Assembly: GCA_019057795.1 (NCBI GenBank)
Contig: JAHLWS010000026.1
Location: 61,461-125,460, forward strand
DNA length: 64,000 nucleotides
Direction of reading: 5' to 3'
From: Promethearchaeota archaeon
GTDB taxonomy: Archaea > Asgardarchaeota > Lokiarchaeia > Sigyniarchaeales > SOKP01
Shown here: positions 1-64,000 of the stretch, one piece after another
How the letters are laid out: each line of letters starts with the position of its first letter
How positions within the stretch are numbered: position 1 is the stretch's first letter
Program-made: the position numbers and the translations under genes
Notes under the pieces: generated by a model
Told to the model about the DNA's origin: nothing
Seen by the model: the letters and a program-made list of their open reading frames with translations, nothing else
Databases searched by the model: none

Positions 1-28
1 TCATTTCCTCTAGAATAATATTTAAAGT

Positions 29-172
29 TAAGTTCCAATCTTTATTCTCTTTATATTTTGGAATTAACACTTCGCTTATTATTATTTCAAAAAGAGTTTT
101 GGGCGCTTGTTCGTCGAATTCAACCTCTAAACCAGACCTTAGTTTAATTTTTTTAACCAATTCGAACCTCAA
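29..172 (-). CDS. small hypothetical protein (47 aa, MRFELVKKIKLRSGLEVEF...KDWN), not in the ORF track
   Basis: Manual translation: TTG at 172, TAA at 29-31, protein-like composition. It is followed by GAGGA-A-ATG at positions 10-2, the probable start of a next minus-strand gene leaving the window. Confidence 0.5.
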
Positions 173-365
173 CTCAATAATTAATCTGCTTAAAATTTGC
201 TTCTTATTAAATAATAGACTATTTTTTTTTATACTTTTTGGGACTTTATAAATCTTGAGTTAGAAATCAGCAATTCAAAAATATAAATATAAAAAAAATA
301 TAAACAAAACAAACTCTTTTTTTAAATTATCTTATAACCAAATTTTTCAGTTTGGAAAAAGGAGT

Positions 366-499
366 AAATCGGAAACCAAGATTTTCAAAATTATAAAAAG
401 AGGAGATGTATTTATCTAATAACAGGGTTAAGGGTTGAGGTATTGAGTCTTCCGACTCTTAGGTATAAGAATATATTTTTTGATCATGGTTTCCAATTT
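366..499 (-). ncRNA. candidate structured small RNA / leader
   Basis: 17-bp closing stem (366-382 with 483-499; one G-U and one mismatch on the minus strand), internal GAGUC-GGAA-GACUC GNRA hairpin (445-458), and TTTATATA box at 530-537 on the minus strand. Confidence 0.3.
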
Positions 500-769
500 T
501 TTTTTATAGTTAGATATTGATCACTTAACTATATAAAGATATCTATCTTTTCACATGACAAAAGGGAAAATCGAAAATAGGTTAGTATAAGGCTATTAAA
601 AGTCAATTTAAAAAGATACTGCGATTATATTACTAAAAATGAGAGTTTTTGGAAATTTAGACGAGATTTAGGAAATTATTATAAGGAAGTTTATATTCTT
701 TGTCTAATTTCTAAGAATAGCATAATTCCCATATTGGATTTCCATGTTGTAAGTAAGTTAAACAGGTAA

Positions 770-1594
770 CTACGAAATAATTTTCTTTTGAATTTTTTTA
801 ATAATTTTTCGACGAAAATCTATCTTTTTCTCATTAACCAATTCAATTATAGCGTTATATATCATGTATTTTCCATATTTTTTTTTAAAAGACTTTAAAA
901 TTGCCTTTAACAATCTATTCTCGTCATACCGTGCTTTCTTATTCTTCAGATAATAAAAATTTACAATTCTCTTTTTCAAGACATTTTTTAAATTCTTATC
1001 GTAGAACCGAGCGATCTTGTACCCTGAAAATTCCGTACACAATATGTTCCAGCTAGGAATTCCTGTAAAATTTGAATCCCTAAAATAATAGCTATCGTAT
1101 CGAGTTTTAAAAAACCCGCGTTTGTTTTTATTTAATGGTTTAGAAAAATGAAGTGCGAAAGGCATTCTAAGAGATGCCTTATTTTTACGAATGTTCAAAT
1201 TAACGTAATAGACACGGCCCCCATACATTCGATGCAAGAAATTTTCTGCTAAGCTAATTTTTATACATTTGGTATCAACGGGGTATTTTGGCGATGCAAC
1301 ACAGTTCCCTTCCCCATATAACACCCATAAAATGTAGATACCTTGTTGATTATAATCCTTCGTTCTTTTGATAATTTCTTTTACAGTAATTTTAGAATTT
1401 TGAACTTCTACTACTACTTCTTTTCCTGTATCGAGTTTAAAATACACATCGGCAAAGCGATTCCCTAAATATTTTTCAAGGGATCTTTTTATTACCGACT
1501 TATCGTTTTCATAAATATATTTGTACAATAATAACTTGATCGCTTTATGGAAATGAGATTCTGCTGGAGTGCTAATCAGTGAGATTTCCTTCAT
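770..1594 (-). CDS. CoiA-like PD-(D/E)XK nuclease family protein
   Basis: ESxxH near the N-terminus and E...RFADVY...VVEVQxS motif typical of CoiA-type nucleases. Confidence 0.7.
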   Translation of the reverse strand: MKEISLISTPAESHFHKAIKLLLYKYIYENDKSVIKRSLEKYLGNRFADVYFKLDTGKEVVVEVQNSKITVKEIIKRTKDYNQQGIYILWVLYGEGNCVASPKYPVDTKCIKISLAENFLHRMYGGRVYYVNLNIRKNKASLRMPFALHFSKPLNKNKRGFFKTRYDSYYFRDSNFTGIPSWNILCTEFSGYKIARFYDKNLKNVLKKRIVNFYYLKNKKARYDENRLLKAILKSFKKKYGKYMIYNAIIELVNEKKIDFRRKIIKKIQKKIIS

Positions 1595-1744
1595 TTTGCC
1601 CTAAATAGCAAAAAGCAAGTTCTTTTCTTAAAAAGATTCTTAGACACTTAATATATCTAAACAGTATTATGAATTTTTGAATTTTTAGACCAAATTTGGG
1701 TGGTTACAAAATTCAGTGATGGGGTTTAATATAGTTAAATATAG

Positions 1745-2518
1745 TTAAAAAATGAAAATTAGAAAAAAACTTATTAAAAATGTTAAGATAGAATTAATAA
1801 AAAAATATGTTAAAATTTGAGTCTTCTGATTAATAGTTTCAGATAATAAGTTTTCAAGATTTTTAAAATTACCTTCTTTAATAGTAGTTTCTATATTTTT
1901 AAATTCTATCTCCAATTGAGTTTCTAATTTTGTTATGCCAATTATATTATTTGAAGCCTGAACTGCTTCTTTAAGTAAATTTAATGCCTTTTCATATTTT
2001 CTTTTGTCTAATTCTTCACGAGCTTTGTTTCTAAAAGAAACTGCTCTTTTTTTATTAATTAAATAACGATTAAACAGAAAATATAACCATAATATAAACA
2101 TCATTTGAAGAATTGAAGAGAATATAAGTTCATTAAGAGTATAAGAACTAGAAATCTTAAAATAAAAATAAAGCATATAAAAGAAAACCAATAACCAATA
2201 CCAATTAATTTGCAATAAACCATCGTTTTTATTTGAAAATTCGGATTTTACATAAATATAAGAGGTCCAATAAAGTAAAATACTAAATGATATTATAAAA
2301 ATAAATAGATTTATGAAACTTAAACCAAAATAAATAAAATTAAAAACCAGAATTAATAAATTTAGATCAGATTTTGTATTTTCTTTTTGAAATCCTCCTT
2401 TAACATAATATATAAAAAGAATTAAAAATTCTCCCGTCAATAATGCAATGAATATGAAAAACAATATGAACTCCAATTGAACATTCAAAATAAAAATTTG
2501 GAACATGCTATAAATCAT
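1745..2518 (-). CDS. polytopic membrane protein with a C-terminal TPR/MIT-like helical hairpin (cassette passenger)
   Basis: Several hydrophobic segments, then AREELDKRKYEKALNLLKEA and a terminal TM helix; very AT-rich. Confidence 0.65.
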   Translation of the reverse strand: MIYSMFQIFILNVQLEFILFFIFIALLTGEFLILFIYYVKGGFQKENTKSDLNLLILVFNFIYFGLSFINLFIFIISFSILLYWTSYIYVKSEFSNKNDGLLQINWYWLLVFFYMLYFYFKISSSYTLNELIFSSILQMMFILWLYFLFNRYLINKKRAVSFRNKAREELDKRKYEKALNLLKEAVQASNNIIGITKLETQLEIEFKNIETTIKEGNFKNLENLLSETINQKTQILTYFFINSILTFLISFFLIFIF

Positions 2519-2592
2519 ATAGGGAATTAATTATTTAAACATTCTATTCCCTAAATTGGAAAAAAAAACTAGTTTTGGCGGATTCAATTTAA

Positions 2593-2669
2593 TCAATCTT
2601 TACAAAAATGTCTGTGAATTCAGAGAATCCCTTGATAAAAAGATTAAAAATTATAAACAATTGGGGGCA
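2593..2669 (-). pseudogene. possible degraded zinc-ribbon N-terminus of an IS1/IS1595-type transposase
   Basis: With frameshifts it reads C-P-(N)-C ... K-G-F ... R-H-F-C-K-D-stop. It lies inside the right-hand TIR, downstream of a GGTGA SD at about 2806-2810. Confidence 0.35.
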
Positions 2670-2924
2670 ATATTTCTCCTTCATGGAAGATATATTTAAA
2701 TCCATCTTCAGAACAAATAGAAATTTATTTTTCTTATTATAATTTTTATTTGATTAATTTAAAATTTCCTTAATTGTTTGTTCGAGATCTAATTTTCAAT
2801 TGAATTCACCTATCAGTCATCACTGAATTTTGCACCCAACCCCAAATTTTCCTTTAAATATAATTAGAATATTAAAAATTCATTAAGCTGTATACAATAA
2901 AAAAGCAGAGTTTACTAAATAAAT

Positions 2925-3650
2925 GTGATAAAAATGGTTGATAAACATAGCCAAAGTTTTTTTGGGCAATCGACGGGGCTTACGATTAGAAGTTCTTCAA
3001 AAACAGAACCGTTTATCTTTTTGAAGTGTATCAAGAAAAAATCCGATGGTTCGTGGGAAAAACCCTCTTTAGGAGAAGGAAAGACAATAAAATGTAATTT
3101 AGACGAAATCGTAATGATCTTAGATGTACTAAATCGAAATAGGGCCTCGTGGACCAGCTTTCATAATTTCAACGATGTAAAAACTCAAATATCTTTTAAA
3201 TGGGAGGATAACGCCAAGCAAAAATTATTAATTTATATCGGTAAATATTCTAAGATGTTAAAATTTGCCCAAATTGAAATTTTCAGGTTGTTATTAAAGC
3301 ATATATTAGACGAAAAAATCGAGTTTTCTACGGTTTTGAACTTTGACACTTTAAATAAAAGGGCACTATTACCTAAAGCAGTTAACCAAATAATTGAAGG
3401 AAATAGCTCAAAGACATTACCAATTGTGACAGAAACGGTAGAACGCAAAGAAAGTGAAGTTAGTCAAATAAAAGGCGTTATTGAAGGTGAAACCGAAAAA
3501 GCTTTGCTTATCCAGTTTAACGAAGAGAAAGAAGTGTGGATTCCTAAATCAATTATTCGATCTGATTACAACACTTCAGTAAAAGATAGCACCCAAGATT
3601 TCTTAATCGATAACTGGATACTAAAAAGAAATAATATTAACGCCAATTAA
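2925..3650 (+). CDS. hypothetical protein; N-terminal Whirly/PC4-like ssDNA-binding fold candidate plus small C-terminal beta domain
   Basis: Duplicated beta-sheet/helix pattern (HSQSFFGQSTGLTI, KSDGSWEKP, NLDEIVMIL, SFHNF, LKFAQIEIF); C-terminal ETEKALLI...EVWIPKSII. Confidence 0.55.
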   Translation: MIKMVDKHSQSFFGQSTGLTIRSSSKTEPFIFLKCIKKKSDGSWEKPSLGEGKTIKCNLDEIVMILDVLNRNRASWTSFHNFNDVKTQISFKWEDNAKQKLLIYIGKYSKMLKFAQIEIFRLLLKHILDEKIEFSTVLNFDTLNKRALLPKAVNQIIEGNSSKTLPIVTETVERKESEVSQIKGVIEGETEKALLIQFNEEKEVWIPKSIIRSDYNTSVKDSTQDFLIDNWILKRNNINAN

Positions 3651-4843
3651 CTTTTTTTTTTAAGATTCGGAATAAATTCATCGTCGCAAAGAGCTTTTAA
3701 TTCCCTGTTATAATCAATCATTTTTTTAGCAATTTCAGGATGAGAAAGTAGTTGTATTTCCGCTTTATCGTCGCGATCCCATAATAAGTAAGGAGTAGTT
3801 TCGTGTGGAACCTCATCCTTAACTTGATTTACCCAATCATCAGGTAATTCGTTTTTTAATTCAACATCTAGCATCCGCGCTAAAAATAACGTCCAAGCTC
3901 TTGGTACGGCAGTCATTAAATAACCTCCTCCTCCTCCTGCAATCCATTTGTTCTGACAGTAATCATGAGCAGATGTGTAGAGTGTTTGAGCAATGTCTCG
4001 ATAAATCGAAATCGAAAGCCCCATTTGTGTTAAAGGATCGTTAAAGTACATGTCTACTCCTAACTGAGTTAATAAGACATCGGGGGCATAGGCTTCTAAA
4101 ATCCTAGGTACACAATAACGAAATAATTTTCGAAACATTCTATTATCAGTACCTGGCAACAAAGGAAAGTTAATAGAAAATCCTTTTCCTGCTCCTTCAC
4201 CGACTTCCTTTGTGTTTCCAGTACCTGGAAATAAAAATTTTCCGCTTTCGTGAAAAGAGACCGTTAAAACATTTGGATCGTCGTAAAAAAAACCTTGTAC
4301 ACCATCTCCATGGTGACAATCTATATCCAAATACGCAATTCTTATATCATTTTTTAAATTTTTAAGATGATGAATAGCTACGGCAATATCGTTAAAAATA
4401 CAAAATCCCGAAGCTTTTTTTTTATGTGCGTGGTGAAGTCCTCCTGCTGGATTAAAAGCAATCGTTATATCGTTGTTTTGCCAAACCATATCTGCAGCTA
4501 ACAAACTTGCTCCACACACTAACGCTGATGCCTCGTACATGCCTTTAAAAACAGGAGTATCTCCAGTACCTAACCCATAGAGATATGGTTGAACATTTCT
4601 ATCCGAAGGGTTCTCGCTTAATTTTTTAACTATTTCCACATACTCTGGGTCGTGAGCTCTTTCTATTTCTTTTTGTGAGGCGGGACTTGGTTCAAAGATC
4701 TCCAATCTTTCGTTATTAAAAAGATTTAGTTTCTCCATAAGGCTATATGTAAGTTTAATCCTTAAAGGTCGTAAAGGGTGCTGTGGTCCAAAATTATAAC
4801 TTTGATATTTATTGGTATAAATAAGCGCTGTCTTATTAACCAT
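3647..4843 (-). CDS. class I histone deacetylase / AcuC family Zn-dependent deacetylase
   Basis: HPLRPLR, GGLHHA, SGFCIFND, DIDCHHGDG, QLGVD and GGGGY motifs. Confidence 0.95.
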   Translation of the reverse strand: MVNKTALIYTNKYQSYNFGPQHPLRPLRIKLTYSLMEKLNLFNNERLEIFEPSPASQKEIERAHDPEYVEIVKKLSENPSDRNVQPYLYGLGTGDTPVFKGMYEASALVCGASLLAADMVWQNNDITIAFNPAGGLHHAHKKKASGFCIFNDIAVAIHHLKNLKNDIRIAYLDIDCHHGDGVQGFFYDDPNVLTVSFHESGKFLFPGTGNTKEVGEGAGKGFSINFPLLPGTDNRMFRKLFRYCVPRILEAYAPDVLLTQLGVDMYFNDPLTQMGLSISIYRDIAQTLYTSAHDYCQNKWIAGGGGGYLMTAVPRAWTLFLARMLDVELKNELPDDWVNQVKDEVPHETTPYLLWDRDDKAEIQLLSHPEIAKKMIDYNRELKALCDDEFIPNLKKKS

Positions 4844-4975
4844 AAATAATAATTACAATCCATTTTTTATAAGTTTTTGAAAAAAAAAATACAAAAAATT
4901 ATAATATCGGAGTAACATATAAAAAAATAAAGTTATTTAAGAATATTTCATACTAAATTATTCCACCACTATAAA

Positions 4976-5530
4976 ATGAGTCAAAGATTTACAAAATTCG
5001 TAGAAAGGGTAGCTAAAGACAACGAATTCAAGCCGCTTAAAAATAGGTTATTAAACCATTTACAAAAAGAAAGCGAAAATAAATACAAAAATTACCCGCG
5101 GCTTTTAGAGTTAATGCTTAACTATTGGACTAAATACAAAGAGGGTTTTAAAATTTCGCATCTACTAAGAGACCATTATGAGGAGATTTTCAATTTTTAC
5201 CTTACTACGATCTTTCCTTTCAGAAAGAGAGGTCTGACGCTTTCTGGAGCAGAAGCCCCGACTATAGTCGATTTTAAACTCATTTACCAATATCATTATA
5301 ACTTAGGAGAAATTGAATCTATCAATAAAGTAATGAAGGAATTAAACATTGAAGCAAAAACTGAAAGCGTTTTGAAAAGACTCTTAATTTTTGCTGTAAG
5401 TTCATTTAGCCCCTTGATAGAACAAATTTTTGAACGACCTTTTGCTTTTCAATTTTCTAACATTGACGCAAATCTATTTGATAATGGAGAGTGGGAAGTC
5501 GTAGCAATAATTTCAGCCAGAGAACAATAG
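4976..5530 (+). CDS. hypothetical protein
   Basis: 184-aa ORF with ATG start filling the gap between genes; no recognised motif. Confidence 0.75.
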   Translation: MSQRFTKFVERVAKDNEFKPLKNRLLNHLQKESENKYKNYPRLLELMLNYWTKYKEGFKISHLLRDHYEEIFNFYLTTIFPFRKRGLTLSGAEAPTIVDFKLIYQYHYNLGEIESINKVMKELNIEAKTESVLKRLLIFAVSSFSPLIEQIFERPFAFQFSNIDANLFDNGEWEVVAIISAREQ

Positions 5531-5606
5531 TTTCTTACATTATCTATTGATTTTATAAAGAAATCGCAATTTAAAATTAGATTCTAAAAATTAAGACGAT
5601 TAAATA

Positions 5607-6035
5607 CTATTTTGTCAAATAAGAACCTAAATCCATCATTTTACCATCACCTTTTTTAACTTGGATCTTTCCTTTAATTCCTTTAATTTTCCGCTCTAAA
5701 TGTATAATTGCATCCAAAGGAATCCTTCTTGGAATTCCACCTTGGCGATTGATAATGGCAATTAAATAATCTATATTCATTACTACATCTGGACTAATTA
5801 ACTCGTTGTAAATTGTTTGATATACCATTGGTTCTTTAGTTTTCATTTTTTCTAAATAAGAAAAGGCATCTGGTGCCAAAACAGCTCTCAATACATAAAC
5901 GACTTTTTCAGTTATGGAATGAACTCTCTCCCGCATTTGTTTCTGCTGATTTTGAGCATCCATAAGAACTTTCATTTTTTTCAACCGAAGCCTTTCTAAT
6001 TCGTGTTGTTCTTCGTCGTTGTTGTGCTCGTTCAA
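5607..6035 (-). CDS. PDCD5-like (dsDNA_bind) family protein
   Basis: ELERLRLKKM...VLRAVLAPDAFSYLEKMK matches the PDCD5/MTH1615 pattern; GAGG SD before the TTG start. Confidence 0.65.
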   Translation of the reverse strand: MNEHNNDEEQHELERLRLKKMKVLMDAQNQQKQMRERVHSITEKVVYVLRAVLAPDAFSYLEKMKTKEPMVYQTIYNELISPDVVMNIDYLIAIINRQGGIPRRIPLDAIIHLERKIKGIKGKIQVKKGDGKMMDLGSYLTK

Positions 6036-6070
6036 TATTATTACCTCATGATTATAAATAATCTATAAAA

Positions 6071-6997
6071 TTAAGAATTTACGATTTTTAAAGCAATTTC
6101 TAAGGCTCTTATGCCGTCATCTAGAGTTACTTCTAGCTCTTTATCGTAAAGGAAATTATTAATTTCTCTCTTTAAAGGTTCGTCCCCTTTCAAAGGAGTG
6201 AATGAAGTATCTTTTGTAACTGGCCATTCTCCCTGCAGATCGATACCCGTTCGGATGTTTATCTGCTGAGTAATAAAATCAATTGAAATACCCCCAAATT
6301 CACCGTTAACATACATTCTTCTGAACTTAGATGGCGTTAGCCAATTTGATTCGATCTGACCTATTGCCGTACCGAAATCTAATATTATAAAGGCTGCATC
6401 GGCATGAACGCTATCTTTATAACATTTTTTAACGCCAAATGCATTTATTATCTTGTTTTTACCTAAAATTTTTTCTTGTAGATAAATATCGTGAATAGAT
6501 AAATCTAAAATAACGCCCATGTCCCAATCTCTTTTAGGATACAACCCAACGCGTTTTGACGCAATTGAAATTATCTCTCCTATATCGTTAATGTGGTTTA
6601 ATAATTTATCAAAAGCAGGATTAAACAACTCGATAAATCCAGGCATTATTCGAATGTTGTCGTATTCTTTAAAAGCAATTAAATCTTCTAACTTCAACGC
6701 CATCGGTTTTTCCATTAATATATCTATTCCAGCTTCAGCAAACTTTTTAGCAATTTTTGGAATCTGTTTTGGTTGGGTTACAATGCTTACTGCGTCAATT
6801 TCTTCGTTTTTTATTAGATCTTCTACATTTTTATAAGTGTTAATTTCCTCGTATTGGTCTGCCATTTGCTTTAACTTAGTTTCGTTAATGTCACATATAC
6901 CAACAAGCTCAGAGACGTCATTAAAATTTCTGATATGTGCCCGACCAAACCAACCAGCACCAACAACAGCTGTTCTTTTCTTTTTCATTGTTCTCAA
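6071..6997 (-). CDS. Gfo/Idh/MocA family oxidoreductase (sugar-nucleotide 3-dehydrogenase-like)
   Basis: VVGAGWFG Rossmann motif, EKPMA, DLSIHD, NWLTP. Confidence 0.9.
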   Translation of the reverse strand: MRTMKKKRTAVVGAGWFGRAHIRNFNDVSELVGICDINETKLKQMADQYEEINTYKNVEDLIKNEEIDAVSIVTQPKQIPKIAKKFAEAGIDILMEKPMALKLEDLIAFKEYDNIRIMPGFIELFNPAFDKLLNHINDIGEIISIASKRVGLYPKRDWDMGVILDLSIHDIYLQEKILGKNKIINAFGVKKCYKDSVHADAAFIILDFGTAIGQIESNWLTPSKFRRMYVNGEFGGISIDFITQQINIRTGIDLQGEWPVTKDTSFTPLKGDEPLKREINNFLYDKELEVTLDDGIRALEIALKIVNS

Positions 6998-7162
6998 TCA
7001 AAAAATCAAACTATTTATATTGAAAAATAATGCTAGTCAAAATAAGAATTTTATCAAGTTAAGAGAATCATACTCAAAACATTCATCAATATACATTTCC
7101 TAGAAAGAGGTGAAGAAACTCAAATAGAGTATAATTTAAATATTTTTTGAAATAAGAAATAG

Positions 7163-7314
7163 TCCCCCCACCCGGAATCTCATCCTTCCTAAAGTAGAAA
7201 GGGAGTTTGAGCCGGGGACCTCACGGTATCGGCTGACAATACTTCATAGGCAAAAACCTTAGTATGCGATATTTATCTACAGCCGCGCGCTCTGACCAAC
7301 TGAGCTATGGGGGG
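7163..7314 (-). tRNA. tRNA-Tyr(GTA) with two introns (7228-7276 at ~37/38; 7177-7205 at 59/60)
   Basis: Acceptor stem CCCCCCA/TGGGGGG with C1:G72 and A73, D-arm AGCTCAGTTGGTCAGAGC, anticodon GTA, T-stem CCCGG/CCGGG. Spliced length 74 nt; CCA not encoded. Confidence 0.92.
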
Positions 7315-7544
7315 TCTGAAAAAATATCAATATATTTTTTAATTTAAATAATCATATATTTTTTACGATTTTTCGATAGAATTAACAACATTAAAGGGAA
7401 TTTATGATTTGTAAAAACAAAACTTTTGAATCTTGCTAAATTTTGTAATTTATCCGATTTATAACAAAAATCGAAATTTACACAATATTTTTTAAAGAAA
7501 ACCCTAACTATATATTTAATATTGTTTTAATATTTAAAAAAAAA

Positions 7545-8063
7545 GTGAGCATTATGAGAGAAGAAACTGATTATACTGAAGCCATCGAAACGTACAAAGA
7601 CGATAGTAATGTAATCATTGAACCATGGGGTCGTAGTATCGATCACCTCCGGCTTACAATCATCGGAAAAGATGGAACACCTTATAATAAAGGAAAGTTT
7701 ATTTTCGAAATTAAGTTTCCTGAGAATTACCCGTTTGCGCCTCCCTACGCTTACGCGGTAACCCTCATGTGGCATCCAAACATCGATAGTAGCATACCTC
7801 CCGGGAAGCTTAATATATGTTTAGATTTAATTAACCCCGATTTGGTAGGGAAGGTCGACGCTTCGACAGGGGCGTCAGGTTGGACTCCGTCCAAGACTCT
7901 AACTAATATAATAGAAGCTTTAAAGGGTATGATGCATGTAGAGCCTCCCTTCTTTAATCCTGGAGATCCGCTCAATCACGAAGCGGGCGAACAATATTTC
8001 AGGGCTTTGAAAAAGTTTCAAGCTAAAGCTAAGTCCTGGACATCTAAGTACGCCATGGATTGA
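7545..8063 (+). CDS. ubiquitin-conjugating enzyme E2
   Basis: GTPY..G.F...I.FP..YPF.PP, HPNI, G.LNICLDLI (catalytic Cys), W.P..T, PLN.EA. Confidence 0.96.
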   Translation: MSIMREETDYTEAIETYKDDSNVIIEPWGRSIDHLRLTIIGKDGTPYNKGKFIFEIKFPENYPFAPPYAYAVTLMWHPNIDSSIPPGKLNICLDLINPDLVGKVDASTGASGWTPSKTLTNIIEALKGMMHVEPPFFNPGDPLNHEAGEQYFRALKKFQAKAKSWTSKYAMD

Positions 8064-8208
8064 GCTTATTCCTATTAATTTTTTTATCTCTTCTTTTTTA
8101 ACACACTTCATAAGTCCAACATAGATTGATTGAATACAGAAAAGTTCCATTATTATAATAAAAATATTTATAAAACTAACTGGATTAAAGCAAATAATTA
8201 TTTTTTGA

Positions 8209-9090
8209 GTGATAAAGTTGCTAAAAAAATCAAAAGGGTTAAATTCCAGATTAATTGAGTTGAATAAATTTGATATAAGAGAATTTAAGGGACAATTATC
8301 TGACAAAGCTAAAATTGTAGTTCCGAAACTCTTCAAAACTGTTCAAAGAGCAAAATCAGATTACAAAAGAGAAATGAAAAACCTACCCGACAATGTTAAA
8401 TCCGCACCTAAAGAATTTTGGGAAGATGTTATCGAGCAAGCGAAGATTTTAGGAATTGATCTTATAGGATTTGCTCCTGTGGACGAAAAATTTATTTTTA
8501 AGAACGATTACGTAAGCGGAATCGAATTTCTATACGAGAATGGAATTGTTTTAGGAATGGAAATGGATTACGAAGCTATAGATAAGGCTCCTGAACCTCC
8601 AGCAGGGTTAGAATCTTTAAACATCTACGCAGAGTTAGGTGAGGCAACAAATAAATTAGCATATTTTATCCGATCTAAAGGTTATAGTGCAATAGCGTGC
8701 CATCCACTTGGTGGTCCAATTCTTTACCCCGCGATGGCAGTAAAAGCAGGCTTGGGGAAAATTGGAACGCAAGGTCTTTTAATCACTAAAAAATTCGGCC
8801 CAAGGCAGAGATTATCCATGATTTCTGTAAACGCAACTCCTCTTCCTGAGGTCTCTTTAGAAAAATTTGAGATAGACGAGTATTGTAAGAAATGTAAAAG
8901 ATGCGTTCAAATGTGCCCCGTGAACGCGATTTACTACGAACCAATTATCAAGGAAAATGGTATAAAAACTCGAATTGATGGAGAAAAATGTATCGAATAT
9001 TTTTACGAAACTACGGGATGTTCTGTTTGTATAAAAGAATGTCCATTTCACAAAATTGGATATAAAGCAATGTATTACTCTCGTTTATAA
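8209..9090 (+). CDS. cobalamin-dependent reductive dehalogenase/QueG-like 2x[4Fe-4S] protein
   Basis: AVKAGLGKIG...LLIT..FGPRQRL, CKKCKRCVQMCP and C...CSVCIKECPF motifs. Confidence 0.85.
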   Translation: MIKLLKKSKGLNSRLIELNKFDIREFKGQLSDKAKIVVPKLFKTVQRAKSDYKREMKNLPDNVKSAPKEFWEDVIEQAKILGIDLIGFAPVDEKFIFKNDYVSGIEFLYENGIVLGMEMDYEAIDKAPEPPAGLESLNIYAELGEATNKLAYFIRSKGYSAIACHPLGGPILYPAMAVKAGLGKIGTQGLLITKKFGPRQRLSMISVNATPLPEVSLEKFEIDEYCKKCKRCVQMCPVNAIYYEPIIKENGIKTRIDGEKCIEYFYETTGCSVCIKECPFHKIGYKAMYYSRL

Positions 9091-9172
9091 ATTGATTTGA
9101 AAATTTATAACGAAAACTTAATTTTTATGTAAAATTATCTTAATTATTCATTAATCTTGTTGAATATGAAAC

Positions 9173-9796
9173 ATGTCTAAGAAGAAAATACTTCCATTTA
9201 AAGATAAGAAAGTAATTGTGTTCGATTTAGATGGTACGATCGTTAGATTAGCGGCAGATTGGCATTCATTAAAAAATATTTTAAACGATCGTTATTCTGA
9301 ACATTTTCAAGATGACTGTCAATTTACGAGTATTTCTGCTTGCCTTAGTGAAATTGTCGAAAAAGGGGACGAAGCGGAATTACAACGTAATTTTTATGTT
9401 ATTAAACAATACGAACTTGATAACATAGAAAAGAACGAACCTATTGAAGAGACAATCTACTTTATCAATAATACAAAATTATTTGGCGTAAAAAAGGGGA
9501 CTAAACTAGCCATTTTATCCTTAAATACAAGACAAACTATTAAAAAATCCTTAGAATTAGCAGGAATAAGCGAAAAATTTGACTATATTTTAGGAAGAGA
9601 AGATGTAAGAAGTTGGAAACCCGAACCAGAAGGATTATTAAGAATTATGAAACATTACAAGGTCAATAAAGAAGACATGATTTATTTCGGAGATTTAGAA
9701 AAAGATTTAGCGACTGGTGCTAACGCAGGAATTGAAACACATTATATTGACGATCTCATAAACCTTGTTAAAAGTTGTAAAAATGAATTGATATGA
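9173..9796 (+). CDS. HAD-superfamily hydrolase (phosphoglycolate phosphatase-like)
   Basis: FDLDGT, KPEPEG, GD...D...G.NAG. Confidence 0.92.
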   Translation: MSKKKILPFKDKKVIVFDLDGTIVRLAADWHSLKNILNDRYSEHFQDDCQFTSISACLSEIVEKGDEAELQRNFYVIKQYELDNIEKNEPIEETIYFINNTKLFGVKKGTKLAILSLNTRQTIKKSLELAGISEKFDYILGREDVRSWKPEPEGLLRIMKHYKVNKEDMIYFGDLEKDLATGANAGIETHYIDDLINLVKSCKNELI

Positions 9797-9834
9797 ATAT
9801 AAGAGTTTAACAATAGGTAAGCAATCTGAATAAT

Positions 9835-11412
9835 TTACATGTAAGTTACTATGACATTGTATTTTTTAATCTCTGATTCTACTTTTGCCTTTCCCAGAGG
9901 AGTGAGAGTAATAACATCGTTATTTTTGATTTTTAGAGCCGTCAATTTTATATTTGGGTCTTTAAATTCACCGCTCATATAAGGATTCCAAAGCATTTCT
10001 TTGTTCACCGCATTAGTCATCAACCATAGGATGGGGTCTAAATTATGTCCACTTATTCTCATAGCCTTAAACACATACCCTATGTTCGCATCAAAAGGAA
10101 CAACGATTTGAACATTTTCTTCTCCTTCAATGTCTCCACAAGCAAGGCAATCTTCCCTTTTAATTACATCTAGATGGTCAAATTGCCCATACACCCCATT
10201 ATAATTGATGTAAGGAGGATCCATTGGAGGACCAATATTCCTTCCATGCATTCGAAATAATAATTTTAACGCCTCTTGGGATTGTATGCTAGAAATAATA
10301 GAGCTTACAGATTGAATTGCCGCAATTTTATTTCCTAATATATTTTCCATTTCTTCGAACTTATAATCAGGTCCGAAAGTATCTTTAATATTATCTTTCC
10401 ATTCTTGAATCTCTTCAGGAGATAGGCTTTCTAACTTTTCGGTAGAAACATTTTCATCGAACACTCTTTTTCTTAAGTCTATCAATTCTTTCTGTGCTAA
10501 AGCCTTCAGTTTTACTACGTCATCGTCCACGTTCATATCAGGTTTAAAACCGTATTCTTTTTCGAATACTACTTCCGCTTTTATAACGCAGTGATTCCTA
10601 TTTCTTGGAAGCCCTTTTAAAGTGCACGCCGCGACCAATTTATCGTCTGCAGGTGGAATAGGAACCATACAACGATAACAAGGAGTTATGTCCAAAACTT
10701 CACCAGCATATTTTTTATCAAATTCTTCTTCAACTTTTTTTCTAACTAGTCTTCTGAAAGGCTCAAGTTTCTCTTGCTTTAACCTTTCAATTAAATATTC
10801 TAGTTGCTCTATTTCGTTCTGCGCATCTAAGTACTCTGGATTGTCAAATTCCCACATTTTACTGTCGACTATTTTTTCGATCTCGAATTCTCTCTTTTTA
10901 TATTGAAGACCAGAACCTTCTGGAATAACTATTTGTACATGTCCTTCAAAACCTACGGTTCCTCCCTCTACCATAGGTTTTTTTATCCTTAAAGAAATTT
11001 TATTCAAATCTAACCTAGCGTTAAAGTTATCCAAAGCGGCAATAATAACATCGCATTCTTCATAAACCGACATTTGTAATTTTTGGAGCTTTTCAAAATA
11101 AAAATCGATGTTTAAAAAAGGATTCATTTCCTTTAATCTTTCTGCGGCTACTTCTGCCTTAGGACGACCTTCATCGCCCGGCTTGAACAACATTTGACGG
11201 GAAAGATTGGAGGTTTCGATAGTATCTAAATCTACCAATACTATTTTCCCAATTCCCATTAAGGCAAAGTCTTTTGCTATTTCACAACCCAAAGCCCCAA
11301 CTCCGACAATCATAACGCAACCTTTGCTAACAATCTCTTGGTCCCACCCATCAATTAATTGCTGTCTTGCGTACATCCGCGATTTTTTGATATCTGTCTT
11401 GTTTACCATCAT
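9835..11412 (-). CDS. ubiquitin-like activating enzyme E1 (ThiF/UBA, UBA3-like)
   Basis: YARQ, GVGALG, DLDTIETSNLSRQ, PCYRC, ACT...PR...HC catalytic-Cys segment, CLAC, C-terminal ubiquitin-fold-like domain. Confidence 0.93.
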   Translation of the reverse strand: MMVNKTDIKKSRMYARQQLIDGWDQEIVSKGCVMIVGVGALGCEIAKDFALMGIGKIVLVDLDTIETSNLSRQMLFKPGDEGRPKAEVAAERLKEMNPFLNIDFYFEKLQKLQMSVYEECDVIIAALDNFNARLDLNKISLRIKKPMVEGGTVGFEGHVQIVIPEGSGLQYKKREFEIEKIVDSKMWEFDNPEYLDAQNEIEQLEYLIERLKQEKLEPFRRLVRKKVEEEFDKKYAGEVLDITPCYRCMVPIPPADDKLVAACTLKGLPRNRNHCVIKAEVVFEKEYGFKPDMNVDDDVVKLKALAQKELIDLRKRVFDENVSTEKLESLSPEEIQEWKDNIKDTFGPDYKFEEMENILGNKIAAIQSVSSIISSIQSQEALKLLFRMHGRNIGPPMDPPYINYNGVYGQFDHLDVIKREDCLACGDIEGEENVQIVVPFDANIGYVFKAMRISGHNLDPILWLMTNAVNKEMLWNPYMSGEFKDPNIKLTALKIKNNDVITLTPLGKAKVESEIKKYNVIVTYM

Positions 11413-11501
11413 TATAAATATCCTTAAAAATATCCTAAATTTTTATAATATTATATATTATTAATTTTTCATAGAAATATAAATTCTTTTAGTGCGTCTT
11501 A

Positions 11502-13037
11502 TTGAAAAAGCAATTTATAGTAATTTTAATCATTTTAACACTTCCAATAGCCCAATTTTTCGTTTTAGGAATAAACTATTATGAGTTTCCTCAAATAATC
11601 GACTCGCGCTTAAAATGTTCGAATGTTGATAATACCTTCCATATTTCATCAAGTAAAATAAAAATTAGTTCTACATACAATGCACAAGATTATATTGGCC
11701 TGCAAGATAGTCTTTGGAATAAAGGATTAACGGGAAAAAATATAACTGTTGCGGTATTAGACACAGGAATTTTTGCTAATCATAGCGTGTTTACGAATGG
11801 TGGTAAATTAGATTGGTTTGAAAGAATTGTTAACTTCTACGACGTTATTGAAAATCAATCAAGTATTCCACGAGACGATAACGGTCACGGAACATGGGCA
11901 ACATCAATTTTAGGAGGAAATAGTAGCGTATATCAAGGGGTAGCACTAGATATTAATTTGGTAATATTGAAAATTTTTGATAGTACTGGAGAAACCAACG
12001 CTTCCATATTGGAAAATGCTATTAATTGGGTAGTTCAAAATAAGGATGTTTTCGATATAAAAATTGTTAGTATGAGTTTTGGAGCAAAACCAGAACCTGA
12101 TAATCACGATGAAATTACCCGTCTTCATAGCTTAACTAGAATCCTTATTGACAATGGAATACTAGTCGTTGCAGCTGGAGGTAATGATGGGGACTCTTCT
12201 AAAGATTATGGAGATGGGACTATTAACGCTCCCGCTTCAGATAGGGCGGTTCTTGCTGTTGGGGGCGTAGATTACGACGGAAACATGTATCCAAGTAGCG
12301 CGAAAGGTCCGACTTTTGAAGGCGTCATAAAACCAGATGTGTGCGCTCCCGCTGTTGGAGTAATTGGCGCTGACAAAGACTATCAAGATGGCTATAGCTA
12401 CGGGACGGGTACTTCTGGAGCAACGCCTTTCGTCGCGGGATTAGCAGCGTTGATGTTGGAAAAAGAAGAAACTTTAACTCCGTTCCAACTAAAAAGCATA
12501 ATCTCATTAACTTCATTTAAGACGGTCAACCCACGAGTGATTCAAGATAATATACAAGGGTGGGGGATTATACAAGGTTACGCCGCTTTAGACGCCTTAA
12601 ATAATCCAATGTTAATTAATGAAAGTTTGGAAATTGGGTTTTCTCTAAACCAAAACTTTAGCGTTTATTGCCTACCGATTAAACTTAAACCAAATCACTA
12701 CTCTTTTGAATTAAATCAACTTGGATCGGCACGGGCTGAAATGTATTTATTCAACATGGCTCCTACCGAATATGGGTCTCCAATTCTAGTATCTCACACC
12801 ATAAACAAACTGTTCCCGGATAATCTTGACAAAAGAATGGGCGTTTTCGCGAGTGAAGTTCATAATTATTATTTAGTTGTAAAATTAGTTCAGAGAGCTT
12901 CAGGAAGCTTTTTAATACGACTATTGTTTGAATATAGAAATATAGCATTTCTAATCTTATTAGGAATTAATGTTATTAGTCTGATTTACATCAGAAAATT
13001 AACTTTGAGTTTTAAAAAAAGAGATGGGATGGATTAA
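11502..13037 (+). CDS. membrane-anchored S8 subtilisin-like serine protease
   Basis: N-terminal hydrophobic signal; VAVLDTG, HGT, AAGGN, GTSGATP catalytic motifs; C-terminal TM helix followed by a basic tail. Confidence 0.93.
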   Translation: MKKQFIVILIILTLPIAQFFVLGINYYEFPQIIDSRLKCSNVDNTFHISSSKIKISSTYNAQDYIGLQDSLWNKGLTGKNITVAVLDTGIFANHSVFTNGGKLDWFERIVNFYDVIENQSSIPRDDNGHGTWATSILGGNSSVYQGVALDINLVILKIFDSTGETNASILENAINWVVQNKDVFDIKIVSMSFGAKPEPDNHDEITRLHSLTRILIDNGILVVAAGGNDGDSSKDYGDGTINAPASDRAVLAVGGVDYDGNMYPSSAKGPTFEGVIKPDVCAPAVGVIGADKDYQDGYSYGTGTSGATPFVAGLAALMLEKEETLTPFQLKSIISLTSFKTVNPRVIQDNIQGWGIIQGYAALDALNNPMLINESLEIGFSLNQNFSVYCLPIKLKPNHYSFELNQLGSARAEMYLFNMAPTEYGSPILVSHTINKLFPDNLDKRMGVFASEVHNYYLVVKLVQRASGSFLIRLLFEYRNIAFLILLGINVISLIYIRKLTLSFKKRDGMD

Positions 13038-13044
13038 TTTGAAC

Positions 13045-16000
13045 CTATTTTTTTTCTTTTTTCGATATTTCTTTAAGCATTTTCTTAATCTCGTCCGCTT
13101 TTTCTTTATCTTTATCTAATTTGAGCTCCTTTTTTCTCTTCACTGCATCTTCCTTCGATTTCGATAATTCTTTCATAAGTTCCTGCTTTAAATCAATAAA
13201 TTCCTTCATATCCTTTCTAAATTCTTTTGACTCGGATACAATTTGTTTGCTTTTTTGTTGGGCTTTTAACTCTTCTTGTTGCTTTTTAATTTCAATTAAC
13301 TTCGAAACTTCAATAGATAAACCGCTCACTTCTCCAACTACCGCTTTTAATTTTATTTCTTCTTCTTTTACTTGGCGCTCTTTCTTTCTTCTTTGAATTT
13401 CTAAATCTTCGCGAATCTTTTGTATTTTCAGATCTTCTTCTTTTGTTCTTTGTTCAAGGAGTCGTGTATTTTCAATCTCTTTTTGAATGTATTTTATTTG
13501 TTCAATCCATCCAATCCGTTTAAACTTTTCAATTGCGCTGTTGAACTTTTTATAAGCTTTTTTAAAGTCATATATGATTGCAGCCTGTTTTCCCTCGTCT
13601 ATTAGCCTTAAACCTTTCTCTTTAGTTATCTCACTATCTCGTTTAGATTCGAATAATCTTTTTACCTTTAGTTGTTGTTGTCTCTTTTTTATTTCGTATT
13701 CTATACGTCGTTTTTGAATCTCTTCTCTAAAGACTTCATACTCGCGATGCCTTTTAATTTTAGCCTCTGCTTCCAATTTTTTCTTTACTACAAAATCTGC
13801 TTTCTGTTGAATGAGATCTTTTATCAGTATATTCAAATTATTAATCTCAGGTTCCCAACCAATTTTTTCGGCCAGTAAATCTCTTGCTTGAATATACAAC
13901 GATATTGCTTTGTCAAAATTAGGAACCCCTCTCTTAAGAAATTCTACTCCTTCTTCAAGAAGAGAATAAGCAGCCTCTCTGTTAGTTAATTGATCTTGTA
14001 CTACTCTTTCCCTTTGTTGAAGCGCTAACTGTTGTGCAATCTTTTTCTCTTTTTCTTGCTTCTTTCTCTCTTCTAATATTTCTTGTAAATGGCTCTCTTC
14101 TTTAAGCCTTTCTAATTCTCTTTGCAATTTATGTTGTTGGTCAAGTTCTTTCTGTTTTTTGAGATTGAGCACTTTTTCAATCATGTTGTTAATAGAATCT
14201 GTTGGAAATTGGATTTCGTTTAAAATTAGCATTGCTTTTCTATAACTTGCAATAGCTAGATCATACTCTAATCTATTAATATAATGTTCCGCTTTTTCTA
14301 AAACCAGAAAAGCCTCATCTTTTCTCTTTTCAAGTTTGGCTTGTAACAATTCTAAATTTCCAATTTCGATCTGCTTTAATTTTAAACGCTCTTTTTTTTT
14401 CCTTATATCCTCAGCAACTTTCTTTTGAAAATCGATTTCTTCGCGCTCCTTTTGAACTTTAAATTCTAATTCTTTTTGTTTTTGCAATTCATGTTCTCGT
14501 TTTTTCTCTTTGACTTTAATGATTAATTCCCTAATTGAGTCTGTTGGAAATTGAATTTCGTTTAATGTTAATTCCGCGCTTCTATAATATTCAAGCGCTT
14601 TGTCGTATTTTCCTTGTTTTAAAAAGGCATTAGCTTCATCAAATATTTCAAATGCAACATCTTTACGCTTTTCCAAGTAGATTTTTAGGTCTTCTCGTTC
14701 TTTAAGTTTGATTTGCTTAGCTTTCATTTTTTCTTCTTCGTACCTCATACTTTCTACAATAGTTTGTAGAAAATGCTTTTCTTCCTCAGTTTTTTTTATT
14801 ATGACTTCAAATTCATGTTGCTTTACTAAATCATCTTTTCGCTTTTTCTCTTGTATCTTATGAATCATTTCTTTAACTATATCTGTTGGAAATCGGATTT
14901 GAGTTAAATTTAACTCTGCTTGATAATACATGTCGATAGCATGCTCGTATAACCCTTGCTTTAATAACACTTCTGCTTTATCCATAATTTTAAAGGCTTC
15001 TAATTTGCTCTGTTCCATGTAATTTACTAAATCTTCCTTTTTTCGAAGCTCAATTTTCTTAGATATCATTCTGTCTTTTTCACTTTGTAGATGTTCAGTT
15101 ATTTTTCTTTCGAACTCTCTTTCTTCGTCTATTTGTTTTCTTAAACGTTCCCTTTCTCGAATAATTCTCTGATCTTTTTCCTTCTTTTTAAACTGGATTG
15201 ACCGAATTGTATCTTCTAATAGAATCATATAACCTCCTGTCCATCCAATGTCATTTAATATGCTAAGAGCGTTACGATAAGATTGTAAAGCTTCGTCAAA
15301 GCTTTCTTGTCTTAGTAAAATATCAGCTTTGTCAATAATCATGAACGCCTCTTTCTCTTTTGTTATGGATTCTGTAATTAATACCTTCTTTTTTACAATT
15401 AATTCCTTCTCTTTTTGTATTTTAATTTTTTCCATTTCTCGTTGACGTTTGATGTGGTCAAGAAATTGTTTGTGGGCGGTTTCTTTTTTGATTGCTTCTA
15501 GAAACGCTTTTTGTTTCCATAGCTCTTTTTCTTTCTTTTTTATTTCTATGTCGCTAATTGCTTGTTTAATCAACGGTAGTTCTTCTATCCATTGAATTTG
15601 AGCAAAGATCTCGCTTACATCTCTATAACTTTCAATTGCCATATCAAATTCCCCTAAAGAGAGAAAATTCTGAGCTTCTTCTAATATTTTAAAGGCTTCT
15701 TCTTTTTGTTCTTCTCTAAATAGGACTTCTTTTTCGCGTTCTCTGTAAGTAATTTTTTTTTGATTTAACTTTTCTCTTTGAGCTTTCATTTCTTTGATTG
15801 CAATTTCTTGAAACGCTCTATCCTCTCTTTCTTTTTTAATGAGAGCTAGCATATCCCTTTGTTTTTTAATTCCCGTCTCACGCTTTTTATTTTCTATCTC
15901 AACAATCGCATTTCCAATTTTTTCAACTTCATCATACCATTGAATTTCCGCAAAAATATTTGTTGCTAATTGGTATAATTCTATAACTTTTTCGTAATTT

Positions 16001-17970
16001 CTTTTTTTCAATAACTTCTGCGCTTCGCCTAATACTTTAAAAGCTTCTTCCTTTCTCCTTTCTCGATGTTCTAATTCGGCATCTCGTTCCCTTAACTTTA
16101 TCTGTTTTTTACTTAAACTCTCACGCTCTTCTTGTAATTGTTTGGATATCTGTTTCTGAAACGATTGCTCTGCTTTATATTTGTCAATAGATCTCTGTAA
16201 ATCCTTTTGCTTCGTTAAAGATTGCTCTCTTTTCCTACTTTCAAGTTCTCTTATGGAATCTTCAATTAAATGCAATTCTTCATCCCATTGGATGCCAGCA
16301 AAAATATTTCCAGCAGTTTGATATGCTAATATCGCGTTATCTAAATTAGATTGATTTATGTATTCTTCTGCTTCTTCTAAAGCCTTAAAAGCAGCATCTT
16401 TACGTTGTTCTCTATATTCTATTTCCTCCCTTTTTAATTTTAATGTAATTTCCCTTTGTTTAATTCTCTCTCGTTCCTTCGCTAATTCTATTGAAATTTG
16501 TTGTTGGAATTCTAAATCAGCTTTACGTCGTCGCTCAAATTTCTTTTGTTGTTCCAATTCTTTTTCTATCTGAGTTTCTTTTAATGCGTTGATACTAGAT
16601 ATCGTAGATTTAATTGTTCCTGCATACGATTCCCAACCCGTTCCTAAACCTTTTAAAAGTTCTAACGCTTTTTGATATTCTACAATAGCTTTATTAAAGT
16701 CGTTACTTTCCTTTAAAATCTTATCGGCGTTATCTAAAGTCGTAAAAAATTCGTTCTCTTTTCTGGTTTCTTTTCTTCTTTTTTGTTCAAATTGTAATCT
16801 TTTTTGTTCTATCTCTTTTGCTGTTTGTACAATCTCTTCTCTTTCTTTTAAGAAGATTTTGTCTTGTAGAATTTTTAAATCAATTTCTCGCTTTTGTTTC
16901 AGGCTTTCAGTTCTTTCCTCATATTTTTGCTTCTCTTCTATACTTTTGATAAAATTAACGATAGGTTGAATGTAAGAATCCCATTCTATGGATTTAAGTA
17001 ATTCTATTGCCTTTTCGTACTTGGTTATAGCTTTATCGTATTTCTTTTCTCGCTCCAGCTTTTTTCCAATATCTATTAGGTTGAACGCGTTTATTTGAAT
17101 CTTTTCTTCGTCCTTTTTAAATTCTTCGAGTTCTAATTCATTGAATTCTTTAATTTCAACTTCTCTTTTTATAAATCTTCGTTCTAAAGGCTTCTGTGTT
17201 TTAATTATTTCAAATTCTCTTTTGTCTTTTCTTAATTTTTGAACTATTAATGCTATATTTTGTGTCTGGGTTTGCCACCCTATTAAGTTTAATAGCTCAA
17301 TAGCTTTTTCGTAATTCTCTATCGCTTTATCAAATTTATTGTCATTTTCGAAAAACTTTGCATTGTCAATAAACGCAAAAGCATCGGTTTGAATTTGTTC
17401 TTCTCGTTGTTTCTCTTCTTTATATCTTTTTAGTTCTTCTGCTTTAGAAGCAATTTTCTTTTTGCCAAACGCATCAACAATCTGAGGCTCAGTTTCTAGT
17501 TGTTGAGATTTAATTTCTTTTTGCGTTTGAATTATTTTTTGTCGTTCCAAATTTCCCGCAAGATCGCTTATTTTACTCTTCAAATTCGTTAATTGAGTTT
17601 CAGTCCACCCTGATTGAACCAATAATTTAATTGCTGACATATATTGATTAATAGCGTCTTCAAGAAATCCATCGGATTCTAATTTTTGAGCTCCATCTAG
17701 TAAAGAAAACGCTTGATCTTGTATTTGCTCAACTTGAGCCCTGAAATGCTCTTGGCGGTAGAAAATCTCTTGCTTAACGGATTTTTTTAATTCTTCAATT
17801 CGGGAATAAATTTCATCAATTCTTTGCATCAAGTACCCGCTATTTTTAAGATAATCCGCAGCAACTCCATAATGTTCTATAGCCTTTTCAATATTACCTT
17901 CCTGTTCAAACTTCTGAGCTAAGCTTAAGTATCTTACAGCTTCTTGAGCTAACGCTTCTTTATTCTCCAT
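13045..17970 (-). CDS. giant helical repeat protein (14 MIT/TPR-like modules joined by E/K/R/Q-rich helices)
   Basis: Recurrent AF..(L/I)(D/E).A.......(Y/F)..AI..Y..A...L..I.(W/F) motif at about 115-120 aa spacing. Confidence 0.85.
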   Translation of the reverse strand: MENKEALAQEAVRYLSLAQKFEQEGNIEKAIEHYGVAADYLKNSGYLMQRIDEIYSRIEELKKSVKQEIFYRQEHFRAQVEQIQDQAFSLLDGAQKLESDGFLEDAINQYMSAIKLLVQSGWTETQLTNLKSKISDLAGNLERQKIIQTQKEIKSQQLETEPQIVDAFGKKKIASKAEELKRYKEEKQREEQIQTDAFAFIDNAKFFENDNKFDKAIENYEKAIELLNLIGWQTQTQNIALIVQKLRKDKREFEIIKTQKPLERRFIKREVEIKEFNELELEEFKKDEEKIQINAFNLIDIGKKLEREKKYDKAITKYEKAIELLKSIEWDSYIQPIVNFIKSIEEKQKYEERTESLKQKREIDLKILQDKIFLKEREEIVQTAKEIEQKRLQFEQKRRKETRKENEFFTTLDNADKILKESNDFNKAIVEYQKALELLKGLGTGWESYAGTIKSTISSINALKETQIEKELEQQKKFERRRKADLEFQQQISIELAKERERIKQREITLKLKREEIEYREQRKDAAFKALEEAEEYINQSNLDNAILAYQTAGNIFAGIQWDEELHLIEDSIRELESRKREQSLTKQKDLQRSIDKYKAEQSFQKQISKQLQEERESLSKKQIKLRERDAELEHRERRKEEAFKVLGEAQKLLKKRNYEKVIELYQLATNIFAEIQWYDEVEKIGNAIVEIENKKRETGIKKQRDMLALIKKEREDRAFQEIAIKEMKAQREKLNQKKITYREREKEVLFREEQKEEAFKILEEAQNFLSLGEFDMAIESYRDVSEIFAQIQWIEELPLIKQAISDIEIKKKEKELWKQKAFLEAIKKETAHKQFLDHIKRQREMEKIKIQKEKELIVKKKVLITESITKEKEAFMIIDKADILLRQESFDEALQSYRNALSILNDIGWTGGYMILLEDTIRSIQFKKKEKDQRIIRERERLRKQIDEEREFERKITEHLQSEKDRMISKKIELRKKEDLVNYMEQSKLEAFKIMDKAEVLLKQGLYEHAIDMYYQAELNLTQIRFPTDIVKEMIHKIQEKKRKDDLVKQHEFEVIIKKTEEEKHFLQTIVESMRYEEEKMKAKQIKLKEREDLKIYLEKRKDVAFEIFDEANAFLKQGKYDKALEYYRSAELTLNEIQFPTDSIRELIIKVKEKKREHELQKQKELEFKVQKEREEIDFQKKVAEDIRKKKERLKLKQIEIGNLELLQAKLEKRKDEAFLVLEKAEHYINRLEYDLAIASYRKAMLILNEIQFPTDSINNMIEKVLNLKKQKELDQQHKLQRELERLKEESHLQEILEERKKQEKEKKIAQQLALQQRERVVQDQLTNREAAYSLLEEGVEFLKRGVPNFDKAISLYIQARDLLAEKIGWEPEINNLNILIKDLIQQKADFVVKKKLEAEAKIKRHREYEVFREEIQKRRIEYEIKKRQQQLKVKRLFESKRDSEITKEKGLRLIDEGKQAAIIYDFKKAYKKFNSAIEKFKRIGWIEQIKYIQKEIENTRLLEQRTKEEDLKIQKIREDLEIQRRKKERQVKEEEIKLKAVVGEVSGLSIEVSKLIEIKKQQEELKAQQKSKQIVSESKEFRKDMKEFIDLKQELMKELSKSKEDAVKRKKELKLDKDKEKADEIKKMLKEISKKEKK

Positions 17971-18191
17971 TTTAAAACTAACTCATTGTTTTCCAATTTA
18001 AATTGAATTGTTAATAAGATTAGAGTGAAATCATTCTTATTTCTTACAATAAATTAAACCGATTTATTAATTAAACTTTTTATATTTTAATGATTAACCT
18101 TACTAACAAAAAATAACCGTTAAAAGTCATTTTAGTGCCATTTTTGATGCTTAATCTTTATTTCTTTATTTGATATGTGGGAGTATAATCC

Positions 18192-20159
18192 ATGAATAAT
18201 AATAATTTTAAAATAACAATTGATTTTGAACCGATCTCAAGAAGATTATACTATGTAAGGGACGAAAATATTTTCCAATTGTTGATTAATTCCGGTATCC
18301 GCGTTAGATCACTATGTGGTGGCCTTGGAACGTGCGGTAAGTGTAAAATTATGGTTCAAAAAGGAAATAAATATTTAAATTCTCCTACAGATTCAGAGAA
18401 AGCCCTTTTAACTCCAACAGAGATCAATGAAAACTGGCGGTTAGCGTGCCAAAGTATGATAGCGGAAAATCAAATTACACTCTTGGAAACACAGCAACCT
18501 CCCCAAATTAGAATTTTTTTACCTCAAGAACTCCTAATTGAAGATTTTAAGATTTTAACTTCAGGTTTAAATAAGGGAGTTAGCGTAAATCCAAACGTTA
18601 AGAAATTGTTTGTAGAAGTTAAAAAACCAAATTTAGACGATCCTGTTCCAGATTGGGAAAGAGTATTAATTTCACTCTCGTCTAAAAACGGAATTATTAA
18701 AGATATAAATACGCTTTTAGTAGAATTTGAAGCTTTAAAGAAATTACCTAAAATATTAAGAGAAGAAAACCATCGCATTACAATAACTCTATACGACAAC
18801 AATAAAATCATCGATTTTGAAGCGGGTAATAAAATTGATATAAATTACGGAATCGCGTTTGATATTGGAACTACAACTTTAGTAGGTTATCTAATAAACT
18901 TGAACGACGGAAAAGTTTATTCTGTCGCCTCAGCACTTAATCCACAAACGGCCTATGGCGAGGATGTTATCACCCGGATTACATATGTTAAAAACAACGA
19001 AGATGGACTTCTAAAACTAAGTTCTGCTGTTTTAGACGCTTTAAATGATATAATAAAAAAAAATTGTGCAAAAGCTAAAATTAAACCTTCGGATATACAT
19101 GAAGCCACTGTTGTTGGTAATTCAGTCATGCACCACATTTTTCTAAATATAGATCCTACATATATCGGTTTAAGCCCGTATGTGCCAGCAGTTAAGCGAG
19201 GATTAAATTTAAATTCTAAAGATATAAATCTAAAGATCTCTCGAGGGGGAAAAGTATATGTGCTTCCTTTGATAGCTGGGTTCGTTGGAGCAGACACAAT
19301 AGGCGTAATTCTATCTTCAGAAATAGATAAAGAGTCAGAGTTAACTTTAGCAATTGATGTAGGAACGAATGGTGAGATCGTTGTTGGTAATAGGGATATA
19401 TTAACCACCGCCTCGTGCGCAGCTGGGTCTGCTTTAGAGGGTGCTCACGTAAAAGATGGAATGAGAGCTGCGGCTGGAGCGATCGACACAATTAAAATCA
19501 ACCCCCACGATTTAACCGTTGGGTATACAACGATAAACAACAAAAAACCGATTGGAATTTGTGGTTCTGGAATAATTGACGCCGTAGCAGAAATGCTAAA
19601 AGCTAAAATTATTACCAGAAGTGGTAGTTTCAACAAACATTTTATTGATCACGAGAGAATTGTAAAAAACGATAAAAACCTCGAATTTATTATTTCAAAG
19701 AAGGATGAATCTTCACATAAACGTGATATTACCATTTCGCAAAATGACATTAGAGAATTACAAATGGCTAAAGCAGCGTTCTTTTCTGGAGCCCAATTGC
19801 TTTTAAACCATATAAATCGAACAAGAAACACAAAACTCGAAATTAAACAAATCTTTTTGGCTGGAGCTTTTGGCAATTATATAAATAAAAATAACGCAAA
19901 ATTTATAGGAATGATTCCCGACATTTCAGACGAAAAAATTTATCAAATTGGAAACGCTGCGGGAATAGGAGCTCAGAACTGTTTATTAAATACAAATTTG
20001 AGAAAAAAAGCTAGTAAATTACTAAAAAAAATAGACTATGTTGAAATCGCAATAGAAAAGGATTTCCAAAGACAATACGCTGAAGCCATGTATTTTCCTC
20101 ACCATAATTTAGAACTTTTTCCTAATTTAAAAGAATACAAAAACATTCCTAAAAGATAA
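18192..20159 (+). CDS. RACo/AcsV-type ATP-dependent reductive activator of corrinoid proteins (ASKHA, N-terminal 2Fe-2S)
   Basis: CGGLGTCGKC...RLACQ, DIGTTT, NPQ..YGEDVITR, DVGTNGE, GICGSG, LAGAFG. Confidence 0.93.
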   Translation: MNNNNFKITIDFEPISRRLYYVRDENIFQLLINSGIRVRSLCGGLGTCGKCKIMVQKGNKYLNSPTDSEKALLTPTEINENWRLACQSMIAENQITLLETQQPPQIRIFLPQELLIEDFKILTSGLNKGVSVNPNVKKLFVEVKKPNLDDPVPDWERVLISLSSKNGIIKDINTLLVEFEALKKLPKILREENHRITITLYDNNKIIDFEAGNKIDINYGIAFDIGTTTLVGYLINLNDGKVYSVASALNPQTAYGEDVITRITYVKNNEDGLLKLSSAVLDALNDIIKKNCAKAKIKPSDIHEATVVGNSVMHHIFLNIDPTYIGLSPYVPAVKRGLNLNSKDINLKISRGGKVYVLPLIAGFVGADTIGVILSSEIDKESELTLAIDVGTNGEIVVGNRDILTTASCAAGSALEGAHVKDGMRAAAGAIDTIKINPHDLTVGYTTINNKKPIGICGSGIIDAVAEMLKAKIITRSGSFNKHFIDHERIVKNDKNLEFIISKKDESSHKRDITISQNDIRELQMAKAAFFSGAQLLLNHINRTRNTKLEIKQIFLAGAFGNYINKNNAKFIGMIPDISDEKIYQIGNAAGIGAQNCLLNTNLRKKASKLLKKIDYVEIAIEKDFQRQYAEAMYFPHHNLELFPNLKEYKNIPKR

Positions 20160-20385
20160 ATGAACTTTTAGACTTACATCCTTTATTAAAGTTAGTTCAA
20201 AATTAGACAAAGGACTATTTAAATTTTGTAGATTTTAATTTAAAAGGAGCATAAAAGTATTTAAGAAATAAATCAATTCCAAATAAAAAGAATTAAATAA
20301 ACAAAATTTAATATTAAGATAATAAATTTATTAAAATAATAATTAAGAAATTTATTTTCATATAATTTGTGGTGTAAGTTATAGC

Positions 20386-20913
20386 ATGTCAAGTTTTAAA
20401 CTAAAAGTATTGCTAACTGGAGCTGCCGCTGTCGGTAAAACTAGTCTGGTTCAAAGATTTATCAAACAACGTTTTGCGGCTAACTATAAGCTCACCGTTG
20501 GAGTAGACATCCTGACCAAAGATGTTGAGTTCTCGCAAGGGGAGGTGGCAACCCTTTCCATATGGGACATTGGAGGACAACAAAGGTTTGAGTTCATTCG
20601 TTCGACGTTTTATAAAGGCGCCGCAGGAGCTTTGTTAGTTTTTGACTTAACAAGAGAACAAACCTACATTGAAGTAAGAAAGTGGCTAACAGAAATCCGT
20701 CAGTTTGCTGGTCAAGATATACCGTTTGTACTAATAGGAAACAAATACGACTTACTGGAGGATGTTGGTGAAGTTATCGATCGGGACGAGGCGAGAGCTT
20801 TAGCTGAAGGCGAAGGTAGCATATATATTGAAACCTCAGCTAAAACAGGTATTAACGTAGATGATGCTTTTACTGAACTTACTCGCAGAATTATCAAGTC
20901 TAGAACTCAATAA
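20386..20913 (+). CDS. Rab-like small GTPase
   Basis: GAAAVGKT, YKLTVGVD, WDIGGQ, RF..IR..FY.GA, NKYD, ETSAK; no C-terminal prenylation cysteine. Confidence 0.95.
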   Translation: MSSFKLKVLLTGAAAVGKTSLVQRFIKQRFAANYKLTVGVDILTKDVEFSQGEVATLSIWDIGGQQRFEFIRSTFYKGAAGALLVFDLTREQTYIEVRKWLTEIRQFAGQDIPFVLIGNKYDLLEDVGEVIDRDEARALAEGEGSIYIETSAKTGINVDDAFTELTRRIIKSRTQ

Positions 20914-20957
20914 TTTAAGTTTAATCTTTTTCTAACCAATTTATTGTTGTTAAATTA

Positions 20958-21017
20958 AAATTTCGCGCCAATAAACTTACTGTTGGTGTAGATATTCTCA
21001 CAAAAGATGCTGAATTT
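20958..21017 (+). pseudogene. fragment of a paralogous Rab-like GTPase (switch I region)
   Basis: Translates KFRANKLTVGVDILTKDAEF versus RFAANYKLTVGVDILTKDVEF at 20470-20532; differences are mostly synonymous; no in-frame start after the stop at 20922. Confidence 0.85.
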
Positions 21018-21060
21018 AATTTAATGAATTTTAGCATTCAACAATTTTGGCTCGAAGTTA

Positions 21061-22494
21061 TTAGTTTTTATTGTGTTTTTCAGTTTCAAAATCTTCACAT
21101 AAATCATCGTGAATAACTTTAATCGCATCCATGAGATCTCGTCTCTCAATTACCAACGAAAGATTCAATTCCTCGGTACTCTGAGTCAAAGCTTTTACGT
21201 GGATATTCTTCTTTTCTAAAGCTTGAAAAATTATGGCTTTCGTTGTGTTTTCTAATATTTTAAATCCTGTTATATTGATGATTGCTACCTCTTCAAATTT
21301 GATTTCGAAAAAATCAGAAAAATATCCCGAACTCTTTAAAGCTTCCACAGCTTTTTGAGCTTCATTTCCTTTTACAATAAAAGAAGTGCTAATCTCAGAA
21401 GCACTTTGAGCAACTAAAGATACGCTAATTCTGTTTTTACTCATAACTTTAAAGATCTTTGCTAGAACTCCTGGAACATCAACTAAACTTCCTGAAATAA
21501 CGGTTATAATTACAGCATCTTCTACTGTGGAAATTCCTTTGATTTCGTTTTTATCTGTGAGTACCGAGATTTTTGTAAAGTTGAATTTTTGCAATGGCTT
21601 GTTAAAATTTCTAAGCTCTAAGGGTATGTTCTTTTTTTCGATCGCTTCAAGACATTTAGGATGGAGAATTTTCGCCCCAAAATTCGCGATGTGCTTAGCT
21701 TCGTTGTAATCTAAATTTTTAATAAGAGTTGATTGTGGAACGTACTTAGGGTTAATAGCTAGTAATCCGTCAACGTCTTTCCATAGAATAACTGTTATAT
21801 TTTTATCTACCCCCACTTCGTGTATCGATCGGGCTAAAATCGTTGCTGTGTAATCTGAGCCACCTCTTCCTAAGGTAGTAGTATAACCTATTTTATTTCT
21901 TCCGATAAATCCCGTTATACAAATAATTACGTCTTTTTTAGGGTTTTCTAAGAGAGGTATTATCATTCTCCGCGTTCGCTCGTTCGTTAATTTGTAAAAA
22001 GGATATGCGTTATTAAACTCGTCGTTTGTTATTATTAGGTTATTTGCTGGAATGTACACTGATTCTAATCCCTTACTCAATATGTACTGGTTTAAAATGT
22101 ATGTTGACAATATTTCACCAAAACTTAAGATTAAATCTTGATAGTATGGCTCTAACCCAAATTCTTTTATATCAGCAAATGCATCTTCCAAATCGCTAAG
22201 CTTTTCATCAACCCAATCTTTAGCTTTTACATAATGCTCTGTGTCTTCGTTAAAAATTTGCTCAATCATATTGAAATGTTTTTTCTCTAAGATTGCTATG
22301 TTGTCTTCGATAATTGTAGAATTATTTACATTTTGGGCAGTACTTAATAGTAGTTCTGTTATCCCACTAAACGCCGAAGCTACAACTATTTTTTTTTCGT
22401 CTTTATATATTTTTAAAATTTTGATAATTTTCTTAAAAGCACTTCTATCTACTAAGCAACTTCCACCGAACTTCATAATAACTATAGGGGTCAA
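21061..22494 (-). CDS. lysC: aspartate kinase
   Basis: MKFGGS, VVASA, SFGE..S, TTLGRGGSDYTA, WKDVDG, GAKILHP, two C-terminal ACT domains. Confidence 0.93.
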   Translation of the reverse strand: MTPIVIMKFGGSCLVDRSAFKKIIKILKIYKDEKKIVVASAFSGITELLLSTAQNVNNSTIIEDNIAILEKKHFNMIEQIFNEDTEHYVKAKDWVDEKLSDLEDAFADIKEFGLEPYYQDLILSFGEILSTYILNQYILSKGLESVYIPANNLIITNDEFNNAYPFYKLTNERTRRMIIPLLENPKKDVIICITGFIGRNKIGYTTTLGRGGSDYTATILARSIHEVGVDKNITVILWKDVDGLLAINPKYVPQSTLIKNLDYNEAKHIANFGAKILHPKCLEAIEKKNIPLELRNFNKPLQKFNFTKISVLTDKNEIKGISTVEDAVIITVISGSLVDVPGVLAKIFKVMSKNRISVSLVAQSASEISTSFIVKGNEAQKAVEALKSSGYFSDFFEIKFEEVAIINITGFKILENTTKAIIFQALEKKNIHVKALTQSTEELNLSLVIERRDLMDAIKVIHDDLCEDFETEKHNKN

Positions 22495-22627
22495 AACTTA
22501 AACCTTTAAAATGTTTTTCTTGAATAATCTTAATTCGTTTAAGTAAATATAAATAAAAAATTTTTTTAGAAAATGTTATTTTTTGAATTTTTCACCAAAT
22601 TCAAATAGAAAAAGTTGTAATTTTGTT

Positions 22628-24760
22628 TTAGTTCTTTAAAAGTTGTTCCAATTCTTTAATCTGTTGGTTAAGATCTGTTTTAATCACTTCCATTTTACTC
22701 TTCTTTTCTTCAAGCTCTTTGCTTGTAATTTCCCCTGTCAGCTCTTTCATGTCGAAGTCCAACGACATCTTAGAAATATTAGCTTTTTTAATTTTTAAGT
22801 CCATCAAAGAATTTTCTAAAGTGGCCCTTTGTTCCATAGAAATCCTGGTAGAAGTAGCTTGACCTGTAGGCTCCGCTATTTTTTGCGTCGTTGTAGGGGG
22901 TTCGTTGCTTATTATTTTTGAAGGCGTAACTGCTACAACTTTAGCTTTAGACTTTATAAGTTCTATTGGACTAACCGGAGTAGGAGGTTGCGTAATCTCT
23001 TTAGGGACCTCAAATACTTTTGAAGGTGGAACCTCACTTTTTTTTGGAATTATTGGTGCATCAATTTTTTTAGTCGGAGTAAAACTAGCAGGTGTTTTAA
23101 CTTTTATTAATTTTGTGGGCGTAACTGGAAGGGATGTCTTAAATTCTGTTGGATTAGTAACTTGGGCAAAAGGTGATGTTTTTAATTTGTTTTTAGCGTC
23201 CTTAGGAACAATCATCACTGTTTTCGGACGGGGTTTCACCATAAAATCTTCTGGGTTAAAGACTAATTCTACTTTTTCCTGTAGTCTTTTAGGCTTGATC
23301 AACGCTTCAAGTTTAGAAGTTTCTTTTTCTTCTTCGATTTTTTTAATATCCGCTTTTTCAAGTTTTGGTTCTTCCGTTTTTGGAATTTTTGGTGGTGCTG
23401 ACTTTTTGGGATGTGGAGGAACAATGTTTTTTTCAATTAACTTTGGCTTTTTTAATGCTCCAGGTGCCGGTGGTATAGACGGTTTTTTAAGACTTATTTC
23501 ATTTTCTGATGCTTCTGGTGCTTTAGGAGGTCCATGAGGAGGTGGCGGCGGAGGAACAGCTACTGATACTTTTGGTTTTTCTTGTTCTTCAGGTTTTGGG
23601 GGTTCAGGAATAATTGGCTTTTTTACCTTACTTTTTTCGACGGGTTTAGTAGGCTCTTCTGTGGATACTGGCGATTCAACGATTTTTGGTTCTTCAGGAG
23701 GCCCCGGTTGAGGAGCGCTAAGTTTTTGAAGCATACTTTTAATTTTTTGAGCTTTTTCATAAAATTCTTTGCCTAGAGAATCATCTCCTAGCTCTATGCA
23801 TAAATCGCTAATTTTATCGAAAATTGTAGCAGCTTTACCAAACTCCGCGTTCTCCAATGCTAATGCCGCTTCTTCCATATAAGTATCCCTTTCCAATAGT
23901 GGTTTCAATAGAGGTGAAACCTCAGCGCTCATTTCTAATACATCTGCAATAATAGTTATCATCTTATCCCGATTGTTGGAATCATTAGCAATCATAGAGT
24001 ACGTTTTTAAGCCTAAGATTTTTTCAATTTGTTCTGGTTTCATTGCATCGTCCAGGTCTTGTTTATTACCAATGATAGATGTATGTGCTTGAGGAGCTTG
24101 TTCTTTTATTAGTTCCAAGAAGAATTTACTCTTTTCTACGTTTTCCAAAGTGGAATCTGTGATTAATAAAACAGCATCGCTTCCTTTAATAAAATTGTTC
24201 CATAAATAACTAAATTGCTCTTGTCCAGCAAAATCCCACAAATGAAAATGTAATTTCCCTATTTTAATCGTAGCTATGTCTCCTGTAATGGTCGGGATGT
24301 GTTGCATGGGGATTTCTTCTGCTTTAATCAATCGAGTTATCGTAGTTTTTCCAACGCCAGAAAATCCTATGAGCGATATTTTTGGTCTTAAATTTCTATG
24401 AATTGCATCTATTGTTGGATCGAATATTTCAAAGGTTTTCTCGTCAATTTTATGATCTAATAGGTCTTCAAAAAGATTTAAAAATTCTTTTTTGCATTTA
24501 ATTAGTTCTTTTTTAATATTCTCGAAATTATCCGTTAAACCAGTAACAAATAGAAACATTAATTCAGAATCTTTTTCTGTAATGTAGGATATTCGGTATT
24601 TGTAATAATCGTGATACTCAACGCTTTTACCTCTTTTAGCGAAAGCGTCTTTCATCAAATCTGCTGCTAAAGAGGTGAAAACATCATCCTTAAGGGCTTT
24701 TCCAAAATGCCGATAGTATAACAATTTACCACGATTGTAAATATAAACTTGTCTTAAGAT
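22628..24760 (-). CDS. longin-like domain + Arf-like small GTPase + helical hairpin + proline-rich linker + C-terminal coiled coil
   Basis: GFSGVGKT, PTI, WDFAGQ, NKQD; N-terminal longin-type beta-hairpin; PPPPPP tract. The track starts at TTG 24724, but the frame is open to ATC 24760/ATT 24763 behind a GGTGA SD. Confidence 0.85.
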   Translation of the reverse strand: MLRQVYIYNRGKLLYYRHFGKALKDDVFTSLAADLMKDAFAKRGKSVEYHDYYKYRISYITEKDSELMFLFVTGLTDNFENIKKELIKCKKEFLNLFEDLLDHKIDEKTFEIFDPTIDAIHRNLRPKISLIGFSGVGKTTITRLIKAEEIPMQHIPTITGDIATIKIGKLHFHLWDFAGQEQFSYLWNNFIKGSDAVLLITDSTLENVEKSKFFLELIKEQAPQAHTSIIGNKQDLDDAMKPEQIEKILGLKTYSMIANDSNNRDKMITIIADVLEMSAEVSPLLKPLLERDTYMEEAALALENAEFGKAATIFDKISDLCIELGDDSLGKEFYEKAQKIKSMLQKLSAPQPGPPEEPKIVESPVSTEEPTKPVEKSKVKKPIIPEPPKPEEQEKPKVSVAVPPPPPPHGPPKAPEASENEISLKKPSIPPAPGALKKPKLIEKNIVPPHPKKSAPPKIPKTEEPKLEKADIKKIEEEKETSKLEALIKPKRLQEKVELVFNPEDFMVKPRPKTVMIVPKDAKNKLKTSPFAQVTNPTEFKTSLPVTPTKLIKVKTPASFTPTKKIDAPIIPKKSEVPPSKVFEVPKEITQPPTPVSPIELIKSKAKVVAVTPSKIISNEPPTTTQKIAEPTGQATSTRISMEQRATLENSLMDLKIKKANISKMSLDFDMKELTGEITSKELEEKKSKMEVIKTDLNQQIKELEQLLKN

Positions 24761-24808
24761 AATATCTCACCTAATCCCTAGTAAATTAATTACTTATACA
24801 TAAAAACT

Positions 24809-25303
24809 TCATAATTTTGTTACATATTTTACAAGATCTTTAATTATCGAATATTTCTTATCTTTTTCTTTCTTTTTCTTAAAAGTTTCTTCAATTTTTT
24901 GAATTTCTTTAGAAAAATCAAAAACTGAAAAATCGTATATTTCTTGATCCTTAGACTTCTCGCTCAATTTCTTCAAAAAGACGCTAATACTAGGCATGTA
25001 TTTTCCCAAATTCATATTTAATCCTAACTTTGATATCAAAATCAATTCGTTACTGAATGTAAAAAGGTAGTTATACTCTTGAGCCTCTAAAGCAAAGGAA
25101 TTTATTTTAGTTAAATTCAATTCGTCAGCTATATCTTTAGAATTAGCGATTACCGAAAGAATTTTATGAGGAATAATTTTTCCTTTAGCAAATTCTTTTA
25201 TAGTTGATCCTAATACAATTCCATATTTGCTTGCAATAGCACATTCAGAATTTAGCTCCGTTTTCAATTGTGAGATGATTTCGTCGTAATTAATTTGTCT
25301 CAT
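24809..25303 (-). CDS. roadblock/LC7 (profilin-like fold) domain protein
   Basis: Helix-CAIASKYGIVLGS-helix-three beta strands-helix pattern; directly upstream of the GTPase on the same strand. Confidence 0.6.
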   Translation of the reverse strand: MRQINYDEIISQLKTELNSECAIASKYGIVLGSTIKEFAKGKIIPHKILSVIANSKDIADELNLTKINSFALEAQEYNYLFTFSNELILISKLGLNMNLGKYMPSISVFLKKLSEKSKDQEIYDFSVFDFSKEIQKIEETFKKKKEKDKKYSIIKDLVKYVTKL

Positions 25304-25385
25304 TATATTGAATTTGAACTTTTTTGAATAATTAATAAAATCTAATTTATTTATATTTAATTAAACTAAAATCTTAAGATTAAAA

Positions 25386-26180
25386 ATGAAATTGAAAATA
25401 TATAAATATCATTTTATAAAAAAAGAATCAGATATTACTTTAATCTCAGAGTCGAAAAGTGCAATTTTAAAAGCAAAAGAAGGGTTTTTTCGTCATCGCA
25501 AAATTTTAGAAAAATATGTTACACAGAATAACAAATTTCTTACGTCTTTTTCGCCAATTAGAATCAAATCTGAATTTGAAATCGTTAATTTAATGAGTGA
25601 AGCATCCATTTTGTGTGAGGTAGGTCCGATGGCAGCAGTAGCAGGGGCATTTGCTGATATAATGATGGCTCTAATGAAAGAGGAAGACGACCCAAATATT
25701 ATTCCTGCAAAAATTGCTTTAGTTGAAAACGGTGGCGAAATCGTCGTAGACTCCGAAAAAGAGATGAAAATCGCGCTATTTGCTGGATATAACGAATTAA
25801 ATTTGAATATTGGCTTCTTAATTGAAAATAAAGATTGTCCAATAGGTATAGGAACAAGCTCCGCCACAATAGGTCACGCAATAAGCCTAGGACAAGCAGA
25901 CGCAGTGACCGTATTTGGTAAAAATGCGACGCTGGCAGATGGAGCTGCAACTAGAATCGCTAATTTAGTTAAAGGAGCGGACGTTGAAAAATCTATAAAA
26001 AACGCTTTAGACGCCGTCGAAGATATTGAAGGCGTTTTTGGTGCTTTTATATCCCGAGATAATAAAATTGGTCAAGTAGGTAAACTGCCAAAGATCTTTA
26101 AAATTGAGGGCGATAAAAATATAGTTTTAAAAAATAAATTTGAGGGGCTATTTCCAGGAAAATTTGAAATCTTTAAATAA
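25386..26180 (+). CDS. UPF0280 / ApbE-like family protein
   Basis: VGPMAAVAGA, VENGGEI, TSSATIGHAISLGQADAVTV, ADGAAT. Confidence 0.92.
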   Translation: MKLKIYKYHFIKKESDITLISESKSAILKAKEGFFRHRKILEKYVTQNNKFLTSFSPIRIKSEFEIVNLMSEASILCEVGPMAAVAGAFADIMMALMKEEDDPNIIPAKIALVENGGEIVVDSEKEMKIALFAGYNELNLNIGFLIENKDCPIGIGTSSATIGHAISLGQADAVTVFGKNATLADGAATRIANLVKGADVEKSIKNALDAVEDIEGVFGAFISRDNKIGQVGKLPKIFKIEGDKNIVLKNKFEGLFPGKFEIFK

Positions 26181-28458
26181 CCCAATAATATGGTACACTA
26201 TCTCCTTTCTCGTTTTTAATAGAAAAAATCCTATTTAAATAATGTAAGTTATAATATTGCTCAACCTCTTCATCAGAAAGTTGTCCAAATAAAGACAATC
26301 CCTCAGTTAAAAGATAAATATCTGTTAAAATCAAAAAAGCATTACTATTATTATTGTGTAATTTTATTTGTTTTAGGATATTTTTTCCATATTCATCAAC
26401 ATGATTCTCTGGATGCATTAATGTATCATTTACCGGAATAAAGTTTTGAATGGACGAAAAAGGCTGCTTTTCTTCATAATCTTCAAATGGAAAATTAAAA
26501 TATATAAACAAATGGCTCCATCCAACTTCGCCAATAATAACGTTCTTTTCAGAAGTATAATTCGAATACCATTGAACAGAACTTATCTCCCTATTTTTTA
26601 ATGTAAATATTTCAATACCATAGCTATTTTCGTTGAATGTAGCAAAAATTGAAAAGATTATTATGAAAAATATTAAAAATTTTACTTTTAATGTCCTTAT
26701 TGAATTGGTTTTTATTAATTTGTAAATATAGGAAATAAATCCAATTACAAGCAATACTGAGCAAATATAAAAGATTCTTGAAAAATGGATAAAAGAACTT
26801 ATCATTAAACTAAATATAAAACTTGCTATAAGAATAAAGGCAAGAATTAAACCCCAAATCCAGAGCATTTTTCCTTTTGGTTTATTTTGGAATAATCCTA
26901 GACCCCACGCACCAAAAAAAACAAATAAAAGAATTTCAAATCCAGAAAATATACTAAAAATACCTATTTTTAAGAGTAATAAATTTACAATCACAAAAAG
27001 AATTGTTAAAGAAATTATGACCCCAAAAATAATTGGTATTATAAATTTATCTTCAATAGTTTTATAATAACTATACTTTTTTCCCATTATTATTAATTTA
27101 TACCTTCCCTTCGTAAAATTGATTTCCTTTCTTTCATGTAAGGTAAATAATAATATAACTACCGCAAGGACTAATGCCCCTGAAAGAAGGTAGTACCATG
27201 GTAATTGAAATATAGATCTAAATACTTTAAAATATCCCGTGCTTATATTTAAGTTATAGAAAATTAGAAATATTCCGACTAACACACATAATAAAATAAA
27301 ATCTAAACCGCGTCTTGGATCTTTAACAAAATACACAAAATAAATCAATAAGTAAGAAATCAATAAAACCATTATAATTAATGAATGGGTCAAAAGTGAA
27401 CTAATAAAAATTAAAATTATTGTAATATATGAAAAAAGTAAATCAGCTTTGAGCATTTCTATAGTTGGTCTTTCGAATTGAATAAATCTTTTATACCGAA
27501 TGTAAAGAAGATAAAAGATAAATATCCCCTGAATATATGCAATACTTGTAGGCCAAAATTGATACATTAAGATTGTAAACCCTAATGATGAAAAGTTTAA
27601 AATATAAACCCCTAAAAGAGCTAAATTTTTATTTTTAAAAATTCGCCTAAAAATATTATATACTATTAAACTAGAGACTGGAAATGTATAAAAAATGAAA
27701 TATCGGGGAATTAAGATTATATCTAACCCTGAAAACATATGAATTACTGCACCAAAGATATGTAAACCCATTGACCCTGTGTATTCATTTACAGGTAAGT
27801 AATTAACAACTGAAATCTGCTTGATAATACTTATATGGAGCCAAGAATCAGTGCCAACAAATAATGGAACACTCACCAGATATAAAATAAGCGTTAAAGA
27901 AATGAATGTTATTAGTAAGATATCATTTAATGAGATTAAATCTTTAAGATATTGCACTATAGAAAAATTTTCATAAAGGTGTTGATTATTTATTTCCAAT
28001 TCTTTAGGTTTAAAGAAATCTAAGACCTTTTTTTTATAATTCGTTATTATGATATAAATTAATATTAAAAAGTAAGAGATAAACACAATAAGAAAAAAAT
28101 ATAATCCTGTAAATGGAAATCCAATAAAAAAACCAATAAAGCCTCCAATAATGTAAAAAGATAAGTTAGAAACAATAGTTAAGCTTAATTTCTCTATATA
28201 ATTAAAATCCATTCCCTTAAAAATAATGAAATAAACTGGATACGTTGGTAAAATCAACAATGTAAAGATTGTACTGAATTGAATGCAAATTTGTATTAAC
28301 ACTCCTAAAACAAAAATGTTAAGAAAATTATGAAAAACATCTATAAGGTTTAATAAAATAAATGATAATGACAGTATCGATAATATAAAAACAATTAGTC
28401 TATCTCTATACCTTAAATAATATAAAACTCGATTAATCTTAATTTTAAAATTAGTCAT
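26173..28458 (-). CDS. polytopic membrane protein, GT-C fold glycosyltransferase-like
   Basis: Many TM helices, loop motif GTDSWLH, soluble C-terminal domain. Confidence 0.6.
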   Translation of the reverse strand: MTNFKIKINRVLYYLRYRDRLIVFILSILSLSFILLNLIDVFHNFLNIFVLGVLIQICIQFSTIFTLLILPTYPVYFIIFKGMDFNYIEKLSLTIVSNLSFYIIGGFIGFFIGFPFTGLYFFLIVFISYFLILIYIIITNYKKKVLDFFKPKELEINNQHLYENFSIVQYLKDLISLNDILLITFISLTLILYLVSVPLFVGTDSWLHISIIKQISVVNYLPVNEYTGSMGLHIFGAVIHMFSGLDIILIPRYFIFYTFPVSSLIVYNIFRRIFKNKNLALLGVYILNFSSLGFTILMYQFWPTSIAYIQGIFIFYLLYIRYKRFIQFERPTIEMLKADLLFSYITIILIFISSLLTHSLIIMVLLISYLLIYFVYFVKDPRRGLDFILLCVLVGIFLIFYNLNISTGYFKVFRSIFQLPWYYLLSGALVLAVVILLFTLHERKEINFTKGRYKLIIMGKKYSYYKTIEDKFIIPIIFGVIISLTILFVIVNLLLLKIGIFSIFSGFEILLFVFFGAWGLGLFQNKPKGKMLWIWGLILAFILIASFIFSLMISSFIHFSRIFYICSVLLVIGFISYIYKLIKTNSIRTLKVKFLIFFIIIFSIFATFNENSYGIEIFTLKNREISSVQWYSNYTSEKNVIIGEVGWSHLFIYFNFPFEDYEEKQPFSSIQNFIPVNDTLMHPENHVDEYGKNILKQIKLHNNNSNAFLILTDIYLLTEGLSLFGQLSDEEVEQYYNLHYLNRIFSIKNEKGDSVPYYWVI

Positions 28459-28472
28459 CGTATTTGTTAAGA

Positions 28473-29444
28473 TTAATTTATTTGGAGCTCTATTTCATAC
28501 TTATTAATATACCATTTAAAGTAATCTTTTAATCCTTGCTCTTGATTATATTGTGGTTTAAATTTTATCAGCTCCATAGCCTTTGAGATATCGGCATAAC
28601 TATGAATTATATCTCCAGGTCTTGGATCCGTGTAAATAATATTAAGATGTTCTTTATTCGTAATTTTTAACATAAGTTTTGCTAACTCAGTTAATGTTAT
28701 TGGTAAATTCGCTCCTATATTTAAAATTTCTCCCGGAGCATCATGTTCTGCCGCTAAAATGTTAGCTTGAACTACATCTTTAATATAGGTGAAATCTCTT
28801 GAATTTTTTCCATCTCCAAAAACAATCAAATCATCATCACGAATAATTCTACCTAACCAAATAGCGATCACTCCACTATATGGGGAATCTCTCTGTCTTG
28901 GTCCAAAAACATTAAAATACCTCAATGATGTTGTTTTTAACCCATAAACTTGATGATATACTTGCATATAAGCTTCACTAGCTAACTTTGCAACTCCATA
29001 AGGAGAGATTGGTAATCTTCGCATGTCTTCTCTTTTGGGTAAAGTAGGAGTATCACCATATACCGATGAACTTGATGCAAAAATAATTTTTTCTACATCC
29101 ATTCGGCGAGCAGCATTCAAAATGTTTAAAACACCATTCACATTCACATCATTGCAATTATTTGGCATTATAACAGATTGTGGGACACTAGTAAATGCGG
29201 CCTGATGGTATACTATATCAACGTCTTTAAATAAGTCCAATAAGAAATTCAAATCTCTAATATCACCTTTATGAAATTCAAAATTCTTGTTTTTTAAAGC
29301 TATATCCAAATTTTCTAATCTTCCATTAAAAAGATTATCTACGCTTATGACATTAGCACCTAATTCAAGAAGCCTATCAGCTAAATTACTTCCAATAAAA
29401 CCTGCAACTCCCGTAATTAATACTCTTTTTCCATGAAAATCCAT
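28473..29444 (-). CDS. NAD-dependent sugar-nucleotide 4-epimerase (WbpP-like extended SDR)
   Basis: TGVAGFIGS, HQAA..SVP.S, SSSSVYG, YGVAK, LRYFNVFGPRQ. Confidence 0.93.
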   Translation of the reverse strand: MDFHGKRVLITGVAGFIGSNLADRLLELGANVISVDNLFNGRLENLDIALKNKNFEFHKGDIRDLNFLLDLFKDVDIVYHQAAFTSVPQSVIMPNNCNDVNVNGVLNILNAARRMDVEKIIFASSSSVYGDTPTLPKREDMRRLPISPYGVAKLASEAYMQVYHQVYGLKTTSLRYFNVFGPRQRDSPYSGVIAIWLGRIIRDDDLIVFGDGKNSRDFTYIKDVVQANILAAEHDAPGEILNIGANLPITLTELAKLMLKITNKEHLNIIYTDPRPGDIIHSYADISKAMELIKFKPQYNQEQGLKDYFKWYINKYEIELQIN

Positions 29445-29586
29445 TTTTCACTCATCTTATTATTAGTATTAAACTTTAATTTTCAAAATTTATTAGGATA
29501 ATATAATTTTTAATATCCCATCTTGGTTAAAAGTTACCCGAAAAAAAGTAAGATGCCAAAAAAAATAATGAATTTTTTCTCTCCCT

Positions 29587-30555
29587 CTATTGAATGGAAT
29601 TATGCTTTATTTGCCATTCATAAGTTTTCTTTAACCCGTCATATATATTTATTTTAGGAATATAGTTTAATAATTCTTTGGCTTTATTTGTATTTGAGTA
29701 TGTTATATCCACATCTCCTCTCTGTTTTTCAATATATTTAACTTTTTTAGGGCGTCTCGAAATTTCATACATCTTGTTTATTAATTCATTTACACTAATA
29801 GGGTTTGAGCAACCTAAATTAAAAACTTCTCCTGATGATTCAGCTTTTTCACCTGCTAAAATTAAACCATTAACTAAATCTGATACGTATGTAAAATCTC
29901 TTAATTGACTTCCATCGCCATATATGCTTATCTCCTTATTTTGAAAAATCAAATTAAAAAATTTTCTTATAGCCATATCTGGTCTTCCCCTTGGTCCATA
30001 TACGGTGTAAAATCTCAAGGAAGTCACTGGAAGCTTGTATTCTCGAAAATAATAATCAGCATAAATTTCTCCGCATAATTTTGAAACTGCATAAGGTGAA
30101 ATTGGATTTTTTGGATGGGCCTCATCACAAGGTGTGTAGATTGGATTTCCATATACTGAAGATGAAGATGCGTATACTACTTTTTTTATGTCATTATTTA
30201 AAGCATATTCAAGAATATTTAAAGCACTCACAATATTATTTTTTGTTACTTCTGCTGCATTCTCAATTGAGTATCTCACACCCGCCTGTGCTGCTAGATT
30301 GAATATAATATCAAAATCATAATCCAGATTACTTAAAATGGTTTTATCGATTAAATTCCCCTTAACTATTTCGAAATCTTTCGAATTCTTATAATTTTTA
30401 GTGACACTTGCCAAATTTTCTTTTTTTCCTTGATAATAATCGTTAAAATTGTCGATTATAACTAAAAAATTATTTTCTGGCAGTAATTGTTCAACCAAGG
30501 AAGTTCCTATAAAACCCGCTCCTCCAGCAATTGCAATGCTTTTATTTTTTATCAT
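29587..30555 (-). CDS. NAD-dependent epimerase (UDP-glucuronate 4-epimerase-like)
   Basis: GGAGFIG, LAAQAGVRYS, YAVSK, LRFYTVYGPRGRPDMA. Confidence 0.9.
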   Translation of the reverse strand: MIKNKSIAIAGGAGFIGTSLVEQLLPENNFLVIIDNFNDYYQGKKENLASVTKNYKNSKDFEIVKGNLIDKTILSNLDYDFDIIFNLAAQAGVRYSIENAAEVTKNNIVSALNILEYALNNDIKKVVYASSSSVYGNPIYTPCDEAHPKNPISPYAVSKLCGEIYADYYFREYKLPVTSLRFYTVYGPRGRPDMAIRKFFNLIFQNKEISIYGDGSQLRDFTYVSDLVNGLILAGEKAESSGEVFNLGCSNPISVNELINKMYEISRRPKKVKYIEKQRGDVDITYSNTNKAKELLNYIPKINIYDGLKKTYEWQIKHNSIQ

Positions 30556-30590
30556 ATTCCGTTAACCATTCTATCAATAATGGATAATTA

Positions 30591-31727
30591 TTAATTTAAC
30601 ATATTTCTATAAACCTTTTCTATATCTTCCGAAACTTTCTCCCATGAGAATTCTTTTTTAATTAAATTCCTTCCATTTTTTCCAAAGTTATTCAATGTTT
30701 TTTCATTACTAATGAGTTTTAACATATTATCTGTCTCTTGAAATATTTTATCAATCTTAAATAGGAAACCATTTTCTTTAGGTTTAATGATTTCAGAAAC
30801 ACCTCCAACATTTGAACTAATTACTGGAGTTTCACAAGCAAGGCTTTCTAATATTGTTGTCGGGACACCTTCAAATCGGGAAGTTAACATTATCAATTTA
30901 CTCATGTTATAAACTTTTTCTATTTTTTCATAAGGGAAATATTCTTTATATGTAATGGGAAGCTCTTTTTTTGCCTTTTCTACTAAATTTTTTAATGGAC
31001 CATTACCTATGATCAAAAATTTCAATGTATTATCCTCTTTATAAAGTTCTTTTATAACTTCTATAAAAATATCAATACCTTTAATATATGATAATCTGCC
31101 TATAAATGTAATAAATCTTCTGTTTATTGTATCAATTCTTTTGAATCTCTCAATATCAACGGCATTTGGGATATAGTAATAAGCCTTATTAGAGAGATCA
31201 TAATTCTGCCTAACAAAATCAAGATCTTTTTTAGAAACAGAAATTATTGAATCTGAGTTTTTTATAACCAATTTGCCAATTATTTTATCAAAGATACTTC
31301 TTTTATATAACAATTGGAAGTATTCGATTAAATTGGAACTTAAAGAAAGTGGTGTTTGTACACCACCATGAATATGCAAAACAAACGGAAATTTTCTCAT
31401 TTTCCTTAATAATGCACACTGAGCTGAAGTAAAAAAAATGTATGAATGTGCATGGATTAAATCATATTTTTGATAATTTTTTTTCATAAAACTATACATA
31501 TTTACTATAGGATTTTTACCCCAGAGATTATGATAACATCTTTTATAATGCACTTTTACTGATTCTTCAATCAAATCGTTTTTTATTTTTCTCTTAAATA
31601 CATCAGAGGTTAAAATTTCACTATCGATATTTCTTTTCTTTTTTAAATTGATAGATAAATTCTTGCAAAAGATTTCGGACCCTCCTAAATGATCCGGTGG
31701 ATAAGGATTTACTTGAAGTACTTTCAT
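30591..31727 (-). CDS. GT4 family glycosyltransferase
   Basis: YPP..GG.E, GRL...KG, EG.P...LE. Confidence 0.92.
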   Translation of the reverse strand: MKVLQVNPYPPDHLGGSEIFCKNLSINLKKKRNIDSEILTSDVFKRKIKNDLIEESVKVHYKRCYHNLWGKNPIVNMYSFMKKNYQKYDLIHAHSYIFFTSAQCALLRKMRKFPFVLHIHGGVQTPLSLSSNLIEYFQLLYKRSIFDKIIGKLVIKNSDSIISVSKKDLDFVRQNYDLSNKAYYYIPNAVDIERFKRIDTINRRFITFIGRLSYIKGIDIFIEVIKELYKEDNTLKFLIIGNGPLKNLVEKAKKELPITYKEYFPYEKIEKVYNMSKLIMLTSRFEGVPTTILESLACETPVISSNVGGVSEIIKPKENGFLFKIDKIFQETDNMLKLISNEKTLNNFGKNGRNLIKKEFSWEKVSEDIEKVYRNMLN

Positions 31728-31936
31728 AATTGTGTCATTCAGAATTTAGTGATTATAATGTTTCGTTTATATTATGGTTTTTACTTAAAACAAGATTCTT
31801 TATTAAATAAACTATATCCTAGAATTTAATTACGATTTTTAAAGCATTTTAATAGATTTAATTAATAAATCATTCCAATAATTTAATATCTTTTATGAAT
31901 TATTCTTTATAAGAATTAAAAGGAAATTTAAAATCT

Positions 31937-33061
31937 ATGAAGAAAAAGATTTTAATAATAATACCCTCTTTGGAAATTGGTGGGGGTGCCGAGAGAGCTG
32001 CATCAATTTTATCAAAAAAATTATCAGAAACCTATCATATTTCCATATTGACTTTTTATGACTATAAAAAAAGCTATTCCTATGAAGGCGAATTCTATTC
32101 GCTCAAATTAGATTCAAAATTTTGGAAAAAGTGTTTTATAATTTTTTATATTTATAAAAAAATAAAATTGATCTCCCCTGATCTAATCATATCCTTCATC
32201 GATCATACTAATTTGTTGCTAATTGTTACTAAAATGTTATTCTCATTAAAGATACCATTGATAATTTCCGTCCGTACTAATGTGAAAGAAAGATACAAGA
32301 AACAAAACAAAATTCAGAACTTCCTAATTAAACTATTATATAAATTGAGAGCTGTAAATAAAATAGTAACAATCTCTAATGGTGTTAAAGATATATTAAT
32401 TAAAAACTATTATATCAACAAAAAAAAAATAATTACGATATATAATGGAATAAATAGTAAAGAAGTTCAGAGTAAAATTAAGGAGGAATTAAATTTAGGT
32501 ATCATAGAAATTTTCCAAAATCCTAAGATTATAAAAATTATAACTATGGGACGGTTAATTGAATTAAAAGGGCATAAATCTCTTATAACTGCTTTCTCAA
32601 AAGTAAGAAGAATAATAAAAAATTCTAAACTTTTTATCATAGGAGATGGTCCTTTAAAAGAAGAATATCAAGCGTTAATAAATGATCTTAATTTAAAAGA
32701 TCATATAATCTTATTAGGGTTAGTAAAAAATCCATATAAATACATGGCAAAATCAGATATCTTTGTATTCTCTTCTAAATTTGAAGGTTTTCCAAATGTG
32801 CTACTAGAGGCATTGGCATGTGGGTTACCAATTATCTCAACAGATTGCGAATGGGGACCTAAAGAAATTTTAAATAATGGTGAATACGGAATGTTAGTTA
32901 GAGTTGGTGATTCAGATGATTTAGCTGAAAAAATGATAACTTTAGCGAAGAATGAAGAATTACTTTCATATTATAATAAAAAGTCATCAGAAAGAATTAG
33001 TCAATTTGATATAAATAGGATTATCAAAAAATGGATTTATTTAATTGATTCTTTTTTATAA
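31937..33061 (+). CDS. GT4 family glycosyltransferase (PglJ/WabH-like)
   Basis: GGGAER, GRL...KG, NPYKYM, EGFPNVLLEA. Confidence 0.93.
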   Translation: MKKKILIIIPSLEIGGGAERAASILSKKLSETYHISILTFYDYKKSYSYEGEFYSLKLDSKFWKKCFIIFYIYKKIKLISPDLIISFIDHTNLLLIVTKMLFSLKIPLIISVRTNVKERYKKQNKIQNFLIKLLYKLRAVNKIVTISNGVKDILIKNYYINKKKIITIYNGINSKEVQSKIKEELNLGIIEIFQNPKIIKIITMGRLIELKGHKSLITAFSKVRRIIKNSKLFIIGDGPLKEEYQALINDLNLKDHIILLGLVKNPYKYMAKSDIFVFSSKFEGFPNVLLEALACGLPIISTDCEWGPKEILNNGEYGMLVRVGDSDDLAEKMITLAKNEELLSYYNKKSSERISQFDINRIIKKWIYLIDSFL

Positions 33062-33204
33062 AAGAAATTATTACTTTAATAAGATTGATTAAATGAAAAA
33101 CTTTCCTCCTCAAGTAGTTCTCAAAAATTTTAATAGTTATAAGATTTTAAACAAATATATTAGCATTCAAATTAATTTCTTTAAGCAAAAGAGCTTTACT
33201 TAGG

Positions 33205-34083
33205 ATGAATAAAAATTTAAATTTTAATAATTCAACTGAATTATTTAAAATAGTCTCTAAGTATTTTGATTATACTCAAGAAGAAGTAAGAGACAGCAAA
33301 AAATTATATGGAGTAACAAATTCAGGACAACTAAAACAGTATTATTTCAACCTATTAAAGAAACGTGCTTATGCTAATTATATCAAATATCTTTATATCG
33401 ATAGGGTAATTCCTTTAGTAAAAAATATACGAAAAGATATAAAAATATTAGATGCAGGCTGTGGTTTAGGCACAGAATCGCTATTATGTGGTGTTTTAGG
33501 GGCAAATGTAACAGGAATTGATATTTCAAAAGAAAGATTAAATGTCGCTAAAAATCGGATAAAGTTCTATGAAAATAAGTTTCAAACTAAAATAAATGTA
33601 CAATTTCATTATGAAAACATATTAAGCCATGCTAATAAGTATGATATTATTTGGGTAAATGAGGCAATATCTCACATAAATCCAATTAATCAATTTTTAA
33701 AGAATTGTTATTATAATCTAAATGATGGAGGAAAATTGATTATATCTGATGCTAATAAATTAAATCCTCATGTCTATTTTCAATCTAAAAAAGATCAAAT
33801 TAGAAGTGGAGGAATTTATCAAAATGTTATTCAACAAGATCTTCCTAAAGGGAAAGAAATCTCATATGCTGTCGAGAGAATATTTACAATTCCCGCAATA
33901 AAATCTCTATTATCTCAATTTTTTAAAGTCAAAGAAGTTGTATCTATCAGATTCCTCCCATATCCTGTATATAAATTTAATTCTAACATATTTCTTATGA
34001 TTGAAAGGAATGTGTTAAGAAAAATCCCAATTTTAAATCTATTTTCTACAACTTACGTAATAATTTCAATTAAAAAGAGTTAA
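33205..34083 (+). CDS. class I SAM-dependent methyltransferase
   Basis: ILDAGCGLG, GIDIS, YDII, L..GGKL. Confidence 0.9.
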   Translation: MNKNLNFNNSTELFKIVSKYFDYTQEEVRDSKKLYGVTNSGQLKQYYFNLLKKRAYANYIKYLYIDRVIPLVKNIRKDIKILDAGCGLGTESLLCGVLGANVTGIDISKERLNVAKNRIKFYENKFQTKINVQFHYENILSHANKYDIIWVNEAISHINPINQFLKNCYYNLNDGGKLIISDANKLNPHVYFQSKKDQIRSGGIYQNVIQQDLPKGKEISYAVERIFTIPAIKSLLSQFFKVKEVVSIRFLPYPVYKFNSNIFLMIERNVLRKIPILNLFSTTYVIISIKKS

Positions 34084-34101
34084 TAAATAGAGGCTAAATC
34101 A

Positions 34102-34878
34102 GTGTATAAATCAAGCGATTTTAAACCATTCAAAAATTATGAAATAGTCTTTAAAGATTTTAAAGTGGAAAATAAAATTTCTGAATTTGAAAGGTTTATG
34201 AATTATATTAATAGAATCAAAAAAATAGAAAGAGATACTAAACTGTTCGAGGTTGGTACAGGAAATGGATGGTTTCAAATTTTATGTCATTTGAATGGAA
34301 TAAATTCAACTGGATTGGACATTCTCCCTCATAATATAGAATTTGCAAAAAAATTAGCTAAAGAAAATGGTTATGATATTAATATTCTTTTAGGCAGTAT
34401 TGAAACCACTGATATTGGAACTTCTAAATATGATATTATTATAGCACTTTCTGTGTTTGAACATGTTAAATATTGGCAAACTGGTTTGTTGAATGTTTAT
34501 AATGCTTTAAAACCTGGAGGTGTGCTTTTATTCATTTCAACAAATAGATTCTCACTCGTTAGTGGTGAATGTAAATTTCCTTTCTATGGATGGTACCCCA
34601 AAAAAATACGATATAGATTGAGAATGTGGTTACACGGTAAGGATGTGATGCTATATAATATAGACTATAATCAATTTACATTCTTTCATTTAAAACGTTT
34701 TTTTAAATTCATTGGTTTTTCTAAGATTTTCAATACTTGGGATATAGTAGAATTAAATGATTTTAAAGATTCAAGTTTTATAAAAAAACTCCTAATTAAA
34801 TTTTTAACACATTCGAAATTACTGAAGAAACTTTCATTATGGATTCTTCCAATCACCTTTTTTATTTGTATTAAGTAA
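34102..34878 (+). CDS. class I SAM-dependent methyltransferase
   Basis: EVGTGNG, YDII...VFEHV, LKPGG. Confidence 0.9.
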   Translation: MYKSSDFKPFKNYEIVFKDFKVENKISEFERFMNYINRIKKIERDTKLFEVGTGNGWFQILCHLNGINSTGLDILPHNIEFAKKLAKENGYDINILLGSIETTDIGTSKYDIIIALSVFEHVKYWQTGLLNVYNALKPGGVLLFISTNRFSLVSGECKFPFYGWYPKKIRYRLRMWLHGKDVMLYNIDYNQFTFFHLKRFFKFIGFSKIFNTWDIVELNDFKDSSFIKKLLIKFLTHSKLLKKLSLWILPITFFICIK

Positions 34879-35089
34879 ATTTGTAGAATCTGAAAGTGAT
34901 AACAATCAATATAATTACAACCAGAATTTATCCTTATATGGTAAACCAGCTAAGCTTGTTTTTCTTCTATTTAAATTAAGATAATAAGAAGAAATTAATT
35001 TAATTACAAGTAATTAAACTCTATTTAATAAGAAAGATGGACTTTAAAATGATAAAGTAATTTTTACATGAAAATTTTAATTTATTAGA

Positions 35090-36766
35090 ATGGAAAATAA
35101 AGAAATAGAAAACGAAGCAAAAAGGAATAATGAGATTAGTAAAGAATATCGATTACTTGCCAGAAACTCCCTTTACTCTGGTTTACATAACTTTACTTTA
35201 ATTATATATTCAATGATTCTTTCATTCTTGTTGGCAAGGTTAATTTCAATTGAAACTTGGCAATATTTCATATTAGCAAATACAATTATTTTAATGATTA
35301 CACAACTTTCGCGTTTAATACCACCTTCTTTAGAATCATCACTGAATTATTATATTCCAAGATATTTTATTTTAAAACAAAATTCTAAGTTAAAATCATT
35401 CATTATAAGATCATTATTTTTACGGTTACTTTTTCTAATTCCAGTATTTTTAGTTAGTTTTTTAATTTTCTTCGTATTTAATGATTTTTTCAGGGTTGCT
35501 TTTAATGATAATTTAAGTCTTTTATTTATATTATCTCCTCTAATTTTAATTGATAGCTTAAATTTAACTTTAAGAAGTATTAATAGTGGTTTTAGCAGAT
35601 TTAATATCAATTTTTTTCTATATTTAACAAGAATAATAATTAATCTCTCAACTTTACTATACTGCCTTCTATTTGTTAATAACATTTTGATAGAATTAAT
35701 CGCATTGATTTCTGTGTTTTCATATTTAATACCATTTTTTCTTAATTGTATTATTGTTTTTAAAACACTCTATAGAATTAAAAGGACTAAGGAAGCACCA
35801 TTATCTTTCAAAAAAGTATCGAACTTAACTTTTACCTATGGCACCCCTATTGTTTTCAGTTATTTTCTTAGTACTTTTTGGGGAGAACTCCAAAAATTAG
35901 GAATAGGTGTTAATGATGCTGCTCTGCCTGAGGGAGAAAAAATAAATTTAACAGGATTCAATATTGCGAATAGTTATGCAACTATTTCAAAAGCGATTAT
36001 GCTCTCCCTAAATACATCTTTATTGAACTCTTTTACACGATTAACAACTAAACAATATTCTGAAAATATACCTTCATTTTATAATCTTCTAATTAAATAT
36101 TCTCTATTTATATTGACTTTAATTTCAGGGTTCTTATTTTTCTTAGTTGATTTCAATTTGGTTCTTATCTATGGTGAAAAATATCTACAATTTTCTTTAT
36201 TTCTCAAATTAATAATAATTTCAGTAATTTTTCAAATACTCATTGTTCCATTTGATACATTTATGTTATCTCAAAATAAAACAAAAATTTTAGCTCCAAT
36301 AAAAGCAATTGTAATTATTATTCAAATCACATTTTTTTTTATATTATTATTTTATTTTGGAGTTATAGGGGCTCTAATTGGGCTGATAATTATTGAATTG
36401 TTAATTTTTATTTTTTATTCGATCTTAACTTTTAAGATTGCTAAAATTAAGTTGAAAATGGGAAACTTAATTCTTCAATACTTGATTTTTTTCATTTCTA
36501 TAGGAATATCTTTATTTTTAGAAAACATCGTATTAAAGGAACTTTATATAAATATTCTTACAAACCTAAATTTATTAATTTTAAAAGATCTCCCAATATT
36601 TTCATTAATTATATTTTTTATAACATTTATATTCCTCTATGTAGTATTAAACATCATTAAAAAAGAAGATTTAACATATTTAGAGTTGTTCTTTAACAAG
36701 GATACTAAAGTAGAAAAATTAATTCGTAGATTTTTAAGAGTTCTTAAAAAAATAACAATTTCATAG
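35090..36766 (+). CDS. oligosaccharide flippase (Wzx/MATE-like)
   Basis: About 14 TM helices, LARNS...LLAR, IYGEKY, GVIGA; located in the glycan locus. Confidence 0.85.
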   Translation: MENKEIENEAKRNNEISKEYRLLARNSLYSGLHNFTLIIYSMILSFLLARLISIETWQYFILANTIILMITQLSRLIPPSLESSLNYYIPRYFILKQNSKLKSFIIRSLFLRLLFLIPVFLVSFLIFFVFNDFFRVAFNDNLSLLFILSPLILIDSLNLTLRSINSGFSRFNINFFLYLTRIIINLSTLLYCLLFVNNILIELIALISVFSYLIPFFLNCIIVFKTLYRIKRTKEAPLSFKKVSNLTFTYGTPIVFSYFLSTFWGELQKLGIGVNDAALPEGEKINLTGFNIANSYATISKAIMLSLNTSLLNSFTRLTTKQYSENIPSFYNLLIKYSLFILTLISGFLFFLVDFNLVLIYGEKYLQFSLFLKLIIISVIFQILIVPFDTFMLSQNKTKILAPIKAIVIIIQITFFFILLFYFGVIGALIGLIIIELLIFIFYSILTFKIAKIKLKMGNLILQYLIFFISIGISLFLENIVLKELYINILTNLNLLILKDLPIFSLIIFFITFIFLYVVLNIIKKEDLTYLELFFNKDTKVEKLIRRFLRVLKKITIS

Positions 36767-36805
36767 CTAATTTAATAAAAATTAAACAAGATATTTTAAA
36801 AAAAC

Positions 36806-38023
36806 TTGAAAATTTTAAGAATCAGTACTCGTTTATACCCTGATATTGGAGGTCCTGCTAAACAAGCTTTTCTTTTATCAAAATTTTGTTCAAAAAATAA
36901 AATTAAATGTATAAATATTACATCTAAACCATTCAAATCTTCTACTAATAAAATTACAAAAATAAATTCTAATTTTGAAATCCATTATTTACCTTTTATA
37001 GCTCCTGGAGTAAATTCAGGTCCTTTTAGATTAATTCTTTTTTTTTTTAAATTTTTCATATATGGTTTGCTTAAAGCATTAGTTATTAATTTTAAAAATA
37101 AAATTGATTTAATTCATTGTCATTCTCCCCCCCCAACTGGATTTATCTCTTATTTATTGTCTAAAATATTCAAGGTTCCTTATATTTATACAATTCATGG
37201 ATTAGATTATCCTAATACTTACATTTTGAATTTAGATATGAATTATATTACTCGAAATGCAAATAAGTCTTTTTCAGTAAGCAGAAGAATTATTGAATTT
37301 ATAAAAAATAAATTTGGTATAGAAAATATCTCTTGGTTTCCAAATTTGATAGACACATCTGAATATTTTCATTATAAATCTAAGGATGAAAAAGAAATCT
37401 TAATTAAAGATTTAAATCTTGATAATCTTCTGAATAAAGATGATTTTATCATAGTTTACATTGGCCACATGCTTTTTCTTCAAAAAGTTAAAGGAATGAT
37501 CGATTTTCTAGAAGCTTTTTCTAAATTTCTAAGTAGAATTAAAGATATTAGCGAAAAAAATAAAATTAAACTTCTTTATATAGGAGATGGTGACTTTTCT
37601 CCAATATTAATTAAAAAAATTAAAGAATATAACCTAAATCAAAATATCTTTTTTTTAGGCAAAAGAAATGATATTAAGAAGATTTTAGCTATATCAGATT
37701 TATTAGGTTTAACATCTTATATCGAAGGGTTTCCAAATGTAATATTAGAAGCAATGGCTTCAAAAGTGCCTTGTATTGCATCTGATGTGGGGGAAATCAA
37801 GCATATTATTAAAGATAATGGTTTTATTGTTAATGCAGGGGATATATATAGTATTGGAAAAAATATTGAAAATTTTTATTTTTTATCTGAGGATAAACGT
37901 AAACATCTAATGGAAAACGTTTATAAACACGTACGATATAGCTCTGACATAAATCTACAGGGTAAAAGACTTATTAATATTTATTATCATTTGATCAAGA
38001 TTAATAGTCATAAAACTAATTGA
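36806..38023 (+). CDS. GT4 family glycosyltransferase
   Basis: YPDIGGP, TIHG, EGFPNVILEAMA, SDVG. Confidence 0.92.
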   Translation: MKILRISTRLYPDIGGPAKQAFLLSKFCSKNKIKCINITSKPFKSSTNKITKINSNFEIHYLPFIAPGVNSGPFRLILFFFKFFIYGLLKALVINFKNKIDLIHCHSPPPTGFISYLLSKIFKVPYIYTIHGLDYPNTYILNLDMNYITRNANKSFSVSRRIIEFIKNKFGIENISWFPNLIDTSEYFHYKSKDEKEILIKDLNLDNLLNKDDFIIVYIGHMLFLQKVKGMIDFLEAFSKFLSRIKDISEKNKIKLLYIGDGDFSPILIKKIKEYNLNQNIFFLGKRNDIKKILAISDLLGLTSYIEGFPNVILEAMASKVPCIASDVGEIKHIIKDNGFIVNAGDIYSIGKNIENFYFLSEDKRKHLMENVYKHVRYSSDINLQGKRLINIYYHLIKINSHKTN

Positions 38024-38120
38024 AATTACTTTTTGAAATTTATTCCTATAATTAAAATTTCCAATATCATTAGAGTCTAATTTTATAAGAATAAAAAAAA
38101 AAATAGAAAAAAATCTCTAT

Positions 38121-39065
38121 TTAAGTAACAATCATCGTAATGATTGGATAAGGGATAATTATTTCTTCTCTTATTGGATGATATAGAAAAAAAGGTTTTC
38201 TAATAAGATAATGTCGTTTTAATTTTAATTTTCTGGTGTGAAAAGATTTAAGTTTCTTTATACTATATATTGAAAAACAAGTTATTAGGCTTAAAATTAA
38301 TTTTCTTAATATTATTTTTGAAGTTCCATATTTTCTTTTTGTTAAAACAATGGGATATTCCTTTATTTCATAATTTTTTAGAGCAGCTTGTAATAATACT
38401 TCTGTTGTAAACGCATAATCTTGAAAGTCAATTTCGTTAAAAATTGAAATTGTTTTTCTATCAAATGCGCGATATCCACTTTGATTATTTATAATTTTTT
38501 TTTTAAAAAGAATTTGAAGTAATTTCTCTATAAGAGCTTCTCCTAATCTTGTTGATAATGGTAATTTATAATTATAAGAACCCAAATATCTTGAACCAAC
38601 CGAAATATCTGCTTCGCCTTCAAACACAGGTTTAATAAGCGATAAAATGTCAAATGGGTTATGTTGACCATCGGCATCCATAGTAATTATTATTCTGCCT
38701 TTAGAATATTTAATTCCTGTGAGTAGACTGTTACCATATCCCCTATTTCTTTTATGTTTTAATAATATTATTTTTTTTCGATTCCTAATTTTCTCAATTT
38801 CATCTAAACTATTGTCAGTAGAATGATCATCAACTACAATTATTTCAACTAAATTATTTTGAGGAAGACTTTCTAAAACTTCTTTGATTGTTTTTTCTTC
38901 ATTATAAACTGGTATTACTATTGAAAGAAGTACTTGATCTTTATAATTTTTAAACTTCTCAAGATATTCAATTAATTCTTGACATTTGTGATATTTTTCA
39001 ATATCTGTCCTATTCTGTTCTTCAATAAAACTTTCAGAATATTGATGTACTTTAAAAGAATCCAA
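38121..39065 (-). CDS. GT2 glycosyltransferase (DPM1-like polyprenyl-phosphate sugar synthase)
   Basis: IPVYNEE, VVDDHSTD, N.GYG, MDADGQH, GSRY, SGYRA. Confidence 0.92.
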   Translation of the reverse strand: MDSFKVHQYSESFIEEQNRTDIEKYHKCQELIEYLEKFKNYKDQVLLSIVIPVYNEEKTIKEVLESLPQNNLVEIIVVDDHSTDNSLDEIEKIRNRKKIILLKHKRNRGYGNSLLTGIKYSKGRIIITMDADGQHNPFDILSLIKPVFEGEADISVGSRYLGSYNYKLPLSTRLGEALIEKLLQILFKKKIINNQSGYRAFDRKTISIFNEIDFQDYAFTTEVLLQAALKNYEIKEYPIVLTKRKYGTSKIILRKLILSLITCFSIYSIKKLKSFHTRKLKLKRHYLIRKPFFLYHPIREEIIIPYPIITMIVT

Positions 39066-39115
39066 GAGAATTATTCCTAAATTTTTATTTAACTAAATGT
39101 TATTAAATTTCCGAA

Positions 39116-41230
39116 TTATAATAATACACTTTCATTAATAAAAATTCTTTTAGCGAAAAATAAACCTTTGATATTTTCATAAAGAATTTCGAAATCTTTA
39201 GTAAAATTTTGAATAAATTCCATATTTGTATTACTTTTATTAAACAGAACATATTCACAGTTCAATTGATTAAAATCTTCTTTGAATTTGGAATAATTTA
39301 ACTCTGCTGTAAAATTATAATAATTCTTTTCTAAATTCACATCCATAATAAGAGAGTAAATTGTTTTAGATGGGAGGTCCTCCAATAAGATTCCCTTTTT
39401 AACATTTAATGGATTATCATAAAAATAATCTCCAACAAATAACATTGTCTCAGCTTGGTAATCGTTAAATCTAACATTGTGTTCTATACTACCAATATTT
39501 ATAAGAAATGTAAATGAGCATGTAAAAATAATTAGAGCTATTTTAAATCTTTTAAGTGATGTTTTCAGCTTTAGAGAAGGGTTGCTAAAAATTTTCAATT
39601 TTTTACATTTCTTTTCGATTGTAAATAAAATATAATTAAAGGAGAAAACAAAAATAAGTGCCCAATAACCCCCAAATAATTCAAAAACTCTATTTTTATA
39701 ATAATAATAGAATTTATATAAACTTTGAAAGATATCAATTTCAATAAAATAAAAAAGCCTAAAAAGTGCTAAAATCAAAAATGACAAGACAAATGTCATT
39801 GTAATAAAGTCAAGTAAATAATCACTCTCTTTATCGAACTTATTATACTTATTAAATTTGATAAAAACTCCTATTATTATAAAAATTAATCCAATTTGAA
39901 TAGTGTAATCGTAAAAATTTTCAAGTAATAAAAAAAAAAAAATCTGCTGGAAGAATTTATATACGAAAAAGTATATTGAATATTTCATTATCCAGACGCC
40001 CATTTCTCTAAAGATGGGGCCAAATATTGTAAAATATAATGAATTAGGATTGAAAAGCATTAGATTGGGTATTATTAAAAAATAAGCCTCAATTACAGAA
40101 TAACCAAGATGAATATAGGACCCGATAAGAAATGGCAGCATAAATATTATAAAATATATAAAAATTGACATATAATTGATAAAAAATTTAGCCAGCATTC
40201 GAAATTTCGAAATATTAGGATCTAATTTATGTTTTATATTTAAAAGTAATATGTAGAATTCATACATCATGAAAAAGATTATATACATAAGACCATAGAG
40301 AGGATGCATTAGTGTTATTCCAACAAATAATAATCCCTTAAAAATATTTTTTTTACTTCTTAAGCAATGAGCAAAGAAACTATTTAATTTAAGATATTCC
40401 TTATCCATATTTTTCATCCAATCCTCTCCTATAAATAGCAAATATAAAAACCCTAATGTCGATGCTAAAATCGATGGTAAACTCATATTACTGCGTTGGA
40501 ATATATAATTAAATCCTAAATATATCAATAAAGTAAAGATGACATTAAGATCATTCTCAAAAAGGTTTTTAGAAATTATAAAAACGACAAATATGTTTAT
40601 AGATAATATGAAAATTGGAAGATATTTTAAGAAAAAATAAATAATGTAATAATCATCAATAAAGGATATCATTGTAGAACAAGATAATATAAATCCAGGT
40701 GTATATGCTTTAAGTTGTGAGTAATTTAAGAATCCGTATTTATGAATATAAATAATTTCATTAAACCAAGAGAATGGATCAGACGCTGAATATGAAAGAA
40801 AGCTATTGATAAAATATAGTTGAAAACTATAATATAAGAAAAATGTGATTACCAGAATAATAATATTATTTTTATTTTTCGCAATAAACTTTGAAATATG
40901 ATTTCGGTTAAAAGCTTTAAAAATTCTACTTAATAAAAAATATTTTTTATAAGACCCGTAAATCAAATAGCATATATCAAAAACTATAAACGGCAAATAA
41001 ACCGTAAAAAAATTAAATATTTGTAAATATACGATGATAACGGCATAAATTAGATGAAGAGACAATCCTATCGCAAAACTTTTTAATAATAATTTAAGTT
41101 TTTGATTATCTTCTCTTAATTCATTTTTTGCTATTAAAAGTAAAATCGAATGACCAAATAAAGACACAATTGTAAAATATATTAAGAAAATCAGTGAACT
41201 AATCAAAAAATAAACAATATTAGAATCCAT
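39116..41230 (-). CDS. polytopic membrane protein, GT-C fold-like
   Basis: Many TM helices; SDPFSW...YTPGF loop; HP motif; soluble C-terminal domain. Confidence 0.6.
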   Translation of the reverse strand: MDSNIVYFLISSLIFLIYFTIVSLFGHSILLLIAKNELREDNQKLKLLLKSFAIGLSLHLIYAVIIVYLQIFNFFTVYLPFIVFDICYLIYGSYKKYFLLSRIFKAFNRNHISKFIAKNKNNIIILVITFFLYYSFQLYFINSFLSYSASDPFSWFNEIIYIHKYGFLNYSQLKAYTPGFILSCSTMISFIDDYYIIYFFLKYLPIFILSINIFVVFIISKNLFENDLNVIFTLLIYLGFNYIFQRSNMSLPSILASTLGFLYLLFIGEDWMKNMDKEYLKLNSFFAHCLRSKKNIFKGLLFVGITLMHPLYGLMYIIFFMMYEFYILLLNIKHKLDPNISKFRMLAKFFINYMSIFIYFIIFMLPFLIGSYIHLGYSVIEAYFLIIPNLMLFNPNSLYFTIFGPIFREMGVWIMKYSIYFFVYKFFQQIFFFLLLENFYDYTIQIGLIFIIIGVFIKFNKYNKFDKESDYLLDFITMTFVLSFLILALFRLFYFIEIDIFQSLYKFYYYYKNRVFELFGGYWALIFVFSFNYILFTIEKKCKKLKIFSNPSLKLKTSLKRFKIALIIFTCSFTFLINIGSIEHNVRFNDYQAETMLFVGDYFYDNPLNVKKGILLEDLPSKTIYSLIMDVNLEKNYYNFTAELNYSKFKEDFNQLNCEYVLFNKSNTNMEFIQNFTKDFEILYENIKGLFFAKRIFINESVLL

Positions 41231-41625
41231 AATTTTAACAAGACAATATATTACTTATCATATAATAATAGAATCAAATGTAATGTTGAATTTAATTTAT
41301 TTTTTTCTAAAAATTGTGATGTTATTTTTAATTTTTAAAATCTTTAGATTATATCATTAAAGTTTTGTTTTAAAATGATATTTTCATAAATTATATAGCG
41401 CATTTAATTATGTTTTATTAAACCAGAAATTAAAAAATACTTATAACCACATTTTTATATAATTTTAGTACATTTCTGTTTAACCCTTCCTTAGAAAGAA
41501 CATGGTGAAGGATTTACCAAAATTATTTAAATCAATAATTATTAAAATTCAAAAAGCTTTTCTAAAGAGATTTTTAATAAGTAATTAAAAATTAATTAAT
41601 TTAAAATAACTCTATAAAGAATGTA

Positions 41626-42750
41626 ATGAAGAAAAAGATACTAATTATCATTCCTTCCTTAGATGTCGGTGGAGGGGCTGAGAAGATTGCGGCTTCATTA
41701 ACTAATAGATTATCTGAAAAATTTAAAATTTACATTTTAACTTTTTATAAGTCTAAAAATATTTATCCATATAAAGGAGTTTATATTACGCTTAAGCAAA
41801 ATTTAAAAACTTGGCAAAAATTATTTTTACCTTTTAAAATTTATAAGAAAATAAAGAGTATTGCTCCAGATATTATAATTTCTTTTATGGATTATACAAG
41901 TATCATTACTTTTTTCACGAAATTTATATTTCAAATTAAAGTTCCGTTAATTGTATGTAGTCATACTAATCCGATAATCGCATATAGAAACAAATTATGG
42001 TATCTCAAATTTTTCATAAAACTAGTTTATCCATTAAAATGGATTAATAAAATCGTTACAGTGTCGCTCGGAACCCAATATATGTTTGAAAAGATTTTTA
42101 AAATTAAACATAATAAAATAAAGACAATCTATAACGGAATTAATATTAACGAGATTCAAAAATTAAAAAATGAAAAGGTTTCAGATTATAACAATATTTT
42201 TTACAATAATGATGTAATTAAATTTATTACTATCGGCAGTTTACGAAAAGTGAAGGGACATGATTCTCTTATTAATTCCTATTTAAGTGTTAAAAATCAT
42301 CTTCCAAATTCGAAATTAATTATTATTGGAGATGGTCCCCTAAGAAAAGAATTAGAACAACTTATAGAAAAGTTAGCATTAAAAGACGATGTTCTTTTAA
42401 TGGGCTTAAGAAAAAATCCTTATAAATACATGGCAAAATCGGATATCTTTGTATTATCCTCTAAATACGAAGGTTTTCCAAATGTGCTACTAGAGGCATT
42501 GGCATGTGGGCTGCCAATCATCTCAACTGACTGTGAAACAGGCCCAAGAGAAATTCTAGATCATGGTAAGTATGGATTACTAGTAGATGAAAACAATTTC
42601 GACGATTTAATAAATAATATGCTACTTTTAGCCAAAAACCAGGATTTAATGAAAAAATATTCTATTTTATCATTAGAAAGAGCAGAATATTTTGATTTTA
42701 ACCATGTCTCAGGAAAGTGGATAAAGTTTCTCGAAACTCAATTTAAATAA
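41626..42750 (+). CDS. GT4 family glycosyltransferase (PglJ/WabH-like)
   Basis: GGGAEK, NPYKYM, EGFPNVLLEA; paralog of 31937..33061. Confidence 0.93.
   Translation: MKKKILIIIPSLDVGGGAEKIAASLTNRLSEKFKIYILTFYKSKNIYPYKGVYITLKQNLKTWQKLFLPFKIYKKIKSIAPDIIISFMDYTSIITFFTKFIFQIKVPLIVCSHTNPIIAYRNKLWYLKFFIKLVYPLKWINKIVTVSLGTQYMFEKIFKIKHNKIKTIYNGININEIQKLKNEKVSDYNNIFYNNDVIKFITIGSLRKVKGHDSLINSYLSVKNHLPNSKLIIIGDGPLRKELEQLIEKLALKDDVLLMGLRKNPYKYMAKSDIFVLSSKYEGFPNVLLEALACGLPIISTDCETGPREILDHGKYGLLVDENNFDDLINNMLLLAKNQDLMKKYSILSLERAEYFDFNHVSGKWIKFLETQFK
42298..42561 (+). repeat. 264-bp repeat, inverted copy at 44392-44655
   Basis: Manual codon alignment gives 20 mismatches in 264 bp, no gaps, including a 50-bp exact run (42307-42356). 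Confidence 0.9.
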
Positions 42751-42853
42751 ATAATTATCTTTACTATTTATAACATAATAAATAGTTTCCAATGAGTTAT
42801 GTTTTTTTCATGTGGCACTCCCTTTTATACTATTTCTTAAATCCCATAAAATC

Positions 42854-42973
42854 ATGAAGAAATTTCAAACATTAAGGGACTTTCCTAGTTATAAAGAGTT
42901 AGTCGGATTATATAAAAAGAAGAAAAGCAATAAGCTCAAGGAAAGATATCAAGCTCTCATTTTGTATAATTAA
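42854..42973 (+). pseudogene. IS630-family transposase N-terminal remnant
   Basis: MKKFQTLRDFPSYKELVGLYKKKKSNKLKERYQALILYN* resembles the EL..LYK.E.....KERxQAI.L start of IS630 transposases; candidate end ATAGTTTCC at 42782. Confidence 0.55.
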
Positions 42974-43033
42974 ATTTAAAATGGTAATTTCTTTAAAAAA
43001 TTCATTAACTCAAATTTTATAAAAAGCAAGACA

Positions 43034-44161
43034 TTGAATGTTGATTTAATAATACCCTCTTTTTCATCTAACCTTAAGAAATATCCTATTCCTTTCTATA
43101 GATTGAATCAGCACTGGTTTCCGGTCTGGTATTTTTTAAAAGATTTGGAAAAAAAAGGAATTAAAATTCGATTTCTGAACTATTTTAATTTCCGCAACAA
43201 GAAATTATCTAAAATAGTTGGAATTGATAATATGATTATTCAACATTTAATTAAAAAAAACAGTCACTTTGGCACACCATTAAATAAAGAACTATTATTG
43301 TTTCTTAAACAATTAAAGAAAAGGGTAGATTATTTAATATGGTTTGACACAAATGACAGTACAGGAAATACACAATTTGAGGTCTTACCATATGTTAATA
43401 GTTATTTAAAAAAGCAACTACTCAAGAATAAGACATTATATACAAGAAAATATTATGGAGATACAATTTATATTGATTATTATGCTCGAAATTACGATCT
43501 AAAGGGATCTATGATTTCATTTCCACTCGATCTAAAATATAAACAGAAAATTAATATCTCTTGGAACTATGGATTATCTGATTATCGCTTTTCGAACCAA
43601 ATTACTAGAATTTTTAATTCTTTTTCAAGAAAAATGAACTTAAAATATATTAAACCTAGTTTAAGTCGAAGGATTCTATTAAACGCAAACTTTTCGGCAA
43701 ATCCATCTTTTAAATTAAGATATTTTCAACGCCAATCTCTTTCCGAGCTCCTTATTAAGAAATTTAAAACTAACAAGAAATTTTCATTTGGATATCTACC
43801 TAAAAAGATTTATATAAATAATCTAAAAAATTCAAAATCAGTTTTAAGTCCTTTTGGCTTAGGAGAAGTATGTTTTCGCGACTTTGAAACCTTTATCGCG
43901 GGTGCTGCTTTAATAAAACCAGATATGGAACATTTAGAAACATGGCCTAATATTTTCAAAAAAAATATAAATTATATATCAATCCCATGGAGAATTGAGG
44001 ATTTTGAAAATAGGATATCTGAGATATTATCAGATTCGGAATTTCTTTTTAAAATCGCCTGTAATGGACAGAAAGCATATAAAAAATTATGGACAGCTGA
44101 AGGAAGAAAATTTTTCTGTGAACATTTTATTAAGATTATTACCCCAAAAGGTTATTTTTAA
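43034..44161 (+). CDS. GT-B glycosyltransferase-like protein (Glyco_trans_1_2/CgeB-like C-terminus)
   Basis: D..DSTG, SPFG.GE.C.RDFE....GA.L.KP, KIA.NGQ. Confidence 0.7.
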   Translation: MNVDLIIPSFSSNLKKYPIPFYRLNQHWFPVWYFLKDLEKKGIKIRFLNYFNFRNKKLSKIVGIDNMIIQHLIKKNSHFGTPLNKELLLFLKQLKKRVDYLIWFDTNDSTGNTQFEVLPYVNSYLKKQLLKNKTLYTRKYYGDTIYIDYYARNYDLKGSMISFPLDLKYKQKINISWNYGLSDYRFSNQITRIFNSFSRKMNLKYIKPSLSRRILLNANFSANPSFKLRYFQRQSLSELLIKKFKTNKKFSFGYLPKKIYINNLKNSKSVLSPFGLGEVCFRDFETFIAGAALIKPDMEHLETWPNIFKKNINYISIPWRIEDFENRISEILSDSEFLFKIACNGQKAYKKLWTAEGRKFFCEHFIKIITPKGYF

Positions 44162-44178
44162 TTAAACTTGTTTTAATT

Positions 44179-45351
44179 TTAAGAATGATTGAGATTACCT
44201 GATAATTTTATTTCGTTTTCAATTAAAATAATCCATTCTTTCAAAGATTTCTTAATATCAAAATTTTCAGCTCTTTTAATTGATAATTTAGATAAATCTT
44301 CTAACAGAGGGGTATTATTTGCAAGGTTTATCATTTTTTCTGCTAAATCATTAATATCCATAACTTTTGCTAAAAGCCCATAACGGCCATTATCTAAAAT
44401 TTCTCTTGGTCCTGTTTCACAGTCAGTTGAGATAATTGGCAGCCCACATGCTAATGCTTCTAATAATACAATTGGAAATCCTTCATTTTTAGAGGATAAT
44501 ACAAAGATATCTGATTTTGCCATATATTTATAAGGATTTTTTCTTAAGCCCATTAAAAGAACTTCATTTTTTAATGCTAACTTTTCTATTAGTTGCTCTA
44601 ATTCTTTTCTTAGGGGACCATCTCCAATAATAATTAATTTCGAATTAGGAAGATGGACCTTTACTTTTGAGAAAGCTTTAATAAGATAATCATGCCCTTT
44701 CTCTACTCTTAATCTACCAACAATAATAAATTTTATTAAATTCTCATTATAAAAGATATCCCTATGTCCAGAGATTTTATCTTTTTTCATATTATTAATT
44801 TTCTTAATATCTATCGCATTATTAATAACTTTTAATTTGTGTGCTTCAATTCCATAAAAATCTATTAATTTATCTTTTACTCTTTTAGAAATTGATACTA
44901 TCCTATTAACTATTTTAATTGGATATAAAATCTTTATTAAATAATTCATATAACTCATGTTGTCTTTAAATTGCATTTTTGGATTACATACTACAGAAAT
45001 AATTAATGGTACTTTTAATCTGAATAAAAATTTCGTAATAATAGCATAAATATTGACTAATTCCATAAAAGATATTACAATATCTGGAGAGAATGATTTA
45101 ATCGACATATAGATTCTAAAATATCTAATAAATAGATGAATTTTGAATAAACTGAAACTTTTCTGAATAAATCCTTGATTTTCTCGAAGAGAATAATACT
45201 TTCCATCATAAGGGTATATATTTTTAAAGTCATGAATGGTCAAGATTAAAAATTTATACTTTGACGATAATTTCTGAGATAAAGTAGATACAGTATTCTC
45301 GACACCTCCACCATATCTTAAAGACTGCAATAAAAATAAAACCTTTTTCAT
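44179..45351 (-). CDS. GT4 family glycosyltransferase (PglJ/WabH-like)
   Basis: GGGVE, GRL..EKG, NPYKYM, EGFP.VLLEA; third paralog. Confidence 0.93.
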   Translation of the reverse strand: MKKVLFLLQSLRYGGGVENTVSTLSQKLSSKYKFLILTIHDFKNIYPYDGKYYSLRENQGFIQKSFSLFKIHLFIRYFRIYMSIKSFSPDIVISFMELVNIYAIITKFLFRLKVPLIISVVCNPKMQFKDNMSYMNYLIKILYPIKIVNRIVSISKRVKDKLIDFYGIEAHKLKVINNAIDIKKINNMKKDKISGHRDIFYNENLIKFIIVGRLRVEKGHDYLIKAFSKVKVHLPNSKLIIIGDGPLRKELEQLIEKLALKNEVLLMGLRKNPYKYMAKSDIFVLSSKNEGFPIVLLEALACGLPIISTDCETGPREILDNGRYGLLAKVMDINDLAEKMINLANNTPLLEDLSKLSIKRAENFDIKKSLKEWIILIENEIKLSGNLNHS

Positions 45352-45641
45352 TTAAACCCAAAATTATTGATTAATTTTTTTTTAAAATTAAGCTGTTTAA
45401 AGTTTGTATTATTTTAAATATTAAAAATAAAAATTTTTCATATCATTTGATAATATCGTTTAATTTATCTACAGTCTAAGAATATAAAAAAATCTTTATC
45501 ATATAGGATTTGCTTTTATTTCATTTTTAATCACTATTATTTTAAAAACTATTCTACTAATTTAAATCTCCTAAAACATAATGATTTTAATTATTCTTAT
45601 ACGAAATAAATAAAAAATGATTTTGTAACTGATTATAATGA

Positions 45642-47600
45642 TTAACTATGTACTCTATATAAAGAAAATTGAGTAGTGTTGATTAATAAACCACTGGTAT
45701 AGGAAGGATAACTTATATGCTTTTTCCACATTTCTGGTATTTCTGAATTATTAAATATGAAATATCGTGCAAAATTTTTTACAGCAAAAGTGTAAAATTT
45801 ACCTATATTAGCAAATTCACTTAAATTATAACCTATTAAATCCATTTCATTTATTATGTTATGAATATCATCTTTTTCGGGTAATGGATAACAAATAATA
45901 GAATTTGGTTCCAAATTTCCTTTAATATATAACGTGATTTCTACATAATCATCACAATAATTATAATCATATACGGGTAATTCTCTAGTAATTTTTAATG
46001 ATGAAATATTTATGAAAAGAATTATTAATACAATAGATTCCAATTTTATAAGATTTGAATAAGGTTTATATTTATTTAAAATCCGATTATAAGATTTTAA
46101 TTTTGTAGTAAGATAATTTGTAATTCTTCTGGATATTTCAAGAACCCATACGAAAAAAAAGATTGCCATAATTATTATTGGTAAAGCAAAAGTTTCTAAA
46201 GTTCTCCATTTGAAGCTATCAATAAAATCCAAATTATAAATAAAGAATGGAATAAGATGATTAATTAAAACAATTAATACAGGCACACTGAAAATAATAA
46301 TTTTTTTTTTCCTTTTAAATAAAAATAAAAAAAGACCGAAAAATGAAGCGATAAAGAAATTGTCTATTGAATGTATACCTATATTCTGAAATCTGTCCAA
46401 TAATTGTCTATCTATGAAAAGAACAAGAAAATCATAGAAGGGTATTTTTATAAGGTTGAGTTTTTTATACTCTACACTCGTGTAAGTAAAAAAATTTTTA
46501 AATCTTGGATCTGCTATAATATTTTCATACCAAATAGTAATATTAAAAATTTCATCTGGATAATTAAGCATATATGGTAATAATACGATTATTAAGATAA
46601 TTACCATGAAAGAAATTGAGAGAAACCCTTTAAAAATTAAATTACGATTACGAATATTTGATAAAAATTTGATAAGAAAATAAATAAATAAAACTGGTAA
46701 AAAATAAAATAAAGTTAAAGGATGGATCAAAAAAATAGCAGCAATAAAGAATCCAAGAATGTAATATGGATATCCTTTTAATATTACAAGAAAGGAAATT
46801 AATATTATAATTGAAGCTAATGTGGAAGCAATGTTTAAAATATTTCTTGATAGAAAGTAATTTGAGACAAGAAGTAATAGAAGAGATAAAAATATAAGAT
46901 AATTCTTTTTAAAAATATCTTTTAGTATAAAAAAAGAAACTATAACATAGAAAAATAAATAATAAATAGAAGCCATTTTCATGAAAAAATATATTATTAG
47001 ATAATCAGACCAAATTAATACAAACCCTGAAGTAACAAAAGCAAATCCAGAAGGGTATCCAAATCCTAGCTTATAAGATGTAATAGTACCATTTTCTAAT
47101 AAATAATAAATATTTCCAAGCCAAACATAAGGATCTCTCCTTATTAATCCAAGTGATTCAGTTATTATCTCCCAGTATAATAAAAAGGATAAAATTAGAA
47201 TAAATAAAACAATAAATATTGAAATTAATAAATTTTTATTTATAAAAAAATCTCTAAAATTTCTTTTATTGCAATATCTATGCAATATTTTCTTATATTT
47301 AATTAAATAATAAATCATAAACGCAATATCAAAAACAAAAATACAAATATAAGCTGTAAGAAAATTGAATGATTTATAAAAACTCAAGAGATATCCATAA
47401 CTTACATATATTGAAATACCTATACCAAAAGATATTAAAAGACGCTCCAATAATAGATAAGGTTGTTTTATAACTTCTCCTTCTCTTTTTTTACCAATAA
47501 TAAATAAGAAAAAATATCCAAAAATTGAGATAATGAAAAAGAACAAAATAAAAGATAAACCAACATAAAAAAACGCAATTAAGAAATCAATTTCATTCAT
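45642..47600 (-). CDS. polytopic membrane protein, GT-C fold-like
   Basis: SFGIG, RDPYVW...YPSGF, IHP; paralogous layout to 39116..41230. Confidence 0.6.
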   Translation of the reverse strand: MNEIDFLIAFFYVGLSFILFFFIISIFGYFFLFIIGKKREGEVIKQPYLLLERLLISFGIGISIYVSYGYLLSFYKSFNFLTAYICIFVFDIAFMIYYLIKYKKILHRYCNKRNFRDFFINKNLLISIFIVLFILILSFLLYWEIITESLGLIRRDPYVWLGNIYYLLENGTITSYKLGFGYPSGFAFVTSGFVLIWSDYLIIYFFMKMASIYYLFFYVIVSFFILKDIFKKNYLIFLSLLLLLVSNYFLSRNILNIASTLASIIILISFLVILKGYPYYILGFFIAAIFLIHPLTLFYFLPVLFIYFLIKFLSNIRNRNLIFKGFLSISFMVIILIIVLLPYMLNYPDEIFNITIWYENIIADPRFKNFFTYTSVEYKKLNLIKIPFYDFLVLFIDRQLLDRFQNIGIHSIDNFFIASFFGLFLFLFKRKKKIIIFSVPVLIVLINHLIPFFIYNLDFIDSFKWRTLETFALPIIIMAIFFFVWVLEISRRITNYLTTKLKSYNRILNKYKPYSNLIKLESIVLIILFINISSLKITRELPVYDYNYCDDYVEITLYIKGNLEPNSIICYPLPEKDDIHNIINEMDLIGYNLSEFANIGKFYTFAVKNFARYFIFNNSEIPEMWKKHISYPSYTSGLLINTTQFSLYRVHS

Positions 47601-47824
47601 AAAATATACAAATGTGTTTTATTACCTATTAATTTTCATTTAATTATAATATTTAAAACCTTCTTCTATTAATCTCATGTTCTGAAATATTCTAAAAAAT
47701 CTTTAATAGCTTTTAAAGTATCTAATTTAATATTCCTAATCATTTTTTGGAAATAATAAAAATTTTTAAACTGATAACTTACTATTTTAAATAATCATAT
47801 TTTCGCATAATAACAACAAATCTT

Positions 47825-49492
47825 ATGAATAATAAAAATAGCAAATTTTTTATTATTATTTTAGGGGTTTTTTTTTTTGCCGTTATTAGTAATCAGATAT
47901 GTTATTATAGTTTAAGCAATTCTGAATACGGTGTTGTAGATACAAAAGAGAAAAGTGGAAATTCCAATTTTTCAAATTTATTAGATCCTTTTAGTTCGGA
48001 TACAGAAAAAGGAAATCTTTCTTATATTAAAATGCGTTCAATATCCGATCCAGGAGGTATTTTGACAATAAAATACCCCGATAATTATTCTCAAACCTTT
48101 ATCGGTAGTAATTTAACGCTGAATTTTAGACTTAAAGACCTAGATTTTAATGATACTTTAATTTTAGATCCAACAAATCAAGCAAACGCCGTTGTAAAAT
48201 ATAATAAAACTAACGGTATTAAAGAAAATGGAACATTATATAATCAATTAATATTTGAGAATAAATCCAAATCTTATACAGCTATTATAAATACTTCATA
48301 TTTTTCAAAAGAAGGAAACTATACTATTGAAATTAATGTAGATTTACTAGATTATGAGATTATTCCTTATATTTTTAAATTACATTTAATTGATAAGTTT
48401 AATGTATCGATCTCAATATATACTCCTGAAGAAATAATTGCGGGAGAAAAATTAACTCTCTCAATTATCGCATATTACATAAATCAATCGGAACTTTTCA
48501 AATTAGAAGATGCTTTAATAATAGCAACTTTAAAGGTTAATGAAGGAGATTTTATTTATAGTTCACTAAAGAAAACCAATATTAATGGTATTGTAGTATT
48601 CGAGATTCTTCTTCCTTTATATACAAGAAATATATCTTTGGAATTTGAGTTGGTTAGTAATTATAACCATGTAAGTGGTTATTTAAGCACTTCTAATATT
48701 ACTGTTATCACTTATTCAGAATTTATTATTTTATTCATAACTAACCTTATGATAATAATTCTAATTACATTAACTTTGCTTTTGTTTTATTTAAAAATGA
48801 TATTACCAAGAAAACGTGGAAAAATGAAAATTTTGGATGAATATAAGCAGAAATTTGAAGATTTAATGAAATATGAACAAATTTTAATATTAAATAAAGA
48901 TACTAAAAATTTGATATTCGTAAAATCTTATAATAATAAAGAAATTGACAAAGAAATTATTAACTTTTTTAAATCTTCTGAATATTATCTTAAAAACAAT
49001 ATAAAATCTCAAGATTTAATAAAAGAAATCAGTTATAAAAATAAATTTTTACTATTAGTTGATGGAAAATATACAACAACTGGTTTATTATTAAATAAAC
49101 AATCTTCAAACACTCTTAAGAGTCAACTACAAGAGCTTATCCATTATTTTGAAAGTAAATTTAAATATAAATTTGAAAATATGGATGAAGTTACAAACAA
49201 ATTTGATGAAATTGAAAAAATCATCGAAGATAAATTAAATATTTCAAGTATTTTACCCCTTACAATCGAATACGATAAAATTGATAAGGTATTTTTAAAA
49301 AAATCTTATTCATTGGATATTTATGGTATCGCAGATAAATTAATTAAAAAAAAAAGTAAGAATTTTTTCTATTTATCAGAACTTTTTTATGAATTTTCTA
49401 AACAGACTAATAAAGGATTTACTGAATTTTTAATTGCTATCAATGAGTTAAAGAGTAACCGTTTAATAACGCCATTAAGAAAAATTATATAA
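47825..49492 (+). CDS. single-pass surface glycoprotein with a cytoplasmic longin-like domain
   Basis: Signal/anchor, beta-rich ectodomain with 14 N-x-S/T sequons, TM helix plus basic stop-transfer, then a longin-like and a winged-helix-like tail. Confidence 0.6.
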   Translation: MNNKNSKFFIIILGVFFFAVISNQICYYSLSNSEYGVVDTKEKSGNSNFSNLLDPFSSDTEKGNLSYIKMRSISDPGGILTIKYPDNYSQTFIGSNLTLNFRLKDLDFNDTLILDPTNQANAVVKYNKTNGIKENGTLYNQLIFENKSKSYTAIINTSYFSKEGNYTIEINVDLLDYEIIPYIFKLHLIDKFNVSISIYTPEEIIAGEKLTLSIIAYYINQSELFKLEDALIIATLKVNEGDFIYSSLKKTNINGIVVFEILLPLYTRNISLEFELVSNYNHVSGYLSTSNITVITYSEFIILFITNLMIIILITLTLLLFYLKMILPRKRGKMKILDEYKQKFEDLMKYEQILILNKDTKNLIFVKSYNNKEIDKEIINFFKSSEYYLKNNIKSQDLIKEISYKNKFLLLVDGKYTTTGLLLNKQSSNTLKSQLQELIHYFESKFKYKFENMDEVTNKFDEIEKIIEDKLNISSILPLTIEYDKIDKVFLKKSYSLDIYGIADKLIKKKSKNFFYLSELFYEFSKQTNKGFTEFLIAINELKSNRLITPLRKII

Positions 49493-49923
49493 ATAAATAC
49501 TAAGGCTTTCAATCGTTTTAAATATGTTTAAAATTTAATTAAGTAATTACTTAAATTTAAGAAAATCATAATATTATGATTTTAAAATTACAAAGAAATT
49601 GATATATCACTTGTTTATTTAAAATATTAATGAATTAGAAAGAAATAAAAGTTTTTACTTAAATTTTAAACTATTAATAATATCATAAATATTTAAGAAA
49701 ACGCTAAATTCGTTTTTTGATAATTGTTTTATTTATTTCATATTTACATTTTTGACCCTTATTCTAAAACCTTTTAATAGAAATAAATTTAATTTATAGG
49801 ATATCTTATTTAAACTAAACCCCATTCAAACAACTTTATATTAAATAATTTAAATATAATATGTAATACTTCGATATTAAAAAAATCATTAAAATTTATT
49901 AAAAATCTAGCAGGTTAAGACGG

Positions 49924-50790
49924 GTGAAAATTTTAAATTTAGAGAAGCAAACAATACCTTTAATAGAGTCAAGTAACATAAGAAAAAGGATTCTAAAGGA
50001 AAATTATCAAGAATTGTATGAATTTCTTAGAAAATTTAATAATAAAGATAATCAGATTTTAATGTCAATAACTTTACCTGTATTTAATGAGCAAAATATA
50101 ATATATTCTGTTTTGAAAAATCTCCCCAAAAATGAGCTAATAGAAATAATAGTTGTTGATGATCATTCATCTGATAACAGTGTAAAAGAAATAGAAAAAA
50201 TTAGAAATGAAAAGCAAATAAGACTAATTAAACACAAGAGAAATAAAGGATATGGAGGCGCAATAAAAACGGGAGTAAAAGCAGCAAAGGGTAAAGTAAT
50301 CATTACCATGGATTCCGATGGTCAACATAGTCCCTTAGATATTTTATCGCTTGTTAAACCTATATTTGAAGGAGAAGCAGATTTTGCCATTGGTTCTAGA
50401 TATTTAGGTGCTAATTATTATGATTTACCTTTAGTAACCAGATTAGGAGAAGCAATCTTAGAAAAAGTTTTATATATACTATTTAATATAAAAATAATGA
50501 ATAATCAAAATGGTTTTCGTGCTTTTAATAAAAAAATAGTACCATTATTTGATAATACTAAATTTCAAGGATTTACATTTGCTACAGAACTCATCCTTAA
50601 AACCTCCTTAAATGGTTATAAAATTAAAGAATGCCCAATTAAATTATATCACCGTCAATTCGGTTCTTCAAAAATCAATTTAACTACATTAACTCTTGAC
50701 CTTATATCATGTATTTTTCTTCATTATTTGATAAAAATTAAAATGCTACTTTTTAAAAGAAAAAATAATGAGTTCAGAAGGAATGCATGA
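49924..50790 (+). CDS. GT2 glycosyltransferase (DPM1-like)
   Basis: LPVFNE, VVDDHSSD, MDSDGQH, GSRY; close paralog of 38121..39065. Confidence 0.92.
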   Translation: MKILNLEKQTIPLIESSNIRKRILKENYQELYEFLRKFNNKDNQILMSITLPVFNEQNIIYSVLKNLPKNELIEIIVVDDHSSDNSVKEIEKIRNEKQIRLIKHKRNKGYGGAIKTGVKAAKGKVIITMDSDGQHSPLDILSLVKPIFEGEADFAIGSRYLGANYYDLPLVTRLGEAILEKVLYILFNIKIMNNQNGFRAFNKKIVPLFDNTKFQGFTFATELILKTSLNGYKIKECPIKLYHRQFGSSKINLTTLTLDLISCIFLHYLIKIKMLLFKRKNNEFRRNA

Positions 50791-51808
50791 TTTTGTTCCT
50801 AAAATTTCTATTATTTTCCCATCTTACAATGGAGAAAAATTTTTACATCGAAATTTAGATTCCATAAAACAACTATCAAACTTAAATGAAATTGAACTTA
50901 TTATTGTAGATAATAATTCAAAAGATTCAAGTAAAGAAATTATTAAATCATATTCTAAAACTTTGCATATAAAACTTGTTGAATTAAATAATAATGTAGG
51001 ATTTGGCAAAGCTTGTAACCTAGGTGCTACATATGCTAAAGGTGAATTTATATTTATAACCAACCAAGATATGTTGTTTATTAAGAATTTCTTTCAAGAA
51101 GTATTAATTATTTATAAGAATTATAAAAAAAATCAAGAAATTATAATATCCCCTGCTATTGTTTTCGAAGGGAATGGAATACACTATTTTGGAGCGAAAA
51201 TTCATATTTTGGGGTTTTCTTATTCTCCAAATGTAGGTCAAAAATTACCTCATAAACAAATTGTTGTAAAAACGCAGAGAATCTCTGGAGGTTCGCTTTT
51301 TATCAAAAACGAACTTTTTCTAAAATTAGGTGGTTTTGATAGTATCTATTTTATGTATTATGAAGATACTGATCTTTCTTTAAGTATTTTAAGGGAAGGA
51401 ATAAAAATGTACACTACAAGCGTTCCGTATTTAATTCATCAAAAACATGAATGGAATTTTAATGATTTTCGTTATTATTTATTAGAGCGTAATAGATTTA
51501 TTCTAATTTTTAAGAATATTAGTAATTATCGGAAATTAATCCCTCTTTTTATTATTATAGAATTAATTCTAATCTTTCAATCAATTCTAATAAGAAAATT
51601 TAAATTAAAAATACGGATATATTATGAATTATTTTCTAAATTCAAATTTATTAAATATTTAAGGAATAAATCTAAGAAAAAAATGATTTTAATTCCTTAT
51701 CAGAAATTGGATCGAAATTTAGATCCAATATTATTAGGCGAAATGAAAGATTCTATATTTTTCAATCGAATGTTAAGTTTTTTTAATTTCTTACTAAAAT
51801 TGTTTTAA
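50768..51808 (+). CDS. GT2 glycosyltransferase (rhamnosyltransferase-like)
   Basis: IVDNNSKD, N.GF..ACN.G, GGFD..YFMYYEDTDL. Confidence 0.9.
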   Translation: MSSEGMHDFVPKISIIFPSYNGEKFLHRNLDSIKQLSNLNEIELIIVDNNSKDSSKEIIKSYSKTLHIKLVELNNNVGFGKACNLGATYAKGEFIFITNQDMLFIKNFFQEVLIIYKNYKKNQEIIISPAIVFEGNGIHYFGAKIHILGFSYSPNVGQKLPHKQIVVKTQRISGGSLFIKNELFLKLGGFDSIYFMYYEDTDLSLSILREGIKMYTTSVPYLIHQKHEWNFNDFRYYLLERNRFILIFKNISNYRKLIPLFIIIELILIFQSILIRKFKLKIRIYYELFSKFKFIKYLRNKSKKKMILIPYQKLDRNLDPILLGEMKDSIFFNRMLSFFNFLLKLF

Positions 51809-51921
51809 TCAAACTAGGGAATTATTTTAATTTTTAAATATTTGAATTCTATTTAATTAAATAAAAAAAATATTCTTTAAAATATTATATTAATTTCTTC
51901 TAAACCTAATAATCTTTAATT

Positions 51922-54138
51922 TTAACCAAAAGCTAATGTTCTCAAACCATAAAATATTCCCAAAATTATAACTAAGATTACCATACAAATTAAAAAATTA
52001 TTTTTTTTTTCTCTTAGTTTCTGAATATATGTATTTTGTATTATAATTAAGCTAAAAAAAACAAAATGTGAAAGATATTTACCATGAATAACATATATAG
52101 CTAACCATAAAGAGCCAGTTATTACCAACATAAAAACCATAGTAAGGGATGAAAATAATGAGATAAGAAAAAAATTTTGTCTATTATTATTTAGCCTAAA
52201 ATATTTAAAACCTTTAAAGAAAAAGAATATGTAAATTACCATGACAGAATAACTTAAAATTAAAGCTATAATTGTAAGTAAAATTGTTTCTTCTAAAGGA
52301 ACAAGAACAAAAAAATCTATAAATATTATTAGAGAAAAAAACATTATGAAAAAAAATACTTGAAAGATTTTTTTAGAAATTAATTTTGTAATATAATAAT
52401 AGATTTTTCTGGCAAAATTAATTCCTGTATTATAAATTTTTAAAATAAAATTGAATTTCTTGAAAAAGATCAAATATATAATATAATTTAATAAAAAAAC
52501 TCCAAAAAAAATTGAAGCTAAAATAAAAATACTAAATGAAATTTCTCCTCTTAGAAAGAAAGGAATAATTATTTTTGTCTGAATAAAAATATCATAAAAT
52601 ATTGCAAGAAAAGGAAAATTACCAAATAACATTAAAAAATAAATTCTAAACCAACCAATAAATTCATTAGCAATATAAAAAATTAAAATTAATATACATA
52701 AAAGGGCACTGAACTTTTTATGAATATTTTTTATTTTTTTCTGAGCAAGTTCTTGTAAAACAATTTGATGTAAATAAAAAGATTCTACTTTAGAGGGGCT
52801 TTTCAAAAAATCTGGGGAAAAAATAGAATTTTTTTCAATTTTTTTTAATTTAAGAAAAAGATAATAAATATAATACAAAATCATTAAGACTAAAAAGTAA
52901 ATACATTCTTCCGTATGAGTTAATGTTAGAAAAAAATAAAGCAAAATTATAAGAAAAGAATTGTAAATATTAAATTCGTTTTTTTGCATTAAATTATAAA
53001 ATTCTATAACTAGAATAAAATAAATTAATGTTCCTAATACCCCTGTGCCCGTAGCATGTCCAAACTTTATAAATTGGGGGGTAAAAATTACAAAGATCAC
53101 CATTATTATTAGAGTATAATCTCCATTTTTCGATTTATTCAGAAATTTCTTAAAAACTGAATAAAATAAACAAGGTATAAAGATATACAACATTGGATAA
53201 AGATACCATAATGCAAAATCTAAACTTACATTTGTAGCACTAATAAGAAGTATAGTTGTAAATAAACCAGTTGAATATCTTAAAGAATCAAAATTAAAAA
53301 TTACGAAATTGAATCCACTATAAGTCATTATTCCATGATCAAGATAAATCTCGTAATCCATAGATAATAAATGAGTATCGTGACCAAAATAATTTCCAAT
53401 TTGAAGATATGGTAGAATCCATAAGCAATAAATAAACATTGAAATAGCGATGAGAATAATATAATCATTCTTAATGAAAAAAACAATGTATGTGAAACAT
53501 AATATTGAAATTATTAAAAATGCGTAAAATATTAAAGGAACCCGGTAGAAAAAAGTGAAATTTGATCTATAGTCATATCGATTAGTGAGATAATCATTAT
53601 TATTTGGAACTTCGCTATTAAGAGTTGATATGCATAAAAGTATTAATGATAGAGCAAAAGTTACTATAACTAGTGATTTTTTAAGATCTAAATTATATTT
53701 TATTCTATCTAAATTTATAGAATAATCTCTTTTTTGATTTTTGTTACTCTTTATTTTTATTTTAAAGTTTTTAAATTCATTAATTATAATTAAAATAAAA
53801 TTAATGAATATAATTGATGCAATTAACAAAGTTGAGTTAAATATAAACCCTCTAGATGTTGCATCTGGATAAGTTCCATAGTTATAAAGAATAATATAAC
53901 TAAAAAACATAGAAATATTTTCTACAGCAAGACTTATTATTATGCTATATCCTAATTTTTCTATAAATCTAAATTTAGGTTTTATTAGATTTAATAAATT
54001 ATATCCTGGTAAAATAAAAACAATAAAAAAACCTAATATTATGTTAATTGGTTGTAAAACAATCGAAAATAAAGTCATAAAAGAATAAATAACGATTAAA
54101 ATTAGCTCTATAACTAAATACAATCTTTTTATGTTCAT
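51922..54138 (-). CDS. polytopic membrane protein (DUF1616/DUF2206-like, possible GT-C fold)
   Basis: FILPGY...EKL.YS..IS N-terminus, GHDTH loop, LTH motif, many TM helices. Confidence 0.55.
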   Translation of the reverse strand: MNIKRLYLVIELILIVIYSFMTLFSIVLQPINIILGFFIVFILPGYNLLNLIKPKFRFIEKLGYSIIISLAVENISMFFSYIILYNYGTYPDATSRGFIFNSTLLIASIIFINFILIIINEFKNFKIKIKSNKNQKRDYSINLDRIKYNLDLKKSLVIVTFALSLILLCISTLNSEVPNNNDYLTNRYDYRSNFTFFYRVPLIFYAFLIISILCFTYIVFFIKNDYIILIAISMFIYCLWILPYLQIGNYFGHDTHLLSMDYEIYLDHGIMTYSGFNFVIFNFDSLRYSTGLFTTILLISATNVSLDFALWYLYPMLYIFIPCLFYSVFKKFLNKSKNGDYTLIIMVIFVIFTPQFIKFGHATGTGVLGTLIYFILVIEFYNLMQKNEFNIYNSFLIILLYFFLTLTHTEECIYFLVLMILYYIYYLFLKLKKIEKNSIFSPDFLKSPSKVESFYLHQIVLQELAQKKIKNIHKKFSALLCILILIFYIANEFIGWFRIYFLMLFGNFPFLAIFYDIFIQTKIIIPFFLRGEISFSIFILASIFFGVFLLNYIIYLIFFKKFNFILKIYNTGINFARKIYYYITKLISKKIFQVFFFIMFFSLIIFIDFFVLVPLEETILLTIIALILSYSVMVIYIFFFFKGFKYFRLNNNRQNFFLISLFSSLTMVFMLVITGSLWLAIYVIHGKYLSHFVFFSLIIIQNTYIQKLREKKNNFLICMVILVIILGIFYGLRTLAFG

Positions 54139-54170
54139 TAGAGTTTTAAATTATTAAAATATTAAAAACA

Positions 54171-55283
54171 TTAATATTCAATATTTTCTTGTGGATGTTT
54201 GACCACATTTAATCCTTTTGAATCTTTTTTCAAAAAAAGTGTCTTTTTGCTAATTTTATTCATAAACCATTCTACTCCAAGGAAAAAATTATATCTTTGC
54301 CAAATCCGCACAAACAATTCAAGAGATATAAAAAATATAACTAGTAAGATAATAAATTGATAAATTAAAAATCCAGAAGAATATATTTCATCAATTATCA
54401 GAGGAAATACAATGATTCCTATGGCAATGACTCCAAAGTGGATGTAATACATTGAAAAAGCAAGTTTACCCCAACGAATAATTGATTTCTGAACGTAAAT
54501 ATCTTTACCTTTTCTATCAAAAAAATAATAACATAAGCAAAATAAGATAATGAATATTCCAACCATCAACATAAAAAATGCAAAGAAATATGTTTCATAA
54601 TAATAAAAATGAATAAATATCCGTATGAAATAAGTGAGGAAACATATTATCCCAATTATAGTACATAATATCAATTTTTTATTAAATTTTTCTCCAGGCC
54701 AGTTAGAGATTATACTTCCAAATAATAATCCAAATATATAGAAATTTGCCCAAGGAATGAATTCAAATATACCTTCATTTAGTATCGATAGATAATTAAG
54801 TTTATGGAAGGAAATAATATAATCCAAAAAAAAAAAAAGAATTATTACACTTATATAAAGAATTATTCTTAGGTTTTGCTTTAAAAATGGAAATGAGAAA
54901 AATATCATCATTGAAAAGGCAATTACTTGAAATACACTCCAATAAATGATATTAGATGATTCCATATTAAAGATATACCCAAATGATATTAGAAGTAATG
55001 TTGAAACACCAAAAATAAATAGTGATCTTTTAAGAACCTCTGAAAAAATATTGGATTTAGAAATATTTTCATTGATTTTTTTATTTATAAAAAAATGATA
55101 CCCCATTCCAGAAATTATAAGAAAAAAGGGTGCTGTTAATATACTAAGAAATACCGTTATTTCTTTAAAAATACCATATTCTCGTGTTGTCCAATCCATC
55201 CATTTGATAAAAAAATGAAATGGAATCATAAAAATAATGGTTAATCCTCTTAAGATATCTATTGAAATTATTCGTTCTTTCAT
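54171..55283 (-). CDS. membrane acyltransferase (DUF1624/HGSNAT catalytic-domain-like)
   Basis: RI.SID.LRG..I..M...H, APFF..ISG, PW, GK.AF..Y..H. Confidence 0.85.
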   Translation of the reverse strand: MKERIISIDILRGLTIIFMIPFHFFIKWMDWTTREYGIFKEITVFLSILTAPFFLIISGMGYHFFINKKINENISKSNIFSEVLKRSLFIFGVSTLLLISFGYIFNMESSNIIYWSVFQVIAFSMMIFFSFPFLKQNLRIILYISVIILFFFLDYIISFHKLNYLSILNEGIFEFIPWANFYIFGLLFGSIISNWPGEKFNKKLILCTIIGIICFLTYFIRIFIHFYYYETYFFAFFMLMVGIFIILFCLCYYFFDRKGKDIYVQKSIIRWGKLAFSMYYIHFGVIAIGIIVFPLIIDEIYSSGFLIYQFIILLVIFFISLELFVRIWQRYNFFLGVEWFMNKISKKTLFLKKDSKGLNVVKHPQENIEY

Positions 55284-55419
55284 TTTAAATTATAAACTAA
55301 TCCAATCCATTAAAAATTTTTGAATTCTTTGAATATTTCTAATCTATAAGTTATTGAATAATATTACTAATAAATCTTAAACGTGTGCAAGCAAAAATTA
55401 TATCTTTATTTGTTAATTT

Positions 55420-56658
55420 TTGACATTATACTATACACTTTTAATTAAGAAAAAAATGCTTAGAATTTTAAGAGTTGTTCCGTTTTACGCTCCAGCTTAC
55501 GGCTATGGAGGCCCTGTAGTTCACTCAGTTAATATTTCGAAGCAACAGGCAGCTTTAGGTCATGATGTGAGGGTTTTTACAACAAATATTTTAAATCACG
55601 ATTTGATTTCCAAAGAGTTGCCTAAGTTTGAGGTTATAGATAATGTCAAAATACATAGATTTCCTATTAGATATCGATTAGGACAATCTCATTTTTTTAT
55701 CACACCCTCTTTACTGTCTGGATTTTTTAAATATGATTATGATATCCTTCATGTACACTCTTATAGAACTTTTCAAACGATTATCGCTACAATGATAAAT
55801 GGACATAAAAAGAAGCCTTTCGTTTTTTCTGCACATGGGACATTAAGAAACATGTACTTGCTCCGATTATTTCTAACTAAAAGTAAAGAAGCTAACAGAA
55901 TGCGGTATTTTGATTATGCATTTAAAAATATTTTTCTTAAAACAATTAATCGAGTAATTGTTAATTCAAAACATGAAAAATGGTGGACTTTAAAGTTCGA
56001 TGTGCCTGAAGAAAAAATAAGAATTATTCCGCATGGTGTAAATGTTGAGAATTTCACTAATTCGGAATACAAAAATAATTTTATAAATAAATACAAACCA
56101 AATGGGAAAATAATCCTTTATGTTGGCAGACTTTTAAGAAATTATAGGCACTTAGATTATTTGATTGAATCTATGAAGACAATCTCTAAGGAGTATAAAG
56201 ATGCTAAATTATGGATAATTGGTCATAGTTATGATAAAGATTATGAAAGTGAGTTAAAAAGTATAGTATTTACTAATAAATTAACTAATAATGTTATCTT
56301 TGTTACAAACCCATCTAGAGAAGATATATTTGGCGCTTATCAAGCTGCAAATGTTTTTGTTTTCCCCATTACCGAATCAGATAGTTTTGGAATCCCATTA
56401 ATAGAAGCTGGTGCTGCAAAGACGCCCGTTATTTCTACAAATAGAGGCCCCGCACCAGAATTAATTGTTGATGGTGAAACGGGCTTTCTTATAAATAAAG
56501 ATGATAAAAGTCAATTAGTTGATAAGATTCTCAAGATTCTTGATAATGAAAAGTTGGAACAAAAAATGGGTCAAAAAGCTAATGAATTAGTTTTAAAAAA
56601 ATATACATGGGAAACTGTTGCAAAACAAACTGATAAAATATATAAGGAATTAATTTGA
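55420..56658 (+). CDS. GT4 family glycosyltransferase
   Basis: YAPAYGYGGP, AHG, DSFGIPLIEA; the real start is probably the ATG at 55456. Confidence 0.92.
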   Translation: MTLYYTLLIKKKMLRILRVVPFYAPAYGYGGPVVHSVNISKQQAALGHDVRVFTTNILNHDLISKELPKFEVIDNVKIHRFPIRYRLGQSHFFITPSLLSGFFKYDYDILHVHSYRTFQTIIATMINGHKKKPFVFSAHGTLRNMYLLRLFLTKSKEANRMRYFDYAFKNIFLKTINRVIVNSKHEKWWTLKFDVPEEKIRIIPHGVNVENFTNSEYKNNFINKYKPNGKIILYVGRLLRNYRHLDYLIESMKTISKEYKDAKLWIIGHSYDKDYESELKSIVFTNKLTNNVIFVTNPSREDIFGAYQAANVFVFPITESDSFGIPLIEAGAAKTPVISTNRGPAPELIVDGETGFLINKDDKSQLVDKILKILDNEKLEQKMGQKANELVLKKYTWETVAKQTDKIYKELI

Positions 56659-56734
56659 AAAAAAATCATCTGAAAAACATGTTATAAAGATTTATAATAA
56701 AATTTAAGAGATTGTAATTAAGTATTGTATTAAT

Positions 56735-57961
56735 ATGAAGTTTCTATATATTGTTGATGAATTTCCTCCAATAGGGCGTCATCCGGGCATACGTGCTTTA
56801 GAGTTATCAAAGAGATTACTTAAAAAAGAAATAGAACCTATAATATTAACTAAAAGAGTAAAAAGTTCAAAATTTATTGATAATACACTAATTAAAGAAA
56901 TACCTTCAAGTTTAAGAATAATTAAATCATATTCATTTGAAATTCATAATAAAATATTATTAAAAATATTAGATTCAATATTTAGAATTGATTTTTATTT
57001 ATCATGGGTACCCTTTGCATATCTTAAAGCAAAAAAAATCCTTAAAAAAGAAACTGATATTAAATTTATTTATATTGCAGGACCTCCTTTTTATAACCAC
57101 ATTATTGGTATACTTTTAAAAAAAAAATTTGACATTCCTTTAGTATTAGAATATAGGGATCCTTGGTTATATAATCCATACTTAGGAAAAAGAGATAGAT
57201 GGTTGAATCAAAAATTAGATGGGATAATTGAACGGATTTCTCTTAAGTATCCTGATATGATAATAACAGTAAGTAGCGCCTTAACAAGATTTTTAAAGAA
57301 TTGCTTTCCATTTATTAAAAATAAAGCGATTCACTCCATACCGAATGGATTAAGAATTTATGAGATTTATCAAGATTCTGTTCAAAATAACTCAAGAATT
57401 TTCTTTATATTTGCGGGTTCTTTATATAGAAAAAGGAATATCATACCTCTTTTAAAATTGATTTCACAATTAAAGGTAGATGGAGTATTAAGAAGTAATA
57501 ATTTCTTATTTAAGATTTATGGATATTATGATTATAAGGAACTAAATTCAATTATTAATGAGTTACGGATTAAAGATTTAATTTTTTTAGGGCAAAATTT
57601 ACCTAAATCACAAATTCTTCAAGAAATCTCTCAATCACACATTGCTATTCATATTGGAGAAAATTTAAATTATCCCACAATCGCTTTTAAAGTATGGGAT
57701 TATCTCAGTTGTAGAAAAAGAATTTTGTATTTGGGAAAAAAAGAATCTCTAACATCGAAATTTATTGAGAGTAATAAATTCGGTTTTACATTACCGATAA
57801 ACAACTTAAAGAAAGCAAAACAAATATTAGAAAATATAATCGAGGATATTAGAAATCGAAATTTTGATATAATCATTCCTAAAGAAAATTTAAAAGCCTT
57901 TACATGGGACCAAAGAACTAATAAATTTATAGAAAAAATAGTTAATCAATATATCAATTAA
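56735..57961 (+). CDS. GT4-like glycosyltransferase
   Basis: FPP....G.R, EYRDPW, IPNG, GSLY..R, KVWDYL. Confidence 0.88.
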   Translation: MKFLYIVDEFPPIGRHPGIRALELSKRLLKKEIEPIILTKRVKSSKFIDNTLIKEIPSSLRIIKSYSFEIHNKILLKILDSIFRIDFYLSWVPFAYLKAKKILKKETDIKFIYIAGPPFYNHIIGILLKKKFDIPLVLEYRDPWLYNPYLGKRDRWLNQKLDGIIERISLKYPDMIITVSSALTRFLKNCFPFIKNKAIHSIPNGLRIYEIYQDSVQNNSRIFFIFAGSLYRKRNIIPLLKLISQLKVDGVLRSNNFLFKIYGYYDYKELNSIINELRIKDLIFLGQNLPKSQILQEISQSHIAIHIGENLNYPTIAFKVWDYLSCRKRILYLGKKESLTSKFIESNKFGFTLPINNLKKAKQILENIIEDIRNRNFDIIIPKENLKAFTWDQRTNKFIEKIVNQYIN

Positions 57962-57963
57962 TT

Positions 57964-58902
57964 TTGTATTACAATATATTCAAAATGAATCTAAAAAAAA
58001 TAACAAAATGGTTTTTTGATAAATTTATAAATAAATCTTTTGTATTCTGGCAAAAATTAGGTTTAAATATTTTACCAAATCATTTTTACTCTCCAATACC
58101 CGATTTAAATGAATTAGATCAATTAATTTGGAAAAATAAATCTCAATTAGTTGGTATAGATTTAAATGAAGAAAAACAATTACAGCTTCTTTCTCTTTTT
58201 AATACTAAATATAAAGATGAATATGACAAATTACCAAAAAACTATTCAGATATATCAAAACCTTACCAATATTTCTTAAATAATGAATATTTTGGTCCTA
58301 TTAGTGGAGAGTTTCTTTATTGTGCGATTCGTCATTTTAAACCAAAACGAATCGTAGAAATTGGTTCTGGTTTCTCAAGTTACTTAATCGCCAATACAAT
58401 ATTAAAAAATAAAGAAACAAACAAGGATTATAATTGTAAATTTATATCAATAGACCCATATCCAAACAAAGTTTTATCTAATGGATTTCCAGGGTTATCA
58501 AAACTAGTTCCTAAGAAAGTTCAGCTTGTACCGTTAGAGGAATTTGAAAAATTAGAAAAAAATGATATCTTATTCATTGATTCTAGTCATGTATTAAAAA
58601 TTGGTGGAGATTTACAATATGAATATTTGGAAATCCTCCCAAGACTTAATAAAGGGGTAATAATTCACATACATGATATTTTTCTACCATTAGAATATCC
58701 TCCCAGATGGATCTTAAATGATAAATTATTTTGGAATGAGCAATATTTACTTCAAGCATTTTTAATGTTTAATAATTATTTTGAAATCATTTTTGCTGGA
58801 AATTATTTATTTTTAAATCATTCTGAAATATTGAATCGTTATTTTGATTCATATCATCGGAGTAGAGGTTCAAGCAGTTTCTGGATTAGAAGAATAAAAT
58901 AA
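57964..58902 (+). CDS. class I SAM-dependent methyltransferase (Methyltransf_24-like)
   Basis: HFYSPIPD, VEIGSGFSS, IDPYP, LFIDSSH, HIHDIF, WNEQY. Confidence 0.9.
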   Translation: MYYNIFKMNLKKITKWFFDKFINKSFVFWQKLGLNILPNHFYSPIPDLNELDQLIWKNKSQLVGIDLNEEKQLQLLSLFNTKYKDEYDKLPKNYSDISKPYQYFLNNEYFGPISGEFLYCAIRHFKPKRIVEIGSGFSSYLIANTILKNKETNKDYNCKFISIDPYPNKVLSNGFPGLSKLVPKKVQLVPLEEFEKLEKNDILFIDSSHVLKIGGDLQYEYLEILPRLNKGVIIHIHDIFLPLEYPPRWILNDKLFWNEQYLLQAFLMFNNYFEIIFAGNYLFLNHSEILNRYFDSYHRSRGSSSFWIRRIK

Positions 58903-59056
58903 ATCTTTATAATGGTCTTTAATACTTGCAATAATATCTTTATATTTTAATGAATCAACTAAAAATTAGATTACATTAAATGAATATAATGAGTTTTCGA
59001 TTTAAAAAAAGAACCGTATTACATTTAATTTTAATAAAATATTTTACATAATATAA

Positions 59057-60205
59057 ATGAAAAAGTTTGATTTTAATTATTTAAATTTATTCAAATTATC
59101 CCATTTAAATTTATTATTTAAGGATTTCTTTGAGATAAATGGGGAGATAAAATCTGATTATTTTCATTTAAGAAAAGCTATTGATTGGCTACTAAATGCT
59201 AAAAACACTACTCAAAATGGCGGAATTTCTCTTGGATATTCTCTGATCTCCGGATGGTTTTCATCGTATCCTGAAACATCTGGATATATAGTTCCGACCC
59301 TCTTGGATTATTATGAGATAAGTAAATATAAATTTTGCTTAAAATCAAGTAGAGATATTGCTGAGTGGTTATGCGGAATTCAGTTTAGAAATGGTGGTTT
59401 CCCTAAGGGGTTCCTTAATTTTGAACAAAACCCATCTATTTTTAATACAGGTCAAATAATATTTGGTCTTCTGAAAGCGTATAATAAATTTGAAATTAAT
59501 AATTTTTTAAAATCTGCAATTAAAGCCGGTGAATTCTTAATAAATAATCAAGAGAAAAACGGATCTTGGATTAAATATACCTATTTTAATAATCCACATA
59601 CTTATAATGTAAGAACTGCTTGGGCTTTATTAGAATTATACTCTCTTAGTGATAACAAAGATTTTTTAAATGCTGCTCTTAAAAACCTAAATTGGGCTCT
59701 ACATCAAGTAAATAAAAATTATTGGTTTTGTAATAATTCATTTTATAAAAATCAAGATCCAATTCTACATTTTATTTGTTATACAATTAGAGGATTTTTG
59801 GAAGCGGGTTTAATTTTAGAAGATGAGACTTTCATAACTGTAGCTACTAAAAGCGCTTCTAAATTATTAGATTATTTTATAATTAATAGAAATATACCCG
59901 CAACCTTCAATTTCAAATGGGAAAGTCAAGTTAATTATTTATGCCTTACAGGTTTAGCTCAATTGGCAATTATTTGGTTAAAAATATATCTCATGAATAA
60001 AGAAAAGAAATATCTCGAGAATTCACTTAAGTTAAATACATTATTAAAATCGATACAAACTATTTCAAAGAATAAAAACTTTGATGGTGCTTTAAAAGGT
60101 TCCCATCCAATATGGGGTAATTATATGAAATTTATTTTCCCTAATTGGGCAACTAAATTTTTTTGTGATTCAATAATGTTGGAGAATAAAATATTAAAAA
60201 TCTGA
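59057..60205 (+). CDS. alpha/alpha-toroid protein with QW-type (prenyltransferase/cyclase-like) repeats
   Basis: SYPETSGY, Q..NGGF, FNTGQ, Q..NGSW, PNWATKF. Confidence 0.7.
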   Translation: MKKFDFNYLNLFKLSHLNLLFKDFFEINGEIKSDYFHLRKAIDWLLNAKNTTQNGGISLGYSLISGWFSSYPETSGYIVPTLLDYYEISKYKFCLKSSRDIAEWLCGIQFRNGGFPKGFLNFEQNPSIFNTGQIIFGLLKAYNKFEINNFLKSAIKAGEFLINNQEKNGSWIKYTYFNNPHTYNVRTAWALLELYSLSDNKDFLNAALKNLNWALHQVNKNYWFCNNSFYKNQDPILHFICYTIRGFLEAGLILEDETFITVATKSASKLLDYFIINRNIPATFNFKWESQVNYLCLTGLAQLAIIWLKIYLMNKEKKYLENSLKLNTLLKSIQTISKNKNFDGALKGSHPIWGNYMKFIFPNWATKFFCDSIMLENKILKI

Positions 60206-60211
60206 TACCTT

Positions 60212-61171
60212 TTAAGTATGTTTTAATTTTTCTAGAATCGCCTCAATAGGATATAGATTTTTAGCTTTTAAATGAGCCTCTGTAGAGTAAATAGTTATAT
60301 CAAGTTTAGCTAACTTTATTAAAACTTTAGAAAAAGTCTTAGCATCTACCCACCAGGATTCAGCTTCTCCTATTTTTGCAAGATGTAAGATATCTAAATT
60401 TTTGAATATCTCCCAAAAAATGTTTCTAATAAAATAGCTCTCCTTTTTATCAATTCTAGTTTTAGCAACTATAGGATCTAATGGTTGTACATTAACATAA
60501 ATTATCTTTTTTTTATTTATTTTGCATTTAAGTTTATATATTTTATCTAATTTCACTTTAATTGGAAATTCCTCATCCATTATATCCTCAACATAATGAT
60601 ATTGAGCGTTTGGACTTAAAGAGATTCCAATTCCTAAAAATTTTCCATTTAATTCAAGAATTTTTGCCCAAGGCGAATGTTCTCCAAAGCTTTTTCTCCC
60701 AATATGATGTTCTTCGGTAATACATTTCGCATGTTTACCAATAGCGGAAACAGAATGAGTTGGATGAATACTACGATAGATTCCCTTCATTTTCAAAATT
60801 TCTGATGGTACTGCACCAAGATTAGTTGGTTTTTTCAGATTAAAAGAATATTTCTTGTTTATACATGTTTTATACATGGTGCTATCCATTGTATAAGTAG
60901 GAATGACTAATGTTCCTTCTTCTCCTATAACATTTAAAATAGCTCTTAAAAGAGTTTTAGGTCCATTTTTAACGTATCCAATCTTACTCAAGGAACTGTG
61001 TATCATTAAAGTATCTCCGTTTTTAATACCAAAATCCTTTAAATCTGATATTAATTGAGAGAGACTAATCCGTGTACTCGTTTTCTTTATGTAATATTTA
61101 TTTACTATAGAACGAATTCTATTAGATATGTATCTTAAAATCCTTTTTATTTCACTTAATAGTAAAACCAT
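60212..61171 (-). CDS. AAC(3)/Antibiotic_NAT family N-acetyltransferase
   Basis: GDTLMIHSSL, GTLVIPT, RSIHPTHS, SPW, H..E. Confidence 0.92.
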   Translation of the reverse strand: MVLLLSEIKRILRYISNRIRSIVNKYYIKKTSTRISLSQLISDLKDFGIKNGDTLMIHSSLSKIGYVKNGPKTLLRAILNVIGEEGTLVIPTYTMDSTMYKTCINKKYSFNLKKPTNLGAVPSEILKMKGIYRSIHPTHSVSAIGKHAKCITEEHHIGRKSFGEHSPWAKILELNGKFLGIGISLSPNAQYHYVEDIMDEEFPIKVKLDKIYKLKCKINKKKIIYVNVQPLDPIVAKTRIDKKESYFIRNIFWEIFKNLDILHLAKIGEAESWWVDAKTFSKVLIKLAKLDITIYSTEAHLKAKNLYPIEAILEKLKHT

Positions 61172-61265
61172 TATAAATTTTTTTTTTGAATTTATTTTAT
61201 GAACTTATAATATCTTTTTAGTGATGTATGATATTTTAATAAACAACTATTCGAATATTTAATAA

Positions 61266-63341
61266 ATGCAAATGACTAAGTTAATATTTTACATTTTGTT
61301 TAAATTTTCTAAACTCACAAATTTATCTCATTTTTTATATAAATTCTATATAATTATATCAAAACCACTTTCTTTTTTATCAAAAATACTTAAAGCAAAA
61401 AAAAATAAAATTTTAGAAAATTCCAATTTATCTGAATCTTATTTTAGGAAGATATATCCCGAATTTGATGAGTATATTAATGATTTTAGAACAATTTTTA
61501 ATTCTAATACTCTTTTTTCCTTTACTTTAGATAAAGAACAAAATTTAATAAAAGAGCTAATTAATAAAGAATTCAAAGATTTTAAGGAATCACTTATAAT
61601 TAAAGCCAATGATATATTAAAAAATAAATTTTTAATTCTGGGAAAAAAGGTTAATTTTAATAAATCAATTGATTGGTTTTATAGTTTTTATGAAAATTTC
61701 GATTGGCCATTAATACAAATAAATCAGTTGAAAAAAATCATAAATAAAAAAGAAAAAGATGCCAAATATACCCTACGCTTGAATTATCATGAAGAACTTG
61801 TCATACTTGGGTTAGCATATTATCTGACAAATAATGAAATCTATGCTCTTAAATTTGAAAAGTTAATACTTGACTGGATAGAAAAGAATCCTCCAAATTT
61901 AGGAATAAATTGGATAGATTTACTAGAGATTTCTCATCGAGTAGTTAATTGGATCTTCTCGCTATTGCTTTTTGGTAAATCTTTATCTTTGAATAACAAT
62001 TCTCTAAAAAAAATTGCTAAGTCATTATATCATCAAGTGTATTATATTAAACTTCATAGTAATCCCTATTCTTACAATCATACCATTGGTGAGTATTTTG
62101 CTATATTTTTATTTTCAAAGATTTTTAATAAATTTAACTCAATTAATAATTGGTACTCTCAATCCTTGACTGTTCTAAACAAACAAATTAAAAAACAGAT
62201 TCAAGAAGATGGGGTTCACATTGAACAATCAACTCATTACCACCGTCTTGTTTTAGAAATATTTATTCTATTACTCATAATTGAACCGAAAATTCGTTCT
62301 TCTAATAATTTAAAACTAATTAAAAAAATGCTTATTTTTTTAAAATATGTGATAAAACCTGACGGCACAATTCCTCAGATTGGAGATTCTGATAATTCAC
62401 ATTTTCTCCCAGAAATTTTATTAAATGGAAAAAAATGGTTAAATTATACCATATTAAACCTTGGTGCTGCGTTTTTTGAAGATTCAGAGTTCAAAATAGT
62501 TGAAAATAATTCTGAATCTTTTATTATAGTATTATTATTAGGGAGTAGTAAGTTTCTTAAATTTAAAATGCTCAAAAAAGCGAACCTGCAAGAAAAAATC
62601 AAATATTTCGATCAATCTGGTTATCTGATCTGTAAAAATGAATTATCTAAAACTGCAAATTATTTATTCTTTGATATGGGAAATTTTGGACCTTATCCAT
62701 CTTCACATGATCATAGTGATATATCAAACCTAATTTATTCATTTAATGGAAATCCTATTTTGATTGATTCTGGAACCTATAAATATAATGAGTCGCAAAA
62801 AAGTAGAAACCTGTTTAGGTCTGGGAAAGCTCATAATATCATAGTGGTTAATAATTACAACCAAGCTAAAATAATAGATAAATGGACTTGGATTAATATA
62901 CCCAATATAAAAAGAAAGATTAGTTATCATAAAGATATAATTAAAGCTTCAATCTGTCATAAAGGTTACAAAAATTTCGTTTCTGAGAGAGAAATAGAAA
63001 CCACAAAAGATTTTTGCGATCTCAAAATTATAGATAAGATTTATCCTATTAAAACTCCTAGATTAAATTGGAAAGTTACATCGTATTTACATTTTCCCCC
63101 AAATGTAAAGCTAGAGATATTAAACAACAATATTATGATTAATTCAACAATATTTTTATCAGTTAAATGTGAAAATTCAATTTTAAAACTTATTAAGACT
63201 TCTTTTCTAACTTCTCCTTATTATGGTATATTGAAAAAATCGTTATTAATAGAATTTGTTATAATCAATAATTTCAATAATATTGAACCAATAAAGATCA
63301 TTTATCATTTTCATAAATCTGAGATTAATCGTTTGGAATGA
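61266..63341 (+). CDS. heparinase II/III family protein
   Basis: NW...E..HR, NH...E, DG.H.EQS..YH, H.H.D, LIDSGTY.Y, R...AHN. Confidence 0.9.
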   Translation: MQMTKLIFYILFKFSKLTNLSHFLYKFYIIISKPLSFLSKILKAKKNKILENSNLSESYFRKIYPEFDEYINDFRTIFNSNTLFSFTLDKEQNLIKELINKEFKDFKESLIIKANDILKNKFLILGKKVNFNKSIDWFYSFYENFDWPLIQINQLKKIINKKEKDAKYTLRLNYHEELVILGLAYYLTNNEIYALKFEKLILDWIEKNPPNLGINWIDLLEISHRVVNWIFSLLLFGKSLSLNNNSLKKIAKSLYHQVYYIKLHSNPYSYNHTIGEYFAIFLFSKIFNKFNSINNWYSQSLTVLNKQIKKQIQEDGVHIEQSTHYHRLVLEIFILLLIIEPKIRSSNNLKLIKKMLIFLKYVIKPDGTIPQIGDSDNSHFLPEILLNGKKWLNYTILNLGAAFFEDSEFKIVENNSESFIIVLLLGSSKFLKFKMLKKANLQEKIKYFDQSGYLICKNELSKTANYLFFDMGNFGPYPSSHDHSDISNLIYSFNGNPILIDSGTYKYNESQKSRNLFRSGKAHNIIVVNNYNQAKIIDKWTWINIPNIKRKISYHKDIIKASICHKGYKNFVSEREIETTKDFCDLKIIDKIYPIKTPRLNWKVTSYLHFPPNVKLEILNNNIMINSTIFLSVKCENSILKLIKTSFLTSPYYGILKKSLLIEFVIINNFNNIEPIKIIYHFHKSEINRLE

Positions 63342-63545
63342 TTATTTTTCTTTGTTAGATAGAGAATTATTTATTTAATCGGGGAAATGTTAGATATGAA
63401 AACTAACTTTTAATACGCATCTAAAATAATCCTAATAGTTTCCGTTTAAAAGAAATTGTAATTAGACTCTTAACTAATGCTATGCTATAAAAAATATTCA
63501 AAATAATATTAAATTAAATAAATTCTTTTAATAAGTAGTTTCCAA

Positions 63546-63872
63546 ATGAAGGATACACATTTAGGTCCTATTGGAAAACCTTTAGGCGGTATTTCAGTAT
63601 ATCTATATAGGCTTTCCAAATTTGATAAAAAAGCTGACTTTATTAACTCTTTAAATCTTTTAGGTACAAGAAAATTTAAGTTTTGGTTCATTAAGCAAAT
63701 TTTTAGTAAGAAAAGAAAGAATTTTATCATACATTTACACTCTAACTATATAAAGCTATTGTTTTACTTTCTCTGCTTATTTACTCATCATAATTATTCC
63801 TTAGTTATACATAGTAATATATTCATTGATGAGTACAAAAAATCGAATCCAATTTTGCATTTTTTTTCTTAA
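63546..63872 (+). pseudogene. truncated GT4 glycosyltransferase (N-terminal 108 aa)
   Basis: GP...P.GG+S.Y..RL, IHLH, IHS typical of a GT4 N-terminus; ends where a convergent ORF ends. Confidence 0.6.
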
Positions 63873-64000
63873 TTTTTCATGAATAGACATTCTAATAATT
63901 CATCGGCTTTCTGTTTTAAATCTTGTAATTTTAAATTCCATTTTTCTAAATCGTGTATAATAAATCTGATACTATCTCTTGAAGTGCGCTCTGAACGGAT
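63869..64000 (-). CDS. C-terminus of a gene entering from the right edge (..IRSERTSRDSIRFIIHDLEKWNLKLQDLKQKADELLECLFMKN*)
   Basis: Open 44-codon frame from the window edge to TAA at 63869-63871; helical, protein-like. Confidence 0.5.
   Translation of the reverse strand: MRSERTSRDSIRFIIHDLEKWNLKLQDLKQKADELLECLFMKN

Follow-up and report, generated by a model that had tools for sequence, protein, structure and literature searches.

We find that positions 1698–2841 of the window (the whole 64,000-nucleotide stretch of DNA analysed here) very probably form a DNA transposon that is not autonomous, a 'mobile insertion cassette' (MIC), in which the ends of an insertion sequence (IS) enclose a passenger gene that replaces the transposase gene. 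Direct reading delimited a cassette of 1144 bp with 22% G+C and confirmed the outline drawn by the first-pass annotation, namely 24-bp terminal inverted repeats (TIRs) that are identical at 21 of 24 positions and a perfect 8-bp target site duplication (TSD) around the whole unit (Table 1). Its claim that the only intact open reading frame (ORF) encodes a membrane protein also held. The cassette is neighboured by a CoiA-like gene on one side and by the gene at 2925–3650 (the 2925 gene) on the other.

Table 1 Features of the cassette and its insertion site, with copies of the cassette found between other flanks.
Feature	Position	Strand	Remarks
Left TSD copy, 8 bp	1690–1697		CCAAATTT; a single 8-mer lies between the same flanks at the empty sites in G015, G014 and G012
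Left TIR	1698–1721	+	GGGTGGTTACAAAATTCAGTGATG; equivalent to the parent-IS end 3′ of the transposase
Cargo gene, 257 aa, multi-pass membrane protein	1745–2518	−	Sole long ORF of the cassette
Candidate internal TATA box	2532–2539	−	Minus strand reads TTTAAATA; precedes the ATG at 2506 by 26 nt
Non-coding subterminal region, upstream of the cargo gene	2540–2817	−	No transposase remnant found
Right TIR	2818–2841	−	Reverse complement GGTTGGGTGCAAAATTCAGTGATG; equivalent to the parent-IS end 5′ of the transposase
Right TSD copy, 8 bp	2842–2849		CCAAATTT, perfect match to the left copy
Host target motif TCC-TTTAAATA	2850–2860	+	Outside the element; present in empty sites
Cassette copies between other flanks	L080/L081, L085/L091, L088/L087, L089, L086		Metagenome contigs

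The two repeats are not a chance pair, because the window contains exactly two copies of the 15-nt TIR core CAAAATTCAGTGATG, compared with a chance expectation of 0.31 occurrences at two or fewer mismatches. Further copies of the ends are present in the same genome and in its relatives: a 19-nt TIR pattern gave 72 matches in 32 of 42 genomes of the genus, as opposed to about 7 with a reversed control, and solo TIRs lie elsewhere in the own genome (C27, C32, C55 and C71). Readings of the 24-mer as a C/D-box sRNA or as a promoter plus leader were rejected: the GTGATGA/CTGA arrangement is wrong for a C/D sRNA, the similarity ends abruptly past CAGTGAT, and there is no consistent gene downstream. 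A decayed zinc-ribbon trace (CPxC...FCKD) had been reported from the cassette. This relic did not survive a tblastn search of the cassette with four full-length parent-IS transposases, which returned nothing significant; the best match (E 0.002–0.14) fell inside the low-complexity membrane ORF.

Three congeners preserve the empty site. In G015:C9, G014:C77 and G012:C41, both flanks are contiguous with one C(C/T)AAATTT between them, and the membrane gene and both repeats are absent together. The same cassette, comprising both ends and the 257-aa membrane gene, occurs between at least five other flank pairs on metagenome contigs (Table 1). One of these copies (L088) is framed by its own perfect 8-bp TSD, AAAAACAA, and L090 has its right flank in common with L086 and a different left flank. 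At the same site as in the window, the cassette is inverted in L082, and in L083 a methyltransferase unit is stacked before it. The cassette has moved as a unit, and its presence at other sites supports the earlier suggestion of a gene-shuttling cassette.

The cargo protein spans the membrane several times; its middle segment is helical and TPR-like, and a membrane helix lies at its C terminus. Its true start is probably the ATG at 2506 (M5), because 6 of 12 aligned homologues begin there. As the candidate internal TATA box sits 26 nt upstream of this ATG, archaeal promoter geometry suggests that the cargo is probably transcribed from a promoter within the cassette, yielding a leaderless mRNA. 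We found no Pfam family for the 257-aa protein, and Protein Atlas gave only a weak TPR-like lead (0.82). There were no paralogues or homologues in the own genome or in 41 congeners; metagenomes supplied 24 homologues at 63–99% identity, all with open frames. With dN/dS values of 0.56–1.06, the cargo appears to evolve almost neutrally, which makes its usefulness to the host doubtful. These high ratios, the low G+C content and the absence of a known family for the ORF are what one would expect of a decayed autonomous IS, in which the 257-codon ORF would be a relic or would have arisen by chance and would not be a passenger gene. We consider this very unlikely, given that an open frame of 257 codons would arise by chance with a probability of about 1e-11 (estimated from base composition), that the frame is open in 13 aligned copies down to 63–65% identity, with 60 or more invariant residues, and that no transposase similarity was found.

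The window cassette belongs to a large family that shares its ends. Units that lie between such TIRs, carry other cargo and lack a transposase were found in G042, G007, G052, G043, G051, G011, G039 and G005, and the cargo types enclosed by the same ends in genomes of the genus include wHTH regulators, a SAM methyltransferase, a PEMT/ICMT-like protein and membrane proteins. A miniature version of the element, 84–90 bp long, is present in G049. Among 27 distinct TIR pairs, 11 have perfect (8/8) TSDs and three more match at 7 of 8 positions; the duplicated 8-mers are A+T-rich and differ by site (for example, CCAAATTT, CGAAATTT, GATGTTTT and AAAATTAT). Several pairs are without matching TSDs (L080, L085, L086, L094 and L095), indicating that copies also recombine with one another or that insertions become stacked. 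The CoiA-like gene showed no association with other cassettes at the loci examined, and we therefore rejected this neighbour as a mobilising nuclease.

Autonomous ISs with near-identical ends and the same 8-bp duplication, each perfect, were recovered from sister genera (L096, L097, L100 and L101). They measure 1626–1636 bp, have TIRs such as GGGTAGTTACAAAAYYCAGTGATG and contain an ORF of 460–472 aa. This transposase, of about 470 aa, is a zinc-ribbon DDE protein with invariant D190, D249 and E373 and a CxxC...CxxC motif (22-sequence alignment), and it has 107 homologues, many of them on contigs of about 1.6 kb. Cassette and parent IS have only about 24–38 bp of each end in common; the left TIR and its continuation match the right ends of the ISs L097 and L094 over 35–38 nt (86–89%). 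The outer 110 nt or so of the right-hand subterminal region recur beside another TIR in L090.

Full-length transposases were recovered only outside the genus, and the closest complete ISs are those of the sister genera. Within the genus, truncated transposase copies lie directly inside TIRs (G008:C19, G009:C380, G009:C217 and G051:C19), and in two of them the contig ends within the element; binning of metagenome-assembled genomes may have lost IS contigs of about 1.6 kb. A repeat scan of the own genome revealed no multi-copy IS with these ends, and no intact transposase of the family was found there. All that remains is a 39-aa fragment, together with a decayed end, at C77, so that current mobility in this genome is unproven. 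The earlier proposal that cargo had replaced the transposase of an IS and that the product is mobilised in trans is supported, as all three checks suggested with it (further copies of the ends, an autonomous IS, and other cargo together with empty sites) turned out in its favour. For the second step, we infer mobilisation in trans by the 470-aa transposase from the shared ends, the TSD length and the target motif. A gene cassette moved by a tyrosine or serine site-specific recombinase, in integron-like fashion at a recombination hot spot, would also explain why one site can hold different cassettes in different genomes as well as tandem stacks (G005, L083 and G051). Such a mechanism is very improbable here: inverted repeats form the ends, and the 8-bp duplications beside them vary by site; no recombinase was found among the listed ORFs beside this site or at the cassette loci examined; and there is a DDE IS that agrees with the cassettes in its ends, TSD length and target motif.

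By profile comparison, the transposase family is unclassified, falling below the cut-off of every curated IS family model compared. The GG-starting ends and 8-bp duplications had pointed the first-pass annotation to IS1, IS1595 or IS6. Both features do agree with IS6, whereas the model scores support neither IS1 nor IS6 (NF033558, IS1, 16 bits against a cut-off of 100; NF033587, IS6, 34.6–39.4 bits against a cut-off of 125). IS1595 membership was rejected, as PF12762 was found neither in the 42 genus genomes nor on the transposases. IS6 family elements are compact, at about 0.7–0.9 kb with a transposase of about 220–250 aa. The family described here resembles IS6 (IS26/IS240) in its ends, its TSD length and the best, albeit weak, HMM similarity of the transposase core, but differs in its scores of 35–43 bits against the cut-off of 125, a transposase of twice the size (about 470 aa), an IS of 1.63 kb as opposed to about 0.8 kb, and an N-terminal CxxC...CxxC ribbon (DUF6431-like). 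PF13610 scored at most 29 bits, and only in more distant relatives; the PF13610 matches in the own genome (C87 and C68) were rejected as the parent because they represent a different IS with different ends. The ISH6 model NF041731 gave 16–39 bits (cut-off 240) and the IS256 model NF033543 20–42 bits (cut-off 150, distant relatives only). A search of solved structures with the transposase profile returned nothing below E 0.1.

Insertions are aimed at a motif outside the element. In 24 of 70 distinct ends, T[AT]TAAA[GTC] lies exactly at −17 from the TIR, compared with a background of 0.23% per position (binomial P about 1e-45), which puts TTTAWATA 11 bp downstream of the element end. The duplicated 8 bp lie 3 bp upstream of TTTAWATA, and a T-run usually precedes the motif. 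On the coding strand, TTTT[CA]TTTAWATA is enriched at −80 to −21 of ORFs (14/19), whereas its reverse complement in the same region is not (5/15). Resemblance to a TATA box, together with this small genome-wide count, suggests that the target motif functions as a host promoter; in the window, the 2925–3650 gene probably has its promoter in the TATA-box-like octamer at 2853–2860, which is 11 bp away from the element end. The upstream regions of tRNA genes, taken as a promoter reference (14 tRNAs called), displayed no clear box, and the heptamer position profile of TTTAAAG gave no clear signal. At this locus, TTTAWATA is present in the empty sites (G015, G014 and G012) and hence predates the insertion, which means that the motif belongs to the target and not to the element. 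The promoter-like position is found in the outward orientation only, so that the host TATA box is located downstream of the element; 'promoter capture', with a host TATA box reading into the element, was therefore set aside.

A TATA-like box adjoining one repeat, and copies that face the CoiA-like and 2925 genes, could also mean that the inverted 24-mers are operators or shared promoter elements of outward-facing neighbours and that the membrane gene is an ordinary resident. This is extremely unlikely, since congeners are without repeats and gene together and keep the single 8-mer, the repeats move with the gene to unrelated flanks and also terminate a transposase-bearing IS with 8-bp TSDs, and the TATA motif is already in the empty sites and hence target-owned. 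Equally hard to credit are two separate insertions of miniature inverted-repeat elements (MITEs) or solo ends on either side of a pre-existing membrane gene, for which the solo TIRs of the own genome and the miniature in G049 might be cited, because each end is a single 24-nt TIR and not a two-ended MITE, the 8-bp duplication encloses the whole 1144-bp unit, the gene is missing too at the empty sites, and the whole unit, including its two ends and its subterminal sequence, recurs elsewhere.

The cassette came to lie between the CoiA-like and 2925 genes through an insertion that duplicated CCAAATTT, and we propose that it was moved in trans by the zinc-ribbon DDE transposase of the 1.63-kb IS with near-identical ends. 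The transposase would select its target with base-pair precision, at a spacing of 11 bp between element end and TTTAWATA, and insertions would thus land just upstream of host promoters. Because the target motif outlives the insertion, the same promoter could be hit again, and repeated targeting is the likely cause of the different cassettes, the inverted copy and the tandem stacks at one site. More tentatively, a single TATA-seeking DDE transposase might serve a pool of single-gene cassettes with its own 24-bp ends in Lokiarchaeia, a possible counterpart of integrons with promoters as hot spots of accessory-gene turnover. Cassettes would then accumulate, replace one another and change orientation at certain promoters next to housekeeping genes. 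Target choice might proceed through promoter-bound TBP/TFB, much as Ty3 uses TFIIIB. Integron cassettes are likewise single-gene units with varied cargo that accumulate at one site and can be stacked. By contrast, the present family has no attC and no integrase was found among the ORFs of the loci examined; its ends are TIRs with variable 8-bp TSDs, and its cassettes are scattered at many promoters.

MIC231 of the Bacillus cereus group is reportedly a mobile insertion cassette, said to have been described by De Palmenaer et al. in 2004. As in such cassettes, IS-type inverted ends and a TSD of the parent's length (8 bp) accompany a passenger gene in place of the transposase, with presumed mobilisation in trans, and both empty sites and copies at other sites were found. 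The differences are the Asgard host, the unclassified zinc-ribbon DDE parent, the many cargoes per end pair, and the aim at TATA boxes with stacking. The term mobile insertion cassette is in use (PMC2266710, PMC6199540, PMC6542083). In the literature, we found no description of Asgard MITEs or MICs or of archaeal ISs that target TATA boxes; an Asgard IS survey used standard classifiers only (PMC13343696), and other element types have been described in Asgard archaea (PMC11529989). Asgard transposons are barely described, and gene flow in Asgard archaea bears on gene acquisition by the lineage ancestral to eukaryotes. The locus would represent a working route by which single accessory genes move between chromosomal sites without plasmids or viruses. 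For annotation, the 24-mers could serve to mark accessory islands and to explain strain-specific genes beside conserved promoters.

TnGBS favours one orientation and inserts 15–17 bp upstream of sigma-A promoters (Guerillot et al. 2014, PMC3942029), and the archaeal ISH6 duplicates an A+T-rich 8-mer (PMC3942029). The present family likewise keeps a constant spacing, inserting 11 bp upstream of a probable core promoter element (at 24 of 70 ends), and has an A+T-rich 8-bp TSD, similar to the TnGBS/ISLre2 group of prokaryotic Mutator-like (p-MULT) elements that includes ISH6. It differs in its sub-threshold similarity to the ISH6, IS256 and IS66 models, in addressing an archaeal TATA box instead of a bacterial −35 box, and in its abundance of transposase-less cargo derivatives. 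A DDE transposase family outside all curated models would parallel promoter-seeking TnGBS in bacteria and Ty3 in yeast by aiming at archaeal TATA boxes with base-pair precision, and it might provide a promoter-proximal insertion tool. Archaeal MITEs, including the Sulfolobus SM elements (reviewed in PMC10969869), are also non-autonomous and retain IS ends only, as does the miniature member in G049; unlike these gene-less elements, the cassette in the window and most of its relatives carry intact protein genes.

Sequence comparison points to the cassette being a member of an archaeal (Asgard) family of mobile insertion cassettes (MICs), presumably mobilized in trans by an unclassified DDE transposase that targets TATA boxes. 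The unit itself is as the first-pass annotation described it, with 24-bp ends (TIRs), a perfect 8-bp target duplication (TSD) and one long open reading frame (ORF) in 1,144 bp of 22% G+C; the source genome (G000), in which the window is C26:61461-125460, spans 4.95 Mb at 31% G+C. Within the 64 kb of the window there are exactly two copies of the 15-nt TIR core, versus 0.31 matches (up to two mismatches) expected by chance. A partial core match at window 35337–35351 on the minus strand (AATAATTCAGTGATG, two mismatches, without the GGGTGG-type outer part) is probably due to chance.

Features of the window cassette and cargo of related TIR-bounded units (genome:contig)
Feature	Location	Remarks
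Left TIR, GGGTGGTTACAAAATTCAGTGATG	1698–1721	direct reading
Right TIR	2818–2841	21/24 match to left TIR
TSD CCAAATTT, adjoining both TIRs	1690–1697 and 2842–2849	direct reading
Single long ORF of cassette	1745–2518	minus strand
Cargo: 194-aa membrane-anchored protein	G042:C85	inverted TIR pair
Cargo: 205–214-aa winged-helix (DUF7347/HTH_20) proteins	G007, G052, G051	TIR pairs
Cargo: two membrane ORFs	G043:C261	
Cargo: PEMT/ICMT-like protein	G039:C6; G011:C105	G011:C105 at our site
Cargo: 161-aa protein	G007:C58	
Cargo: none (84–90-bp miniature)	G049:C104	

Comparison of loci shows that the cassette is an insertion and that it moves as a whole. When window 700–3700 was searched against 30 relatives and the loci were aligned, the flanks proved to be directly joined, without the cassette, in G015:C9, G014:C77 and G012:C41. 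These are the empty sites that the first-pass annotation had anticipated: after GAATT..., each has one copy of CCTAAATTT, ACTAAATTT or CCCAATTTT, followed by TTCTTTAAATA, as expected for an 8-bp duplication. The genomic contexts of metagenome homologues place the cargo gene on 14 contigs and, wherever the ends fall on the contig, both TIRs are present with the same subterminal sequences (...GTGATGACTGAYAGGTGAATTCAATTG at the 5′ side of the gene and ...GTGATGGGGTTTAAWA at the 3′ side). Five distinct flank pairs surround the cassette (fetched loci L080/L081, L085/L091, L088/L087, L089 and L086); the L088 copy has its own perfect TSD (AAAAACAA), and the L090 copy has the right flank of L086 with a different left flank. 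At our site, the intergenic spot between the CoiA-like gene and the gene at 2925–3650, the cassette is inverted in L082, whereas in L083 (JABUBN010000923.1) a methyltransferase unit is stacked ahead of it and its inner TIR is truncated.

Further copies of the ends, and cassettes with different cargo, had been proposed as a check, and the genus holds both. Matches to TGGNTRCAAAATTCAGTGA (up to two mismatches) number 72 in 32 of 42 genomes, compared with about 7 for the reversed control; a few were coding-sequence coincidences and were left out. Winged-helix proteins are the commonest cargo among TIR units, and such a gene also lies beside a single TIR in G043, G032, G005, G009, G040 and G042. 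None of the cargoes of TIR-bounded units in the genus is a transposase. TSDs at distinct TIR pairs (n = 27) are perfect (8/8) in 11 and match at 7/8 positions in 3. At our site itself, G005 has a SAM methyltransferase and a 181-aa gene, separated by a third TIR-like copy, and G051 has a 772-bp cassette followed by alpha/beta hydrolase and MarR-type genes as far as an outer TIR. In G008, the same site is occupied by 879 bp of inserted DNA coding for a membrane protein (L018, G008:C34:242875-243754), with a left end that is decayed if present at all (ACATTTACCAGTGAAT); in G009 (L021, G009:C93), the CoiA side has unrelated DNA of higher G+C content. Both are further turnover at the hot spot.

A TIR variant, GGGTAGTTACAAAATTAAGTGATCGCG, led to the parent IS. 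At four loci (G008:C19, G009:C217, G009:C380 and G008:C39), a transposase-like ORF has its 3′ end right beside this variant; in two of them the contig terminates within the element. The 181-aa fragment beside it is the C terminus of a family of ~455–516-aa proteins from Promethearchaeota metagenomes, with 107 proteins found, many of them from contigs of ~1.6 kb, the expected pattern of multi-copy ISs dropping out of genome bins. Other genera within the same taxonomic family and order have full-length copies; four of these copies (L096, L097, L100 and L101; 1,626–1,636 bp) carry TIRs, for example GGGTAGTTACAAAACCCAGTGATG and GATTGGCTACAAAATTCAGTGATG, and perfect 8-bp TSDs (GATGTTTT, CGAAATTT, AAAATAAG and CTATTTTT), and thus provide the autonomous IS with the same TIRs that the first reading had suggested looking for. 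In an alignment of 22 transposases, D190 (in GYDEIH), D249, E373 (in TNNxxE), C103 and C106 are invariant and C68 and C71 nearly so; by its residues, the protein is a zinc-ribbon DDE enzyme. It matches curated models only below threshold: IS6 (35–43 bits, cut-off 125), IS66 (27–38 bits, cut-off 180), ISH6 (16–39 bits, cut-off 240), DUF6431 (17–21 bits) and, more weakly than IS6, IS66 and ISH6, ISL3, IS256 and IS1; a PDB sequence search found nothing. Of the families first named, IS1 and IS6 are thus not reached by their model cut-offs, and a search of the genus detected no IS1595. Cargo and transposase have the same polarity relative to the ends. Similarity between cassette and IS is limited to the TIR and ~12 subterminal bases, and the zinc-ribbon relic once read inside the cassette is not upheld; otherwise, family assignment aside, the reading as an IS-derived, gene-carrying cassette is supported.

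Functionally, the cassette fits the definition of an MIC, as in MIC231 of Bacillus, and shows its testable defining features; an intact resident helper is absent from the source genome, which has no intact parent-IS copy. A ~200-bp internally deleted remnant (G000:C77:66900-67110) retains 39 residues of the transposase C terminus and a decayed end, GGGTAGTTTCAAAACTTTATGA, and starts directly after a TATTTAAAGAAAAA motif. Solo 24-nt ends with 3–6 mismatches and no detectable partner end lie at C27:9436(+), C32:4585(−), C55:39319(+) and C71:117909(−). The one on C71 is probably a decayed cassette, because the gene next to it (188 aa) is a homologue of the one that the G042:C85 cassette carries as its 194-aa cargo. 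In the type of its ends and the length of its duplication, the parent IS is like IS6 and ISH6, and in seeking promoters it is like TnGBS/ISLre2 (PMC3942029), but the curated models place it in none of these families. Our literature search turned up neither MICs or MITEs described from Asgard archaea nor archaeal ISs that target TATA boxes.

Target choice emerged when the sequences flanking 70 distinct ends (de-duplicated by distal flank) were lined up. T[AT]TAAA[GTC] lies exactly at −17 in 24 of the 70 and within 2 nt of −17 in 27, versus 0.23% per position per strand genome-wide (binomial P ~1e-45 for 24/70), and the opposite end of an insertion usually has a T-run beside it. Taken from the other strand, the target reads (8 bp, mostly ending in TTTT)-T-[TC]-C-TTTAWATA, which puts a TATA-box octamer 11 bp downstream of the element end. 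This motif belongs to the target, because the empty sites of our locus have it. TTTT[CA]TTTAWATA has 72 copies in the source genome; upstream of ORFs of at least 150 aa, it lies at −80 to −21 in 14 of 19 cases on the coding strand versus 5 of 15 for its reverse complement, and TTTAAATA is ~3-fold enriched at −100 to −30, above TATTTAAA. These orientation counts make the outward orientation the promoter-like one; a box driving transcription into the element was dropped on the same counts. The element would sit just upstream of a host promoter, a putative one given the small counts. In the window, TTTAAATA at 2853–2860 precedes the GTG/ATG start of the 241-aa gene (2925–3650) by 65–74 nt and is conserved at all relatives' loci; it is the motif that the insertion hit and probably this gene's promoter. 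The transposase-5′ end adjoins the motif in most (~6/10) full-length or truncated ISs with that end on the contig, and the membrane cassette is seen in both orientations.

Since motif and spacing survive insertion, the same promoter would stay open to further hits. Repeated insertion could then build stacks with the newest unit nearest the box and leave back-to-back ends, as in L095:2945-2996 (G084:C64), where the ends of a full-length IS and a second element lie 9 nt apart (AAAAAAATG); later deletions between abutting ends would yield truncated junctions such as those of L083 and G005. Alternatively, recombination between copies may be the cause, as suggested by TIR pairs without matching duplications (L080, L085, L086, L094 and L095).

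The cargo gene lacks paralogues in the source genome, and 41 congeners gave no homologue; 24 homologues (63–99% identity) were found among metagenome proteins, and those aligned all have open frames and more than 60 invariant residues in common. Within the 257-aa frame, translation probably starts at M5 (ATG at 2506), because 6 of 12 aligned homologues begin there. The protein contains four to five membrane helices, a middle segment that is helical and weakly TPR-like (Pfam E 0.04; Atlas 0.82) and a C-terminal helix. With TTTAAATA at 2532–2539 on the minus strand, 26 nt upstream of this ATG, as candidate box, the cassette is likely to carry a promoter of its own. A dN/dS of 0.56–1.06 against other copies (NG86; extreme A+T bias may inflate values) was obtained, and the protein appears weakly constrained, although its frame stays open everywhere.

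Other repeats were also seen. Three ~1-kb repeats with 84–87% identity (G000:C20:5665-6716, C27:6851-7900 and C71:121344-122282), presumably paralogous to the neighbouring CoiA-like gene, include two within a few kilobases of solo TIR copies; no link to cassettes was seen elsewhere. A different IS on G000:C87 (L001:811-2445, outside the window) encodes a 443-aa zinc-ribbon DDE transposase with weak IS6/PF13610 matches; its ends are GGGTAATTTTACAAA / GGTTAATTTTATAAA, and its 8-bp duplication, GAATATTC, is palindromic. G000:C68 holds a frameshifted relative (L002:815-2432). The genus also has a second, distantly related (26–29% identity) family of zinc-ribbon DDE transposases of 400–481 aa (L077:797-1999 in G009:C199 and L072:122-1564 in G004:C300), with ends TGTGAATCCGCAAAATTAAGTG / TGTGAATACACAATATTTCGTG and a 62-aa remnant at G000:C43:24454-24642.

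Follow-up and report, generated by a model that had tools for sequence, protein, structure and literature searches.

A long ThiF-family E1 of Lokiarchaeia as the probable activating enzyme of a second ubiquitin-type cascade

The E1 locus and the anatomy of its product

The window, i.e., the whole analysed stretch of 64,000 nucleotides, is low in GC (21-35%) and carries genes typical of Asgard archaea, such as Ras and Arf-like GTPases, a giant MIT/TPR protein and an E2. The ORF at 9835-11412 on the minus strand encodes P0001, a protein of 525 amino acids followed by a stop codon. Homologues of P0001 fall into more than 120 database clusters with full-length identities of 73-96%, indicating that the gene is real. 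Public records, which come from Promethearchaeota/Lokiarchaeota MAGs, name the protein 'ThiF family adenylyltransferase', and some copies have been labelled 'ubiquitin-activating enzyme E1 C' by JGI. The features of the locus are as follows.

7545-8063, plus strand: candidate cognate E2 of 172 aa (Pfam UQ_con, E 1.5e-25), convergent with the E1 gene
9835-11412, minus strand: P0001, the long Lokiarchaeial E1 gene (ORF, Pfam ThiF, PDB sequence and Foldseek matches)
10918-11412, minus strand: N-terminal part of the adenylation domain, residues 1-165 (columns invariant or nearly so in the alignment)
11362-11373, minus strand: arginine finger Y14-A-R16-Q17 (47-sequence alignment)
11287-11304, minus strand: P-loop G37xG39xxG42 (invariant in the alignment)
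10690-10917, minus strand: insert 1, residues 166-241 (missing from compact and fused relatives)
10669-10680, minus strand: first zinc pair C245-x-x-C248 within TPCYRC (invariant, 47 sequences)
10342-10668, minus strand: crossover loop and catalytic Cys domain, residues 249-357 (alignment, model)
10624-10626, minus strand: catalytic C263 (invariant; aligns to yeast Uba1)
10378-10476, minus strand: insert 2, residues 313-345, within the Cys domain (long family alone)
10138-10341, minus strand: C-terminal part of the adenylation domain, residues 358-425 (alignment, model)
10138-10149, minus strand: second zinc pair C422-x-x-C425 within CLAC (invariant, 47 sequences)
9838-10137, minus strand: C-terminal ubiquitin-fold domain (UFD), residues 426-525, presumed E2 recruiter (PDB matches of the isolated fold)

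As suggested by the Pfam search, ThiF is the single family represented in P0001 (E 1.3e-55). Residues 1-165 hold, along with the arginine finger and the P-loop, D61, D63, N69, R72, Q73, K85 and D128. G37, G39, G42, D61, D63, N69, Q73, K85, D128, R133 and N137 were invariant in the alignment of 47 sequences, as were the cysteines C245, C248, C263, C422 and C425, and R16 was retained in at least 90% of the rows. The catalytic segment runs C263-T264...P269-R270...H274-C275, and the region of C263 aligns with the catalytic-Cys segment of yeast Uba1 (PLCTLRSFPNKIDH). The sequence ILGNKIAAI corresponds to residues 358-366. Insert 1 is placed after the VIPEG strand and before TPCYRC, and both inserts are present in the long family alone. 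The searches of insert 1 and of the UFD against Pfam, including E2_bind (PF08825) in the case of the UFD, returned no match, and for the UFD and both inserts no family match was obtained at the sequence level. An earlier note on this DNA, written from its letters, had already pointed to the ThiF core, the YxRQ finger, the two zinc pairs, the CT...PR...HC segment, the small Cys domain ending in ILGNKIAAI and the charged helical insert, and our alignment and models bear out each of them, the insert measuring roughly 76 aa; insert 2, of about 33 aa, was absent from that first list.

Predicted fold and dimeric state

The search of P0001 against PDB sequences revealed UBA1, UBA6, UBA3 and UBA2 as the best matches. 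UBA1 gave 130 bits in total (94 for its active and 33 for its inactive domain), followed by UBA6 with 110, UBA3 with 107 and UBA2 with 100 bits, and MoeB scored 82 bits. Compared domain by domain, the active domain of UBA1 (94 bits), UBA3 (107 bits) and UBA2 (100 bits) are nearly equal. R16 of P0001 stands opposite an Arg of the inactive domain of UBA1 (YSRQ) and a Gly of its active domain (YDGQ); the alignment to UBA3 begins at query residue 32 and thus does not include the arginine-finger segment.

The AF2 monomer model of P0001 (pLDDT 79.5) displays a beta-rich C-terminal domain and a helical Cys domain at residues 272-360. Foldseek placed the UBA3 chain 2nvu_B first for the whole model (E 1e-25, over the full length), followed by UBA6 and SAE2. 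The loop around C263 has a pLDDT below 50, which is expected of a mobile crossover loop. Insert 1 is modelled as two helices (residues 174-186 and 193-239) with moderate confidence (pLDDT 51-73). Folded in isolation, the C-terminal 100 aa reached a pLDDT of 87, and the PDB matches with a Foldseek probability of at least 0.9 were E1 UFDs of UBA6, SAE2, UBA3 and UBA1, with TM 0.6-0.68; among them are UFDs solved as isolated chains (4w5v_B, 3fn1_A, 2lq7 and 1y8x_B), some of these from UBA2 and UBA3. The beta-grasp, ubiquitin-fold-like domain that had been proposed for the C-terminus is hence found in the model. Altogether, the data support a canonical E1 architecture, in which an adenylation core and a zinc site are combined with a UFD and with a Cys domain, the catalytic Cys lying on the crossover loop.

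A single chain of P0001 holds the arginine finger together with every ATP/Mg residue. Dimer modelling had been put forward in the earlier note as a check, and the complex prediction with two copies of residues 1-430 scored 0.59, whereas the best of three controls scored 0.00. When the complex tool was calibrated, 20 of 30 proteins whose solved structure pairs two copies of one chain reached this mark, against 1 of 23 whose solved structure is a single chain. Three homodimer runs had at least 80% of contacts in common, with a partner pLDDT of at least 72. The predicted contacts between the chains map to the classical ThiF dimer surface (residues 9-20, 44-53, 66-78 and 366-413); this surface contains residues 12-17 of the arginine finger and, on the C-terminal side of the adenylation domain, residues 366-382 and 393-413. 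Dimers of similar kind, namely MoeB, ThiF and NAE1-UBA3, have already been solved, and the success of the core part of the homodimer may therefore reflect the memory of the model. The helix 193-231 of insert 1 adds to the predicted interface, lying antiparallel to its counterpart in the other chain, and the most confident contacts of the dimer model (204:204, 201:208 and 197:211) belong to this insert. Among the 27 long sequences, I201, L204 and I208 of its heptad core do not vary, and only Ile or Leu occurs at position 211. Given these confident contacts and the conserved heptad core, insert 1 is best interpreted as an extra element for dimerisation, which would pair as a coiled coil across the dimer axis.

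Eukaryotic UBA3 and UBA2 require a partner subunit, NAE1 in the case of UBA3, and P0001 might likewise heterodimerise with another ThiF-family protein, as eight further ThiF-family loci exist in the genome (4.95 Mb in 87 contigs, nine ThiF-family loci in total). These eight loci are, however, part of other systems (two MoeB-like, two in UFM1-type operons, three GNAT-linked and one operon E1), and an inactive partner subunit for P0001 was not found among the nine. P0001 moreover carries the arginine finger as well as the residues of the active site, its homodimer model stands up to the controls, and the contact between the inserts is feasible for identical chains only. A heterodimer is hence very improbable, and the homodimeric reading of P0001 is preferred.

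Partner genes, relatives and descent

P0001 is encoded outside any Ub/RING/JAMM operon, and of such genes only the convergent E2 lies nearby. A classical operon is found elsewhere in the genome, on contig C43, and consists of a Ubl ending in ...STAGYF, an E1 of 410 aa, an E2 and a JAMM protease. Since this operon is equipped with its own E1, P0001 would belong to a second cascade. Two unlinked genes of the same genome are of importance here.

G000:C43 (L003:1432-2664): operon-type E1 of the same genome, 410 aa
G000:C74:80148-80399: Ubl of 84 aa, unlinked to the E1 gene, ending in ...TQAGG plus one residue (GG-Ubl)

The 84-aa GG-Ubl is the best ubiquitin-family match of the genome, and its closest PDB matches are ubiquitin and the UBL of Mdy2/Get5. 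The E2 at 7545-8063 possesses an HPN motif, a catalytic Cys within NICLDL and a loop insertion; the PDB entries that match it best come from Ubc1, UbcH5 and UBE2T, and UBE2M (UBC12) is absent among the best 60. A NEDD8 reading of the two proteins was considered and set aside, as the closest PDB matches of both are of ubiquitin type. To judge by their sequences, nothing about the E2 or the Ubl indicates NEDD8 specifically, and both appear ubiquitin-like.

The comparison of genomes revealed the full-length long E1 in 40 of 40 genomes of family f1 (64-96% identity), in 3 of 3 genomes of family f2 (51-56%) and nowhere else; other Asgard families match P0001 across the adenylation core only. Orthologues of the E2 with at least 70% identity are restricted to f1 and f2, the weaker matches in other families being to other E2s, and in most f1 genomes the E2 gene is convergent with the E1 gene at a distance of 0.7-6 kb. 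The 84-aa Ubl was found in 33 of 40 f1 genomes, with 92-99% identity within the family, and in 3 of 3 f2 genomes; the seven f1 genomes with no Ubl match are draft MAGs, 85-99% complete. Outside f1 and f2, the sample of 201 genomes yielded weak matches alone, in family f27 (E about 1e-6). In family f29 and on a metagenome contig (L023), a Ubl of 86-87% identity is encoded 0.7-2 kb from the fused E1 of this lineage, and sister orders of the same class carry a compact E1 of 414-453 aa without inserts and a Ubl at 63-73% identity. E1, E2 and the GG-ended Ubl thus have a matching distribution across genomes. The Ubl retains 86% identity where the corresponding E1s retain only 44%, and such ubiquitin-like conservation points to many interaction partners.

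Alternatively, P0001 might serve the operon-type Ubls instead of, or besides, the GG-Ubl, as a redundant or specialised second operon E1. The genome does contain two further Ubl genes besides that of the GG-Ubl, the C43 Ubls ending in ...AGYF or ...AG, as well as the complete Ubl-E1-E2-JAMM operon, and no Ubl gene adjoins P0001 in the window. On the other hand, the C43 operon already has an E1 and an E2, the operon-type E1 occurs in Asgard families devoid of the long E1, and it is the GG-Ubl that tracks the P0001 lineage and adjoins the E1 in f29. We therefore regard service to the operon Ubls as unlikely and take the GG-Ubl as the likely modifier of P0001, although cross-talk between the P0001 cascade and the C43 cascade is possible.

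A separate observation concerns insertions of 30-32 nt in E1 orthologues of genus g3 and in E2 orthologues of genera g2 and g5. They carry stop codons or shift the frame, and the host genes are otherwise intact and conserved. All three sites share one geometry, in which the last bases of exon 1 form a 4-bp helix with the 3' end of the insertion and two 3-nt bulges flank each helix; cutting behind the second base of each bulge restores the conserved reading frame exactly. Their internal hairpin displays compensatory base changes between species. The insertions look like candidate mRNA mini-introns removed by bulge-helix-bulge splicing. The only precedent that we found for such splicing of mRNA is the crenarchaeal cbf5 (PMC2738675), and a recent preprint on Asgard tRNA introns does not mention mRNA introns.

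In family f29, which belongs to the order of P0001, the E1 is a tandem fusion of 732-985 aa. Its N-terminal half retains YARQ and has lost D63, N69, R72, Q73 and D128, whereas in its C-terminal half these five residues are intact, along with the UFD and the Cys domain, but R16 is lost and insert 1 is missing. Such complementary decay of the halves follows the same pattern as UBA1, NAE1-UBA3 and SAE1-SAE2, while P0001 keeps both sets of residues. The active halves of the fused proteins fall inside the clade of the order, and the dead half has its closest matches among the long and compact E1s of that class; the fusion thus appears, from these affinities, to have arisen independently of eukaryotic E1s.

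Phylogenetic relationships were assessed with a careful tree of 47 rows and 411 columns (LG+C20+F+G4), in which the eukaryotic rows were UBA1. The long f1 (100/99), long f2 (100/99) and fused f29 (100/100) proteins formed clades that group together at 96/87, and the compact class-level forms were recovered at 100/99. As the gene tree mirrors taxonomy, inheritance looks vertical and the inserts derived. The active domains of UBA1 form a long branch (2.2) that joins the P0001 lineage at a weak 81/94, and the quick trees assign them no firm position. With the groups named post hoc after inspection of the tree, archaeal monophyly (p 0.105) and a grouping of UBA1 with operon-type E1s (p 0.084) both withstand the AU tests, and the placement of UBA1 with the P0001 lineage is therefore not significant.

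The predicted MoeB-like homodimer, the arginine finger and the zinc site, as well as the public-record name, would suit a sulfur-carrier or SAMP-type (MoeB/UbaA-like) adenylyltransferase, conjugating or thiocarboxylating without an E2. However, P0001 carries a Cys domain and a UFD, neither of which exists in MoeB/UbaA, and its score against MoeB lies below those against the eukaryotic E1s (100-130 bits). Grouping with MoeB/UbaA was named in the earlier note as what would speak against its reading; in the careful tree P0001 is split from the MoeB-like rows at 100/100. Separate MoeB-like genes are furthermore present in the genome, and the E2 co-varies with P0001 across genomes. Of the alternatives weighed here, this one is the least credible, and an E2-dependent E1 is the reading retained for P0001.

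The same data bear on the ancestry that had been proposed for P0001. The view of a UBA3 (NEDD8-E1)-type ancestor was judged from the PDB scores and fold matches, the trees being built without UBA2/UBA3, and it is not supported: UBA1, UBA3 and UBA2 score alike, E2_bind is lacking, the E2 and Ubl are of ubiquitin type and the protein belongs to a Lokiarchaeial E1 lineage. Architecture is the sole footing of the UBA3-type reading. Among the 150 best representatives the eukaryotic proteins were UBA1-like only, and Pfam labelling of ten candidates detected neither E2_bind nor UAE_UbL in any of them. The notion of a homodimeric pre-duplication form stands in part, since the predicted homodimer has the full residue set and no partner subunit was found, but the insert that adds to the dimer is derived and order-specific. 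In form, P0001 is accordingly not to be taken as ancestral, both helical inserts, confined to one order, being judged derived from the alignment and the tree, and compact orthologues of 415 aa being present in sister orders.

Proposed cascade and comparison with known systems

We propose, with a probability of roughly 0.7, that P0001 acts as the homodimeric E1 in a second cascade of ubiquitin type, which is specific to Lokiarchaeia and includes the 84-aa Ubl and the neighbouring E2. The proposal is based on sequence anatomy, predicted folds, co-distribution of the three genes and synteny, from which the mechanism is inferred. Two identical chains of P0001 would assemble into a symmetric MoeB-like dimer, in which R16 of each chain would reach into the ATP site of the other; with R16 supplied in trans by each chain, both ATP sites could be active. 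Insert 1 would form an antiparallel helix pair over the two-fold axis. The last residue of the 84-aa Ubl would be trimmed, and its C-terminal Gly would then be adenylated at each active site. C263, with the mobile crossover loop and the Cys domain, would accept the modifier as a thioester, and the C-terminal UFD would recruit the adjacent E2 for transthiolation.

A bolder and rather doubtful reading consists of two parts held jointly: that P0001, the GG-Ubl and the E2 form a class-wide Lokiarchaeial cascade which, within the archaea, is specifically sister to the stem of the canonical eukaryotic E1s, and that one archaeal order has retained the symmetric homodimer alongside a UBA1-like tandem fusion of independent origin. 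If the sister relationship were true, the origin of the asymmetric eukaryotic E1s could be replayed with natural proteins. One gene lineage provides an architectural series, from the compact, presumably homodimeric form through the predicted homodimer with insert to the tandem fusion, which makes the origin of E1 asymmetry testable at the bench.

The kind of system described here is already known, as eukaryote-like E1, E2 and ubiquitin genes of Asgard archaea are established, and the bare finding is not new. The E1/E2/RING cascade of Caldiarchaeum subterraneum has been reconstituted, with Asgard homologues included in the E1 tree (Hennell James et al. 2017; PMC5654768); in the same work the E1-like enzyme, containing Cys and UBL domains, was modelled on the NEDD8 E1 (3GZN), and a 2024 review restates the Caldiarchaeum E1 findings (PMC11354881). 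Among the papers available for searching, we found no description of the long paralogue and no solved structure of an Asgard E1. What is added here is the Loki-specific version of the E1, its separate conserved modifier and E2, and the tandem-fused sister form, which lend themselves to tests of the way in which the asymmetry of eukaryotic E1s came about.

Similarly to the operon-type E1s of Caldiarchaeum and Asgard archaea, P0001 is an archaeal E1 encoded by a single gene, in which a small Cys domain and a UBL/UFD accompany the ThiF core and the zinc site. In contrast to them, it forms a separate lineage, about 45% identical to the operon E1 of its own genome across the adenylation core, possesses two helical inserts, shares its distribution with an unlinked, highly conserved GG-Ubl and an E2 that bears a loop insertion, and is encoded outside the operon. 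With UBA3 (PDB 2NVU, 1R4M, 3GZN) it shares the two CxxC pairs, the CT..PR..HC segment, the small Cys domain and the UFD; unlike UBA3, it keeps YARQ, carries inserts 1 and 2, is predicted to be a homodimer and has no Pfam E2_bind match. The catalytic Cys motif and the UFD are common to P0001 and UBA1/UBA6/UBA7, UBA1 giving the best sequence score, but UBA1 unites an active and an inactive domain in a fused pseudo-dimer that also carries FCCH, 4HB and a large SCCH, whereas P0001 is a single symmetric module. Finally, the symmetric homodimer and the arginine finger in trans (both predicted for P0001) and the four-Cys zinc site are features of MoeB, ThiF and UbaA as well, and it is the separate Cys domain, the UFD and the candidate E2 partner, all of them lacking in those enzymes, that set P0001 apart.

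Ubl cascades of the source genome

The source genome (G000) runs at least two ubiquitin-type cascades along with UFM1-type operons, since its contig C43 carries both a classical Asgard operon and a second, paralogous Ubl.

C43 (L003:1018-3286; L013:2009-2806) and L012:1279-1689: classical Asgard operon Ubl-E1-E2-JAMM, with coordinates joint for operon and second Ubl
Contig C74 of G000, 80148-80399 (L010:1486-1740, minus strand): 84-aa ubiquitin-like protein, outside the window
Window 7818-7883, within the E2 gene: insertion of about 13 residues (NPDLVGKVDASTG)

The operon Ubl has an N-terminal extension, ends in STAGYF and is accompanied by an E1 of 410 aa, an E2 and the JAMM protease, while the paralogous Ubl, encoded elsewhere on C43, ends in ...SVAG. 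The 84-aa protein, likely modifier of the cascade of the window's long E1 (P0001), terminates in ...TQAGG plus one variable residue, and in G000 its gene is linked to neither an E1 nor an E2. Copies from family f1 share 92-99% identity, those from f2 reach 75-81% and those from sister orders 63-73%, a degree of conservation similar to that of ubiquitin. The insertion in the window's cognate-candidate E2, defined relative to Ubc1, follows the catalytic Cys, precedes the conserved Trp and is kept across f1.

Candidate introns in E1 and E2 genes

Orthologues of P0001 in genus g3 contain an in-frame insertion of 30 nt with two stop codons, located exactly within the P-loop codons (GVGAL / insert / GCEIAKD), and in genera g2 and g5 the cognate E2 gene is interrupted, at two further sites in all, by insertions of 31-32 nt that shift the reading frame.

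L016:444-2060, plus strand: g3 E1 orthologue with insertion
L017:497-2116, plus strand: g3 E1 orthologue with insertion
L018:2380-3996, minus strand: g3 E1 orthologue with insertion
L019:148-1767, minus strand: g3 E1 orthologue with insertion
L036, L037: g2 E2 gene, insertion after codon about 59
L034, L035: g5 E2 gene, insertion after codon about 132

The g3 E1 genes are otherwise intact (68-71% identity to P0001), and the window's E1 gene lacks an insert at the corresponding codons 41/42 (about 11287-11292). Within the E1 insertion lies a hairpin of 9 bp with compensatory changes between species, and a 4-bp helix (GCGU:ACGU) is flanked at both junctions by 3-nt bulges, a geometry shared by both E2 sites. 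The E1 insertion is a candidate bulge-helix-bulge intron in mRNA, and in E2 the predicted cuts after the second bulge base would recover PENY and VEPP, two conserved sequences. The candidates comprise three sites in two genes and three genera, which suggests that endonuclease-spliced introns are no rarity among the protein-coding genes of this family.

E1 fusion proteins

Two database proteins of the ThiF family (P0195 and P0255, about 412 aa) have an N-terminal ubiquitin-family domain fused to E1, with Pfam matches to ubiquitin and Rad60-SLD. A tandem-fused E1 occurs in family f29, of the same order as P0001, and belongs to the P0001 lineage.

L023:1291-3693: tandem-fused E1 (P0123, 800 aa)
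L025-L028: fused E1 in f29

The gene of the conserved GG-Ubl is found 0.7-2 kb from the fused E1. Judged from its residues, the N-terminal adenylation half appears dead with the arginine finger retained, and the C-terminal half appears active with the finger lost. The fused E1 is a pseudo-heterodimer, similar in layout to UBA1, and appears to have originated within a single order of archaea.

Follow-up and report, generated by a model that had tools for sequence, protein, structure and literature searches.

Two co-directional genes lie on the minus strand of the window, by which we mean the whole 64,000-nt stretch of contig JAHLWS010000026.1 (GCA_019057795.1, Promethearchaeota archaeon) that was analysed and in which all coordinates are given. 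The first is a roadblock-type gene encoding 164 aa, and the second, on the same strand after a gap of 48 nt, encodes a longin/Arf-like GTPase of ~710 aa. Both open reading frames are present on the minus strand as a first-pass annotation had described them (24809-25303, 164 aa; 22628-24724, 698 aa counted from the first TTG), and all the parts it had described in the large protein were found (longin-like region, Arf-like G domain, helices, low-complexity linker and C-terminal helical region). The features of the locus are:

24809..25303 (-): gene for a divergent roadblock-domain protein, 164 aa (ORF; profile comparisons)
24764..24808 (-): intergenic spacer with Shine-Dalgarno GGTGA at 24771-24767 (sequence)
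24758..24760 (-): probable near-cognate start ATC of the GTPase gene; alternative ATT at 24763-24761 (ortholog alignment)
22628..24760 (-): whole longin/Arf-like GTPase/helical/linker/hairpin gene, ~710 aa, including the stop codon
24389..24757 (-): longin-like N-terminal domain, model residues 3-125 (AlphaFold model, weak profile match)
23927..24388 (-): Arf-like small GTPase domain (Pfam, motifs, Foldseek)
23717..23905 (-): three-helix (TPR-like) domain (AlphaFold model), containing the MEEAALALENAEFGKAATIF hairpin
22856..23716 (-): low-complexity Pro/Lys/Glu/Thr-rich linker (composition; variation across 19 orthologs)
22631..22855 (-): C-terminal helix-Gly-helix domain, ~70 aa (alignment of 18 orthologs)
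20386-20913: Rab-like gene (Pfam Ras, 6.9e-49)

The GTPase gene probably initiates at a near-cognate ATC (24760-24758), or else at ATT (24763-24761), which places its start 12 codons upstream of the first TTG. The peptide encoded there, ILRQVYIY, is conserved in all orthologs, and two codons ahead of the start the TGA within GGTGA provides an in-frame stop. The ATC aligns with Met1 of distant orthologs, and in matches to representative orthologs their residue 2 onward aligns to query residue 3. Across 50 loci this position is occupied by ATT (19), ATA (13), ATC (6), ATG (9), GTG (2) or ACG (1), that is, by near-cognate ATC/ATT/ATA in 38 of the 50. In the loci of one genome family (f1), the start is preceded at 5-6 nt by GGTGA or something close to it.

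The 164-aa roadblock-type protein

The upstream protein consists of a roadblock core (~residues 1-115) followed by a conserved C-terminal helical extension of ~50 aa. A Pfam search returned no PF03259 (Roadblock/LC7) match to it at E 1 or better, and a PF03259 search of the whole genome matched 18 other places, the gene of the 164-aa protein not among them. We compared a profile built from its diverse orthologs (27 sequences) with the genome's own 13 Robl_LC7 paralogs, which gave an hhalign probability of 94.6% (E 6.7e-8 over 102 columns); hmmsearch of the PDB with the protein's profile found 7yh1_D (E 2.6e-4) and 9jue_D (E 0.0029), both named Roadblock/LC7. The AlphaFold model, built on a shallow alignment of 28 close homologs, was unusable (pLDDT 38), and the fold is therefore assigned from sequence profiles. 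These matches support the earlier identification of a roadblock protein upstream of the GTPase gene, as a divergent member. A fused roadblock-GTPase form was sought among longer proteins and none was found, which is weak evidence.

Domain organization of the GTPase protein

The AlphaFold model of the 358-residue N-terminal module had a pLDDT of 89.9 and a pTM of 0.81. Over residues 1-125 (block-mean pLDDT 83-96), the modelled elements E3-10, E13-19, H26-40, E49-53, E56-63, E68-75, H80-101 and H108-125 follow the order beta-beta-alpha-beta-beta-beta-alpha-alpha, exactly that of the longin topology, and this confident model predicts a longin-like domain for the N-terminal 125 aa. A weak in-register profile match to AP-2 sigma (E 0.025, residues 1-104 against 1-102) is consistent with this prediction, and Fuz_longin_1 matched 2 of the 41 relatives of the GTPase protein (E 0.0056). 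Atlas feature neighbours of the domain were SRP-alpha_N and Fuz_longin_1 clusters, at scores (0.82-0.86) that serve as leads only.

The G domain belongs to the Arf family (PF00025, 1.5e-21, residues 113-242; 78.8 bits against a cut-off of 22.3), as it does in all 41 relatives. It carries G1 (GFSGVGKTT), switch I (PTITG), G3 (WDFAGQE, with the catalytic Gln of DxxGQ present) and G4 (NKQD), and the G1-G4 motif columns are invariant or nearly so across the relatives. The best Foldseek matches to the N-terminal module were Arl1, Arf6 and the Asgard GerdArfR1 (target-normalised TM ~0.8). In the model, no Arf-type N-terminal amphipathic helix precedes the G domain; the 125-aa longin-like domain is there instead. 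The G domain fills every row of the fold searches with the 358-residue model (Foldseek PDB and VIA-align wide), which therefore have no bearing, either way, on the longin or three-helix folds. The core of longin and G domain recurs in a Thorarchaeota cluster (TM 0.91, match-normalised, rmsd 1.9 over 266 residues). After the G domain come three helices (287-304, 308-324 and 328-349; pLDDT ~87-97), with a weak TPR_8 match (E 0.013), and this domain is kept in relatives down to ~30% identity.

The linker and the C-terminal hairpin

The ~290-aa tail of the window copy is rich in K (18%), P (15%) and E (11%), with one PPPPPP run and 17 PxxP motifs. On this composition the first-pass annotation had proposed a polyproline effector arm, linked to profilin, within a signalling-to-cytoskeleton switch that also included the Rab-like gene. 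Across 19 orthologs the linker contains anything from 7% to 23% Pro; in most of them no Pro run exceeds 2-3 residues, several have only 0-2 PxxP motifs, and length varies over ~105-418 aa. None of these properties is conserved, and the linker behaves as a spacer rather than as an array of motifs. The proposal that a Pro-rich arm recruits profilin-actin or SH3/WW/EVH1-type partners, with the Rab in the module, can draw on the motifs of the window copy, on the existence of actin and profilins in Asgard archaea and on the weak polyproline binding of some Heimdall and Thor profilins (PMC8410842). However, besides the variability of the linker, Loki profilin-1 and -2 are reported not to bind polyproline (PMC8410842), which counts against the profilin link, and within the fetched flanks the Rab-like gene accompanies the pair in near relatives only and is missing there in the distant family. 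An actin or cytoskeleton connection of the pair is not supported, and we consider this reading very improbable.

The conserved element of the tail is its C-terminal hairpin, with the consensus LxDLKIKxANI...DMxELTGEIT.EEL..K and an invariant Gly in the alignment of 18 orthologs. It occurs once only in the source genome and is a candidate oligomerisation or docking module. Several Pfam families were rejected as identities for it. The CdvA-like family (PF18822) matched 8 of the 18 orthologs below threshold (best 5.8e-5, 23 bits against a cut-off of 30); the window copy's hairpin had no PF18822 match, and a genome-wide search with this family misses the GTPase gene while matching 10 of 14 control genomes below threshold. 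SHOCT, GvpG and Lip_prot_lig_C were likewise sub-threshold and inconsistent across orthologs.

Conservation of the gene pair

We assessed whether the two genes stay together across genomes. They are adjacent in 49 of 50 loci: in 19 of 20 diverse loci the GTPase gene comes immediately downstream of the roadblock gene in the same orientation, as it does in 30 of 30 close-relative loci. Intergenic gaps are mostly 15-168 nt, with one of 318. Adjacency holds even in distant relatives, where roadblock identity is 28-36% and the other neighbours differ.

The roadblock gene is single copy and present in 124 of 400 genomes, all within one Lokiarchaeia-type Asgard order. By family it is found in 112 of 134 (f1), 1 of 1 (f2) and 10 of 14 (f3) genomes, and in none of the other listed families. 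The C-terminal hairpin shares this phyletic pattern across three families of one order (110 of 134, 1 of 1 and 10 of 14, respectively), with three weak partial matches only elsewhere. Three closed single-contig genomes (4.3-6.0 Mb) are among those that carry the pair. The longin-GTPase family has 9 paralogs in the source genome, and no roadblock-like ORF lies within 1.5 kb of any of the other 8.

Two genomes break the pairing. In G274 the pair is split, and a 64-residue remnant of the longin domain lies beside the roadblock gene; in G188 the roadblock gene is reduced to its 3' third, upstream of an intact GTPase gene. The GTPase is therefore apparently able to persist without its roadblock partner. 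Metatranscriptome contigs (two runs of one study, in which DNA carry-over is possible) cover both genes of relatives at 88-92% identity. One of them spans the entire intergenic spacer of a close relative, and among the contigs of the two runs none bridges both genes by at least 31 nt per side.

These observations bear on whether the two products work together at all. One possibility is that the genes are co-transcribed but their products are not direct partners: the roadblock protein would work with other GTPases or in a different complex, and common regulation alone would account for the adjacency. The 18 Robl_LC7 matches and 9 longin-GTPase paralogs of the genome, which therefore make cross-talk possible, would fit such a reading, as would the GTPase gene retained beside a decayed roadblock gene in G188 and the observation that GTPase genes of MK-D1 generally lie outside operons with roadblock or longin genes (PMC10933270). 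However, adjacency persists in 49 of 50 loci although every other neighbour changes, and both genes are single copy with the same narrow phyletic range; we therefore consider co-transcription without partnership decidedly unlikely.

The neighbourhood in family f3 raises the question of further components. In eight f3 loci the pair is flanked by two genes, one encoding an alpha/beta protein of 125 aa and the other a coiled-coil protein of 340-450 aa with a winged-helix-like end, in two arrangements: in six of them the two genes are divergent and upstream of the pair, and in the other two they are co-directional and downstream, in the order roadblock, GTPase, coiled-coil, 125-aa. The same two genes are adjacent to each other on another contig of the source genome, and a Gtr1/RagA-type GTPase paralog carries the 125-aa domain at its N terminus. 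Together these associations could indicate a four-part system, in which the coiled-coil protein would dock the C-terminal hairpin. The linkage is missing in family f1, the window included, however, and the flanking loci all come from related genomes, so that the synteny may be inherited and not selected. Nor was longin homology detected for the 125-aa protein, which was rejected as a longin domain (hhalign 6%, no PDB matches). A four-part system accordingly seems improbable to us.

A proposed roadblock-GTPase switch

Our results demonstrate the domain anatomy and the homologies, the strict pairing of the genes and their common phyletic range, and the lack of conservation of the proline motifs. 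On balance, and with modest confidence, we judge the two-gene unit to be a matched small-GTPase switch with its roadblock-type partner. For such a unit we infer physical binding, a direction of regulation and a role for the C-terminal hairpin. By analogy with all roadblock and longin platforms so far characterised (MglB-MglA, Ragulator-Rag, the TRAPP core with Ypt1, Mon1-Ccz1 with Ypt7, and SRX-SRbeta), the roadblock protein would bind the N-terminal module of the GTPase, either as a pseudo-dimer with the cis longin domain or as a homodimer. Through this binding it would control the nucleotide state of the G domain, with either GAP or GEF activity. The variable linker may act as a flexible tether, and the C-terminal hairpin would oligomerise the switch or dock it onto another structure.

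A more specific version of this mechanism, which is tentative and which we think rather doubtful, has the roadblock protein pairing with the cis longin domain in a mixed pseudo-dimer that carries and regulates its own Arf-like G domain, with the docking hairpin tethered by an entropic linker and, in some lineages, the switch wired to the coiled-coil/winged-helix and small alpha/beta proteins. Alternatively, the roadblock protein might act in the manner of MglB, as a homodimer that is a GAP on the G domain in a 2:1 complex, with the cis longin domain serving as an SRX-like intramolecular effector or autoinhibitor and not as a dimer partner. Several observations are consistent with this alternative: the bacterial mglBA operon also places the roadblock gene before the GTPase gene; Asgard roadblock proteins of solved structure are homodimers (PMC10933270); the pTM of 0.81 suggests that the longin domain is already packed in a fixed way on the G domain; and 18 of 41 family members show some match to SRPRB (best E 1.7e-5). 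However, the DxxGQ motif is normal and the G domain Arf-like, not of the MglA type. The results fit this arrangement and a roadblock-longin heterodimer alike. We regard an MglB-type homodimer as unlikely.

Asgard archaea encode dozens each of small GTPases and of roadblock and longin proteins; in the published view, genome layout rarely helps to match regulators to GTPases (PMC10933270). The pair described here is an exception, being single copy, order-wide and almost always adjacent, and it offers a rare matched GTPase-regulator pair to test. On present evidence it does not connect GTPase signalling to actin.

Comparison with known systems

In the mglBA operon of Myxococcus and relatives, the roadblock gene, which encodes the GAP MglB, comes first and the gene for the Ras-like GTPase MglA second. 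The present pair is similarly arranged, with the roadblock gene directly 5' of the small-GTPase gene on the same strand (49 of 50 loci), and by analogy its expected logic would be that of a roadblock platform setting the nucleotide state. Unlike MglA, its G domain is Arf-like, with Arf as the best family and a canonical G3 (DFAGQ), and the protein additionally contains a longin domain in cis, the helical domain, a long linker and the C-terminal hairpin. Unlike MglB, its 164-aa partner ends in a conserved extension of 50 aa and does not reach the Pfam roadblock threshold.

In its chain layout the GTPase protein resembles FtsZ, which has a globular GTPase core, a variable disordered linker and a conserved C-terminal docking peptide. 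The conserved core, freely varying linker and conserved C-terminal element found here are an analogy of layout, with no homology.

Longin-GTPase fusions have been reported in Asgard archaea, and published work treats roadblock and longin dimers as GTPase platforms (PMC10933270; bioRxiv 10.1101/2020.10.19.343400). The present protein is like the 'Rag-like/Arf-like' fusions of Tran et al. 2024 and Liu et al. 2020 in that a longin domain is fused N-terminally to an Arf-annotated G domain; unlike in other Asgard longin-GTPase fusions, the upstream roadblock gene, the unique C-terminal hairpin and the long variable linker occur in this ortholog group alone. The initial description of an undescribed system was thus overstated, given that Asgard archaea are already known from publications to have such fusions and to pair roadblock proteins with GTPases. 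Of this particular operon we found no description.

Two eukaryotic assemblies are also comparable. As in Rag/Ragulator (Gtr1/Gtr2 with Ego/LAMTOR), a small GTPase comes with platform domains of the roadblock superfamily, some in cis and some in trans. Rag proteins have a C-terminal roadblock domain, whereas the present protein has its cis domain, of longin topology, at the N-terminal end and three helices (287-349) after the G domain; on the G domain, Gtr1_RagA scores 25.6 bits against 78.8 for Arf. As in SRX (SRalpha)-SRbeta of the eukaryotic SRP receptor, a longin-fold domain is paired with an Arf-like GTPase, and the G domain has matches to SRbeta chains (Z 16.8-17.4); the window copy has no SRPRB match at E 0.1 or better. 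SRX and SRbeta are separate chains, with a membrane anchor on SRbeta and an SRP-type NG domain on SRalpha, unlike the present protein, which has none of these. If the roadblock protein does form a pseudo-dimer with the cis longin domain, the unit would be a compact archaeal counterpart of these platform-plus-GTPase assemblies, Ragulator-Rag and SRX-SRbeta.

Conservation of the gene pair

The window carries a real, conserved and lineage-restricted operon of a roadblock gene and a longin/Arf-like GTPase gene. Both open reading frames (ORFs) lie co-directionally on the minus strand, and their main features are as follows:

24809-25303, minus strand: roadblock ORF, 164 aa (ORF call)
22628-24724, minus strand: GTPase ORF, 698 aa counted from the first TTG (ORF call)
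GTPase residues 128-275: G domain (AlphaFold model)
GTPase residues 287-349: three helices after the G domain (AlphaFold model)

Across 400 genomes of the phylum, the roadblock gene was a single-copy gene confined to one order, where it occurred in three families (112/134 genomes of f1, the family of the window's genome, 1/1 of f2 and 10/14 of f3), and none was detected in the other listed families. The C-terminal hairpin of the GTPase had the same range (110/134, 1/1 and 10/14, respectively). Where the roadblock gene or the hairpin was found alone, a contig end was nearby in the cases checked. The GTPase start lay downstream of the roadblock gene in 30/30 loci of close relatives, and the GTPase gene followed on the same strand in 19 of 20 diverse loci (gaps mostly 15-168 nt, one of 318 nt). 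In these diverse loci, identity fell to 28-36% for the roadblock protein and was still 60-64% for the GTPase N-terminal module (residues 1-358), while lysC, the PRK04334 gene, a membrane protein gene and the Rab gene were lost from the neighbourhood. A fused roadblock-GTPase form was not found among longer proteins, and among the longin-GTPase paralogs of the window's genome only the pair's GTPase had a roadblock-like neighbour.

There were two genuine exceptions to pairing, in genomes G274 and G188. The pair is split in G274: at one locus (L058:1721-2464, contig C96), all that comes after the roadblock gene is a 72-aa ORF with a 64-residue longin remnant, which matches N-terminal module positions 1-63, and the full-length GTPase gene is on another contig (L084:500-2596, C40). 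Either a rearrangement that left the 5' end of the gene behind or a mixed assembly would explain this. In G188 (L083:3146-5566, contig C1), an intact GTPase gene is preceded by AT-rich non-coding DNA, in which similarity is only to roadblock residues 106-159 (E 1e-4), the 3' third of the gene; in this genome of 2.27 Mb, the roadblock gene seems to have decayed.

Both genes were covered by metatranscriptome contigs from relatives 88-92% identical (one study), and a single contig extended over the entire spacer as far as the start codon; by the tool's criterion, no contig bridged both genes. In one metatranscriptome run, a 1,377-nt contig from a relative ~92% identical covered the N-terminal module together with some of the linker (window 23259-24632); its mean word depth was 886, far exceeding that of the other contigs, although such depth reflects expression poorly.

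Start codon of the GTPase gene

Upstream of the TTG, 14 open codons extend back to a TGA and encode D-I-ILRQVYIYNRGK, and homologs start with M(I)ILRQVYIY; the alignment of distant relatives begins at their residue 2, opposite residue 3 of the extended protein. The codon matching Met1 of distant orthologs, compared across 50 loci, was ATT (19), ATA (13), ATG (9), ATC (6), GTG (2) or ACG (1). Family f1 loci have GGTGA, or a variant differing by one base, 5-6 nt before the start, and in most loci its TGA forms a stop in frame with the gene, two codons ahead of the start codon. Based on homolog N-termini, the codon alignment and the position of GGTGA/TGA, the gene probably spans 22628-24760 and encodes ~710 aa from an ATC start.

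Near-cognate ATH starts also look common throughout the window's genome, the GTPase example being at window 24758-24771. Start-like sites were counted where the codon followed GGTGA after 5-8 nt, with a stop in frame ≤4 codons upstream and ≥200 open codons downstream; they numbered 24 for ATG, 13 for ATT, 11 for ATA, 10 for TTG and 2 for ATC, versus 6 for AAA, 4 for TTT and 3 for AAT. Several ATH sites begin typical protein N-termini (e.g. IKVLLFGPGGAGKT, IKKKVAILGVG).

Domain architecture

The 164-aa protein has no Pfam match. Its profile, built from a diverse alignment of 27 orthologs (down to 27% identity), matched 13 Robl_LC7 paralogs from the window's genome, which holds 18 Robl_LC7 matches, at 94.6% (E 6.7e-8, 102 columns; profile-profile comparison), compared with only 52.6% for an earlier shallow alignment. 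The same profile found two solved Roadblock/LC7 proteins (E 2.6e-4 and 0.0029). From these profile matches, we conclude that the protein is roadblock-like, as the first-pass annotation had proposed, and has a divergent roadblock domain with a conserved ~50-aa C-terminal extension (FSxFDFSKEI...KYSIIKDLVKYI).

Residues 126-255 of the GTPase (extended numbering) matched the Pfam Arf family (78.8 bits, cut-off 22.3), with Roc, Ras and Gtr1_RagA (25.6 bits) all scoring below it, and the motifs GFSGVGKTT, PTITG, WDFAGQE and NKQD were kept among 41 relatives (27-70% identity). An AlphaFold model of residues 1-358 based on the alignment of these relatives was confident (pLDDT 89.9, pTM 0.81). Its G domain best matched Arl1, Arf6 and the Asgard GerdArfR1, and its residues 3-125 have longin topology (two strands, a helix, three strands, two helices). 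A Thorarchaeota cluster of 271-aa proteins superposed on residues 2-278 (TM 0.91 normalised by the match), indicating that Asgard phyla have the longin and G-domain core in common. At the sequence level, evidence was consistent with a longin domain, but weakly so: AP-2 sigma matched (E 0.025) with the N-termini exactly in register, two relatives had a Fuz_longin_1 match, and the nearest feature neighbours were SRP-alpha_N and Fuz_longin_1 clusters. Nine proteins in the window's genome have a longin-type N-terminal domain of this kind.

K makes up 18% of the tail in the window's protein, P 15% and E 11%, and the tail includes a single PPPPPP run and 17 PxxP motifs. Across 19 orthologs, the linker varied from ~105 to 418 aa and from 7 to 23% Pro, the longest Pro run was 2-3 in most, and PxxP counts fell to 0-2 in several; judged from these sequences, the linker is a spacer and not a conserved motif array. 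The final ~70 residues are conserved (helix, invariant Gly, helix), and this hairpin domain occurs once in the window's genome. CdvA-like and SHOCT identities for the hairpin, suggested by sub-threshold matches, did not hold up.

Neighbouring genes and related loci

Between the pair and a Rab-like GTPase gene (20386-20913, Pfam Ras 6.9e-49) lies an aspartokinase gene with ACT domains (21061-22494); in the flanking sequence retrieved, only some near relatives shared this gene order (4/20 loci). Upstream of the roadblock gene is a divergent gene (25386-26180) of the NCBIfam PRK04334 group, annotated as hypothetical, which it matches at 6.6e-65, under the group's cut-off; it holds this position in 11/20 loci, and in two f3 loci it runs in the same direction.

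Two extra genes flank the pair in eight f3 loci, in two different arrangements (L049:2927-4802; downstream of the GTPase in L052 and L053). One encodes a coiled-coil protein of 340-450 aa whose C-terminus is winged-helix-like, the other an alpha/beta protein of 125 aa; neither protein matches a Pfam family, and the two genes adjoin each other on another contig of the window's genome (G000:C77:167913-169406). The same genome has a one-strand tandem of two longin-type GTPase genes (G000:C46, L090:484-2951), encoding a 343-aa Arf-like paralog and then a 460-aa protein whose G domain matches Gtr1/RagA (1.3e-23) and whose N-terminal domain resembles the f3 125-aa protein. This tandem may be a Rag-like heterodimer pair.

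Proposed function and comparison with known systems

Roadblock and longin domains form dimers that serve as binding platforms for small GTPases, on which they act as GAPs or GEFs (PMC10933270), and the roadblock protein is therefore probably the dedicated partner of the pair's GTPase. We infer that it would bind this GTPase at the N-terminal module, either next to the cis longin domain or in homodimeric form, and that regulation would run from the roadblock protein to the nucleotide state of the GTPase, with the linker as a tether and the hairpin as a putative docking or oligomerisation element. The first-pass annotation had suggested that a polyproline arm might connect the GTPase to the cytoskeleton. 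This reading, with its actin and polyproline part, is not supported: the linker is not conserved, and published work reports no polyproline binding by Loki profilins (PMC8410842), both of which count against it.

Longin-GTPase fusions (PMC10933270; bioRxiv 10.1101/2020.10.19.343400) and roadblock structures (PMC10933270) have been published for Asgard archaea, as has a predicted roadblock-Rab-DENN operon distinct from the pair (bioRxiv 10.1101/2020.10.19.343400). A description of this roadblock and longin-GTPase operon was not found in the literature searched. The GTPase genes of MK-D1 generally do not share operons with roadblock or longin genes (PMC10933270), making the pair a useful exception.
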